Below are positions 1 through 64,000 of a stretch of DNA of 64,000 bases, piece by piece. How positions within the stretch are numbered: the stretch's first letter is position 1; each line of letters begins with the position of its first letter. Where the stretch lies: assembly GCF_006345805.1 (NCBI RefSeq), contig NC_043011.1, positions 39,754,464 to 39,818,463 on the forward strand, read 5' to 3'. The DNA is from Octopus sinensis (taxonomy: Eukaryota). A program made the translations under genes and the position numbers. Below the pieces are notes generated by a model that saw nothing but the letters and a program-made list of their open reading frames with translations, had not been told where the DNA came from and made no database searches.

Positions 1-46
1 ACGCACAGGCTCAAACGGCTGTTCGTGTTCTTCATCGACACCAACT
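1..46 (-). CDS. SLC9A6/7/9: NHE exon start (C-terminal tail), cut by the window edge: VGVDEEHEQPFEPVR
   Basis: ttccag|A GTT GGT GTC GAT GAA. Completes the Arg codon from the previous exon; the IRVGVD motif is typical of this subfamily. Confidence 0.9.
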
Positions 47-379
47 CTGGAATAAATCAAAGGAAACATTTCGAATATGAGTTTGCTGCTGTTACTATTG
101 TTGGTGTTGTTATTGTTAATAATTTTACTCTTGCTTTTGATAATGATGATGATGATATTTAAGCTATGTCAGCTTGACCTAGCAAGTCTGTGATTAACCA
201 TATTTTTCAGATCTAACATGCTCTTAATGTTTTAAGATGGTAGTTCCTAATGTGGAAGATTTGGCTGCTGTTTCTAGCAGATTGAGCAACCACAACCATA
301 CAGATCAATCATGCAAGCTGTAGCACTCAGGTTGTGTATAGCCCTCTATCACTGTTTGTATGGCCTGTCATGACTCTTT

Positions 380-800
380 GCATGATCCTTTGTGATTCCT
401 TGTATGGCCCTTTATGACTGTGAGTATGATTCTTCATAACCTTTTGTATGGCACTTTGTGACTCTTAGAAAGGCCCTTTGTGATTCTTAGTATGGCCTTT
501 CATGACTTTTTGTATGACCCTTCGTGACTCTTAATATGGCCTGCCATGATTCTTAGAATGGCCTTGTATGACTCTTTGTATGACCTTTTGCAACTTTTTG
601 GCATGCCATTCATGAATCTTAGTATGGCCCATTGTGACTCTTAGTATGGTCCTTCATGTCTCTTAGTATGATCCTTCATGACTCTTCATATGACCCCTTG
701 TGACTCTTAGTATGGCCTTTCATGACTCTTAGTATGGCCTTTTATGACTCTTTGTATAACTCATTGTATGACCTTCCATGACCCTTCTTATGGCCCTCCT
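380..800. repeat. Degenerate ~20-21-bp minisatellite (atgactcttagtatggccttc)
   Basis: atgactct/tatggcc motifs recur throughout. Confidence 0.7.
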
Positions 801-1069
801 AATGTCCATGATTATATAACCATAGAAATGTTTTCTAAATGAAATTCATGAATTGATTTATTTTTCTGTTATTTTAGTATTTATATAAAATATTATATGA
901 ATTTTCTCACAAAGACATTTCTATTATACCCTTACTTTAATGTTTGATATCCTGTGTTACTACATATCATGTCATATTTAAGTTGTCTGATTTTTTTATG
1001 AGTGATAGCATTTAGTGCTCACTCCTAGAAAAAAGGTCATCCATATCTGACCTTTTCGCTCATAGTGGA

Positions 1070-1666
1070 GTGGTGATGATGGTGGTGGTAGTTGTGATAA
1101 AGGTGATGATGATGGAGGTTGTGATAATGGTGGTTGTGGTGATGGTGGTTGTGATAATGGTGGTGGTGGTGGTAGTTGTGATGGTGGTGGTGGTGGTAGC
1201 AGTGAAGGTGGTGGTAGTGATTGTGGTGATGGTGGTTGTGGTGGTGGAGGTGGTAATGGGATGGTAGTGATGATGGTGTTGATGGTGGTGGTGAGAGTAA
1301 TGCTTTCATGGTAGAATAATGTTAATAGAAAGGATGGTGGTTGTGATGGTGGAACATGAGAAGTGGGTAGTGGTGAAAGATGATGAGGGCAAGTGACAGT
1401 GAAAATGGTAGTGACTGACAGAAGATTATGTTGCTATTGTGTGATGCCATTTGGCTTTGTCGGAGTACACTCAAATGGTGGCATTGCTGAACCCAAATTA
1501 TGCCATTGTTCCATCGTTGATATGATTAGGAAATGTCCAGAGAGATAGAGAAAGACAGAGAGTGACACAGAGAGACAGAGACAAAGAGAGTGAGAGATAG
1601 ACAGAGAGGAAGAGAGGGAATGAGACAGAGAGTGACACAAATGGATAGATAGATGAATAGATAGAT

Positions 1667-1699
<33 letters not shown>

Positions 1700-1706
1700 T
1701 AGACAG

Positions 1707-1769
<63 letters not shown>

Positions 1770-1842
1770 GATAGATAGATAGATAGACAGATAAATAGAT
1801 AGATAGATAGATAGATAGATAGACAGATAAATATATAGATAG

Positions 1843-1873
<31 letters not shown>

Positions 1874-1882
1874 GACAGATAA

Positions 1883-1918
<36 letters not shown>

Positions 1919-1960
1919 TAGATAGATAGATAGATAGATAGATAGACAGACAGAGGGAGA
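1070..1960. repeat. (GTG/GAT)n, (GA)n and (GATA)n simple-repeat tracts
   Basis: Direct inspection. Representative of many TA/CA/TAA microsatellites across the window. Confidence 0.9.
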
Positions 1961-2157
1961 GAGAGCTTTGTCTGCTACATCAACATGTAGAACGGCCACA
2001 TGGAGACTACAGGGCAAATGATAATGGTGGTGGTAATGTTATTTTTCAAAATCAATTAAAACAAGGTCAGTGTATTCTGAACAGAAATATGGTCACAAAA
2101 GGGTTAATTATAAAGCAAAGGAGGAGAATTTTTGATTCTGTCTTTGTTATTTCATAC

Positions 2158-2311
2158 CTGATCTTGAGCCACTGTAACATGGGCGTGGTCATACTTCCAC
2201 ACACTATGACTGTCACAAGGACAACCATCATGATGGCAGATACCATGTACTGTCGGGCTGCCGTTGACGTGTTTCGAATGGCTAGAGCAAAAGCGATTGC
2301 TCCTCGTAAAC
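2158..2311 (-). CDS. SLC9A6/7/9: NHE exon: GLRGAIAFALAIRNTSTAARQYMVSAIMMVVLVTVIVCGSMTTPMLQWLKI(R)
   Basis: tttacag|GT TTA CGA...ATC AG|gtatga. 154 nt. GLRGA-AFAL motif. Confidence 0.97.
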
Positions 2312-2482
2312 CTGTAAAGAAATACAAAATCAGGACATACGTGTGTCAATTATGAGGACATATTCAAGCTGATACATATTTGTACTTAAGCATATGTATT
2401 TAAGTGCAGACAAATCCATATGCATTCACACACACACACACACATATAGGTATGCATATTTGGGAATGTCTGTGTATAAGTG

Positions 2483-2515
<33 letters not shown>

Positions 2516-3335
2516 GCACACATGTATGCATATATATATATATACATATATATATATGCACACATATGTATGCATATATGTGAAAGAGTATATATATATA
2601 TATATATACACACACATACATACATATATACATTTTTGTATATGCACACATATACATTTATATACATACAGACATATACATGCATTTGCATACACGCACA
2701 TAATTTGCACATATGTATATAAATATATACATCCACATACATATACATTCATATACATGCGTACACATTCTTGTATATACATGCATACATATGCAATCAT
2801 TCACAGATAATATTCACACACATTCACAGACATGCATTCACATTCATACACAAATATATATCACATTCACAGAAAGAGAAAGAGAGAAAAAAAAGATGGA
2901 CACTGAGAGGTTTCAAGTACTTTTAAATCTACACCATATGTTTTAATGTTAATTATCTAAATATCTATCATGTGACCTTGAAGTCTAATGGACATGGAGA
3001 TAGACTTTTGTTTGTACTGTGTGTGTGTGTGGATATATACATGGATGTGTTTCTGCAAAATATGGATAGGTTATCCTGTTCATGCTATATTATTAGCTTT
3101 ATCCTGCATTTGAGAAGAAAATTATTTCCTTATCTGTATCTTTCAATACATCTCAACGCTTCTAAAGCAAACTTTGTTTGTTGACTTTAAACCTAAGTTG
3201 AATTTAACTTACATCTATGTCTGTATATATAGACACACACACACACAATCAGATAGTCATAGGTTCCACAATCAAGAATGAATAAATCATTAATATACTA
3301 AACATACATAGATAGATGTATAAACAATGACTTAC

Positions 3336-3447
3336 CAGCAAACATCATCATGTGTTGGAAAGCAAAACTAATTTTATTCTTCCGTCCTAAATTTAGCAAA
3401 TAGGACAGCGGGTAAACATTAGAAAATCTTGCTATAATTATTGCAAA
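3336..3447 (-). CDS. SLC9A6/7/9: NHE exon: [37 protein letters not shown](G)
   Basis: ttccttaacagtaattcat|TTT GCA...GCT G|gtaagt. 112 nt. The frame is kept only if the intron ends in AT. Confidence 0.9.
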
Positions 3448-4449
3448 ATGAATTACTGTTAAGGAAAATAATTAATGTCTGATAGAGTTATAGTTTTATA
3501 AATATATTCTAGATTCAGTTCTATAAATAACAGGAACCACACAGAAAATCTATCGGAAGGAAAACAGAAGGAAAAAAATTGCCATTTTCACATACAGTTA
3601 TGGAAAATGATATACAAGCAATCAAGTGGACTCAATAAGGTGACCAGTTGACCAGTTTTGGTTGGGTCCCTATAAATGTGCATTTCAGAGCCCCTAACCT
3701 TGCTAAATAAATAAATAAATAAATCCATCTAGTCATCTATCTATCAGTCCTTCTGTCTAGGAATTTATCCTGGACTTAGTGAACTCAAGAGTATGTCCAA
3801 TCTCCAAAATATGATAATCACTTCTTTGACTCTACCAACTATCCTCACCTGCCACATCTTTTAACCCTCTTGTTACCATATTTTTGTTCAGATATGCTAC
3901 TTCTGTATCAATTAATTTTGGAAATAATTTAGAATTTAGTAAAATAACTTTGGCATCATTAAGCTAGTGTCTGGAATATAGATTAACACAAAATTTTGAT
4001 GGAAGGTTTTAACTTAGATCCCTTTGAAGAAAATATTTGTATTATAGGACCAGGGATGACCTCAAGCAGGTTGGTATCAAAAGGTTTAATCCATGTGTTA
4101 CCATAATTCCATTAAAAAGCAGTTTCTGTATCAATAATTTTGAAAATAATTTATAATTTAACAAAATGTCTATCATTGTTAAGCTGGTGTTTAGAACATA
4201 GACTAGCACAAAATTTTGATGGATTATTTTAATTTGGATTACTTTAAAACATAAAGTAATAAATTCCAGAGCACCAGGGGCAGATTCAGGTAGGTTGGTT
4301 TCAAAAAAGTTAAGTACCACAATCACCTACAGTCACTGTCCTCAACCACAATTCTCTGTCAATTATCACTAAGGTTTCTGTTGAACCTACATCAAACCTG
4401 CACTGTCTCCAACACCCAGACCAATAAGGACATGACAAAGTAATTTCTC

Positions 4450-4678
4450 TTAACCCTTTAACTTTCAGATTACTCTTGTCAACTATAATGCTTGTTTATT
4501 CCCACTGTTTTGAATTAATCATGCACTATCTTGTAGCTTTGAAATTCCAATGATATGATTGTTTATTTTAGGGATAGCATTGCAGGGGAGGTATGAGAAG
4601 CAAAATCTGACCAGTTTGAACATAAAACAGGTAGAACTTTTGATTCAGATATGATCAGTTTAAATGCTAAAGGATCAA
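4450..4678 (+). mobile_element. ~230-bp TTAA-flanked MITE family. Further copies at ~9252-9481, 21000-21206, 23207-23432, 30405-30624, 36401-36533, 56262-56462
   Basis: Shared body and TIRs ttaaccctttagcatt...aatgctaaagggttaa; copies occur in both orientations. Confidence 0.85.
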
Positions 4679-4802
4679 GGGCACAAATTAAATATATCAA
4701 GGAATCAGTTACATATGATGACCTTCCTTCCTGAATATGGATGACACAAAACTTATATCATTATGCTTGATGACCCCTCATAATAAAACAATATCTGAAA
4801 GA

Positions 4803-5038
4803 CTTATTTCTTTATTGCCCACAAGGGGCTAAACATAGAGGGGACAAACAAGGACAGACAAATGGATTAAGTCGATTACATCGACCCCAGTGCGTAACTG
4901 GTACTTAATTTATCGACCCCGAGAGGATGAAAGGCAAAGTCAACCTCGGCGGAATTTGAACTCAGAACGTAGCGACAGACGAAATACAGCTAAGCATTTC
5001 GCCCAGTGTGCTAACGTTTCTGCCAGCTCGACGCCTTC
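4803..5038 (-). mobile_element. Young tRNA-derived SINE (family B)
   Basis: Head ggcg.cgagctggcagaaacgttagcac, B-box-like gagttcaaattcc, core gcctttcatcct..cggggtcgataaattaagtacc. Many other copies, e.g. 15640-15850, 17065-17290, 28655-28870, 29177-29612, 46140-46345, 46895-47103. Confidence 0.85.
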
Positions 5039-5063
5039 ACAATATCTGAATAATAATAATTGA

Positions 5064-5094
<31 letters not shown>

Positions 5095-5096
<2 letters not shown>

Positions 5097-5245
5097 ACAA
5101 CATCAAAAAATACCTTAGGAATGAGAACCCAGGTTCAAAATTTTCCCAAGACGCCTGATGAAGGCTGGAGGGTATATCAACCGAAACGTTGTGTTAACAA
5201 CAAACAAGATAAGGACATATACCCGTCAAATGTAAATAATGTACA
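5095..5245 (+). mobile_element. Penelope-like element terminal-repeat remnant with a minimal hammerhead (5150-5195)
   Basis: GACGC-CUGAUGA-A-GGCUG(10 nt)CAACC-GAAA-CG-UU-GUGUU; follows a (TAA)n tract. Confidence 0.6.
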
Positions 5246-5288
5246 GTTTATATGGTATCTTAGAAAAATATGTTAAGAAAAAGGATAC

Positions 5289-5402
5289 AAATGCTGAAAA
5301 TATAAAAATTGCATGCCATTTCATGGCTTGGAAAGTAAATACAGACACTCCAATATAGAGGAATACAAAATTTTCAGCTAAAAAGTTGCATAGCTCGAAC
5401 AA
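5289..5402 (-). CDS. SLC9A6/7/9: NHE exon: LFELCNFLAENFVFLYIGVSVFTFQAMKWHAIFIFSAF
   Basis: ttgcag|TTG TTC...GCA TTT|gtatcctt. 114 nt. Followed by a U12 GT donor. Confidence 0.95.
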
Positions 5403-6883
5403 CTGCAAAAAGAAAGTCAAACAAGAATGAGAAAACACATATGACAAATAAAAAAAAAAGCAATTTAATAATTTACAAGTGAATATAATAATAATAATAA
5501 TAATAATAATATATATGCATGTGTGTGTGTATGACGGTTTTTGGTAAGCAGCACTGATTTTTACAATTCTGTAAATAATAATAATAATAATAGTATTTTA
5601 TAAGCATAAAGCTTGTAAGTGATTACTGAACAATGACTAAAGAAAACAGTCTAATAATGGGGCATATAAGCCCCCGACAGAAAAAGTAGGTTTTCCTGTT
5701 TGCATAGGGAAAACCTACTTTTTATAAATCCCACTATTAGACTATTTTCTTTAGTCATTTCACAGTGATCTCTTATAAGCTTTAAGCTTATAAAATACTA
5801 ATATATATATATATAGCTTATAAAATACTAATATATATATATATAGCTTATAAAATACTAATATATATATATATATATATAATTAAAATTATAATTAAGG
5901 GCATCTAAGAGATACACCCTATGCTAGAGATAGCAGTCAAAACTTGACTCTAAAACCATGTTATCTCTAGCATGGTAGTATCTCTTACATACCCTTAATT
6001 ATAATTTTAATAAATAATTAATACCTATAAGGTTTTTATTCTCATGCTGGCCACTTGATATGATCAGTATTTTAAATAACGATCTTATCCTTATTTATAT
6101 ATATACACACACACACACATATATATATATATACACACACACATGTATATATATGTACATATATATACAATATTATGTGATTGATCAGACTATTGGATAC
6201 TATTATGCATTGCTGGTCTCAAGGCCCTTTGCATTGTTTTAGCTTTTGAATGGTGTCACCCTGCTGGCTAGGTGAGCAAACCCACATTACTCCTGATCAG
6301 AAGTCTAGTCTGTTGCAGGCTTACTCATTTACATCTGGGAGGTATGGAGCAACATGAAAAGAAGTGATTTGCCTAAGAACACAACACGCAGCTGATCTGG
6401 GAATTGAAACCACAATCTCACAATCATAAGTGCAATATGGCTGTCCACAAGACTACGTGCCTTCTCATGTAAATATAAATATATATGCATATGCCCACAC
6501 ACATACAATGTGCTTCTTTCAGTTTCTGTTCACCAATACTATTCACAAAAAAATTTGGTCAGCCCAGGGTTATAGGGGAAGAAATTACCCCAACCTGTTG
6601 CACAGTGGGACTGAACCTGAACCCATGTAGTTGGGAATCAATCCTCTAAACCACACAGCTATGTCTGCACCTTAAATACAATATAACAGTTCAAAGCGTG
6701 TAGTCACTGACAAACAGGTAAACAGCTTTGTGTAGCAAGTTTCAACTTGAAAGAGCCGACTCACAGACAAAAATTCATAATTAGAGTAATTACACCAATC
6801 AGGCTCTAATCATTACATAATGCTTGCCAAACACAGCGGTCTTGATAAAAATCTCACAGAAACACTTGATCCATTTTACTTAC

Positions 6884-6972
6884 TTGTTTTGTCCTCGCTT
6901 TCGATTCTGACGAGAGATTGTTATAAGTATAATGAGCTTGAGTAATACCACAAAATAGGACAGCAACAATTC
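6884..6972 (-). CDS. SLC9A6/7/9: NHE exon: [30 protein letters not shown]
   Basis: tttcag|GA ATT GTT...AAA CAA|gtaagt. 89 nt. [16 protein letters not shown] motif. Confidence 0.97.
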
Positions 6973-7836
6973 CTGAAATATGGAAGCATGGAAAAACAGA
7001 CGTTAGATAATGATGATGATGGTATTTATGTTTTTTCCTATGTTCAGTTATAATAAAAACAATTTTATATTAACCTGATGGGTTATCCACACTTTTGCAG
7101 CGAACAAATTTACTATTCTTAAACAGGAATATTATTGACAGTGGCTTCATAGTTTTGGCCAGCTGCCACCATCAAACAATCCAATGATGGCTTAGCTGGC
7201 TGAAACTTCAAAGTCAGTCACTGTCAATAACATTCTTATTTAAGAATGATAAACATATATGTATATATATGTATATATATAATAATAATTTGAGGGAATA
7301 TTATTCCTAACTTACAGGGGAAAATTCAATTTAGAAATACTAAATCAAATTTCACAAAATATAATATATATATAGAAATTAGAAAAAAACCACCTTTTAT
7401 CAATTCAAAATGAACAATTAAATTACACCATCTAGAAATTGCATATAATAGAAATATTAAATATAAAATAACAATAATATACCGATGATTAAGTAATGTG
7501 CAAAATAATAAATAAAACGTAATCATCGGTATATTATTGTTATTTTATATTTAATATTTCTATTATATGTAATTTTCTAGATGGTGTAATTTAATTGTTC
7601 ATTTTGAATTGATAAAAGGTGGGTTTTTTTTCTAATTTATATATATATAAATAAATACATACACACTTTGATTAATAAAGCTGCAAAGACATAAAAAAAA
7701 AACTGTAATGCAGAGTTTCACGTTCACCAGACAGCTTTGTGATGTTTTTGCAGCTTCATGAATAAAGCATGTTACTCTACCTCTGGTATTTGAGTACTAT
7801 TTTTCCCACCTTGTTTCACATTTATGTGCTTACTCT

Positions 7837-7875
<39 letters not shown>

Positions 7876-8819
7876 TGAAGTATATTTGCCACCTAAATGT
7901 GGCTAACCCTTAAGGGTTGATGCTGCTGTAGCTTGTAGTCCCAGGATGACATCTCCTCCAGCTAGCTACTGACACACTTTCTGTGCCCTATCAGTATTTG
8001 CAAAAGGAAGTCATCTTTCCCATCTCCAGCCTGAGGACCCAGAAAGTGTGTCAATAGCCAGCTGGAGATGCCTTCCTGGGGGTTAAAAGCTACAGTAGCA
8101 TCAACCCTTAAGGGTTAGCCACATTTAGGCGGCATATATAATTCACAATGTCATGCGGCTATTGTTTATACTTCGCTCAGAGATTTATTATATATATATA
8201 TATATATATCATCAGTGTATCATATATTCTAAAAAGAACCATGCTCTAAAACAGAACAGTAATGTATTTATATATATATATTATATAAAATTATTTGTGA
8301 GTGTGTCTGTGTAGAGTTGTCAGATAAGTTGTTTTTTCTTTCCATTTATTTTAATCCTTTCCATTGTCATTTGAATTAAAAATAGAAAATATTTTTACTG
8401 TATTGTTTGATGGTATTTTTGTCACTCTAGACTTCATCTCTATCACTTTTATAATTTGAATAAATTTTACTTCTTTCCAGACATATGACAACCGGATGTC
8501 AAGTGGAATAAACAAATTTATTTACAAACCAATATTTAGATTAATCCTAAGATTTTTGGGTTTTTTTTTTTTCTACAGAGATTTATAGCATATGAAATAA
8601 GACATTAGTATATAACTGGTATTCATTTTGTTCACTCTGAAGAGAGAGAGAAATAGAGTGGGGCATAAAAGCATCAGCAGCGATATATGCAAAATGTGAA
8701 CTCAGGTCAGTAAGGCAATGAACTGGATCCAGTGAAGCATCCATCCCAGTCTTCTACTGTCCTTCAGTTATTGTGATCAATTTCTTTCTAAAAGTGACTT
8801 CAAAACTGGGCTTAAAGGT

Positions 8820-9147
8820 TAAAGGGTAAAGACCCCCTTCGGTCACAAATGACCATGGGATTGCACCCAGAGAGTTACCCTTAAAAGCACAAGTCTGGGC
8901 AAGGTTGTTTATGGAAGACCAGCAGACGCACATGCATACCAGCATCCCCTCTCCACACCCCCGATATTATCCAAGGGAAAGGCAAAAGCTTGGCACCAGT
9001 GATGTCACAACTCATTTCTACAGCTGAGTGAACTGGAGCAGCATGAAATAAAAAGTGTCTTGCTCAAGAACACAACACACAATCTGGTCCGGGAATTGAA
9101 CTCCGCACCTCATGATTGTGCACCTGACACTCTAACCATTGAGCCAT
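8820..9147 (-). mobile_element. tRNA-derived SINE (family D). Copies at 10290-10650, 13920-14220, 25190-25530, 25540-25855
   Basis: Minus-strand head ggctca.tggttagag...gagttcaattccc, cttgagcaagacact domain, (ttta)ccc tail. Confidence 0.82.
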
Positions 9148-11205
9148 CTTTCTAAAAAGGACTTGAAGACTGGAAACTCAGGTTTGGACTTCAAAGACAG
9201 GGCTTTGAGACTGGGTTCCAAAACTTTGAGACCCTACTTAGGAACTGATTTTCAACCCTTTAGTATTCAGATCACACAGTCGAATGCAATACTTATTTAT
9301 TCATATTGTTTTGAATTGGTCATGTATTATCTCATAGCTTTAAGATTTTGATGATGTGGCTGTTTATTTTTGGAATGACATTGCAGGGTAGGTGTGAGAG
9401 GTTGGAGATCTGGTTGCTTTGAATGTAAAATAGGAAGAATATTTTGGTTAGATATGGTCAGTTTAAATGCTAAAGGATTAAATCTTAAGCTGTTAATGAA
9501 TTATACAAAGTTGACAGAGACAGTAGGATGCTGCACTAAATGTCTTTCATGTTCGTCATCTCATAAAGAATGATTGGTAAATAAGTACCAGTAATATAAT
9601 GAGTCAATGTAATTCATTGATTTTTTTTCCTACAAAACTTAGTTATGTGCTTGATCAAAATCCAATTTGAATCAACTAAAAAATTAACACTTTAAAGGAA
9701 AATGAGGAAATTAAATAAATAAAAAAATAATGGTTTAAAACAACAACAAGCGAACAAAAGCAAATACAAGCCTGCAATTATTGGTAATGAGTCATTAAGA
9801 TTGAAACCATAACTTTGGTAATCTTAGTTACATCATAAATTTTAATTACATCAGGAAGTAATAAGCACAAAATCGATCAATAGATGATTGTAAACAGGAA
9901 TAGTGCACCATACATGCACATATGCATTCACTGCACAAACATTCATCATGCATACACATACATTCACAATGCATATGCACATGCATGCACCACACACACA
10001 CACACACACACACATTCAACATATCTATGCACAAATATTTGTCACACATACACACACATACATCTACCACACATCCACATCCAGCATGCATACACACATA
10101 CACACACACATTCTACACACATACACATTCACCATGCATGCACACATACACACTCTCTGCTCATGTATACATATATCATGTCCCTATTTACATAAAAAGC
10201 ACTACTATTACACACACATTTTCACATATGTGTACACATATTAATTCAATCATACACACACACTTTTACCATTTTACAAATATGTAAAACGGGTAAAGAC
10301 CCCCTTCGGTCATGAATAACCATGGGATTGTACCTAGAAATTTCCCTTCCAAGGCATAAGTCCAGGCAAGGTTGTTTAGGGAAGACCAGCAGTCACCCAT
10401 GCATACTAGCCTCCTCTCTCCACACCACCAATGTTGTCCAAGAGAAGGGCAAAGATAGCTTGTCAAAGGGAAAGACAAAGACAGCTTGGCAGCAGTGATG
10501 TCACAACTCATTTCTGCAACTGAGTGAACTGGAGCGACATGAAATAAAGTGTCTTGCTCAAGAACACAACACACCGACTGCTCTGGGAATTGAACTCACT
10601 ACTTCATGTTTGTGAGCTTGACACTCTAACCACAGAGCTATACGCCTTCACTTCACATACATACGCAATTTTCATATTGCATTATGTACATACACATACA
10701 TATGCTTACTTTACAGTGCTTACTCATATGCATAAATTAATAGATACTCACACACACACACACGCACACAAACATGCAGAAAAAGCAAACAATGTGCACA
10801 CATATTACATCAAACCAAAAAGGGAGTTCTTATATAGTGACTTAACCTGCTAGAAATAGCAGCTATCAGCCAAATCTCCCTGAAATTCCACCTAACATTT
10901 AAGAAATAAGAACATATTCAAATATGCAATCCTTAGGGCGCTAGCATGTAGGAAGAAAATGAACAAGAAGGTCATGGCGGAATCATTTTTGGCCATGTCA
11001 GCATGATCAGGGCCAGTCTGGAGCCAAACAATACCATAATAATTACCTGAATATACATATACAGAATTCTCATATGCAGACATATAGATAAGTGAACATA
11101 CACGCACACAGACAAATATTTACACTCTCACACACTTCCACCATTATCTGCATTCACCCATTTACTAACTGACCACTCATTAAGGACACCACATCACCAA
11201 CGTAC

Positions 11206-11311
11206 CTGTTAGTCCAGCAGCTTCGGCAGCTTGGAACGTACTGTAAGACATCAAGAAGAACAGTGCTGTTTCTAATAAAGGATATTCTCGAATCTTTGTA
11301 TATTTTGTCAT
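11206..11311 (-). CDS. SLC9A6/7/9: NHE exon: [35 protein letters not shown](G)
   Basis: ttccttaacttgatttac|ATG ACA...ACA G|gtacgt. 106 nt. AC acceptor. Confidence 0.95.
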
Positions 11312-11352
11312 GTAAATCAAGTTAAGGAAACATACATATGTATATGCATTGC

Positions 11353-11387
<35 letters not shown>

Positions 11388-12824
11388 TAGCAAAATTACC
11401 TGGCATTGCTCAGAAATTTAAAGAATGTTAAAGGAAATAGATATATATATTCTGATAATAAAAAAAAAATTCTGCCAGATGACGTGAATATAAACAAAGT
11501 TATTAAAACAAATCTTGAAATCAATCACAGTTTAATTTTGTAGAACTTCTAAATATACAATGTTTTCAGTGTGTCCTTTAATTCAGTGTGTACAAAGTAA
11601 AAGAGTTTTGGGACTTCCAACTCACGAACATCTTACATATAACTGCCCATGAGAGAAGCAACGAGAAGCAAGATTAAGTCCAACAACTTTGAGAGATTGT
11701 GCTTGAGATTTGCTTATGGAAATAGCAAAACTTAGTTTCACTGGGAACTGGAGCTGTTTAAATTAAGATGGGATTAGTGGGATCTGTGGAATGAAGACAT
11801 CGTCACCCTTATATTTTTGAAGAGAAATTAATTTTGGCATTAAGGACTAAACCTCTTGTTTCATTATTACAATTAAAAAGTGTTTATCTACACTTAAAAA
11901 AAAAAAAAAAGAGGTGGGGTCATACACGTATGACAGACAATTATCCAATATCGTGCTTGTTTCTATCAGAATTGTTTACCTTTAAAGAGAAAAAACAAAA
12001 TTGACGTATACAACAGGTATGTAAAACATGTTTCTGTTTTTTAAAAAGGTAAAAATTTAGTGACACTTCCCCTAGAACCTTTCCTCGAGTAATGAAAAAC
12101 CTTCATGCCAACTTTGGTACAGATTGATCCAGTGGTTTGGCTGTGCAGAATAGGTTGTATAGCTAGGGGGGAAATTTCCAGACGTAATTTCCAGACAGCC
12201 AAATTTGGCACAGATCCAGCAGTTTTGCTGTGCATAGAGGAAACACACACACGCACACAGACAAAAAGAATAGAAGTGAAACAATTAGTGAAATAAATGT
12301 AAAACAATAAAAGTGAAACTATAGTGTTATGAAAAGTGAAACTATTATACTGCTGACATTGTAGGGTAGTTGTGAAAGGCTAGATCTGGCCAACTTGAAC
12401 ATAAAACGGGCAGAATATTTGGGTTGGATCTGGCTAATTCAAATGCTAAAGGTCTACACTTTGAAGGGAACATGTAAAGACAACAGTTTTTTTTTCAACT
12501 AAACAGAGTTCTTTAGAGAGAGAGAGAGAGAAAGAGAAATAGAAACAGAGAAACTGAGAGACAGACAAAGAGAGATTATATTATCATCTTTTAAGCTTAA
12601 CTAAATACTTTCTCCAGTTCTTTTCCATTACAACTGCAACAACCAGGGAATACTCTCCCACCACTTGAATATTTTCTACAAATATTGACCTGAAACAGGC
12701 ATAGCTATGTGGTAGAGATGTTTGCTTCTTAAGTATGTGGTTTTGAGCTTAGGTCCACTGTGAAGCACCTTCGGTAAGTGTCTTCTACTACGGCCCTGAA
12801 GGGATCAGGCCTTCATTGAGCAAA

Positions 12825-12995
12825 GGCTCGTTATCTGGTGCAAAGCGTGCTGTGCATGTTGAGCACTTTGATGGGTGCCGACACAGCTGATGCGTGACCC
12901 TTTGTTGAGAACAGTGTTGGTCAGGGTGTTTGACTAGGATGGTATATCTGTCAAACGGTAACACAGATGTCCTAAGATGAGCTTAGTGTGGACGG
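12825..12995 (+). pseudogene. Diverged 28S rRNA fragment
   Basis: gggtgtttgactaggatggtatatctgtcaaacggtaacacagatgtcctaagatgagcttagtgtggac closely resembles the conserved eukaryotic LSU segment GGGAGTTTGACTGGGGCGGTACA.CTGTCAAACGGTAACGCAGGTGTCCTAAGG.GAGCTCAG.G.GGAC (from memory). Followed by (GAT)n. Confidence 0.8.
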
Positions 12996-14330
12996 ATGGT
13001 GATGATGATGATGATGAGTGGCAGAAACACATGTTGGTCATTTTAACAAACTAGGAGCCTCATAGTCGTACAAGCGGTGTTGTCCATTTCCAGTCATCCA
13101 CAACAAACATGTCTAATCGTGGGGAAATATTTCCTAGCTTGGAAATAGGTAAGGGCTGGCGACAAGCAGGGGCATCCAATGAGAGAAAAATCTACCTCAA
13201 CAAATTCCATCTGACCCATGCGAGCATGGAAAAGTGGACATTAAATGGTGATGAGGATGACATTAACCATAACCATGATGATGACGACGATGAAATGTTC
13301 CAGCTACATTAAACTCACCAGTCTAGTAGGGGTTGCAAATACCATGGGCACTGTCCCTTCTCAAATGACTGACTTTTGGGCTACCAAGACTATTCATAAG
13401 TGTAACAACAATGAAATTAAAACCTTGGTGCAGACCTAAAACAACCAGCTAGCTTTTTCAGACAACTAGCCAGCAGTTTGGGTGCTTTTTAGCAGATAAA
13501 TTTCACTCTGCTGTAAATATTTAGGCCAGAACTTTGGATCCAAGCCATGGTTATTTTTTTTTTACTGCCAGATGTTCAGGCTGGTCATTGATCACACCAC
13601 TCACACCTACCAGAGAGGCCTAACAAAGGTTAATCATCACCTGCGCATCTCTCCTCACCCTAACATATCTTTTCTCTTTCACCTGTTTCAGTTACTGGAC
13701 TGTGGCCATGCTGGAACACCACCTTCAAGGGTTTTTTTTTTCTTTTTTTTTTTAGTCAAACGAATCTAGCCACGATTTATTTTTTAAGCACCCGCTACTT
13801 ATTCTATCATTCTCTTTTTGTTGAATTGCTAAGTTATGAGGGACATAAACAGATCAACACTGGATGCTAACTGGTGGGGTGGGGGGTGTACAAACACACA
13901 CACACACACACATATATATGTGGATAAAGTCACCCTTTGGTCATGAATGACCATGGGGTTGTACCTAGAAAGTTACCTTCAGAGGCACAAGTCCAGGTAA
14001 GGTTGATTATGGAAAACCAACAGTCACCCACGCATACCAGCCTCCCTTCTCCATGCGACTGATGTTATCCAAGGGAAAGGCAAAGGCTGATACAGCTTGG
14101 CACCAGTAATGGCACAGCTCATTTCTACAGCTGAGTGGACAGGAGTAATGTGAAATAAAGTGTCTTGCTCAAGAACACAACACACAACCCAGTCTGGGAA
14201 TTGATGTTACTATCTCATGAATGTCAAAGTTGACTTCAGATAAGACTGAATAGAGTCTGCATGTAGATAATTTTTCCGTTATTGTCGTGGGGTTGAATAA
14301 ACTTCGAAATTTAAAACCACCTTAATCCTA

Positions 14331-15349
14331 TTAATCCCCTTTGTTACCAACATGCCTGAGACTGCTGAATCTCAGGAGATATTTTACTTTTTTCCAGGAA
14401 AAATTTTTTTGGAAAAAGTTTTAGAGGTTTAAAGTTTGATCATTTTTACCCAGTCAGAAAACAAGATTTGGAAGCTGTCATTTTGTGCATGACTGCACAT
14501 GTTGTCAACTGTAAACAAATGAAATACAGGAAGAATTCTGCTTTACATATGCCTAACCTCTCATAACTTTTTTCATATTTTTTTGAATTTTTAGAAAATT
14601 TTTGCGAATTTTTATTCTACATATGGAGTTCATAGGATTATGCAAAAACTAAAAAAAAAAAATTGGTGCATGATTTAAGGCCTGTTTGGCTGTTATTTGT
14701 AGCACATCACACAACCACCTCATAGTTTGTTTTAAGCAATTTAGTTAGCAAAAAACGACCATGTGGCTTGACAGGACAGCAATAGAGGGGTAAGCAGTTT
14801 AGTTTGTAACTATGGAAACAGGCACCTATATGTCAGTGGCTTTCAATTGGCTAAAGTTACTCAAAATTTGCAAAATTTAAAAGCTATTAACTATTTATTT
14901 ATTGATTTATGGTGAAACTGAATTTCATGGCAATGATTACCATACAAAACTACACCAATAAACCAAATTTGAAATCAATTTGAACAAAAATGATCCCATT
15001 TTAATGAACGAACTTTAAAATGGCAAGTGAGTTGGTATTTCGCAGAAAATAAATGGAATCTCAAATGCAGAATAGCTGTGAAATCAGCTTAAAAGATCAG
15101 GTAAATACTCTTAGAAGATGGAAAAATGTGGTTAGCAAACTGTTACAAAGAATCGAAGTCTGTACCTCAGAAATTCCAGCTGAGTGCTCGGTACCATTAA
15201 ACTAACTGACGCTCAACCAGAATTTGAGAGGTATAGGGTCCAATTCTCTGTAGTGGCTTATTGGTTGCTCTTTTTTCATCTTCAAAGGGTATTTACCTAA
15301 TCTTCAAAGGTGGTGTCCTTCAGCAGGAATGTGGTAACAAAAGAGTTAA
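14331..15349. mobile_element. ~1 kb piggyBac-like non-autonomous element
   Basis: TTAA flanks; imperfect TIR c.cttttgttacca. No ORF. Confidence 0.65.
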
Positions 15350-17349
15350 TCCTTTTGAGATCAACCCATCTGAGACTGCCCCTAGCTCTTTGATAGAAAC
15401 ATTCTGTTTAAAGTGATGGCTCCTGGCTCTTTCATTGTAACATTCCTTTTAAAGTTATGGCCCCTAGCTTTTTGATAGAAGCATTCTATTTAAAGTGATG
15501 GCCCCCAGCTTGCCAATAGAAACATTCTGTTTAAAGTGATGGCCCCTAGCTCTTTGAGAGAAACATTCGGTTTAAAGTGATCTGGAATAAAACCCCTCAT
15601 GCTAATTCTTATTGCAAACACCAATTTAATAATTCTTTCTATTAAAGGCACAAAGCCTGAAAATCTGGAAGAAGGGACTAGTTGATTACATCAACCCAGT
15701 GTTTCACTGGCACTTGATTTATCAACCCCCAAAAGGATGAAAGGCAAAGTCAACCTTGACAGAATTTGAACTCAGAATGAAAAGATGGACAAAATATTGC
15801 TAAGCACTTTTGCTTGATGTGCTAACGATTCTGCCAGCTCGCTGCCTTAAACACCAATTTGATAATGACAACATTGTTTTTGAAACTAACTGAATCAAAG
15901 GCAGTATATTTCAACAAAAATATGGCAGTGAAATGGTTAAACATAACAATTTATCCGTCCTCTTTTTAACCCCCACAGCCATCCCACCAAAAGAAAGCCT
16001 TGATATCCACTGTGAGAAACACTGGGCTAAACAATAACAGCTACTACAGGTGTCTTTTTTCCTCTGTGCTACATATCATATACAAAACAGTTTTCAATGG
16101 TAGTTACTCATTTATTCCACAAATAGAAGTCACCTCATCTTAAAACACTAAATTTTTCCATTCACTGTATGGACTGATTAATAATGGAAATATTTTCTGT
16201 GTGCATGTCTGAGTGTTTGTGTATGTGTGATTCTCTGCCTGACTGTGTGTGGGCATGTGTGTGTGTGTGTGTGTTTGTGGATGTGTGTGCGTGCGCCATA
16301 TGGTTTGCCTTACACAATAAGAATTACCTCTCATAAATATGTAAATATTGATATTATTTTTGAAGTTTGAACTATTACATGTTCGTCTCCATTTGCAAGC
16401 TCTATCGTAAAACAAACAAATAATCTTTATTTATTTATTGTTGTTTTAGTTTTCCACTTTGGCACACTTGTTACCGTGCCAGAAAAAAAAGTAGTATTTG
16501 TTCTAGCTCTTTACATTCTGAGTTCAAACCCCACTAAAATCAACTTTGCCTTTCTTTCTATCAGACTTAGTAAACTAAAGTACCATCTCAGCCGGTAGAA
16601 TTGTTGGTGAAACATAAGAGTTTCTCAGTAGGATTTCTTTCAAATCTATACTTTCAGAATTCAAATCCCACTCAGGTCAACTGTACCTTTCATCCTTTCG
16701 GGGTCAATCAAATAAGTACCAGTAATGCACTGGGATCAATGTAATCGACTTAGTCCTCCCCACAAATTTCGGGTCTTGTGCCTAAGAGAAGAAAGGATTC
16801 TTATTATTATTATTTACCCCACTTTTGACTAGGCTCCCATGGCTTTTATGGGTTTTTCCACAAGTAACCTTTCGAAGCGCCTCCCCCTATTGGAAGTTTT
16901 AATTGTTACTTATATTTCATTGTTATCCTGCTTTTGTACACAGACTTTTTCAAACGGACAAAACCCTTTGTAACTTTCATCCTGCGTTTTGTCCCCTTAT
17001 GTTTTAATTGATTTTTGTAAGCCCTTGTGGCCAATAAATGAACAAATTATTATTATTATTATTAAGGCAGTGAGCTGGCAGAATCATTAACATACAGGGA
17101 AAAATGCTTAGTGGCATTCTGTCTGTCTTCATGTTCTGTGCTCAAATTCCACTGAGGTCGACTTTGCCTTTCATCCTACCAGGGTCGATAAAATAAGTAT
17201 TAGTTGAACACTGGGGTGAATGTAATCAGTTTACTCCCACCCTCTGAAATTGCTGGCTTTTAGCCAAAATTTGAAATCATTGTTACCATTAATCAAGGAT
17301 GAAAGGCAAAGTTGACCTCAGAGAAATTTCTGAGGTCAAATTCTGCTAA

Positions 17350-18084
17350 ATCACAATAAATCATGAGTATTCCTTGTGATCATAAGATCTTGGAAAAAGA
17401 ATTGACAAGTTCAGAAAATATAACGATTTGCTGGTTGAAATCATAAAGGTATGGCATCTCAAGGTGGTTACAACACCAGTGATTATAGGAGCACTTGGAA
17501 TGATAGAAAAGAAACTGAAAGAGAATGATGCCTGGTTTACCATTTCTGTAAGAAATGCAAGAGAATGTTTTAACTGGTATGTCACATGTATTGAGAAGAG
17601 AATTGTTGTTGCAAGAACGATTACCATGTAAATGTTCTTTTTCTTTGTTGTTTTTTTTTCTCTACAAAACATCATTTGAGTTTGTAAATGAACAATCCAG
17701 TGTATTGATTTTAATGGCCTATCAATATAAACAGTGAGTTTTTTGCCCTAGGTGTCGGGAAGACACTAGGCTCATAGACTTGGATAAATGGTAATAGTAA
17801 TAAGAAGAATCCTTTCTACTAATGACCCCAGTGTTCAGTTAATACTTATTTTATAATAATCTCAAATTTTCAAACAAACTCATAATTTTCTTATGTTTTC
17901 TTACACATTCTCTAGAACAATATACTATGTGCAAAACCAAATATATGACACCCTAGGCATAACACCAACATGAACTTCTAATTTGTCTCAAGGTCTCTGG
18001 GTGAGACTTGGACTCATCAACTTGTACAAATACAAAGCAAAAGTCAAACATATAATACTAACAACAACAATAATAATAATAATA
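17350..18084 (+). mobile_element. Decayed R4/Dong-like non-LTR 3' region
   Basis: KYNDLLVEIIKVWHLKVVTTPVIIGALG motif; ends in (CAA)(TAA)n. Confidence 0.65.
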
Positions 18085-18227
18085 TAAGGTTGTTCCAAAA
18101 GTTCGTAGAAAGTCTTGGAAAATAATGGTCTTTATTTTGAGGAATAATTTTTGTTGTTTTTGTTAGTACTTGGCGAGTAAAAATTCAATTTTCGCAAGTG
18201 TTTACGAACTTTTGGGACAACCTAATA
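18085..18227. mobile_element. Mariner-type MITE (~140 bp)
   Basis: TIRs aggttgttccaaaagttcgta and tacgaacttttgggacaacct, with TA flanks. Confidence 0.8.
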
Positions 18228-18263
18228 GTAATAATAAGGCTTTTTTTGCATGTAAAAGGATAT

Positions 18264-18399
18264 CAAAGCTGTTATGCAGCCAATAGCTGCACCGATCACA
18301 AAAGCACCCAAAAAGACTCCAACGAAATTGCCCAGGGAACCAAAGAAAGCATTTGCTTGGTTTTCTCCTCCCGCTGCATGGGCATATTGTTCAACAGCT
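18264..18399 (-). CDS. SLC9A6/7/9: NHE exon: AVEQYAHAAGGENQANAFFGSLGNFVGVFLGAFVIGAAIGCITAL
   Basis: ctacag|A GCT GTT...GCT TTG|atatcctt. 136 nt. Followed by a U12 AT donor. Confidence 0.93.
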
Positions 18400-19372
18400 C
18401 TGTAGAGGGGAAAAAAAAGACAATTAAAATATTTAATTAATTTTAAGAGAAGTGGCATGATTAAGTAATTAACATGTTTGTTTCACAACCATGTGTTTGA
18501 TTCTGTTTGCTGTGTAGTACGTTGTGATATAGCCACAGGACATGACTAATAGCTTGCAGGTAAAATTTGATTATTAAAATCTGAGCAGAAGCTTGTTTAT
18601 AGTTGTGTGTGTGTGTGTGTGTGTCTCGGTGAGATGTATATGTTGCAAGAAAACTGACAAACCAATACACTTACAATACAAAAAAAAAAAACCATATTGT
18701 GGTATTTATTCTGCCCGAATTGCACATATAGTCCCTTCTCACTTTTACCATTAAAGGCACTAAGCTAGTTATTGGCTGATTGGAAATTTATAACCAAAAT
18801 GATGCTATTGTTCAGTAAATGCAGGTAGGATATAGAATGAAATTGACAAAAGAAAGAAAAAAAGTACAAAGAAAACGACATAAGAATGGAGGAGGAGGGG
18901 AATGACAAAGAAAAATAAATTATCATATAATGAACATTGTTGTATCTTTAATGTTAGGAATCTATTATGATAAGGAAATTAGCTTAAAGTAGTCATGGCG
19001 AGGGCTGATGGCAATAATGGTAACAGGAGAGAGAAAGGGTAAAAGAGAAAGAAGGAAAGAGAATCTGTGATATTTCTTGTTTACTTGTTATAGTGGTCAT
19101 TAGTGGTGGCAGATTTGTCAAGCAAAATTTGAGAGAAACATTTATACACCTGCGATATATCAATACATCTATAATATCAAACTTGCATTCCAGATTGCAA
19201 CAGAACATTAACAATGTAAATATACTTTACTTGAGGCATACATTTTTACTACAAAAGAAAAACTGGTTAAACTTCAATAAACAAACTTAGTGATTGTGAG
19301 ATTTCTTATAGAATTGATTATATTTTTTATTGAACATTGTCAAATACCTTGAAATACCAGCTGACATTCAAA

Positions 19373-19734
19373 TTAACCCTTTCAACCTATCCTGACATAA
19401 CTTCCATCCTGAGCTCCCAGTGAAAATTTGCAAAAAATTCAGTTATGATTTATTCCTATTCATGTACCAGTTTTTTGTTGTTATTTATGATAAATAAACA
19501 AATAAAACACCTATTTCATGTTATTTATTTTATTTTCTCACTTCTACCTCCAAAACTGAACTTTAGCATGCCAGTCACGCCAGCAATTCTCGAAGATTCC
19601 TCCCAAAAGTTTGGCCGTGAATAGAAGCCTAATCTGTGATGTAAACTGGTCTTTTATTGGTTAAATAGTTAACGGCCAAGTGGATATATATACTATATGC
19701 TCAGGACAGAAAACTGGCAGGTTCAAAGGGTTAA
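19373..19734. mobile_element. piggyBac-like MITE
   Basis: TTAA-CCCTTTCAACCT...AGGTTCAAAGGG-TTAA. Confidence 0.78.
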
Positions 19735-20515
19735 AAGAATGCAAATTGCACAATGTTAAAATAACATTGTCATAGGTGCTGGCATGGATGTGTGGTAAGA
19801 AATTTGCTTTCCAACCACATAGCTCTATGTTCAGTCCCACTGCGTGGCACCTTGGGCAAGTGTCTTCTACTATAGCCTTGGGCTGACCAAAGCCTTGTGA
19901 GTGGATTTGGTAGACGGAAACTGAAAGAAGCCTGTGGTATATATGTGTGTGTGTGTGTCTTTGTGCTTGTGCTTGACTGCCATCACCACTTGACAACCGG
20001 TGTTGGTGTGTTTACATCTGCCATAACTCAGTCGGTAAAAGAGACCAATGGAATAAATACTGGGCTTAAAAAAAAATAAGTCCTGGGGTTGACTTCTTCG
20101 ACTAAAACCCTTCAAGGTGGTGCTCCAGCATGGGCGCAGTCAAGTGACAGAAACAAGTCAAAGAATAAAGGAATAGATGCATCCAGAAATGTTATAACAA
20201 TTTCATAATGCAGATGAATGATTATGTTTCCCCTGGATGAGGCAGTCGTCGTCGTTGTGGTAGAAAAATGGAGTTGAGAGGAAAGAATTTCTTTCTCTTT
20301 CCTTTTATACTGAAAATAAAATTTATGTTTATAAAAATTGTCACGGTGCAGATTTTGCTGTCTGGTTAAAAAATCTTGCTTTGCAACTATGGGGTTTGAG
20401 TTCAGTACCACTGCATAGCACCTTAGGCAAGTTTCTTCTACCACAGCCTCAGGTCGACCAATGCTTTGTGCATGAATTTGGTAAGTAATAAATGGAAACT
20501 TTGTATAAACCTGTC

Positions 20516-20553
<38 letters not shown>

Positions 20554-20714
20554 CAAATTTCCAAAAAACAAAAGATGAAGACAGATGAGGGAACAACAAG
20601 CTGGTATGTATGTATGTGTGTGTGTGTGTGTGTATATATGAATTCATAAATGTATGTATGTACCTTGGCAACACAATCACAGCTGATAGATTATTGGACA
20701 GCAAAATTTCATCC

Positions 20715-21620
20715 AGAAAGCCAGCCAAGTACTTGGCAGACTGAAAGTAAAAGTCCATCAATGGAAAGGCATCAGACTGTCGACAAAGCTCAAGATCTAT
20801 AAGGCTGTAGTACCTCTACACTACTCTATGGATATGAAATATGGGCCCCATACTGCCAGCACATGAAACAGGTGGAACAGTTTTGCCCAAGAGCACTGCA
20901 CAGGATCATGGCATTCACTGGCACGACAGAGTAACAAACCAAGAAGTGCTGGAGAGAGCTAGTTCAACAATCATTGAGTCAATGTTGCTGAAGGCTTAGT
21001 TTAAACCAGCCATATCTGGCCAAAATATTTAACCTATTTTATATTGAAACCGACCAGATCTCACCTCAGCCCTACAATGTCATTCTAAAACTAAAAAATC
21101 ACATCACTGAAATCTCTAAACTACAAGATGATGCATGATTAATTCAAGCCATCTTAAATAAACAAACATCACATTTGACTGAATAATCTGAACACTAAAG
21201 GGTTATACCGGACTGGCCATGTCATCAGAATGACCGACAACCATGTACCTGTTGTGCAGCAATCCCATGCAGGGCTCAAGCAAACAAGGAAGGTCTAAAC
21301 TGAGGTACATGGACACTCTGAAAATTAACCTCAAATAGAGTGGCATTAGTCCATGCAAACTTGAAGCCTCTGCCACAGGCAGATCAATGTGGAGATCTCT
21401 CCTCTCATGAGCAGCAGCTGCCTCTGAAGAGGACTGGTGACAGCACCTCAAAGTTACAAGATAAAGATGTTACAGGGCAGCGTCCACCTCAATCCAGTCA
21501 ACAGACTATCTTTGTGACATCTGTGAGCAACTGTGTGCTTCCAGCTTTGAACTGTGGAGTCACATGCGCTCTTGTTACTGAGAACACAAACTTTGTCATC
21601 ATTGGACACCAATGGACTAC
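20715..21620 (+). mobile_element. Decayed RTE LINE 3' part, interrupted by a MITE at ~21000-21206
   Basis: Hand translation gives IRLSTKLKIYKAVV..TLLYG.E.W...VTNQEVLERA, resuming after the MITE with WTGHVIRM. Confidence 0.8.
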
Positions 21621-21626
21621 CAGCAT

Positions 21627-21675
<49 letters not shown>

Positions 21676-22804
21676 ATGCGTATGACAGCTTGGTATCCAG
21701 TAACCTACAGCGACACAAAAAGAACTACTGAAATCAGTACCAAACTAACAAAACTAGGTACTGGGAGTGACTTGTTCAACTAAAACCATTCAATGCAGTG
21801 CCCCAGCATGGCCACAATCCAATAACTGAATGTGTTGTAGCTGAGCATTCTCTTTGTGAATTTCAACATCTAAAGATTTAAAAGGGCTGTTTACATATTG
21901 TAACAGATGCTTGTTAATTACAATTGGTAATAGTGGTGACATTTGTTTCTTTGTTGTTGTTGGAGGGGTGGTGCTGCTGGTGGAACTGGTTACTAGTGGT
22001 GGCAGCAGATGTTTGGTTATTGCAGATGGTTCTGATAGTGGTGGAAGAAGTGGTGGTGACATTGTTTTTTGCTTTCAATGTATGTGTGTTACATGAATAT
22101 TTGTTTTATGTTCGGTTATAATAAAAAGGATTTTACTTTAATCTGACGGGTTACTCTATGCTTTTGTACAGTATAAATTTTATTATTCTTAGACAAGAAT
22201 ATCATTTACAGTGACTTCAAAGTATTAGTCAATTAAGCCATTGTCACACTGTATACACACGCACACACGTTTTTGTGTTTTACTACTCGTTATAATAATT
22301 TTATAGCGAAGATGATTAGGCGCAGGAGTGGCTGTGTGGTATGTAGCTTGCTTACCAACCACATGGTTCCAGGTTCAGTCCCATTGCGTGGCACCATGGG
22401 CAAGAGTCTTCTACTAAAGCCTTGGGCCCACCAAAGCCTTGTGAATTTAAATTTTGACATTATTTACCTGTATTTCTCTATTTCTGTCTTGAATTTTGTT
22501 GAAAAGTGTCGTTTAAGGTGTATTAGTTACATACTTCTCGAAAAATACTGAAAATTTTAAAGTGTATTATCGTTTCTAGATGGAGGTGGAGTTAATAGAG
22601 AAAGAGAAAGCGGAGAGAAACAGAAAGAGAGAGGGAGAGAGAGTACACAGAGCAAATAGGAAAGGGAGGAGAAATATATCCAGAAGAAAATAAGTGGGAT
22701 AAGTGGAGAGAGAAGGGTGGAGAGATAGAGGGGAGAGAGAAAAATAGGAGGAAAATGTACTTTGGTACAGAAGACTATGTACTGAAGTGACATCTCTCTT
22801 TCTT

Positions 22805-22835
<31 letters not shown>

Positions 22836-25069
22836 TTCTATGTGTGTGTCCTGTTCAGGTATAGGCAATCTGAAGATTCATGATTTTCTTGAGAAAAATA
22901 CAGCAGTGATTTCGCATTGCCTTTTGATAGCTTATATACTCTACTCAGCTTACCCTTTAGTCACAGGGCCCTTGTATGCCTTAAACTGATTTATATGACA
23001 TCAGGGCATATTCACACATTGGCAAACCTGTGTGATACATGTCTAAAAGCCAGCCCCCTCAGATATTTGGCCCATACCTGGGATACATGACAGGGACTAC
23101 CATACTAGGCCAGAAAATACCTGGAAGCAGCAATGACTAAGGGCTAACTCCATGCTCCCCAAAATTCATATATTCCTGAGCTGGAACCTTTCTATCAGAG
23201 GCAGTTTAACCCTTTAGCATTTAAACTGGCCATATTAGGCCAATATATTCTGTCAGTTTTATGTTCAAACTGGCCAGAGATGACCTTTCATGCTTAAACT
23301 ACAATGTCATTCTCAAAATAACCAATTATATCTTTTAAATCTCAGAGCTACAAGATAATGCATAATTTATTCAAAACAAAGTGAAGAAAAAGGCATTACA
23401 TAAGACAGAATAATCTGAATTTTAAAGGGTCAAGGTCTTGTCCAGGACAAAAATCTAACTTCACACTCTCTTTTCCTGAAGTAGTATACAAGTTCTGGTA
23501 TCCCTCTGAGCTGGTGGGACTATGAAATGCGTTCAGTGGTCAATCTCCCGTTTAGACAATAAGTTGGTGATTCACCACCAGAAACATTTTACCAGTGAGG
23601 TGCAAGACCCAAACAGAACTTAACAAACCAAAAAATCCACTGTTTGCAGATTGCCCCAGGAAGGTAATCAATTGTGTAGCGAGTGCAAGATACACTTGAA
23701 GTGAATTAGCTAGAGAAACCATCTAGTAAATAGGTGAATTAGAAATACTAGCCTAAGCTATATTTAAACAAGCAAAATGAATGTTAAATCTAGACAATTG
23801 TTGATTTAATTGGCAATTAAATTGCCAGACTTTCATTTCTATGCATTGTGTGTGGGGGTGGTGCTTATGCATGATCTATGTTTGTGTGGCTGTATGCATT
23901 ATATATGTCTATATGTGTGTGTGTGTGTGGATATATTTATTCATTATGAATACTTTGGCATATGTCTATGCATTATCTATGTCTCTGTATAGGTTAATGC
24001 ATTGAGTGTGTGTGTGCGTGCATGTATTAATATATGACCTATATGTCTGTATGGTTTATATACTATATATGTGTTTACATAAAAGTATTGTGTTGGTGTT
24101 GTGAACGTTTATGCACCATCTGTCTTTGCGTGTGTCTGCATTTATGTATTGTGTGAAAGCATGAATATTTCTTTATGCATATCATCATCATCATCATCGT
24201 TTAATGTCCTCCTTCCATGCTGGCATGGGTTGGATGATTTGACAGGAGCTGGTCGGGCAAGAGCATACACCAGACTTCTGTGTCTGCTTTGGCATGGTTT
24301 TTATGGTTGGATGCCCTCCCTAATACCAACCACCCAGCAAAATGGATATGTGTGTTTGTGAATTGCAAATGGGTGTGACTGCTTGCATGCATGAATGCAT
24401 TTTATGTTTATGCATTGTTTATTCATGTGTGAATGCACAAGGGAAAGAGAATACTTATGTGTATTTCATTTTTTTTCATTTCATTTTCATCTAGTTTCAG
24501 CTCATGAGCTGTGGCCATGCTGGGGCACCGCCATGTATATGTTATTTTATTTTCATTTTCCAATTTAGTCTTGTTTTTCTTTTATATTTTGGGTCATGTT
24601 CACTAAATATCTTCACAGAGGTAAATCCTTCCTATTTTTAACCACCTTCAACTACTCGACTTTACTGAAGACACGGCACATGTATTTAGTTCAGTCTGAT
24701 AAATTGGATAAAAATAAAGTGACAGGTTTGAACATCATCATCATCATCATAATTTAATATCTATTGTCCATGCTGGCATGGGTTGGATGGTTTGATCAGG
24801 GCTGGTAAGCTGAGGGGCTGCACCAGACTCTTACGGGGCTTAGGAAAACTGAAGGATTGTTACTGTATGTGTGAATCTGAGAGGGGAATATGTTGGATAA
24901 AATCATAACTGACTGAACCTCCTGTATTTTCTTTTACCCAAGGCCAGGAACTTTTCAGTACTTGTTACTTTGTGCGAGTTACAGAAAGAGCAAAGCAGAA
25001 GAGTTATGAAAGAAAGAGTGAGAGAGAGAGGATTTAGGATAAATTATTTAATTATTTGTAACTCTGAAA

Positions 25070-26209
25070 CAGTGGTTCTCAGCCACTTTTGGCCTATGAG
25101 CCCCTTTAATTCCTACTTTACTCAAGTGGAGACCATGGTCATTCAATGTTTAATCCTTTAACTTTCAGATCACTTATCAAATGTAAAAGGGTAAAGGCTA
25201 AAGACTCCCTTCAGTCATGAATGACCACGTGATTGCACCTACAAAGTTACCCTCTGAGGCACGAGTCCGGGCAAGGTTGTTTACGGAAGACCAGCAGTCG
25301 CCCATGCATACCAGCCTTCCCTCTCCATGTCACTGATGTTATCCAAGGGAAAGGCAAAGGCTGATACAGCTTGGCACCAGTGACGTCACAACTCATTTCT
25401 ACACCTGAATGAACTGGAGCAACGTGAAATAAAGTGTCTTGCTCAAGATCACAACACACAGCCCAGTCCAGGAATCAAACTCACTACGTCATGATTGTGA
25501 GCCTGATGCTCTAACCACTAAGCCATAAAGGGTATTGAATGTCAATGAGATTGCACCTAGAAAATTCCTCACCGAGGTATAGTCCGGGCAAATTTGTGTT
25601 TATGGAAGACCAGCAGTTGCCCATGCCTACCAACTTCCCTTCTCCGTGCCACTCATGTTATCCAAGGGAAAGGCAAAGAGGCCGATACAGCTTGGCACCA
25701 GTGACGTTGCAACTCATTTCTACAAATGAGCAAACTGGAGCAATGTGAAATAAAGTGTCTTGCTTAAGAACACAACACACAGCCTGGTCCAGGAATCGAA
25801 CTCACTGCCTCATGATTGTGAGCTCAATGCTCTAACCACTGAACCATGCACCACAGTTATTTATTCACATTGTTTTTGATTAATCATGCATTATCTCATG
25901 GCTTTGAAATTTTGATGATGTGATTGCTTATTTTTAGAATAACATTGTAGGGTAAGTGTGAGTGGCTAGATCTGGCCAGTTTGAACATAAAACAGGTAGA
26001 ATATTTGGGCCAGGTACAGCCAGTTTAAATGCCAAAGGGTTGAAAAATCTGTTATAGTTTTATAAATATTATAAGGAATTATACAAGAAAATTACTAAAA
26101 TATTTTGTGTATAATAGCTGTATAACCAATTTATAGCAGATAAATTTTAACAAAAAGAAATCTTAAATGGACCCCCAAAGGTCATGTGAACTCTGGTTGA
26201 ACACCACTT
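25070..26209. mobile_element. hAT-type non-autonomous element containing a TTAA-MITE that contains two tandem SINEs
   Basis: Ends cagtggttctcagcc and ggttgaacaccact. Imperfect 8-bp flanks ctctgaaa/gtctaaaa. MITE halves at 25152-25190 and 25856-26043; SINEs at ~25190-25855. Confidence 0.7.
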
Positions 26210-26728
26210 GTCTAAAACTATCAAACATGCCATCAAACAAACATAATTAAAGCAAAAAGCAAATATGATTCAATGTGTGTGTGTGTGTACACATATGAGT
26301 GCATGATGGCCGTCTACTTGTGATCAAGGAAGACCATTGCTGACCAGGAACATTGTGCGTTCTAGGACTGACCTATATTTTGCATTTGTGGCTCTGTTGG
26401 TGGCTAATGAACCCTGCTCTTGACAAGCATACACGACTGCAAACATTGCAGACCAAGCTTTCCCCATTCACTACACCAGCAGTGCACTTTCGAGCAGCAA
26501 GCTTAAGTTCTTCATACACAATACGTGCTCTCTGAAAAGTGTCAACCCACTCCTTATGGTATATATACGTGTGTGTGTGTGGGTTAATATAAAAATAAAG
26601 CAGGTGGTAATGAAAGAATCAAATTAAACATGGAAAGGAAAAAAAAATCACTATGAAACTATGGAGTAGACAAACAGACAGTATAACGAGAGTCGCACAA
26701 AAGTGAGTGAGTGTGAAGTAATACATAC

Positions 26729-26834
26729 CGAGACAACACTATAGCCACTGCATCATTGAGCACACTTTCACCAAAGACAAGGGCATACAAATCAACATCA
26801 ACATTGAGATCATGGAAAATAGCCAGAATCGTAA
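26729..26834 (-). CDS. SLC9A6/7/9: NHE exon: (V)[34 protein letters not shown](R)
   Basis: tttcag|TT ACG...TCT CG|gtatgt. 106 nt. FGES-LND motif. Confidence 0.97.
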
Positions 26835-26853
26835 CTGAAATGAAATAACACAA

Positions 26854-26886
<33 letters not shown>

Positions 26887-27479
26887 ACAATAGGAAAAAT
26901 GCAATGTGATTTGTAATAAAACAGATATTGGCTTTGTTTATTGAACTGAACAATATATTTCGACAGTTTGTCTGTCCTGCCTTGTTCAGGTTCAAGATGG
27001 AGAATGAAAAAAATTCTTTCCTTCCCAGCCCACCCTCTCTCCCAAAGTCTTCTAGTTTTAACCAGTTACAAACAGGCAAAACTTGACATTTTTGTCTATG
27101 AAGAAATGGTGGATATCCTAGATGAAATTTTTGAATTTCTGCATTTCTGTGTATTTTTCATGTTTCATTCACATCCTGAAGAAGACGAATATACGATTGA
27201 AATATTGTAGAATTCAATAAATAATGTCAATCTTTATTTTATTGCCATATCACATTGTACATTTCTGATATGTATTTACCATCAGGAAGAGTTACATCAA
27301 TATGCATAAATTGTTGGTTGACTGTTTCTGCCAAGGTCAACCTTACCTTTCATTCTTTCAGGGTCAATAAAATAAGTGCCAGTTGAGCATTGAGATCGAT
27401 ATAATTGACTTACCCAGTCACCCAAAATTGCAGGCTTTGTGCCGAAATTTGAAATTGTAATTACTATTGAGGTAAGTTG

Positions 27480-28250
27480 TAGAAGAGAGAGAACCAGGAA
27501 GATATGGGACAAAGTAGTGAAGGCTAATCTCAGGAGATGACAGAGAAGCAAGACATGTGGTGCTTTGCTGTATTCAAGAAAACCCACCCTCCAGAACAGA
27601 ATCGAGATCCTAAAACCAAGGTGCCACATAAAAAGCATAAAAAGTGCCCGAGTATTGCTGACCTGTGGGTTTATGTTGAACACCTGCTGTAACGTGTGGG
27701 ACGAATCCGGCTATTAGCCGAGTCCATTGTGAAGATTGCCCCGCTGCCCACTTTTGGCTAGGAGAGGCAGGCAATTTTTATTTGTTTAGTGGATGTAGCA
27801 AAAGAGGTAGTATGGTGGACCCATTTGAAAGGGCTAAAGACAGACACTTTTCTCTTTGGCCAAGCCCTCATCAACTTTTCCAAGTTTCACTTGAAAAGAA
27901 AGTTGAGGGTGGAGATGGAAGTGTTGCCTTGTAGCAAGTTTGTTGAAAGGTGGGTGAACGTTGGAAGAATGGCCAGTGTGAAAGGACCAATTCTGAGCAG
28001 GCACCTGTGAAGGAGAAGGGCTCTTGCTCTGTTGTTCAGGCACTCATGGCTTTTGAGGATTTTTCCACAAGGACCTTAAAGCACCTCCCCTATTGGGAGT
28101 TTTAATTTGTTCAATTTTTTTTTGCTATTACACTGTGTACACGTGAAAGCCCATTGTATCATCCTGCTTTTGTCTTTAGTGTTGTTGCATGTCTTTTAAT
28201 ACTTTGTATGTGAGCCCTTGTGGCTAATAAAAGAAATTATTATTATTATC
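27480..28250 (+). mobile_element. L1/Tx1-like LINE 3' end
   Basis: AKEVVWW...FHLKRKLRVE...FVERW C-terminus. Its 3' UTR recurs at ~16840-17045. Confidence 0.65.
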
Positions 28251-28625
28251 TCCACCTCAGCGAAGGCGGAGGTATTGTTTTCAGTCGTGTTTCTTAGTCT
28301 GTTTGTTTGTCCATGGACAAGATATCTGAAGAGCAGCAGGATGGATTTAGATGAAACTTTCAGGGATGTTTGGCCTTGTAACTGACACAAACTGATTAGA
28401 TTTTGGGACCTATCCAGTTCCAGACAAGGATTCTGGATTATTTTTTCGTTTTTTTCTTTTTACTTAATTTTTGAGAGTGGTCAGGTTCATTTTAGTATTC
28501 TCATTTGTGAGAGCAGTGGAGTTTATTTCAGATATTCTCATTTTAAAAATCATCTCTGACTAATCGTTGAGAGGACGTTGGTGTTGCCTTGGTGGAGGTT
28601 TACGCTCTCTGAACACTCTTGTTAT
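28250..28625 (+). mobile_element. Helentron/HINE-like element
   Basis: Subterminal inverted motif ctcc.cc...ggcggagg / ccttggtggagg; 3' ...tctctgaacactcttgtt. Confidence 0.55.
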
Positions 28626-28869
28626 TAATATTATAATTATTATTATCAAAATAAGTGGCAAACTGGCAGAATCGTTAGTATGCCAGACAAAGTGCTTAGC
28701 AGTATTTCGCTTGTCACTATGTTCTGAGTTCAAATACTGCTGGGGTTGAATTTACCTTTTGTCATTTTGGGGGTCGATAAATTAAGTACCAGTTATGCAC
28801 TGGGGTCAATGTAATTGACAATTCCCCTCACCCAAAATTGGTGCACTTGTGGCAAAATTTGAAACCATA

Positions 28870-28901
<32 letters not shown>

Positions 28902-29611
28902 TACTATTGTTCTTAATTTATTACTGATAAAACTCTTCACAAAGGTAAATATGCAATTAAAAGAAGAGCATGATATGACAGATAATAAAACACAGAATGA
29001 CATTTTTTTTTTATTAAATTGAACAATATTTGAACAGGATATCAGTCTTCTTCAGGTTCAACATAAGGCAAGAATAATACTTGATAAACAAGGTCAGTCT
29101 GTGTTTTATTACACATCATGCTCTTTTTGCTTCTTCTGCCTCCTCCTCTTCTTCTTCATCATTATTATTATTATTAAGGTGGTGAGCTGGCAGAACCGTT
29201 AGCATGCTGGATGGAATGCTTAGCAGTATTTCACACATTGCTATGTTCTGAGTTCAAACTCTGCCAAGGTCAGCTTTGCCTTTCATCCTTTCAGTGGTCG
29301 ATAAATTAAGTACCAGTTGAGTACTGGGGTCAATGTAATCGACTTAACCCCTTCCCCCAAATTTCAGGCCTTGTACCAAAAGCAGAAAGGATTATATGGT
29401 AGCCAGATGGCTGAATTGTTAGTGTACTGGATGAAATGTTTAGCAATATTTCGCCTGTCACTATGTTCTGAGTTCAAATTCTGCCAAGGTTGACTTTACC
29501 TTTCATCCTTTCAGAATTGATAAAATAAATACCAATTAAACACTGGAGTCGATGTAATTAACTCATCCTCTCCCCACAAATTGCTGCCCTTGTGGCAAAA
29601 TCTGAAACCAT

Positions 29612-29885
29612 TATTATTATTCATCATCCAGCTCTGTCCCACAGCTTAGAAATTCAACACTTTCTTCAACACATGAGCTGTTCCAAATATTTTAGACATC
29701 TGAAAAATTCCTAAGAAATTTGATATTTGCAGCTTTTAATACCAGAATATTGTTCATTTTTGAGATGGTTCCAAGTGCACTGATCACAATAGGTACCACA
29801 TTCACTTTTGAGGTTATAATTATTATTATTATTATTATTATTGATTTAGAGAACAGTGCGTACCATCAAAGTGACGCTGAGGTAC
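29612..29885 (-). mobile_element. R4/Dong-like non-LTR 3' fragments
   Basis: Minus strand gives VVPIVISALGTISK; associated (TAA)n tails. Confidence 0.6.
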
Positions 29886-30491
29886 AAATATATGAAACCA
29901 ACACATCCTTCATGATAAGGGTATACCGGGCACATGCATCACAACTGTATGTGTACGACATGGACATTCGTGGCATAAAAATGGCCTCATTGATATTTTG
30001 AATTTCTGTGTTTCTACAGTTCTTTTCATTTTCACTTTGAACTTGAAGACAGACGAACTGTCAGAAATATATAGTTCAAATCATTAAATAAACAATATCT
30101 ACTATCATTATTATTGACAAATATTTTTATCATTGACAAATAACATTTGTACACTGGAACACTGGTAGAGTGCGGGGACTGTCTTTCGTTTTGTTCTGAC
30201 CCTTATTTCAAATAAATTCAGTTTCTTTACTCTCCATAAGAGTACTGAAAATGCTCATGCTTTATAAAACCTGAGAAGCTTTTGACGGTGGCTTAGGCTT
30301 GCTGCCATGATGGAAGAATATTGGCTTCAGACTGTTAGACGGACACAAACCTGAGATTTTTAAAAGCAGCCAAAGGGCAAAGAAGAAACTGAGCAAATGC
30401 CCAACTCTTTAGCATTGAGATTACTCTGTCAAATGCAATGTTTATTTATTCACAAACTTTTGAATTAATCATACATTATCCAGCAGCTTTG

Positions 30492-31105
30492 AGATTTTGG
30501 TCTCATGATTATTTTCACAATGACATTGTAGGGTAGGTGTGAGAAACTGGACATGACCCATCTGAATATAAAACAGGTAGAATATTTGGGCTGGACATGG
30601 TTGGATTAAATGCTAAAGAGTTAAGCCTAAAACCACATTGAACAGAACTAGCGATGGAACAGTGGTCAGAAATAACAATTACTAGATATGGAAAATTATA
30701 ATTTGAAGCATGATAAAATAGAATTCTTTCAAAAATTAAATGGTGGGGTGGAGAAGAATGCTAATTGAATTGAATTCACAAATTCAAATAGAGTCTTCCA
30801 CACCAGATTCTTGTGTTACAGTAAATATTCATCCACTCATTCATTGCGTTTCATTTACATACCCACCTAACCAGTGCCAACTGAGAAACAACACTGAAAA
30901 GGAAGATTACCTTCTTCCATTTTTATCAGCAGTGATTTACTTGTTTCATATTTAACATAGATGTAAAACTAGGATTCATACATATATAATATATAGATAC
31001 ATATATACATCTATACATACATATATACATACATATACATATATATATATACACACACACATATATATACACATTTATATGTATATACATATGTATGCCT
31101 ATATC

Positions 31106-31144
<39 letters not shown>

Positions 31145-31654
31145 GCATATAGGCATACATATGTATATACATATATATATGTATAAATATATATATATAT
31201 ATATACACACATATAGGCATACAAATGTATATATATATATAAGAGAGTTTACGAAAAAAACAAAAGACGAAGACAGGTGGTGTACAAAACAAACAGATGT
31301 ATTAGTATAACGCTCAGGAATAGAAAAAGTCTTTTATGTATACATGCATACACATACTAACCCATACATATGTATGTATATGTTTGAATTTACAAATAAG
31401 ATAAAAATATATGTTGGCATGGGCAAGTTTCTTCTGTTATAAATTCAGACCAAACAATGCTTTGGGAGAAAAACAGGAAGACAAAAACTGCTTAGAAATA
31501 CACATTATCACAACACTCATAAGTATACACACACACACACACACAGACATGTGCGTGCACACAGACATATGCATGCACACAGACACACATACGCATACAC
31601 AGATTTACATATACATACATGCATAGATATATGCATATATATATATATATATAT
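30492..31654 (+). repeat. Left arm of a ~1.1 kb inverted duplication
   Basis: Reverse complement of 35442-36533; differs only by a few substitutions, indels and microsatellite-length changes. Confidence 0.95.
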
Positions 31655-31751
31655 AATTTCAACAATTGAGGGCAAAATTAATTAATTATTAATCAATTTC
31701 ACCAAGTGTTCAGTATGCAAAGGGACCATTCAGGCGAATTCAAATTATTAC

Positions 31752-32200
31752 ATTATATAAAAGGGCTTAGTAAAATAAATTACTTTGCCGCATACTGAAC
31801 TCATTAGAAATAGCAGCTAAAAAACTTTTTTAAGGCTATTTCTAATACTTAAAGAAAATCTCTCTCATATATAGTGTTTGCATAATTTAACTCACAAAAG
31901 TTTGGGGTAATGACATCGAAAAATCAAATGCTAAGGTTATTCGAGAACGTACGTTTCAAGATTAGTCAAAACAACATTTCTATCATCGGCTCGGAAATTA
32001 TACGTTCTCGAATAACCTTAGCATTTGATTTTTCGATGTCATTACCCCCAAACTTTTGTGAGTTAAATTATGCAACACTATATATGAGAGAGATTTTCTT
32101 TAAGTATTAGAAATAGCCTTAAAAAAGTTTTTTAGCTGCTATTTCTAATGAGTTCAGTATGCGGCAAAGTAATTTATTTTACTAAGCCCTTTTATATAAT
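31752..32200. repeat. Near-perfect hairpin, ~200-bp arms, 49-nt loop
   Basis: 31752-31951 is the reverse complement of 32001-32200. Confidence 0.93.
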
Positions 32201-32220
32201 ATATATATATATATATATAT

Positions 32221-33378
32221 TCAAACTTCCGTCTTCTCCAAATCAGAGACTTCCGGTCAATCCATCTAAAGGCACCTGGTCCCCACCCCACCCCTACCAT
32301 TCTTCCTGATCACCGATGTCCACAGCAAGTCTATATTTTTTTCTCTCCCTATCTTCCACAACTTACATACATTTGCCGCTAATCGTTTTTAAATGTTTGA
32401 ACTTATACACTAACGAGCTTGCCTTCCCTATCTTATTCTTTCTCTACGAAATTTAATCCCTTTAGGTACCCTCTATCTTTCTCTACGAAGTTTAATTCGA
32501 TCTTCGCCACGCTTTCCCTATCTTATTCTTTCTCTACGAAATTTAATCCCTTAAGATACCCTCTATTCTTTCTCTACGAAGTTTAATTCGATCTTCGCCA
32601 CGCTTTCCCTATCTTATTCTTTCTCTACGAAATTTAATCCCTTTAGGAACCCTCTATCTTCTCTACGAAGTTTAATTCGATCTTCGCCACGCTTTCCCTA
32701 TCTTATTCTTTCTCTACGAAATTTAATCCCTTAAGATACCCTCTATTCTTTCTCTATGAAGTTTAATTCGATCTTCGCCACGCTTTCCCTATCTTATTCT
32801 TTCTCTACGAAATTTAATCCCTTTAGGTACCCTCTATCTTTCTCTACGAAGATTAATTCGATCTTCGCCACACTTTCCCTATCTTATTCTTTCTCTAAGA
32901 AATTTAATCCCTTAAGATACCCTCTATTCTTTCTCTACGAAGTTTAATCCGATCTTCGCCATTCGCGGTTATTCAAAAACGAAATCGCCATTACCATTAC
33001 TATTCCAAATTCAAACTTCCGTCTTCTCCAATCAGAGACTTCGGTCAATCCATCTAAAGGCACTGGTCCCCACCCCACCCTATCATTCTTCCTGATCACC
33101 GATGTCCACAGCAAGTCTATATTTTTTTCTCTCCCTATCTTCCACAACTTACATACATTTGCCGCTAATCGTTTTTAAATGTTTGAACTTATACACTAAC
33201 GAGCTTGCCTTCCCTATCTTATTCTTTCTCTACGAAATTTAATCCCTTTAGGTACCCTCTATCTTTCTCTACGAAGTTTAATTCGATCTTCGCCACGCTT
33301 TCCCTATCTTATTCTTTCTCTACGAAATTTCCTCTATTCTTTCTCTACGAAGTTTAATCCGATCTTCGCCATTCGCGG
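32221..33378. repeat. Hierarchical tandem repeat: ~90-bp units within a duplicated ~790-bp block
   Basis: tcttattctttctctacgaa recurs every 89-91 bp. The ttcaaacttccgtcttctcc block starts at both 32221 and ~33010. Confidence 0.92.
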
Positions 33379-35422
33379 TGCTCCCGCCCTTTCCCACCCC
33401 TACCGCCAATACCGGTGCTCCCGCCCTTTCCCACCCCTACCGCCAATACCGGTGCTCCCGCCCTTTCCCACCCCTACCGCCAGTACCGGTGCTCCCGCCC
33501 TTTCCCACCCCTACCGCCAGTACCGGTGCTCCCGCCCTTCCCACCCCTACCGCCAGTACCGGTGCTCCCGCCCTTCCCACCTACCGCCAGTACGGTGCTC
33601 CCGCCCCTTCCCACCCCTACCGCCAGTACCGGTGCTCCCGCCCCTTCCCACCCCTACCGCCAGTACCGGTGCTCCCGCCCCTTCCCACCCCTACCGCCAG
33701 TACCGGTGCTCCCGCCCCGTCCCACCCCTACCGCCAGAGTACCGGTGCTCCCCCCCCGTCCCACCCCTACCGCCAGTACCGGTGCTCCCGCCCCGTCCCA
33801 CCCTACCGCCATACCGGTGCTCCCGCCCCGTCCCACCCCTACCGCCAGTACCGGTGCTCCCGCCCGTCACCCCCCTACGCCAGTACCGGTGCTCCCGCCC
33901 CGTCCCACCCCACCGCCAGTACCGGTGCTCCCGCCCCGTCCCACCCCTACCGCCAGTACCGGTGCTCCCGCCCCGTCCCACCCCTACCGCCAGTACCGGT
34001 GCTCCCGCCCCGTCCCACCCCTACCGCCAGTACCGGTGCTCCCGCCCCGTCCCACCCCTACCGCCAGTACCGGTGCTCCCGCCCCGTCCCACCCCTACCG
34101 CCAGTACCGTGCTCCCGCCCCGTCCCACCCCTACCGCCAGTACCGGTGCTCCCGCCCCGTCCCACCCCTACCGCCAGTAACCGTGCTCCCGCCCCGTCCC
34201 ACCCATACCGCCAGTACCGGTGCTCCCGCCCCGTCCCACCCCTACCGCCAGCCAGTACCGTGTGCTCCCGCCCCGTCCCACCCCTACCGCCAGTACCGGT
34301 GCTCCCGCCCCGTCCCACCCCTACCGCCAGTACCGGTGCTCCCGCCCCGTCCCACCCCTACCGCCAGTACCGGTGCTCCCGCCCCCCGTCCCACCCTACG
34401 CCAGCCAGTACCGGTGCTCCCGCCCCGTCCCACCCCTACCGCCAGTACCGGTGCTCCCGCCCCTTCCCACCCCTACCGCCAGTACCGGTGCTCCCGCCCC
34501 TTCCCACCCCTACAGCCAGTACCGGTGCTCCCGCCCCTTCCCACCCCTACCGCCAGTACCGGTGCTCCCGCCCCTTCCCACCCCTAACGCAGCCAGTACC
34601 GGTGCTCCCGCCCCTTCCCACCCTACCGCCAGTACCGGTGCTCCCGCCCCTTTCCACCCCTACCGCCAGTACCGGTGCTCCCGCCCCTTTCCACCCCTAC
34701 CGCCAGTACCGGTGCTCCCGCCCCTTCCCACCCCTACCGCCAGTACCGGTGCTCCCGCCCCGTCCCACCCCTACCGCCAGTACCGGTGCTCCCCCCCGTC
34801 CCACCCCTACCGCCAGTAACGGTGCTCCCGCCCCGTCCCACCCTACCGCCAGTACCGGTGCTCCCGCCCCGTCCCACCCCTACCGCCAGTACCGGTGCTC
34901 CCGCCCCGTCCCACCCCTACCGCCAGTACCGGTGCTCCGCCCCTTCCCACCCCTACCGCCAGTACCGGTGCTCCCGCCCCTTCCAACCCCTACCGCCAGT
35001 ACCGGTGCTCCCGCCCCTTCCCACCCTACCGCCAGTACCGGTGCTCCCGCCCCTTCCCACCCCTCCCGCCAGTACCGGTGCTCCCGCCCCTTCCCACCCC
35101 TACCGCCAGTACCGGTGCTCCCGCCCCTTCCCACCCCTACCGCCAGTACCGGTGCTCCCGCCCCTTCCCCACCTACCGCCAGTACCGGTGCTCCCGCCCC
35201 TCCCACCCCTACCGCCAGTACCGGTGCTCCCGCCCCTTCCCACCCCTACCGCCAGTACCGGTGCTCCCGCCCCTTCCCACCCCTACCGCCAGTACCGGTG
35301 CTCCCGCCCCTTCCCACCCTACCGCCAGTACCGGTGCTCCCGCCCCTTCCCCCCCTACCGCCAGTACCGGTGCCCCGCCCTTCCCACCCCTACCGCCAGT
35401 ACCGGTGCTCCCGCCCTTTCCC
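33376..35422. repeat. GC-rich 37-bp minisatellite, ~55 units
   Basis: Unit GGTGCTCCCGCCCC(T/G)TCCCACCCCTACCGCCAGTACC over ~2.05 kb. Confidence 0.97.
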
Positions 35423-35441
35423 ATCTATTTGTGTGTGTCTG

Positions 35442-35474
<33 letters not shown>

Positions 35475-36533
35475 TATGCATATATCTATGCATGTATGTA
35501 TATGTAAATCTGTGTATGCGTATGTGTGTCTGTGTGCACGCACATGTCTGTGTGTGTGTGTGTATGTGTATACTTATGAGTGTTGTGATAATGTGTATTT
35601 CTAAGCAGTTTTTGTCTTCCTGTTTTTCTCCCAAAGCATTGTTTGGTCTGAATTTATAACAGAAGAAACTTGCCCATGCCAACATATATTTTTATCTTAT
35701 TTGTAAATTCAAACATATACATACATATGTATGGGTATGTATGTGTATGCATGTATACATAAAAGACTTTTTCTATTCCTGAGCGTTATACTAATACATC
35801 TGTTTGTTTTGTACACCACCTGTCTTCGTCTTTTGTTTTTTTCGTAAACTCTCTTATATATATATATACATTTGTATGCCTATATGTGTGTATATATATA
35901 TATATATACACACACATATAGGCATACATATGTATATACATATAAATGTGTATATATATGTGTGTGTGTATATATATATATGTATATGTATGTATATATG
36001 TATGTATAGATGTATATATGTATCTATATATTTATATATGTATGAATCCCTAGTTTTACATCTATGTTAAATATGAACACAAGTAAATCACTGCTGATAA
36101 AAATGGAAGAAGGTAATCTTCCTTCTTTCAGTGTTGTTTCTCAGTTGGCACTGGTTAGGTGGGTATGTAAATGAAACGCAATGAATGAGTGGATGAATAT
36201 TTACTGTAACACAAGAATCTGGTGTGGAAGACTCTATTTGAATTTGTGAATTCAATTCAATTAGCATTCTTCTCCACCCCACCATTCAATTTTTGAAAGA
36301 ATTCTATTTTATCATGCTTCAAATTATAATTTTCCATATCTAGTAATTGTTATTTCTGACCACTGTTCCATCGCTAGTTCTGTTCAATGTGGTTCTAGGC
36401 TTAACTCTTTAGCATTTAATCCAACCATGTCCAGCCCAAATATTCTACCTGTTTTATATTCAGACGGGTCATGTCCAGTTTCTCACACCTACCCTACAAT
36501 GTCATTGTGAAAATAATCATGAGACCAAAATCT
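35442..36533 (-). repeat. Right arm (inverted copy) of the ~1.1 kb duplication
   Basis: Matches the left arm. It ends inside a MITE that is complete in the left arm. Confidence 0.95.
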
Positions 36534-36545
36534 GTATATATATAT

Positions 36546-36581
<36 letters not shown>

Positions 36582-36584
36582 GTA

Positions 36585-37050
36585 TACATCATCATCGTTT
36601 AACGTCCGTTCTCCATGCTAGCATGGGTTGGACGGTTCGACCGGGGATCCGGGAAGCCAGAAGGCTGCACCAGGCTCCAGTCTGATCTGGCAGTGTTTCT
36701 ACAGCTGGATGCCCTTCCTAACGCCAACCACTCCGTGAGTGTAGTGGGTGCTTTTTACGTGCCACCTGCACAGGTGCCAGGCGAGGCTGGCAACGGCCAC
36801 GGTCGGATTGGTGAATTTTATGTGCCACCGGCACGGAAGCCAGTCAAGGCGGCGCTGGCATCAGCTACGAGTCGGATAGTGCTTTTTACGTACCACCAGA
36901 CCAGGGATCCTGGCTGGTTCAATTCGATTCGATTTCACTTGCCCCAACATGTCTTCGCAAGCAAAGGGGGTTGGCATGGGTGCCTGTCGTCGGATGAGGT
37001 TCTATATCGACTTCGCTTGCCTCAACAGGTCTTTGTGTCCAAGGGAGGAA
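36585..37050 (-). mobile_element. RTE-tail non-autonomous element with (GAT)n end. Similar copies at 63385-63845, 54968-55295, 24180-24340, 45200-45385
   Basis: Shares its 3' UTR (catgctagcatgggttggacgg...gatgcccttcctaacgccaacc) with the RTE LINEs. Confidence 0.82.
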
Positions 37051-37343
37051 AGGCATACACATACAAACACATATGTACATATATATATATACATATATAT
37101 ACACATACAAACACGTATGTACATATATATGAATATATACAAACACGCACATGTATGTGTGTGTATGTATATATATATACATACCCCACACACACACATA
37201 TATACACACAGATAAATATTCACACACTCACTCACACATATATATGCACACAGACATAACCATAAGCCAATGTTTAGCGCTGTGTAGTTAAACAGAGTGA
37301 TCCATAATTGATAAATTGATAGCATAAATCTCACAATACTTAC

Positions 37344-37444
37344 CAGGGTCTGTTGCTGATATCACAGCACCGAAAAAGAAACAATCAGTCAACTGGATTA
37401 GATGCGATATGTTCATTATTCTGGTCAGGCCATACATGATACCA
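37344..37444 (-). CDS. SLC9A6/7/9: NHE exon: GIMYGLTRIMNISHLIQLTDCFFFGAVISATDP
   Basis: ctccag|T GGT ATC...GAC CCT G|gtaagt. 101 nt. Carries the FGA-ISATDP ion-binding motif. Not in the ORF track; translated by hand. Confidence 0.95.
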
Positions 37445-37580
37445 CTGGAGATGTAAAGAAGAAGTATTAGATAAGGGAAAAAATAACAATTTGAAGCATC
37501 ATGAATAGAAGCTTTGTTTTTCTCTTTCCTTCTTTTTATGAAAATTAAATTAACAATTATACTGAAAGCAACAAGAAAAA

Positions 37581-37611
<31 letters not shown>

Positions 37612-37797
37612 TTTAATGAGATTTTCTTTCTTTCTGGCTGCAAATCTAAACCTAATTCTCTTGTGTATTCATGTACGTACATTTATAAGCAAATATATAC
37701 ATATATATATATATATATACAAGCACACACACATATACATACATACATACATACATATACACACATATACACATGAATATGTAGTGATGTGTGTGTG

Positions 37798-37840
<43 letters not shown>

Positions 37841-39467
37841 ACATACACATACACAGTGATGCAAGTATGTATGTATGTGAACACACACGCACGCACACAA
37901 GATTAAATAAAAATTGCAATGAGTATTTTAGTTGTTTGATAAATTGAATTGCCTAATCTTTGAATTACAGTAAAAGTGGTTGAGTATTCCACAGTCCTGT
38001 GTAGCATTGATGAAATCCTCAAGCAGAATGAGCATGGCACAGTCTGAGAAACCTGACCTTTTGAATTACAAGCACAATCAATCCAACAGGTTCCACTGGC
38101 CTAAGAGGGCAGTAACTCCATATGGGAAGCGCTACAGAGTGGAGAGATCTCTGGTGGCTTTCTCACACACCTAACATTGATAAAACATCAAAATGGGGCA
38201 TGGACTGGAAAGGGCCCCAGAATGAAGAACAGGAAAACTCTTTAGTTCTCCTGGCATGAGACAACCTCTCTAGAGTTAGTGACATAGATAGATAATGTAC
38301 TCAGTATAATCTGTAAAGTGACAAGGCAGACACCCAGCTGTCTAACCAATGTTCAACAAATCATGGATTCCGTAAACTGCAGTGCCAGCTATGCACCTGG
38401 AAGGGCAGTAACATTGTAGAAATATAGTAGAAAAGACCCTTTAGTAATACTATACACAACAGTGAAGGGGAAAGTTATATCCTTCAGCAAGACACTTTAT
38501 TTCATGTTGCTCCAGTCCACTCAGCTGACAAAAATGAGTTGTACCTGTATTTCAAAGGGGCCAGCCATGTCACATTCTGTGTCTCACTGAATCTCCCTGA
38601 GAACAACATTAAGGGTCCGCATGTCTGTGAAGTGCTCAGTCACTTGCATGTTAATTTTATGAGCAGGCTGTTCCGTTAATTGGATTAACTGGAATTCTCA
38701 TTGCTGTAATCAATGGAGTGCTAGTTTTTACATAAAAACCTCTCTAGTGCAAGTGGCATGATAAAATGCACCTAGTCCACACCGTAAGATATACACAACA
38801 ATAAAGCTGGATGGTTTCCTTTGTTATGGTCTCTGCCCAATGATAGGGACCAGGAGCAACATCCTTAATATAGCAAGCATCCGTGATATAAACTTAGTCA
38901 AGGTAGATGCTATACTAAATCCTGGTGAATGCCTCTATGTATGTAAAAGAAAACAATTGTTCATTTTGTTCACTGTGACTTCTGTCGGTGTCTGTGTGTC
39001 AACACATGTTTGTATGCGTTCACCAAGATGAAAAACATATCATAGCTGACAACGTATCATTTGTATTGTTTGGTTCTATGATATTCCTGAGAGACTGTTG
39101 GTGTGTGGTTCACAAGTGCAAGGACGTCTGGTTATATTTAAAACATGGTTGAGAAGTTCACTTCTGTCTCTGTGTTTGTTTCCAAACATGTGTCTCGGAG
39201 TTTGGTTCCAATGCATGGCACTTTGAACATGACCAGCATATATTGAGGGGAGCAGGAAGTCTATAAGAGCCAATGTGGCAGTGTGATTAAGAAGTTTGCC
39301 TTGCGCGCACATGGTTCCAGGTTCAATTCCACCGAAACCTAGAGCTAACAAATGCTGTGTGATGGAAAATTGTTAGAAGACAATTGTAGATAAATGAGTG
39401 TGTGTGTGTGTATATACATATATATAATCATAATACATGTACACACACATATTTACTATGTATACAC

Positions 39468-39509
<42 letters not shown>

Positions 39510-40769
39510 GTTTATTATGTTTAGATATACTCATTTATTGTGTATGTGTGTGTATGTCCGTGTCTGAGATGTTTGAATATACTGGTGTTAAATTGATGTG
39601 TTGAGTTGCATTCCTTTTTAATTAAAAAGGAATTAACCATTAAAATAAATAAATAAAATGAGTGTCACACTGAAATAAGAGCTGGGTTTAATAAGACTGA
39701 CTGAGGCACTAAAAGACAATGCCCCAGTATGGCCACAGTTCAAAGACTGAAACCAGCAAAAGGATAAAAGTACAGACCAATATCGGTTTTCCCGAGAAGA
39801 CTTGACGAACAGACAGACCCTTGGCCGAAGCAGAAGCTATTTTACTTAGCTCAAGTTTGAATATTTCCATCATAAAAATATGGTAAAGATCTTTCAGGTT
39901 ATATATAGATTATGCTAATTCCTGTGAAGTAGTTTCAAACTGTCTCAATTATCATTCTTGAATAGTCACAGTAAAGTTGCAATAATCAAGATTATTGCAC
40001 TAGAAATGAAAAAAAAAAAAAAAAAATTCCCGTCTCGGAGAAAAATTCTTGAAATTTCAACATGGAAATATTTATTCCACAGAGAAATCAAGAACTTTTT
40101 CAAGTTCAAAAATTGCTTTACATTCTTGAAAATATTGAATATCTGTCAGAAAAATCAAAATGGCTTATGAAGTTGAAAAAAAAAAAAAAATCCAACAACA
40201 ACAACCCTTTCTGTTATAGGCACGAGGCCTGAAATTTTGGGGGAGGGGACCAGTCAATTAGATCGACCCCAGTGCGTAACTGGTGCTTATTTAATCGACC
40301 CCAAACATTCAGAGAAACTGTTTCACTGTTGAGATTACGATGGGAAATCTGCCAGAGCCAGCTGCTACTTTAGTCTCAGATGTGATGCTGCTTGCAACAT
40401 GAAACGAGAGTAAGAGCAAATGGAAAACTTGGCAGCTGGCAAAAGTAGAATCCTTGTTGAGGTCTTGAAAATTCATATCAAATAGTTTTATCAGTTATTA
40501 CATTCCATGGCTGTAATATATCCATCATACTGAGGCCCCTGAAGCTATTAGAAACATTTGTATGTTTCTTTAGCTTCCATGGAAATTTTATGTTCTGATG
40601 TCGTCATCATTGTTGCTGTTATAATTGTACATGGGAAACCGAATGTAGCTGTAAGGTTTTTATTTGATAATTTAAATTTTGCAGAATTTCACAGACATAA
40701 TCTGAGCAGAACCCTATCACCTGTGAATCTACATCTGTGGGTGTAGACACACACACAAACAAATATATA

Positions 40770-41210
40770 TACAGTAACCCCTTGACTATCACAGGTGTTA
40801 TGTTCCAAAACCCCACCGCAGTAGGTGAAAATCCGTGAAGTTGAAACAGTACTGTACTGTATATTTTGTTTAATTATTTTTACAATTTGTATAGCACCCA
40901 CTACACTCACGGAGTGGTTGGTGTTAGGAAGGGCATCCAGCCGTAGAAACATTGCCAGATCAGACTGGGCCTGGTGCAGCCTTCTGGCTCCCAGACCCCA
41001 GTTGAACCGTCCAACCCATGCAAGCATGGAAAGCGGACGCTAAACGAAGATGATGATGATGATATATTTATTTTATTATAAATACAAAACAACACCATGG
41101 AGGAATCGACATAAGCTTAAATAATAAACCAAAATATGTGAACCGCGATAGGTGAACCATGATAGGTGAACCACGATAAGTGAACCGTGATATGGCGAAG
41201 GATCACTGTA
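40770..41210. mobile_element. Tigger/pogo-like MITE with a nested RTE-tail SINE (~40893-41062)
   Basis: TA-CAGT...ACTG-TA ends; subterminal gtgaaccgcgata repeats. Confidence 0.65.
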
Positions 41211-41436
41211 TTATTATATATGTGTCTGTCTGAGTAGGCCTTGTGTGCATGTACATCTATGTTGTGTCCCTTTGTGCTGTTACCTAGTGGTTCACCAAAT
41301 AGAGATGGATCAAAATAACTGCTAAACTGAAATAAGTGCCGCGGTTAATATGAATAAATAAACCCTTGAAAACAGTGCCCCAGCTTGGTTGTAGTTGAAT
41401 GATTAATATCAATAAAATAATACACACAAGCATACA

Positions 41437-42789
41437 TATGAGGACGGGCTGCAAAGTTCATTGGCTGACCATGAAGGAGTGATGCTAGAGCTGTGACATT
41501 TTGCATGCAATAATTCCAACTCTTCTTGTTAATAACTGCATTGTTTCTTTCCTGTATTATCAAATACGTGCAGGACAGGTGTCTAGTCCCCAAGGACATT
41601 CATACTGACATGGTTGCTACATTGGAGGAAGAAACTCCAGCTTTACCAAGTATGCGAAGGAGGGCAGCAGAATCTAGGAGGCGAAGGGAGAGTCTTGACA
41701 ATGACCCAAGGTCTGGATGTCCTGCAACTGCCACTACCAAAGAGAATATTGATTGTGTTCAGCACATGGTGACGGATGATAGGCAAATGACTATAAATCA
41801 AACAGTCAATGCTCCTAACATATCCTGTGAGAGATTTGAGGTTATTCTACACAATCAAATTCCGCCGAGGTCGACTTTGCCTTTCATCCTTTTGGGGGTC
41901 AATAAATTAAGTACCAGTTGTATACTGGGGAAAATTTTAATCGACTGGCCCCCTCCCCAAAAATTTCGGACCTTGTGCCTAGAGTAGAAAAGAATATTCT
42001 ACTCAATGAAGTTGGTATGATGAAGATTTCTGCTTGGTGAGTGCTATGTCTTCTGACACCTGATCTAAAGTGCACAAGTCTGCCTCACATTGTTTGAGGC
42101 AAACCTAGCCAGTTCCCTTGAATGTTTCCTGATCCAGAATGAATGTCGGATTCATCATTTTGAGCCAGAGACAAAGAGATGATCCATGCAGAGGAAACAC
42201 CGCTCCTTATCTACTCCAAAGAAGGCCATGGTCGTTTTATCTGCCAGGAAGGCGATAGTTTTAGTTTTGAGGGCTGCAAAAGACATTGTGTTTATTGACT
42301 ATCTTTAAAAGACCCACACCATCAAAGGAGAGTACTATACCAACTTGCTGAGGCAGTTATGAAAGGCTATCAAGACCAAACGTCCAGGAAAACTAATGAA
42401 AGGGGTCTTGTTTCATCAGGACAATGCTTCAGCACACAAGTCCTTCTTTTCAATGGTTGTTGTGCATGACTGTGGCTTTGAACTGGTTAATCACCCAACC
42501 AATTCTCCTGATTTAACATCATCTGACTAATTCCCGTTCCCCAACACGAATAAAACATTTGGCTGGGAACTAATACCACATTGATAATGACATCATATCT
42601 GATGTTGGTGACTTTTTTTTTTTAACCAGCAGGATGGAAGCTTCTTCACCAAGGGGATCCAAACACTGCATCACCAATAGAAGAAGTGCATGGACCTCAA
42701 GGGGGGCGGTGCTGGAATATAAACCTCATTTAGTCAACTTCTATGAGAGTATCTTGGTCAGCCTGTGAACTTTTCAGCTGATTGTCATG
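41437..42789 (+). mobile_element. Decayed mariner (Tc1/mariner) transposon
   Basis: Transposase fragments: ...DPRSGCPAT...DDRQMTI...; LFHQDNA.AH; HP..SPDL..SD. Imperfect ends ...aaagttca and tgaacttttcag. Many stops and frameshifts. Confidence 0.9.
41856..41994 (+). mobile_element. 5'-truncated SINE inserted in the mariner, with ~13-bp TSD
   Basis: tattctacacaat (41843-41855) and tattctactcaat (41995-42007) flank SINE core sequence. Confidence 0.8.
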
Positions 42790-44907
42790 AACTAGAGAAC
42801 GATTATCCAATGTGCCATATGGTGGGTCTGAACTGAAAACCACATGGTTGGGAAGTGAACTTCTTAATGATGCACCCATGTCCATTGATACAGAAAATTA
42901 ATATTTCATTTCTTATTTTAATATTCTTTCTTGCAGAAAATACGTAATAACATTAATAGGCATTTTGTCTTTCATCTACTGTATTTAAGCATCCAACTTT
43001 GAACAGGAATTAGAACCATGTAAGTGGTGATCCATGATCTATGATTCGTTAGAAGGAAAATAGTCAGATAAATACTAAAATAAATATTTGAATGTTCCAA
43101 TCAGTTTCCTTTGTTTTCATATTTATTTATTATTTTCTTATTTTTTGTTTCTACCCACTTCACAACCCACTATATTCCATTATCTGCTAATCTAAACAAA
43201 CGCAGATTCTTTTTTGGATCAGCATTTGATGTTACCAAATAATGCAAGCAATGGACATACAAACAGTATCATTTCAAATCCCCAGCACCCAACGAAAAAA
43301 AAAAAAAAGAAAAAAATTCCAACGATTAGTTGGTGTAGCCATGCATCAATAAGTGATGTAACCATGCATCAATATATTTGTAATGATTGTCTGATAAGTT
43401 AATTTAACATTAACTATAGTAATTCAGATGCAATGAAAAGATGATGTAATTAATCGTTATGCTTTAAGCTTGCATTGATCATTAGTCAATAAAAATACAA
43501 CTGCTGTTCTTTGTCAGTTTATAGACTTTAAATCAATCTCAATAATAATATCACTGAGGAGGAAACAGAAACCCTACTGAGTGAAATTCAAGGCAGAAAT
43601 ACCTTAGCATGCTGTAAAAAAAATTTATTTCAAATTTTGGCACAAAACCAGCAACTTCAAGAGATGCCATAAGTTGATTAGATTGACCTCAGTGTCCAAC
43701 AGGTACGTACTTATTATGTTGACCCCAAAAGGATGAAAGGCAAAGTAAACCTTGGTGGAATTTGAACTCAGGATGTGAGGACGAATGAAATGTTGCTAAG
43801 GTTTTTGCTCAACATGCTATCCTTTTGATATTCTAACCTCATCACCTCCTTACATAAATTATGCCAACCCCTGCTCCCCAAGATTTTCACATCTTGAAAG
43901 CTGCATGCCAACCTCTCTAGTATCATTGAATTAAAAAAAAAAGCATGCTGTAAAGTACTTGGCATTATGTAAGGCATGAGATATAGAAACCATGCCGGAA
44001 CAGGCACTGAAGCATTATATGGTCCTTGGGCCATCAGATCCTGTCACACTTTCAAAACATCCAACCCATGCCAGCATGGAAGAAGAGGCATTAAATGGTG
44101 ATGCTAATCTGCACAAAACTGCTCCAAGATTTATGATCTAAGCTTCCTGCTTTAAATTGATCTAAGTTAAGAACTCTCCATAAAAATTTTCTATGTTCCA
44201 AAATCCCAAATTTTACTAAATTCTTTATTATTTTCAACACTAATTGAAACAAAGGCAGGATATTTCAGCAGAGATATGGTAATGAAAGGATTAAACTGTA
44301 TGGCTGAAGCGGGGTTGGACATTAAAGAAAAATACTTGTGAAATATTGAAGATCGGAGGAAAACAGGTACAGAAATGTTTCACCATACTCTGTGTAAAAA
44401 CTTTGAACTGCATTGGTGCCGGATGACAAAATGGAAGGCAGGCTGATGAATTTTAGAACTTTGTTTCAATAACTATATTGTTACATGTGCAGGTACATGC
44501 CTTTAGGCACTGCGGATTGCTTTGAGGACACAGTGAATGTAAATTGTCAAAACGCAGCCGGTACAATGGCTTTACTGAGTGACATGATTTGTGCATCAGA
44601 CACCAAACCAACATCAAAGAGACAATCTTGGCCAAATGGAGGAGAATTTTAAATTGCATTAATTATTTTTCAATTGAAACACTTCCTGCATGTGAAACCA
44701 ACAGAGTGTGTTTTGCATATTGCATATTTTGTTTCGGAGTAACATCGTATGGTAATCAACTAATTCATTATTTTTATGGTCCACTAATGCATTTGGAATT
44801 TCAATCCTTCTTTTAAAAGAAGGTCAAAGCAAAATTAAGGCAAGGAGAAAGGGGGCCTCTGCAGAATTAACAGGTAGTTCAATAGTTGGAATTATACAGT
44901 GTGTGTA

Positions 44908-44943
<36 letters not shown>

Positions 44944-45381
44944 ACTCATAATGTATATGCTGTGTTTGATGACATATAAGATGCAAATAGTTTCAAAAAA
45001 ATCTTAAAATATCACCTTGAGTCATATATGCAAAGATGGATCTATGTTATATGCTTTGATGCATGAAAACCTATGACACTTGCTCAAGATATCAAAGCAG
45101 TGGGATGGAAATGGAAGCCATGTGGTTGGGAAGCAAACTTCTTAACTACACACACACACAAGCATGGTGTGTGTAACTATAAGTGTGCGTAGAACCTAGT
45201 GCCTGTGTGGCACCATGTAAAAGCACCTAGCATACTCTGTAAAGTGGTTGGCATTAGGAAGGGCATCCAGCTGTAGAAACTTTGCCAGATTGGATTGGGG
45301 CTTGATACAGTCTTCTGGCTTGCCAGCCTCCAGTCAAACCGTCCAACCCATGCCAGCATGGAAAGTGGACATTAAATGATG

Positions 45382-45415
<34 letters not shown>

Positions 45416-45731
45416 TATATACAACTCTGCGGCTTACTAGCTCTGGGCAAACCATCCAACCCATACCAGCATGGAAAAATGGAAATTAAATAATAATGAT
45501 GATGTATGTATGTATAATAGCTAAAAGTTGTTAGAGGTCCATTTACATTATATACATATGGGGAAAATTTTTGTTAAATACTGTTAAAGATGAATTTTCA
45601 ATAAAAGATTGCATTTTAAACTTTTATTTGATTAATGAGACAAAAGTGGCCTAGAACATATTTAAGTATCTAAGTATGTAATTAATCACAAATAAATGAT
45701 ATTTTAATCAGCGAAAAAGACAGAAGCTTAC

Positions 45732-45808
45732 CCAAATACTATACTGGATATTGTGGTACCAATTAAAGCATAAGTCATAACTGCACCAAGATTCCGAAAA
45801 AAATGTTT
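45732..45808 (-). CDS. SLC9A6/7/9: NHE exon: KHFFRNLGAVMTYALIGTTISSIVF(G)
   Basis: ttcttcag|AAA CAT...TTT GG|gtaagc. 77 nt. FFRNLG motif; phase joins the next exon. Confidence 0.95.
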
Positions 45809-45884
45809 CTGAAGAATTACAATGAGGAAGAAGAAAAAGAGAATGTTAATATAATAATAATAATAATAATAATAATAGTAAAAA

Positions 45885-46142
45885 TAAAAAGGTGGTAGTA
45901 GTACCAATAATTGTCGGAGCTCTGAGTACAGTGAGTAAAAATTTTGAGAATTACATGGAACAAATAGGGGCTGCAATAAGGGTAGAGCATTTACAGAAAA
46001 CAGCACTGCTTGGAACTGCTTGAATACTCCGGATGGCGCTTGAAAAATAAGGAAGTGTTACCCTAGTTCACTGGTAGTGAACAGTTGACACCATAGTACA
46101 TCTCCAGCGATAAAAGCTGTGCAAAGATAATAAACTAATAAT
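45885..46142 (+). mobile_element. R4/Dong-like (restriction-like endonuclease) non-LTR 3' end in a (TAA)n tract
   Basis: VVVVPIIVGALSTVSK...HLQKTALLGTA.ILR motif; TAA repeats on both sides. Confidence 0.78.
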
Positions 46143-46609
46143 CTTTTCTACTAAAGGAACAAGGCCTGAAATTTTGTAGGGAGGGGTCTAGTTGATTACA
46201 TCAACCCCAGTGCACAACTGGCACTTATTTCATCAACTGCAAAAGGATGAAAAGTAAAGTCAACCTCAGCGGAATTTGAACACAGAACATTAAGGATGGA
46301 TGAAATGCCACTAAGCATTTTAGCCAGCTTGCTAATGATTCTGTGTGTGTGTGTCTATTTGTTTCTCACCACTGCTTGACAACCGGTGTTGGTTTTAGTT
46401 TATGTCCCTGTAACTTAGCAGTTTTACAAAAGGGGCCAACAGAATAAATGACTAGGTTTGAAAAAAAAAAAAAAGGGACTGCTTAACTAAAACTCTTCAA
46501 GGTGATGCTGCAGCATGGTCGCAGTCTAATGACTGAAACAAGTAAAAAAGACAAACTAAACACATGAATGAATGAATGAATGAATAAATAAATAAGCGAT
46601 GGTACTTAC

Positions 46610-46687
46610 TCGTTTCATACTGTATCCAGCATTGAAAATAATAACAGGAAGAAGAACATTGAAGAACAACTCTGGATCAAACGTAAC
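46610..46687 (-). CDS. SLC9A6/7/9: NHE6/7/9-type Na+/H+ exchanger, first coding exon found in window (vertebrate exon-3 equivalent): [26 protein letters not shown]
   Basis: Minus strand reads tatgtag|GTT ACG TTT GAT CCA...AAA CGA|gtaagt. 78 nt, phase 0/0. Matches the conserved FDPE-FF-LLP-IIF-AGYS motif. Confidence 0.95.
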
Positions 46688-47159
46688 CTACATAAGATAA
46701 AGAAAAATAACAAATTCATTAGCAATGATACAGAAACAACACACAAAACAATTTATAAATAAATATCAACATCATGGTTGAGTGGTTAGTAATAAGGGCA
46801 TCGAACTGTAAAAAAAGGGAGAGAAAAAGAAGATAAAGCAAATTGCTCCAATAAAACCTATCCTAAGCATCCAAGTGTGAAAATTAATAACAGTTTCAAA
46901 ATTTTGGCACAGGGCCAGGATTTTTAAGGGAGGGGGGTAAGTTGATTACATCGTTCCCAGTGCTCAACTAGTACTTACATTATCGACCCTAAAAGGAAGA
47001 ACGGCAAAGTCAACCTTGGTAGAATTTGAACTCACAACATGACAGATGAAACACTGCTAAGCATTTTGCCTGAGGTGCTACCAGTTCTGCCAGCTCACCA
47101 CCTTAGTATGAAAAACTAATATTAAAACAATTTAACCCTTTTGTTACTATATTTCTGTT

Positions 47160-48058
47160 GAGAATGTCAGTGGGCACACACGACAGAATGTAAGCACCCT
47201 GAGAGAAATGTTGGATTAAGAAACATTGGATGTGGCATGCAAGAGAGACATTTGCGTTGGTAAAGTCATGTACTACGGATGGATGAGGAGAGCTGTGTGA
47301 AGAAGTGCCACTCCCAAACAGTGGAAGGAATCTGTGGTAGAGAGAGACCCAGGAAGGCATGGGATGAGGTGGTGAAGCATGACCTACAAACGTTGGGCCT
47401 CAGAGGAAATGACAATAGACAGAGACCTCTGGAGATATTCTGTGACCGAGAAGACTCAGCAAATAAAGTGAGATCACAGCTGTAACCTACACCAGTGTCG
47501 TATAATCAGCCACCTCAAAAGTACCCTTGGATCGTAGGCTACATGTCGTACTTGAGGAGACCTATTGAGTCGAGTACATCAACATCAAATGAAATCAAAT
47601 CACAATCAAATGGAAATTGTAGTTGTGGTCCCCATGCCGGTGGCACATGAAAAGCACCATCCAAACGTGTTGATGCCAGCACCCTCGCCCTGACTTGCTT
47701 TTGTGCTGGTGACACATAAAATGCACCATCTGAACATGGCCGATGTCAGTTCTGTCTTGACTGGCTCCTATGCTGGTGGCATGCAAAAAGCACCATCTGG
47801 TCATGGTCGATGCTAGCCTCCTCTGGCCCGTGCCAGTGGCACGTTAAAAGCACCATCTGATTGTGATCGATGCCAGTCCCCTCTGGGCCCTGTGCCAGTG
47901 GTACGTAAAAAGCACCCACTACACTCCCAGAGTGGTTGGCATTAGGAAGGGCACCCAGCTGTAGGAACATTGCCAGATCAGACTGGCTTTCCAAACCCCA
48001 GTTGAACTGTCCAACCCATGCCAGCATGGAAAACGGACGTTACATGATGATGATGATG
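47160..48058 (+). mobile_element. RTE LINE 3' fragment, same family as 53752-54790
   Basis: MDEESCVKKCHSQTVEG..RERPRKAWDEVVKHDL, shared 3' UTR, (GAT)n tail. Confidence 0.88.
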
Positions 48059-49991
48059 CTCTGCGTTTCTTTCAATTGATTTTAAATATAATAAAGGAAT
48101 TTAATAAAATAACTCTTGAAAACAAAGTTCCAACATGGCCACAGTCTAATGACTGAAGTAAAGGAGAATAAACACAGTGAACCTATGTGTGTTGTTGTCA
48201 CTGATTAATCTTTTTGTAGGTTCTATTCTGTCAAAGTGGTCAGTGAAGATGAAGAAAACATTGAAAATGAAATATTATTTCTGACTTAGCTAACATGGAG
48301 TCTCAATGCTAGTTGCTTTCTTCAGAGCCAGACTATTGAAGCTCCATAAAGCCACTGGATAAATTTTTCAAAACTGCATCACTCACACATCTCTATGACT
48401 ATGAATGTAATGACTGGAAGGTGAGATGATCAAATGAAGCCCTAATATTTTGTAGGTGGTCTAGTACATCTTCCTGCTCAAGGAACTCGGTGAGATGGTT
48501 ACTGTTGAGGTTGCCCTGATAGATATTCAATGTTGCAATTTAAAAGGCAATAACAGAATGGTTTCGACTTCAATTTATTTGAGATTTGAAACTTTTGGGG
48601 GAGAACTTGATCATAAGGACTCTACTTTAGGCAAGTTTGGTAGATTTATCTGCATTCCATTTAGCATACGGTTCCACATTGAACATATCGTTTTACTGGG
48701 ACCTAGACAAATGGTTATAACCACTGCTGCCTGGAGTACATAACTAGCTGCAAGTGGGAATCCTATGACTAGATATAAGGGGACGTTTAGGTTGGGGATT
48801 GAATAGAATGGCAGGAGTTGATTTGCATCATATTTTCAGTAATGAATAGCTTGTAATATTTTCATTGTTAGCAGAGCCACTTTGAGCAAACATTGTATCC
48901 AGTTCTTGAAGACTTAATTATGTTGAATATGGTGTTCATGAATTTAATAGCTTTGTACATATAATTAATATTTTCAATGGCTCACCTTAATAAATAATTA
49001 AATAGGAAAAAAAAAAAACTGAAAAAGATCAAAGATTAGATTTGAGTGTTGTGTTTCTAACTTAAGATACATCTATGTAATCTTTTCTGGTGATCTGGTC
49101 GCTTAGCATTTCAAGATGGTAATCATTAGTGCCTGAATGCTTTATCAAGCACCAATCATTGTACTGCAATAAAGAAACAATGTTTCATTTACAAAGTGGT
49201 AGCACACACATGTTACCGAGTTTTACACCATCATCTAATTTTTAACTTCCCTTGTTGCAAGTATATGCACAGGACCACCATGTGTGTGTATGTGTGTGTG
49301 TGTGTCCACCACCGCCACCACTATCATTTTATTTTCTTCTCAACAAATCATGGCCTGCAGATATTCAGACTGGGTAACATCTGTATCGATCCCATCAATC
49401 TTTACGAAGTGCTTGCAAAAGATAATGAACACAGCCTCTTTCCTCCATGATTAATTTGGTGAAATAAAAAATAAATGGATGAAGGAATAAAAAGAGAAAA
49501 AGTTTCAATGGCAGATGATACCTATAGATCAATTACAACAATTCCTTCAACTCATTTCACCATTTACAGCAACAACACCATTGAGAAGAGAATGAATATT
49601 GTACAGGCCCATTTCCCTTGACCATAAAAACGTGACTGTATAAATAATGAATTAATTTAGAGAACGTGTATACACAGAGAGACAGAAGTGTACAACTATA
49701 CATGTACACATATGGTTAATAAATATAATTAAAGGTGAGCATAATAAATGAAATGTCTACGTGTCCCAGGTGAGTTATTGTTAATAGATCAGAAATTTTT
49801 TTCACACTGTTAATCATTAGAGATGAAAAATAAAATAAAAGTCTTATATTTACAGCTATACTGAGTTTCATCTCTGATTGTCATCAGCTTGACAGCCTGA
49901 GTGATAATAATGTTATAGACTATGTATGTTGGCCTAAGTGTGGCTATGTAGTTCAGAGATTCACTTTGCAATCAAAGGCTACCAAGTATCA

Positions 49992-50390
49992 GGCGGCGAG
50001 CTGGCAGAAACGTTAGCACGCCGAGTGAAATGCTTAGCGGTATTTCGTCTGCGTTACGTTGTGAGTTCAAATTCCGCCGAGGTCGACTTTGCCTTTCATC
50101 CTTTTGGGGTCGATAAATTAAGTACCAGTTACGCACTGGGGTCGATGTAATCAACTTAATACCTATGTCTGTCCTTGTTTGTCCCCTCTGTGTTTAGCCC
50201 CTTGTGGGTAATAAAGAAATAGGTATTTCGTCTCACTCTTTACATTCTGAGTTCAAATTCCACTGAGGCCATCTTTGCCTTTCATCCTTTCAGCGTAGAT
50301 AAATTAAGTACCAGCTGTGTACTGAGGTCGATCTAATCTACTGGCCCACTCCCCTAAAATTTTGGGCCTTGTGCCAAGAGTAGAAACGAA
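49992..50390 (+). mobile_element. Family B SINE followed by a second partial copy
   Basis: Near-identical to the reverse complement of 4803-5038; the internal segment restarts at ~50221. Confidence 0.85.
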
Positions 50391-51399
50391 AGGCTTCCGA
50401 GTATTATCCCACTATGAAGCACGCTTGACTACATGTCCTCTGCATTAGCTTTGGGTTGAGTAGATTTTGATGCTGTGCCAAAACTTGTCAAATATATGTA
50501 CAGTGAGAGAGAGAGAAAAGGGAGAGAGGAAGTGAGTGCATGTGTGTGATGAAAGAGAATTTAAAGCCCAACTTCATCCAGGGCAGGTACCCCCGCTCCA
50601 TAGACATTTGATTATTAGGACATTCCTTGTCAAGCAAGTATGAAAATAAAAAGGAGATGAATAGAGGAAAGCATGATGATTATATTTACATGGAATACAA
50701 ATAAGCAAAAATAGTTATGTAAGAGTCTTATCTCAACAGCTGTTTTGAGTTACCCATGGCTTATGTCATAATCACATCTGTTATGTAATAAAGACCCATG
50801 TCATGGGTGTATAGAATAACTTGAATTCTTGTCACATTACCCTTATCAGAAGCTTCTAGCTAAAGGCTTTTAGCCAGAGTCTTCTGATGAAGGTATCAGA
50901 AAGGGTGCACAAATAGGGTACCTCATCAGCTAACACTGGATTTGAAGGAAAAAAAAGGGTGGAAGTTTGCTCTAATCTAATTGAAGCCAATGAAGACAGA
51001 TTTTCTGATCTAGTAACAATGGATGAAATATGGTTCAGTCAATGGAATGGTGTCACACCTCTTTAGCAAAGTGTAAGAATTCCAAGAACCAGCATTCAGC
51101 ACAGAATGTCATGGTGACTACTTTACGGGATCACAAGGATGATGAGAGAGAGGGAGAGAGATACAGTTACAGATATATAAACACATAGACACACATACAT
51201 AGAGGAGTGAGTGTAGTACAGTAGGTATGGCTACCTCAAAGGTAGGAGTGAATACATTTGTAGAATTACAATTTTATCATAGGTATTAAAAAGTTCAATG
51301 TTTTATATTGACCAGTATTTTTATCCCCGGAGGGAATCTCCAGACTCTGCTGAATATTGACAAAAAAAAATGGGAATTAATTTAATTTGGCTCACAGAC

Positions 51400-51855
51400 A
51401 CTGCGTGTATGTGTATGTGTGGATGTGTGAGAGTGAATGAATGCGCATGTAAGTGAATGTGTGTGTGTGTGTGTGTGTGTATGAGTTTCTTTGAGTTTCT
51501 GTGAGTGTGGATGTGCATGTGAGTGAAAAAGTGTGTGTGTGTGTGTGTATGAGTTTCTTTGAGTTTCTGTGAGTGTGGATGTGCATGTGAGTGAAAAAGT
51601 GTGTGTGTGTGTGTGAGTGAGTAAGTGAGTGTGTGCGTGTGTGAGTAAGTGAGTGTGTGCGTGTGTGTGTGAGTGAGTAAGTGAGTGTGTGTGTGTGAGT
51701 AAGTGAGTGTGTGTGAGTGAGTAAGTGAGTGTGTGTGTGTGAGTAAGTGAGTGTGTGTGTGTGTGAGTAAGTGAGTGTGTGTGTGTGTGAGTGAGTGAGT
51801 GTGTGCATGTGTGAGTAAGTGAGTGTGTGTGTGAGTGAGTGTGTGTGTGAGTGAA
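51400..51855. repeat. Duplicated ~70-bp GT-rich unit followed by a gtgagtaagtgagtgtgt compound repeat
   Basis: atgagtttctttgagtttctgtgagtgtggatgtgcatgtgagtgaaaaa occurs twice. Confidence 0.8.
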
Positions 51856-52461
51856 TGTTAGTGCCTGGTTGCCTATTTCAGAGGTTTGTTTTTATGATAG
51901 TTGATTATATGACACTATGTCATATAATGCGTTAACCTGGGAATGTGTGTGTCATGAACAGGAAGGGCAAAAGTAAGTATTTAAAAAATAAAATGCTTTC
52001 TATTCATTGATACAATACAAAAAAACAACAACAACAACAACAATAATCTATATTTGTATGATTTATGGAAACAGAGGAGCGGTGCATGTGCTTGTTACTT
52101 TGGAGCCAAAAATATTTCTTGAGAGGTCAGCACAGAAAGAAGAATCTAGAGTGTTTGGTCTGGGACTGGTCGTTCTAGTCAGGGATGGTTATACAGCAAA
52201 CTAGTTTTCTTCAAGAATGGTAATATGTGTATGTGGGAGTTGGTGGTGTCTCTGTAAATATTGTTGGTTCTTGTGAATGGGAGTAGGGGGGGGGGGAAAG
52301 AGAGAAGATGGAAAGCGCTACAGCAATAGTAAAACGTTTTTTTATTCATAAACGACATGATTTTATAGAAAGACAGATAAGTATGTGTGCATATATTGGA
52401 ATGCGGTGTCAAAGAGAAGGAAACAGGCAGACAAGAGTGTGGGAAGATGCATGTAAAGGAA

Positions 52462-52526
<65 letters not shown>

Positions 52527-52568
52527 GTATATAAACACATATGTATATATGTGTATATGTATATATAT

Positions 52569-52601
<33 letters not shown>

Positions 52602-52636
52602 GTATATAAACATATATGTATATATGTGTATCTGTA

Positions 52637-52693
<57 letters not shown>

Positions 52694-52735
52694 GTATATA
52701 AACACATATGTATATATGTGTATATGTATATATAT

Positions 52736-52766
<31 letters not shown>

Positions 52767-52974
52767 GTATATAAACATATATGTATATATGTGTATCTGT
52801 ATATATGTGTGTATATATATATATAAATATACGTCCCAAAATGTAACTACATGTGGCTTGTTGGTGATTTCTTTCCTCCGTCTCCTGTTTCTGAAGAAGA
52901 GCTATGCTCAAAACATAAAACACCCTTTCTTTCCTAGTGTCATATAATCAACTATCATAAAAATTTTATACGAT

Positions 52975-53284
52975 GACTAGCAGTATCGCCCGACGTAGCC
53001 CGAGTTTGTAAGGGAAATAACTATATAAGCATTTTTAGAGAGTTACTTCCCTTATATAACCTGAGCAAAAATCATTAAAAATGTGGAAAAATGATGGTAA
53101 ATTTTTTTTTAAATCGTAGACTCATCGTAGATGCACGCTAATACCCAGAAGGGATCGATATGGATGATGACTATAAGATACCTGCTTTTGGTTAAACTGC
53201 ACCGCAAAATGTGGGAGTAGTTAGGAATCTAAATCGGAGGAGACAGAGTCTCACACACACAACTTCAATTTTATATATAAAGAT
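52975..53284 (+). mobile_element. Helitron/Helentron-associated non-autonomous element (HINE-like)
   Basis: 5' actagcagtatcgcccg.cgt.gcccg and 3' aacttcaattttatatataaagat; no ORF. Confidence 0.6.
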
Positions 53285-53719
53285 GTCACATTTTCTATAT
53301 GTGTGTGTACCTTAAAAAACATCAATCATCACGACACACACCTTCACTCACTCACTCTATCTCTTTCTCACCCTCTTCCTTTCTCACATACACATGCGCA
53401 ATCACACACGTATGCACGTACCCCCCCCCACACACACACACGTCCATTTCATATCGATGTACATATATCTTTCACTTTCTTTCTCTGCTCTTTTCACTTT
53501 CTCTTCTTTCAATTTCAGCTCTCTTCAAATAAAATTTTTACAGATACAACTGCTTACAAAAATAGGGATGCATATATACAGACACACACACATATATATA
53601 TATATATGTATATACATACATATGTATGTATATATATGCATATGTATATGTATGTATATATTTACATATATATACATATATATGTACATGTACACACGTG
53701 TGTATATACATATATGTGC

Positions 53720-53751
<32 letters not shown>

Positions 53752-53753
<2 letters not shown>

Positions 53754-54790
53754 CATCATCATCGTTTAACGTCCATTTTCCATGCTAGCACAGGTTGGAC
53801 GGTTTAACCAGGGTCTGGGAAGCCAGGAGGCTGCACCAGGCTCCAGTCAGATCTGGCAGTGTTTCTACAGCTGGATGCCCTTCCTAACACCAACCACTCC
53901 GTGAGTGTAGTGGGTGCTATTTACGTGCCACCGGCACAGGTGCCAGGGGAGGCTGGCAGCAGCCACGATCAGTTGTTATTTTTTATGTGCCACCGGCACA
54001 GAAACCAGTCAGAGTGGCGCTGGCATCGGCCACATTCAGATGGTGCTTTTTACGTGCCACTGGCACAGGTATCACAACTACAATTTCCATTTGATATTTA
54101 TTTTGATGTTGATGTACTTGACTCAATAGTCTCCTCAAGCACAGCAGGTCGTTCTGCAATCCAAGGTAGTTTGGATGGGCTGGGGCTATGCGAAAACTGG
54201 TGCAGGAAGCAGCCATGAACTCACATTATTGTGAGGCCCAACGTTCGAAGGTCATGCTTGACTACCTCATCCCATGTCTTCCTGGGTCTACTTCTCCCCT
54301 GGATACCTTCAACTGTTTGGGAGTGGCACTTTTTCACACATCTCTCCTCATCCATTCGCAGTACATGACCATACCAGTGCAAACGTCTCTCTTGCATACC
54401 ACATCTGATGCTTCTTATGTCCAGCATTTCTCTCAGGGCGCTTACACTCTGTCGTGTGTGCACACTGACATTACACATCCAGCAGATCATGCTAGCTTCA
54501 TTTCTTTCAAGCTTGCGCATGTCCTCTGCAGTCACAGCCCATGTTTCACTACCATGAAGCATGGCAGTCCGCACACATGCATCGTACAATCTACCTTTCA
54601 CTATGAGCGAAAGACTCTTTGTCATCTGTAGGGGTAGAAGCTTTCTAAACTTTGCCCAGGCTATTCGTATTCTAGTGGTGACACTCTCTGAGCATCCACC
54701 TCCACTACTAACTTGGTCACCTAGGTAGCAGAAAACTATCAACTACTTCTAGTTTCTCCCCTTGGAGTGTGATGGAACCTGTTTTCTGAG
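53752..54790 (-). mobile_element. 5'-truncated RTE-clade LINE
   Basis: RT C-terminal ORF (YLGD...RIRIAWAKF...LYDACVRTAMLHGSETW...WYGHVLRM...RPRKTW), repeat-rich 3' UTR and (GAT)n tail. Confidence 0.92.
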
Positions 54791-54841
54791 TATCTGTGGT
54801 GTCTAGTGCCTCTGTGCATGTGGCACATGAAAGCTATCATG

Positions 54842-54873
<32 letters not shown>

Positions 54874-55299
54874 TATAAAATGTTAGTAGTAATATATGTG
54901 TGAAAAGGTTGAATTATATTTCATTAAGGACAAATCAAAATACATATATGTATATATATTTATATATATCATCATCATCATCCTCGTTTAACATCTGCTT
55001 TCCATGCTGGCATGGGTTGGACGGTTTGACTGAAGGCTCCAATCTGATCTGGCAAAGTTTCTACAGCTGGATGCTATTCCTAATGCCAACCACACCAAGA
55101 GTATATTGGGTGCTTTTAACGTGCCAAAGACACGAGGTCCTGTCAGGCAGCACTGGCATTGATTATGCTCAAATGGTGATTTTTAAGTTCTACCGGCACG
55201 AGTGCCAATCAGGTTGTGCTGTCATCGGCCATGACAATGACTTCACTTGACTCAACTAGTCTTCGCAAGTGCAGTTTATTGCCCAATGATTGAAGGGTT

Positions 55300-55470
55300 A
55301 TATATTGTTGTTGGCATCCTTTTTGTCTTGGGAGACAATGGAGTTGTGTATAAAATAATCTAGTCCGGCTTTTACATTTCATGTCCTAATACATCTCTTG
55401 CTGTAGCTGTATAGTCCTATCCTGGACGAACACTCCCTCTGGCAGGTGCCGCAAATGTAGCGAAGACTTA
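55300..55470 (-). mobile_element. RTE LINE extreme 3' end with zinc-finger remnant
   Basis: [23 protein letters not shown] followed by a tccattgtc...aggatgcc terminus. Confidence 0.75.
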
Positions 55471-55574
55471 TATATATATATATATTATATATATATATAT
55501 ATTATATATATATACACACACACTTACATACATATACCTATGTGTGTAGGTTTGGGTGTGGGTGTATATGGATC

Positions 55575-55628
<54 letters not shown>

Positions 55629-55630
<2 letters not shown>

Positions 55631-55838
55631 GGTCCCGGGTTGAGTCGGGGTTAACCACAGTAAATAGCAGAGTAAATTAATTTATTTTAACCACAATACA
55701 TAGCAGAGTAAATTAATTTATTTTATAGAAGGAGCTTCTACAGGACTAGAACTGTTTCATTCAAATGAAACCATCAAGAAGCTTCCTGATGATTTCATTT
55801 GAATGAAACAGTTCTAGTCCTGTAGAAGCTCCTTCTAT

Positions 55839-55843
<5 letters not shown>
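55629..55843. ncRNA. Second copy of the palindromic hammerhead element; plus-strand core intact, minus-strand core mutated
   Basis: Same GGTCCCGGGTT head and same palindrome. Plus-strand fold at 55780-55830. Minus-strand core reads UUGAUGG. Confidence 0.72.
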
Positions 55844-55880
<37 letters not shown>

Positions 55881-56579
55881 CATTTACATACTTATGTCTC
55901 TGTGTGTATGTATGTGCGCAGGTGTGGGTAGGTGTGTGTATGTGTGTGGATCTATTCATGTGTATACATAAGCAGAGAAGACATACATACAGTCACATGG
56001 AAATGCATGCAAATACACACAAATGGACAAGTGGAGACAAATATAAAGATAGGCAAACACAAACGGTTATATATGTGCATACACACATACCCCTTTCCTC
56101 CCCCACACACATCTGTATATAGATATGCATATTCATGATGGTGGCTATATCATGTCAAATGACACCTGTCTCATGTGACATCTGTACATCACTGGATTAA
56201 AGTGTTGTGTGATTGTATGACAAATATTCCTCTCCTTGACCCTTCAGTATCTAAACCGACCATACCAGGCCCAAATATTTGACCTGTCTTATGCTCAATC
56301 CAGTCAGATCTGGCCTGTTGCACCTACCTTACAATGTCATTCTAAAAATAAGCAGCCATATCATTGAATCCTTGAAGCTATGAGATAATGAAGGATTACT
56401 TCAAACCAATGTAAATAGATAAGCTGACTTTGGACAGAGTAATCTGAATGCTGAATGGTTAAAGCAGTGGTTGTTGACCTTGTTTTACTTATGGACCCTT
56501 TTGGTTCCAATTTTATTCTAGAGGGCTCCCAAAGCCATTTGATGTTTAAAAAACACTAGTTTTATGACAAAATATTAGC

Positions 56580-56975
56580 AGGACTGGCTGAGTGGTAAGT
56601 AGCTTGCTTACCAGCCACATGGTTCCGGGTTCAGTCCCACTGCATGGCACCCTGGGCAAGTGTCTTCTATTATAACCTCGGGCCGACCAAAGCCTTGTGA
56701 GTGGATTTGGTAGATGGAAACTGAAAGAAGCCCATCGTATATATATATATATATATATATATGTTTGTGTGTGTGTGTGTGTCCCCCAACATCGCTTGAC
56801 AACTAATGCTAGTGTGTTTACGTCCCCGTAACTTGGCGGTTTGGATAAAGAACCCGATAGAATAAGTACTTGGCTTACAAAGAATAAGACCGGGGGTCAA
56901 TTTGCTCAACTAAAGGCGGTGCTCCAGCATCAGTCAAAATGACTGAAACAAGTAAAAGAGTAAAGAGAAACAAGT
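56580..56975 (+). mobile_element. tRNA-derived SINE (family A) with an internal (TA)/(GT) microsatellite, nested in an hAT-like MITE (~56464-57107)
   Basis: A-box tggctgagtgg, B-box ggttcagtccc. Similar copies at 19775-20170, 22319-22445, 58770-59145 (-), 61640-61890 (-). Confidence 0.82.
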
Positions 56976-57429
56976 AAAAGGAATTGTATTAAAAAAATTT
57001 TGTCAAGATATTTTATGCATTGCAGAAGTATTATCAATTTATTGCAAATAAACTTTAAACTTATATGGACACGCCTGGGAGCTATTTGGACCCCAGTTGA
57101 GAATCGTTAAAGTATGTTTAGCTAAATATCCAGTGACGATAATGAGGGAGGGGACTGAGAACTATTTCAGCAGTAGCCTTTTATATTAGAGTGATTCTAG
57201 ACTTTTCCAGTTAAAGGATAGCCACGAGTCGATAGGAGTTTCATTAAGGAATTACCCCTTCTCTGAGAGGTTTTTCTGCATGCCCTGACCAGTGCTAAGG
57301 AAGTGGTATACAAAATTTTCAAATCTGACCTCTCAATTTATGGTATCACTTTCTCCAACTCTAGCACCCCAGTAAAAGATATCTCTGTGTCTTCTATTTG
57401 TAATCAGATTAATCATACATACATACATA

Positions 57430-57855
57430 CCCAGGCCTTTTCCCCATTTTTTTTTTAGGAGAGGGTAACCACAACAAAACATACCAGGCATTTCATTCAT
57501 TTCCCAGCTCAAAGAAGTGAGCTCCGTTCTATGCTCGGGTCAAGGCATAGAATGCAACCCCCAATATCAGTAGTGGGGCCCAACAGCATATGCTGGTTTA
57601 CCCCCATCGCATCATGCTGGTTTCGTACCCCTTTGAGCAACAACAAATTCACTCATCCATCCACAAACACTCTCCAAGCTTTCCTATCATTTATAAACTC
57701 TCTTGCCCCTCTCACTCCAACACTTCTACTCACCAAAGTTTTCCTCTTTCCATCCATCTACACAAACCAAGGTCTGCCTCTGGTTCTGCTGCCTACCACT
57801 TCTGCCTTCATCACCCTCCTTATCATCCATTCCTCATCCATCCTCTCCATATATT
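57430..57855 (-). mobile_element. RTE-like LINE 3' end
   Basis: RMDEEWMIRRVMKAEVVGSRTRGRP on the minus strand, plus 3' UTR. Confidence 0.7.
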
Positions 57856-59176
57856 TCTAATATTGATGGAAAACACATACGTTTTCAACACCAATGTGAA
57901 TTATGGGGTAATTATTTAACACCCTAACCTGTGAGAATTTAGATTTAAAGGTTATATCTATAATGTTGTGGTATTTTTATATCATTTATTAAATAAGTTA
58001 TAAACTATGAAACATAAGACAAAACAGAAAAAAAAACAGGCTGTTTTTATCAAATAACTAAAATGATATAAAAGAAATAGACTATAAAAATACTATAAAA
58101 AAATCAGAAATATCTTTGTTTACCAGTTCAAAAAGCTAGAATACATCAAAGTTAAAACTAAAATATTGAACATCTAATGCAACTAAACAAATAACTATTT
58201 TAACCCATTTGCTATGATATTTCTGTGGAAATATAGTGCCATTGTTTCAATTGATTTTGAAATTAACGAAGAATTTAGTGAAATAACTTAGCTGATGTTT
58301 AGAACATGAACTCAAACAAATTTTTAAAGGAAGGCTTTAATCTAGCTCACATTAAATTTGTATGTTTTAATGTTTTAAGTAAAAGCGGGAAGTTTGTATA
58401 ACAGAACGAGGGTTGGTCTCAGACTGGTTGGCATCAAAACAGTTAAAAGAAATAAACTCAATTAGATACATAACCCTTTCTTTTTCGAGAATTAAGCATT
58501 GTTTAATTATAAACTCTAAGTTAATTTAGCATGAAGGTTCCTTTAAATGAAATAAAAATTATACTGTGAAGGATTGAAAAATTTATCCCTACAAAAATTA
58601 TAAAAGAAATGCTGCAACTATAGGAGTTACTTAAACATTAAAAAAATACAAATACAAAATTTACTAAAAATCTTGTTCATAGAAACAGAATTGCTTTTAT
58701 CAATTTCTTCTGTGCCAGTTTGTGTAATGAAAAAAATGCAAACACAGATTCAATCATATATATATATTTTCTTTTACTTGTTTCAGTCATATGACTGCGG
58801 TCATGCTGGAGCACTGCCGTTAGTCAAACAAATTAATGCCAGGACTTATTCTTTGTAAGCCTAGTACATATTCTATCAGTCTCTTTTGCTGAACTGCTAA
58901 GTTATGGGGATGTAAACACAGAAACATCGGTTGTCAAACGATGGTGGGGGAACAAACACAGATACACAGACACATATATATATGATGGGCTTCTTTCAGT
59001 TTCTGTCTACCAAATCCACTCACAAGACTTTGGTCAGCCTGAGGCTATAGCAGGGGGTACTTGCCCAAGGTGCCACACAGTGAGACTGAACCCAGAATCA
59101 TGTGGTTGGAAAGCAAGCTTCTTACCACACAGCCACACCTGTGCCTATATATATATAATAAATATTTAGCGCTTAT

Positions 59177-59230
<54 letters not shown>

Positions 59231-59232
<2 letters not shown>

Positions 59233-59421
59233 TCCCGGGTTGATTCGGGGTTAACCACAGTAAATAAGGTACTCAATACATAGCAGAGTAAATTAATTTA
59301 TTATATAGAAGGAGCTTCTACAGGACTAGAACTGTTTCATTCAAGAGAAATCATCAGGAAGCTTCCTGATGATTTCTCTTGAATGAAACAGTTCTAGTCC
59401 TGTAGAAGCTCCTTCTATATA

Positions 59422-59427
<6 letters not shown>
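59231..59427. ncRNA. (TA)n-embedded element with a 132-bp perfect palindrome (59296-59427) encoding a type I hammerhead ribozyme fold on both strands
   Basis: AGCUUC-CUGAUGA-UUUC(UCUU)GAAU-GAA-ACAG(UUCUAGUC)CUGU-A-GAAGCU at 59360-59410. The minus strand reads the same because of the palindrome. Confidence 0.75.
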
Positions 59428-59466
<39 letters not shown>

Positions 59467-60016
59467 TGCATTGGTGTGTGTGGGTATATATGTGCTTGTG
59501 TTGCCTTGTCCTGACATTGTGTGACAATTGTAAACAAACACAACTGTTATTCAACTGGTAGCCTTTGTTTACAATATTCCATGAAAACATATCTGGACAT
59601 GGGGAAATTCCTTACTTGGAAACAAGTGAGAGATGAGGAGAATAAGGGCATCTAGCAGCAGATAATCTGCCTCTGTGAATTCTCTCCAAAACATGCAAGC
59701 AGAGAAAAGTGAACATTAAATTGATGAAGAGGAGGAGAATTTGTAATCTGGATGTATTGCATTTATGTACTTTATGGGGGATGTTCCTACCTTATCTGTG
59801 TCTATGTATGCATGACCGTGTGTGTGTGTGTGTTGTGTGTGTGTGCATGTGTATGTGTGTGTGTGTGTGTACAAAGGTAGACTTGTAGGTAGGCTGATGA
59901 ATGAGTCCACCATGCAGACATATGCATACATATATCCAAACACAAATATCTACATGAAAGATACATATATACAAGAGTACAAACAATATACACACACACA
60001 TATACACATCATACAA

Positions 60017-60061
<45 letters not shown>

Positions 60062-60769
60062 CTCATTCATACACACATATACATACATACATATATATAT
60101 AAACACACACATATATCTATATATATATACACACACACACGAGAACACATATTGAACTATCATGCCAGCTTTTAAACAGCTGTGTTCATTTTGAAAGGAC
60201 ATCTAGGAGATACCTGCCGTGAATACAATAACAAAATAATTCAATGTAATGCAACTCAGGTGGATAATGAAAGGAGAAAAAAAAGGAAAACGACATAAAC
60301 AATCTGCACCAAAAAATTGGACAGTCCGATCTCATCAATAAGCTTGCAGCCCACCGAGATCTTATGAAAGAAATGAGAAATTTCAGAAAGATTCTACACG
60401 ACTAGGAAATTAATAAACTTTGAAACATGAGCTCAAAAAAGCGTATGAAAATACTATAAGCCAGCGTTAATCACAAGTTTGTTTCTAATCTGCTTGTTGT
60501 GGGTGGTATGCTCCCCCCCTGGGGGTAGGGGTAAAAAGATCGAGGGTTTAAGAAAAGTGGGGTGACCAAAACAGGGAACCACTGTACTAGAGGATGAAGA
60601 AAAACAATATTTATAGAAAAAGAGCTCCTTTCAGTTAAAGATTTGGAAATAAAATCTTCCTGTTTTATACTAGTTTCAGTTATTGGACTGTGATTATGCT
60701 TTTTTTAAAAAGTTTGGTACTTATTATATTGAATTCTTTTACTCCCTTTCCCTCTCTTGTGTCCTGGCA

Positions 60770-61625
60770 TATTCATGCCTTTGACTAATCATGGCTTGTT
60801 CCTCCTCCTTTTATTTCTGTCTCTCGCAACATCACCCAGGTCTTTCTCGCTCTGCACACTCATTCTCTTCTTCATCCAGTTGAACATCTTCATTCTCTGC
60901 CTTCTTCTCGCTCTACTTCCATCATCATCATTGTTCGACCGTGGTCGAGACAATGGAATTTACCATGCTACGCCAGACTTCACGGTCCATCATGGCATTA
61001 CAGAGGTCCTGTTGCTGGATGCCTGTATCCCTGGAGATTACATCAGGGTAGGAGAGTGTGCGCCCTCTGGTATTGCGAGTAGATGGCTTCCAGAGGAGAA
61101 GAGTAGAAATTACCTCAGCTCAGTCTCCACCATGTAATGCTCCATTCTGTCATCTTCTCTGAGAAAATGACCAACAAATCTCCACTGTCTCTCTCTGATA
61201 GTATCCACCAACTGTCTCTTCATTTTCATCTTCTTCAACACTTCCACATTCGTCACCCTCTGTACCCAAAAGATTCTAAGCATTTTTCTGTAAAACCACA
61301 TTTCTGCAGCTTTGAGTCTCTTCTTCATGACTTTGCTTATCGTTCAAGACTCACATCCATACATTAGCACCAACCAGATGTAGCACTTCAATAGTCTTTT
61401 CTTGACTTCCATTCCAATTCTTTTTGCACAAAAAATGCTCCTCATATCCATAAAAGTCTTCTTTGCTAATCCAATTCTGCATTTGATGTCCTTATCTGAC
61501 CTTCCATCTGATGTTATCCAACTTCCCAGATATACGAAACTGTCCTTCTACTCTATCCCAGTTCCATTCACCGTCAAGCAATATGTGGATACCTGTGCTT
61601 TCTTGATACAGACCATTGAGAAGGT
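60770..61625 (-). mobile_element. RTE-like LINE fragment carrying a nested LINE 3' end (~60930-61112)
   Basis: LKAAEMWFYRKMLRIFWVQRVTNVEVL...RFVGHFLRED is interrupted by WKPSTRNTRGRTLSYPDVISRDTG...MMDREVWR plus (GAT)n. Confidence 0.82.
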
Positions 61626-64000
61626 TTTCTGGCATTTACTGAACTGTTAAATTACAGGGACGTAAACAAACCAGCACCGTCTGTCAAGCAGTGGTGGTGG
61701 ATGGAGACAAAGACACAGACACACATAAACATAGATACTATGGGCTGCCACAGTTTCTCTCAGCCAAATTCACTCACAAGGCATTGGTTAGCCTGGGCTA
61801 TTATAGTAAAAGACAGTTGCCCAAGGTGCTGTGCATTGAGTTTGAACCTGAAACCACATGGTTGCAAAGTGAGCTTCTTTACGCACAGTTGTGTTGGTAA
61901 AATTTTATTAAGAACACATCATGGAGAGGCGCAAACAAGAAAGAATATTTCCCCAACATCAAGAATAAAACTTATGTAAATGATGCTGAGACTTTCACTA
62001 AAGTTCTGTAAAAGCACCAAGAAGGGACATGACTGATACAGGTAGAAGAGATCGAGGTTCAACAGAAAGTCACTAATATGTAAATTTTAAAAGAACTATG
62101 GGAGGTCAGATTGACATGTGACATTGATTTGCCAAATCAAGGACAAATCTTATAGCCAAGAATGAAAACATTGACTTGGCAGAAAACTAGAGGCTTGCTG
62201 CTTGCCAAAACATTAAACACAGACTTGATACATTACACAAACTGACTCAACCATTTCCTCTAAGACAATTGTTAGTCCAAGAATATAATGACTGATAAGC
62301 TGCAAAGCAGAAAGAAAGAACTGTGGGGATGTGCCAAACACTTTCTGTTGATATAAGGATGATATTTGGCCAAAAGATATGCTCGTATTTCATAGTTGAG
62401 TGTTGAAAAAACTGCTTCCCAAATCTTTACAAGAATGATCTCTCTATCTTCCCTATTCTGCACCATGAGTGCTACAAATACCTAGATATTGGAAACATAT
62501 CATACAAAAGCATTATGGACAAAAACAGAGGTGGTGGAGTGTCAAACAATATTTTACCATATTTTAAAAAAATATGGTAATCTGATATTTCCACTTTACA
62601 CGACAATAATCTCATAATGTATTCCAATGCAAATACACCAACATTTGGGATATCTGACTGGTCTGTAGGGATATTCTACATGAATATTAAAATCTGCAGG
62701 AGTTTGACATCAACTAGAGGCTCCCTCAGAAACAGTGGCAATGGCAGGACCAATCTCAAAAGAAGAAAAGAAGAATCTTTTAGTGCTATATAGTATCCTC
62801 AAGAAAGACTGTCCAGGGATAAATACCCCATCGTTTCTAAACACAAACAAAACTAGTGGAACATTCCCCAATCAAAACTTGTGCTAAATGCCACCATAAT
62901 ATGCCTGATATAGTTCTTTGAGACAGAAAAGAAAAATTAGGTAAAGTCATAGAGGTTAGCTGCCTGGCAGATGTAAACTTTTCTTTCAACATTTGTGACA
63001 AAGAACATATTTATAAACAACTGTGTTGAAGCCTACAACCTGTTAGCCTGCTTCTTCCAGATTATGAATTTACATTTATACCAATAATTTTGGTAAATGC
63101 TTAATCTAGAAAAGCTAGGATTTTCAGGCAAAGAAAGAGACCAGCTAACACACTATACAAACCTGTTAAGTGGAATAGTAAAATATACAAGATTTTTGTT
63201 CAGTTCAACATGAAATTCTAATTACTGTTATTATCCAAATTCTAATGATGAAGCTTTGTTTCATTGCTAAAACCACCTCCTTTATAGAAAGAACTGAAAT
63301 AATTAAAAAAAGAAAAATATGTGCACAGACATTCACAAACACAGACATGTGTGTTTTATACATACCAATCCTATGACTAGCATCCGGCAGATGCCAGGGC
63401 CGCCTCGACTGGCTTCCGTGTCGGTGGCACATAAAAAGCACCATCCGAATCGTAGCCGAAGCCAGTGCTGCCTCGACTGGCTTCCATAAAATGCACCATC
63501 CGAATTGTGGCCGATGCCAGCGCCGCCTCGACTGGCTTCCGTGTCGGTGGCACGTAAAAAGCACCATCCGAATCGTAGCTGAAGCCAGTGCCGCTTCAAC
63601 TGGCTTCCATAAAATGTACCAATCCGACCGTGGCCGATGCCAGCCTCGCCTGGCACCAGTGCAGGTGGCACGTAAAAAGCACCCACTACACTCACGGAGT
63701 GGTTGGCGTTAGGAAGGGCATCCAGCTGTAGAAACGTTGCCAGATAAGACCGGAGCCTGGTGCAGCCTTCTGGCTTCCCAGATCCCCGGTCGAACCGTCC
63801 AACCCATGCTAGCATGGAGAACGGACGTTAAACGATGATGATGATACATACATACACTGCATTACATTATATTAGTTTACAGACATGCACACAGATGCAC
63901 GTGTTCACGTTTATATAGATGCATGCAGTGATACACAAGTTTATTACTTTTACTTGCCAAGATATCAGTTACTTAAGGCAATTAGATTTGGTCATATGAA

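What the first reader, a model, noticed from the sequence alone, without database searches (positions are those of the whole stretch)
3448..5288. Minor-spliceosome intron with non-canonical GT-AT ends and a decoy AG
Seen: donor GTATCCTTT and branch TTCCTTAAC are textbook U12 signals. The only nearby AG (3457-3456) lies directly after the branch motif; using it adds 8 nt and an immediate TAA. The frame-preserving boundary, giving a 112-nt exon, is ...TTCAT|TTT GCA, 11-12 nt from the branch A. Established: U12 introns choose the 3' site largely by distance from the branch point and tolerate atypical terminal dinucleotides. Inference: automated annotation likely gets this wrong, and AG use could couple expression to NMD.
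Basis: partly seen in the sequence, partly recalled or inferred. Interest (0 to 1): 0.72.

Follow-up and report, generated by a model that had tools for sequence, protein, structure and literature searches.

The report
Octopus minor-spliceosome intron ending in AT
An ancient minor-spliceosome (U12-type) intron in an octopus endosomal Na+/H+ exchanger gene ends in AT instead of the AG found in every other animal checked; this is a rare but already known variant, and it matters mainly because it appears to have split the gene in the public Octopus vulgaris annotation.

Summary
On the minus strand, a 114-nt exon (5402-5289) is followed by GTATCCTTT. A perfect U12 branch site, TTCCTTAAC, sits at 3466-3458. 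The only junction that keeps the reading frame and matches homologues is 3448|3447, so the 1841-nt intron is GT...AT. The AG at 3457-3456 lies 3 nt from the branch A and would give an immediate TAA.

The gene is an intact SLC9A6/7/9-type Na+/H+ exchanger. Ten exons join into a 357-aa Pfam PF00999 core, 100% identical to an Octopus vulgaris protein. It also contains a canonical AT-AC U12 intron (18263-11312).

The same intron, at the same codon boundary, is a U12 GT-AG intron in cuttlefish, Lottia, a catfish and about 15 further loci from unidentified organisms. Branch-to-end spacing there is 10-18 nt; the window's AT is at 11. Only the terminal G differs in the octopus sequence.

GT-AT U12 introns are a documented rare subtype, so this is a new member of a known kind. 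The O. vulgaris model ends exactly at ...SAF, and a second model starts 102 nt later, which supports the annotation prediction.

No RNA evidence and no independent octopus DNA could be obtained. The NMD idea has no support.

The parts
5289..5402 (-). Upstream coding exon, 114 nt, phase 0 (LFELCNFLAENFVFLYIGVSVFTFQAMKWHAIFIFSAF), preceded by ttttgcag
   Evidence: 100% identical to O. vulgaris P0159 residues 379-417
5280..5288 (-). U12-type 5' splice site GTATCCTTT, a perfect match to the consensus
   Evidence: the same donor at the same codon boundary in L001, L002, L004, L005, L042, L046, L052, L054-57, L068, L077, L078, L079, L080
3448..5288 (-). The intron itself, 1841 nt, GT...AT; it contains an interspersed SINE-like repeat and a ~220-nt internal duplication
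3458..3466 (-). U12 branch-point sequence TTCCTTAAC; the branch A (3459 or 3460) is 11-12 nt from the last intron base
3456..3457 (-). AG directly after the branch motif (the 'decoy'), 3 nt from the branch A; using it adds TAATTCAT and gives the stop TAA at 3455-3453
   Evidence: O. vulgaris model P0159 ends exactly here
3448..3449 (-). Inferred terminal dinucleotide AT of the intron (context C-A-T|TTTGCA)
   Evidence: Frame and homology; positionally equivalent to the AG of cuttlefish ...TCATCCAG|TTTGCAATA
3336..3447 (-). Downstream coding exon, 112 nt ([38 protein letters not shown]), followed by GTAAGT
11312..18263 (-). Second minor intron of the same gene, canonical AT-AC: donor ATATCCTTTTAC at 18263, branch site TTCCTTAAC at 11329-11321, 3' end ...TTGATTTAC
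   Evidence: conserved as AT-AC in cuttlefish
18264..18399 (-). Exon ending ...AIGCITAL, upstream of the AT-AC intron
11206..11311 (-). Exon [36 protein letters not shown]; the ATATCCTT at 11285-11278 is coding (E-Y-P-L), not a donor
6884..6972 (-). Exon (G)[33 protein letters not shown] flanks
2158..2311 (-). Exon (G)LRGAIAFALAIRNTSTAARQYMVSAIMMVVLVTVIVCGSMTTPMLQWLKI, GT-AG flanks
26729..26834 (-). Exon [35 protein letters not shown](R)
37344..37444 (-). Exon (G)GIMYGLTRIMNISHLIQLTDCFFFGAVISATDP
45732..45808 (-). Exon KHFFRNLGAVMTYALIGTTISSIVF(G)
46610..46687 (-). Exon [26 protein letters not shown]; the first exon of the gene inside the window, the N-terminal 171 residues lie beyond 64000
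1..48 (-). Start of the next exon (RVGVDEEHEQPFEPVR), cut by the window edge

Best explanation
The feature is a U12-type (minor-spliceosome) intron of an intact endosomal Na+/H+ exchanger gene (SLC9A6/7/9 type). The gene comes from Octopus vulgaris or a very close relative.

Inferred mechanism:
- U11 and then U6atac pair with the perfect donor GTATCCTTT at 5288.
- U12 pairs with the perfect branch site TTCCTTAAC at 3466-3458.
- In U12 splicing the second step takes place about 10-13 nt downstream of the branch A. Exon ligation therefore falls after the T at 3448 (C-A-T|TTTGCA), 11 nt from the branch A.
- This joins ...SAF to FAIIIARF... in frame.
- The AG at 3457-3456 is only 3 nt from the branch A, too close to serve as an acceptor.

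Evolutionary history: the intron is an ancient bilaterian U12 GT-AG intron. The octopus sequence differs by a G-to-T change at the last intron base, which makes it one of the rare but known GT-AT U12 introns.

Shown here: the sequence signals, the frame, gene integrity, conservation of position and spacing, AG in all comparators, and the mis-split annotation.

Inferred, not shown: that RNA is actually spliced at 3448|3447, that the minor spliceosome does it, and that the T at 3448 is the true and fixed genomic base.
For: - The signals sit exactly at homology-defined exon edges.
- Ten exons join through this junction into a stop-free 357-aa protein. It scores 246.7 bits on PF00999 against a cut-off of 26.2. 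All other introns have canonical ends, so the gene is not decaying.
- Homologues have no length difference across the junction. Examples are cuttlefish SAF|FAIFVARF, P0006 AAF|FAVIIARF and P0010 MAF|FAIIIARA.
- The orthologous intron is U12 GT-AG at the same codon boundary in named species: Acanthosepion pharaonis, Lottia gigantea, Tachysurus vachellii and assembly GCA_021962125.1. The same holds in about 15 distinct loci from unidentified organisms, found via metagenome and public-assembly look-ups.
- Branch-A-to-end distance is 10-18 nt in the orthologues, with a mode of 10-11. The window's AT is at 11 and the decoy AG at 3.
- Literature: SLC9A6, 7 and 9 are listed minor-intron genes, and human SLC9A9 has the donor TTT|GTATCCTTT. 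GT-AT is a recorded U12 subtype, with 4 human and 3 mouse cases, two of them conserved, and it is cited as experimentally competent. It also appears in conserved animal sets. The optimum branch-to-3'ss distance is 11-13 nt.
- A canonical AT-AC U12 intron in the same gene shows this gene is normally processed by the minor spliceosome in this animal.
Against: - No cDNA, RNA-seq or Iso-Seq junction could be examined.
- No second octopus genome could be reached. The O. vulgaris locus returned no DNA because the gene range was too long. The genome-contig scan found nothing. No octopus ORF or transcript spanning the site turned up in the protein searches.
- The O. vulgaris reference is an ONT R9.4.1 assembly combined with 10x Illumina reads, so a base error or a private allele at 3448 cannot be excluded.
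- All ~17 or more orthologous introns seen end in AG, so the AT is a singleton in this sample.
- Non-canonical U12 termini often splice less efficiently.
Confidence: 0.8

Rival explanations
1. The T at 3448 is an assembly or base-calling error, or a rare allele of the sequenced individual. The normal octopus sequence would be ...TTCAG|TTTGCA, an ordinary U12 GT-AG intron.
For: Every orthologue examined has AG at this position. The likely source assembly was built from ONT R9.4.1 reads. The base sits at the edge of a T4 run. No independent octopus sequence could be obtained.
Against: The assembly also drew on 10x Illumina reads, and from my own knowledge residual errors in short-read-supported assemblies are mainly indels rather than substitutions. 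About 0.6% of U12 introns are naturally GT-AT (4 of roughly 670 in human, back-calculated). From my own knowledge, that is far above a per-base substitution-error rate. The O. vulgaris gene model behaves as if no usable in-frame AG exists, since it stops at the decoy AG's TAA. That is the same assembly lineage, however, so it is not independent evidence.
Confidence: 0.1
2. The AG at 3457-3456 is really used, by the major spliceosome or by the minor one with a more upstream branch point. The main product would then be a truncated 417-aa protein (the annotated 'isoform X5') or an NMD substrate.
For: The sequence TTATTTTCCTTAACAG looks like a passable U2-type pyrimidine tract plus CAG. The O. vulgaris annotation contains exactly this product.
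Against: - GTATCC lacks the +5G and other U1 contacts (my own reading against the U2-type donor consensus).
- The AG is 3 nt from the branch A, while all orthologues use 10-18 nt.
- L054 has the same TTCCTTAACAG, yet its exon begins after an AG 8 nt further on.
- The downstream exons are intact and strongly conserved, which only makes sense if they are translated.
- The second gene model starting at the next ATG in the same exon is more simply explained as an annotation artefact. The pipeline includes junction filtering with Portcullis and PASA, which from my own knowledge favour canonical junctions.
Confidence: 0.04
3. Another in-frame non-canonical acceptor is used one codon away. The intron would end at 3451 (..TT) or at 3445 (..TT), adding His or deleting Phe.
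For: Both keep the frame and lie within 8-14 nt of the branch A.
Against: Homologues show no length change, and the exon begins TTTGCA in cuttlefish, L001 and L077 exactly as here. Nearly all U12 3' termini recorded in Sheth 2006 Table 2 have A at the penultimate position (AC, AG, AA, AT), and TT is not among them.
Confidence: 0.03
4. The gene copy is a decaying pseudogene, and the AT is simply a disabling splice-site mutation.
For: The AT is unique among the orthologues.
Against: Ten exons have no stop or frameshift. All other splice sites are canonical. Identity to Lottia and cuttlefish orthologues is 75-76%, with a full PF00999 match.
Confidence: 0.02

Closest known systems
Non-canonical GT-AT U12-type introns (for example human/mouse DEADC1 and SLC24A6; Sheth et al. 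2006, PMC1557818)
   Same: Perfect U12 donor and branch site, first dinucleotide GT, last dinucleotide AT, and a 3' end set by distance from the branch point. Subtype differences between orthologues amount to a single nucleotide, as reported there.
   Different: Different gene and a different phylum. Here the change is seen only in the octopus sequence against AG in cuttlefish, gastropods, a fish and many others. There is no RNA support yet.
Minor introns of vertebrate SLC9A6/SLC9A7/SLC9A9 (MIDB; Olthof et al. 2019, PMC6717393)
   Same: Same gene family, with several U12 introns per gene. A GT-type donor preceded by TTT (human SLC9A9 TTT|GTATCCTTT) and AT-AC donors after a Leu codon match the two positions seen here. 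The catfish orthologue has the intron at the identical codon boundary.
   Different: The catfish intron examined here ends in AG. I did not verify the 3' ends or exact positions of the human and mouse introns.
Orthologous intron in the cuttlefish Acanthosepion pharaonis (GCA_903632075.3)
   Same: Same codon boundary, donor GTATCCTTTT, branch site TTCTTTAAC, 10 nt from the motif to the intron end, and the exon begins TTTGCAATA.
   Different: It ends in AG, is 7374 nt long rather than 1841 nt, and was annotated correctly at this junction (P0156).

Membership tests
U12-type (minor-spliceosome) intron | 5' splice site matching /[AG]TATCCTT at the first intron base | tested here: met
   GTATCCTTT at 5288-5280, starting at the first base after the homology-defined exon end
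U12-type (minor-spliceosome) intron | Branch-point sequence TTCCTTRAY close to the 3' end (optimum 11-13 nt) | tested here: met
   TTCCTTAAC at 3466-3458; the branch A is 11-12 nt from the last intron base
U12-type (minor-spliceosome) intron | No polypyrimidine tract between the branch site and the 3' splice site | tested here: met
   The interval is AGTAATTCAT, 10 nt and purine-rich
U12-type (minor-spliceosome) intron | Canonical terminal dinucleotide pair (GT-AG or AT-AC) | tested here: not met
   The ends are GT...AT. Termini are not the defining feature of the class, and GT-AT is a recorded subtype.
U12-type (minor-spliceosome) intron | Orthologous intron at the same position is U12-type in other species | tested here: met
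   Cuttlefish, Lottia, catfish, GCA_021962125.1 and about 15 loci from unidentified organisms
U12-type (minor-spliceosome) intron | Excision depends on U11/U12/U4atac/U6atac snRNPs | not testable with these tools
   This needs an experiment. Indirect support comes from a canonical AT-AC U12 intron in the same gene and from the report that 83% of human minor introns are conserved in octopus.
GT-AT non-canonical U12 subtype | mRNA junction shows removal of an intron that begins GT and ends AT | not testable with these tools
   No transcript data were accessible. The junction is inferred from frame, homology and spacing.
GT-AT non-canonical U12 subtype | The genomic base at the last intron position is really T | tested here: inconclusive
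   T in the window. No independent octopus DNA was obtained.
SLC9A6/7/9-type Na+/H+ exchanger (Pfam PF00999) | Full-length match to the Na_H_Exchanger transmembrane domain above the curated cut-off | tested here: met
   246.7 bits against a cut-off of 26.2, profile positions 41-375 of 375. The best named relatives are NHE6/7/9 proteins, and the window's exons are 100% identical to O. vulgaris 'hydrogen exchanger 9 isoform X5'.

The most novel reading that the evidence does not exclude
The AG-to-AT change is real and fixed in octopods, and it makes this minor intron a deliberately weak, rate-limiting splice. Output of an endosomal Na+/H+ exchanger important in neurons would then be tuned by minor-spliceosome activity, through intron retention or occasional use of the adjacent AG with NMD. 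That would be a lineage-specific regulatory switch rather than a neutral substitution.
Probability: 0.1. Interest if true: 0.55.

Novelty: new member of a known kind. Interest (0 to 1): 0.3.

Why it matters
Biologically this is a small addition. It is one more natural GT-AT U12 intron, this time in a cephalopod, with a clear polarity: AG in all comparators, AT in octopus. It illustrates that the minor spliceosome picks its 3' site by distance rather than by an AG.

The practical consequence is larger. The public Octopus vulgaris annotation appears to cut this conserved NHE6/7/9-type gene in two at this intron, and it also mis-models the AT-AC intron in the same gene. Expression, orthology and single-cell analyses that rely on that annotation would therefore treat one transporter as two truncated genes.

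More generally, minor introns, especially those with non-canonical ends, deserve a dedicated pass (for example intronIC-style scoring) in cephalopod annotations.

Tried and rejected
**Searches that led nowhere**
- Independent octopus DNA or RNA for the site. The read-through ORF 5226-5447 is not on record. The O. vulgaris locus was returned without DNA because the gene range is 145.6 kb. A genome-contig scan with the 3' splice region, with N at the key base, found nothing. The third protein search returned only short non-octopus fragments. The swordfish protein P0170 was not on record.
- Primary papers. Dietrich et al. 2001 and 2005 and Levine & Durbin 2001 are not held in the library. Their results are cited only through Sheth 2006 and Turunen 2013.
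- Rfam and ARAGORN gave no RNA genes in the window, so the intronic repeat is not a recognisable tRNA.

**Ideas considered and rejected**
- ATATCCTT at 11285 as a third U12 donor: it is coding sequence, E-Y-P-L.
- Other AG or AC acceptors near the 3' end: all are out of frame or badly placed.
- A U2-type rescue of the decoy AG by shifting the donor: no GT exists at the offsets needed to restore the frame (my own reading of the sequence).
- A-to-I editing creating an AG acceptor: editing the AA at 3454-3453 would add 5 nt and break the frame, and editing the terminal AU cannot give AG (my reasoning, not tested).
- Pseudogene: rejected on exon integrity.

Full report
**1. What is in the sequence**

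Read on the minus strand, the region contains these features:

| Feature | Coordinates | Detail |
|---|---|---|
| Upstream exon | 5402-5289 | 114 nt, phase 0, preceded by ttttgcag; encodes LFELCNFLAENFVFLYIGVSVFTFQAMKWHAIFIFSAF |
| Donor | 5288-5280 | GTATCCTTT |
| Branch motif | 3466-3458 | TTCCTTAAC |
| AG next to the branch site | 3457-3456 | Exon start at 3455 reads TAA immediately |
| Downstream coding sequence | 3447-3336 | 112 nt, TTTGCAATAATT...; encodes [38 protein letters not shown]; followed by GTAAGT |

Joining 5289 to 3447 keeps the frame. Every other AG or AC near the 3' end is out of frame or badly placed. The intron is therefore 1841 nt and reads GT...AT. The one refinement is that out-of-frame AGs also lie just inside the exon, at 3433-3432 and 3429-3428.

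**2. Is it more than chance?**

Motif counts alone are unremarkable. RTATCCTT has 4 matches in the window against 6.9 expected. TTCCTTAAC has 2 matches against 0.55 expected. Placement is what matters. Two minus-strand donor motifs begin at the first base after exon ends defined independently by protein homology. Both branch motifs sit 9-10 nt before the corresponding exon starts. That arrangement is not a chance event.

**3. The gene**

I mapped full-length relatives onto the window. Ten minus-strand exons were found:
- 46687-46610
- 45808-45732
- 37444-37344
- 26834-26729
- 18399-18264
- 11311-11206
- 6972-6884
- 5402-5289
- 3447-3336
- 2311-2158

They join into a stop-free 357-residue protein. 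It matches Pfam PF00999 (Na+/H+ exchanger) at 246.7 bits against a cut-off of 26.2. An eleventh exon begins at 48-1 and is cut by the window edge.

Seven introns are ordinary GT-AG introns. One is a textbook AT-AC U12 intron: donor ...GCTTTG|ATATCCTTTTAC at 18263, branch site TTCCTTAAC at 11329-11321, and 3' end ...TTGATTTAC|ATGACA at 11312. The ATATCCTT at 11285 is coding sequence.

The best named relatives are NHE6/7/9 proteins. The window's exons are 100% identical to 'hydrogen exchanger 9 isoform X5 [Octopus vulgaris]' from GCA_951406725.2. The window therefore comes from O. vulgaris or a very close relative. The gene is intact, which rules out a pseudogene.

**4. Comparative evidence for the junction**

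The intron lies at exactly the same codon boundary, with a GTATCC-type donor, in these named organisms:

| Organism | Donor | 3' end |
|---|---|---|
| Cuttlefish Acanthosepion pharaonis | GTATCCTTTT | TTCTTTAAC+TCTCATCCAG\|TTTGCAATA |
| Limpet Lottia gigantea | GTATCCTTTT | GCCTTAAC+TCTGTCTTAG\| |
| Assembly GCA_021962125.1 | GTATCCTTTT | TTTCTTAAC+17 nt ending in AG\| |
| Catfish Tachysurus vachellii | GTATCCTTAC | GTCCCTGAC+TGAAGATCAG\| |

About 15 further distinct loci from unidentified organisms show the same intron. All ~17 or more 3' ends that could be read are AG.

The distance from the branch A to the last intron base is 10-18 nt in these orthologues, most often 10-11. The window's AT is at 11 and its AG is at 3.

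A few lineages have a U2-type GTAAGT intron at this site, and many have no intron. That is the usual pattern of U12-to-U2 conversion and intron loss. The octopus intron is thus an ancient bilaterian U12 GT-AG intron in which only the terminal G differs.

One comparator, L054, also has TTCCTTAACAG. Its homology-inferred exon start follows an AG 8 nt further on. An AG hugging the branch site is therefore tolerated and ignored.

**5. How it most likely works**

This is inference from established knowledge of U12 splicing (Turunen et al. 2013; Sheth et al. 2006).
- U11 and U6atac recognise the donor, and U12 pairs with the branch site.
- The 3' site is chosen mainly by distance, with an optimum of 11-13 nt.
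- Non-canonical last dinucleotides, including GT-AT, support splicing, often less efficiently.
- The T at 3448 is 11 nt from the branch A, in the context C-A-T|.
- The neighbouring AG is too close to be used.

**6. Relation to what is known**

SLC9A6, SLC9A7 and SLC9A9 are listed minor-intron genes with several U12 introns each. Human SLC9A9 has the donor TTT|GTATCCTTT, and the AT-AC donors follow a Leu codon, matching the two positions found here.

GT-AT U12 introns are documented: 4 in human and 3 in mouse, with DEADC1 and SLC24A6 conserved between the two. They also appear in a pan-eukaryotic survey of conserved non-canonical minor introns. This finding is a new member of a known kind, not a new kind.

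**7. The annotation prediction**

The O. vulgaris protein P0159 ends exactly at ...IFIFSAF. That is the product expected if the AG at 3457-3456 is used and TAA follows. In that annotation the next gene model (222 aa, weak PF00999 hit) starts 102 nt after the first one ends. In the window, 102 nt after the TAA is the in-frame ATG at 3351, which begins MMMFAG....

This assumes the window is colinear with that assembly. The 100% exon identity supports the assumption, but I could not check it on DNA.

The same model also replaces the AT-AC intron by a cryptic GT-AG pair and loses 23 residues. The published pipeline used STAR/minimap2, Portcullis, PASA and EVM. These tools favour or require canonical junctions; that is my own knowledge, not a test made here. 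By contrast, the cuttlefish model, whose intron ends in AG, crosses this junction correctly.

**8. What remains open**

No RNA evidence and no independent octopus DNA could be reached. The likely source assembly is ONT R9.4.1 combined with 10x Illumina reads. An assembly error or a private allele at 3448 therefore remains possible, and I put it near 10%.

Natural GT-AT introns make up about 0.6% of U12 introns (4 of roughly 670 in human, back-calculated). From my own knowledge, this is far more frequent than residual substitution errors in assemblies supported by short reads.

- The AG is 3 nt from the branch A.
- The donor is a poor U1 site.
- The downstream exons are under obvious coding constraint.

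**9. Verdict**

Novelty is modest. The main practical value is correcting a split gene model in a reference genome.

Noticed in passing
window 11312-18263 (-): A second minor intron in the same gene, canonical AT-AC (ATATCCTTTTAC ... TTCCTTAAC+TTGATTTAC). It is AT-AC in cuttlefish too, but a GT-AG U12 intron in Lottia (GTATCCTTTT...TTCCTTGAC+CTGTTTGTAG). GCA_021962125.1 has a GT-AG intron there with a U12-like donor (GTATCTTTG). The catfish intron looks U2-type (GTATCACC...TTTATAG). This amounts to subtype switching and conversion at one orthologous position.
   Followed up: partly
O. vulgaris GCA_951406725.2 gene models (P0159 and the next model); window 3351-3455 and 18293/11278: The reference annotation appears to split this NHE gene in two at the GT-AT intron. 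It also replaces the AT-AC intron by a cryptic GT-AG pair, losing 23 residues ([23 protein letters not shown]). The cuttlefish model P0156 and model P0006 also skip sequence around the intron that is AT-AC in cephalopods.
   Followed up: partly
window 33376-35423: A C-rich 37-bp minisatellite, about 55.6 copies at 94% match (CGGTGCTCCCGCCCCTTCCCACCCCTACCGCCAGTAC). It produces the GC 0.48-0.60, strongly negative GC-skew block inside the 37344-26834 intron. A 91/180-bp tandem repeat sits next to it at 32424-32961.
   Followed up: partly
window ~4800-5040 (-), and 8 further sites (15753, 29250, 29470, 43749, 46263, 47013, 50063, 50249): An interspersed SINE-like repeat with a tRNA B-box-like core (GAGTTCAAATTCCGCCGAGGT). 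Nine copies occur in the window against 0 expected, one of them inside the GT-AT intron. Neither ARAGORN nor Rfam recognises it.
   Followed up: partly
window 5271-5279 (-): A branch-site-like TTTCTTAAC lies only about 10 nt downstream of the U12 donor (GTATCCTTTTTCTTAACAT). It is probably a coincidence of the T-rich donor tail.
   Followed up: no
window 3913-4250: A ~220-nt tandem duplication inside the intron (75-nt cores at 3954-4028 and 4174-4248, 79% identical).
   Followed up: no
L054-L057, L061-L063, L065-L067 (metagenome contigs): A cluster of closely related loci shares GTATCCTTAC...TTTCCTTAACA[G/A]TTAACAG at this intron. One of them (L054) has an AG directly after the branch motif, like the octopus. 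The organisms were not identified.
   Followed up: no
L044, L049, L050, L059, L060: The same intron position is occupied by short (62-85 nt) U2-type introns (GTAAGT, GTAATC or GTATGA ... YAG). These are apparent U12-to-U2 conversions in unidentified lineages.
   Followed up: no
window 38477-38484 (+): An ATATCCTT match on the plus strand, inside an intron of the minus-strand gene. It was not examined.
   Followed up: no
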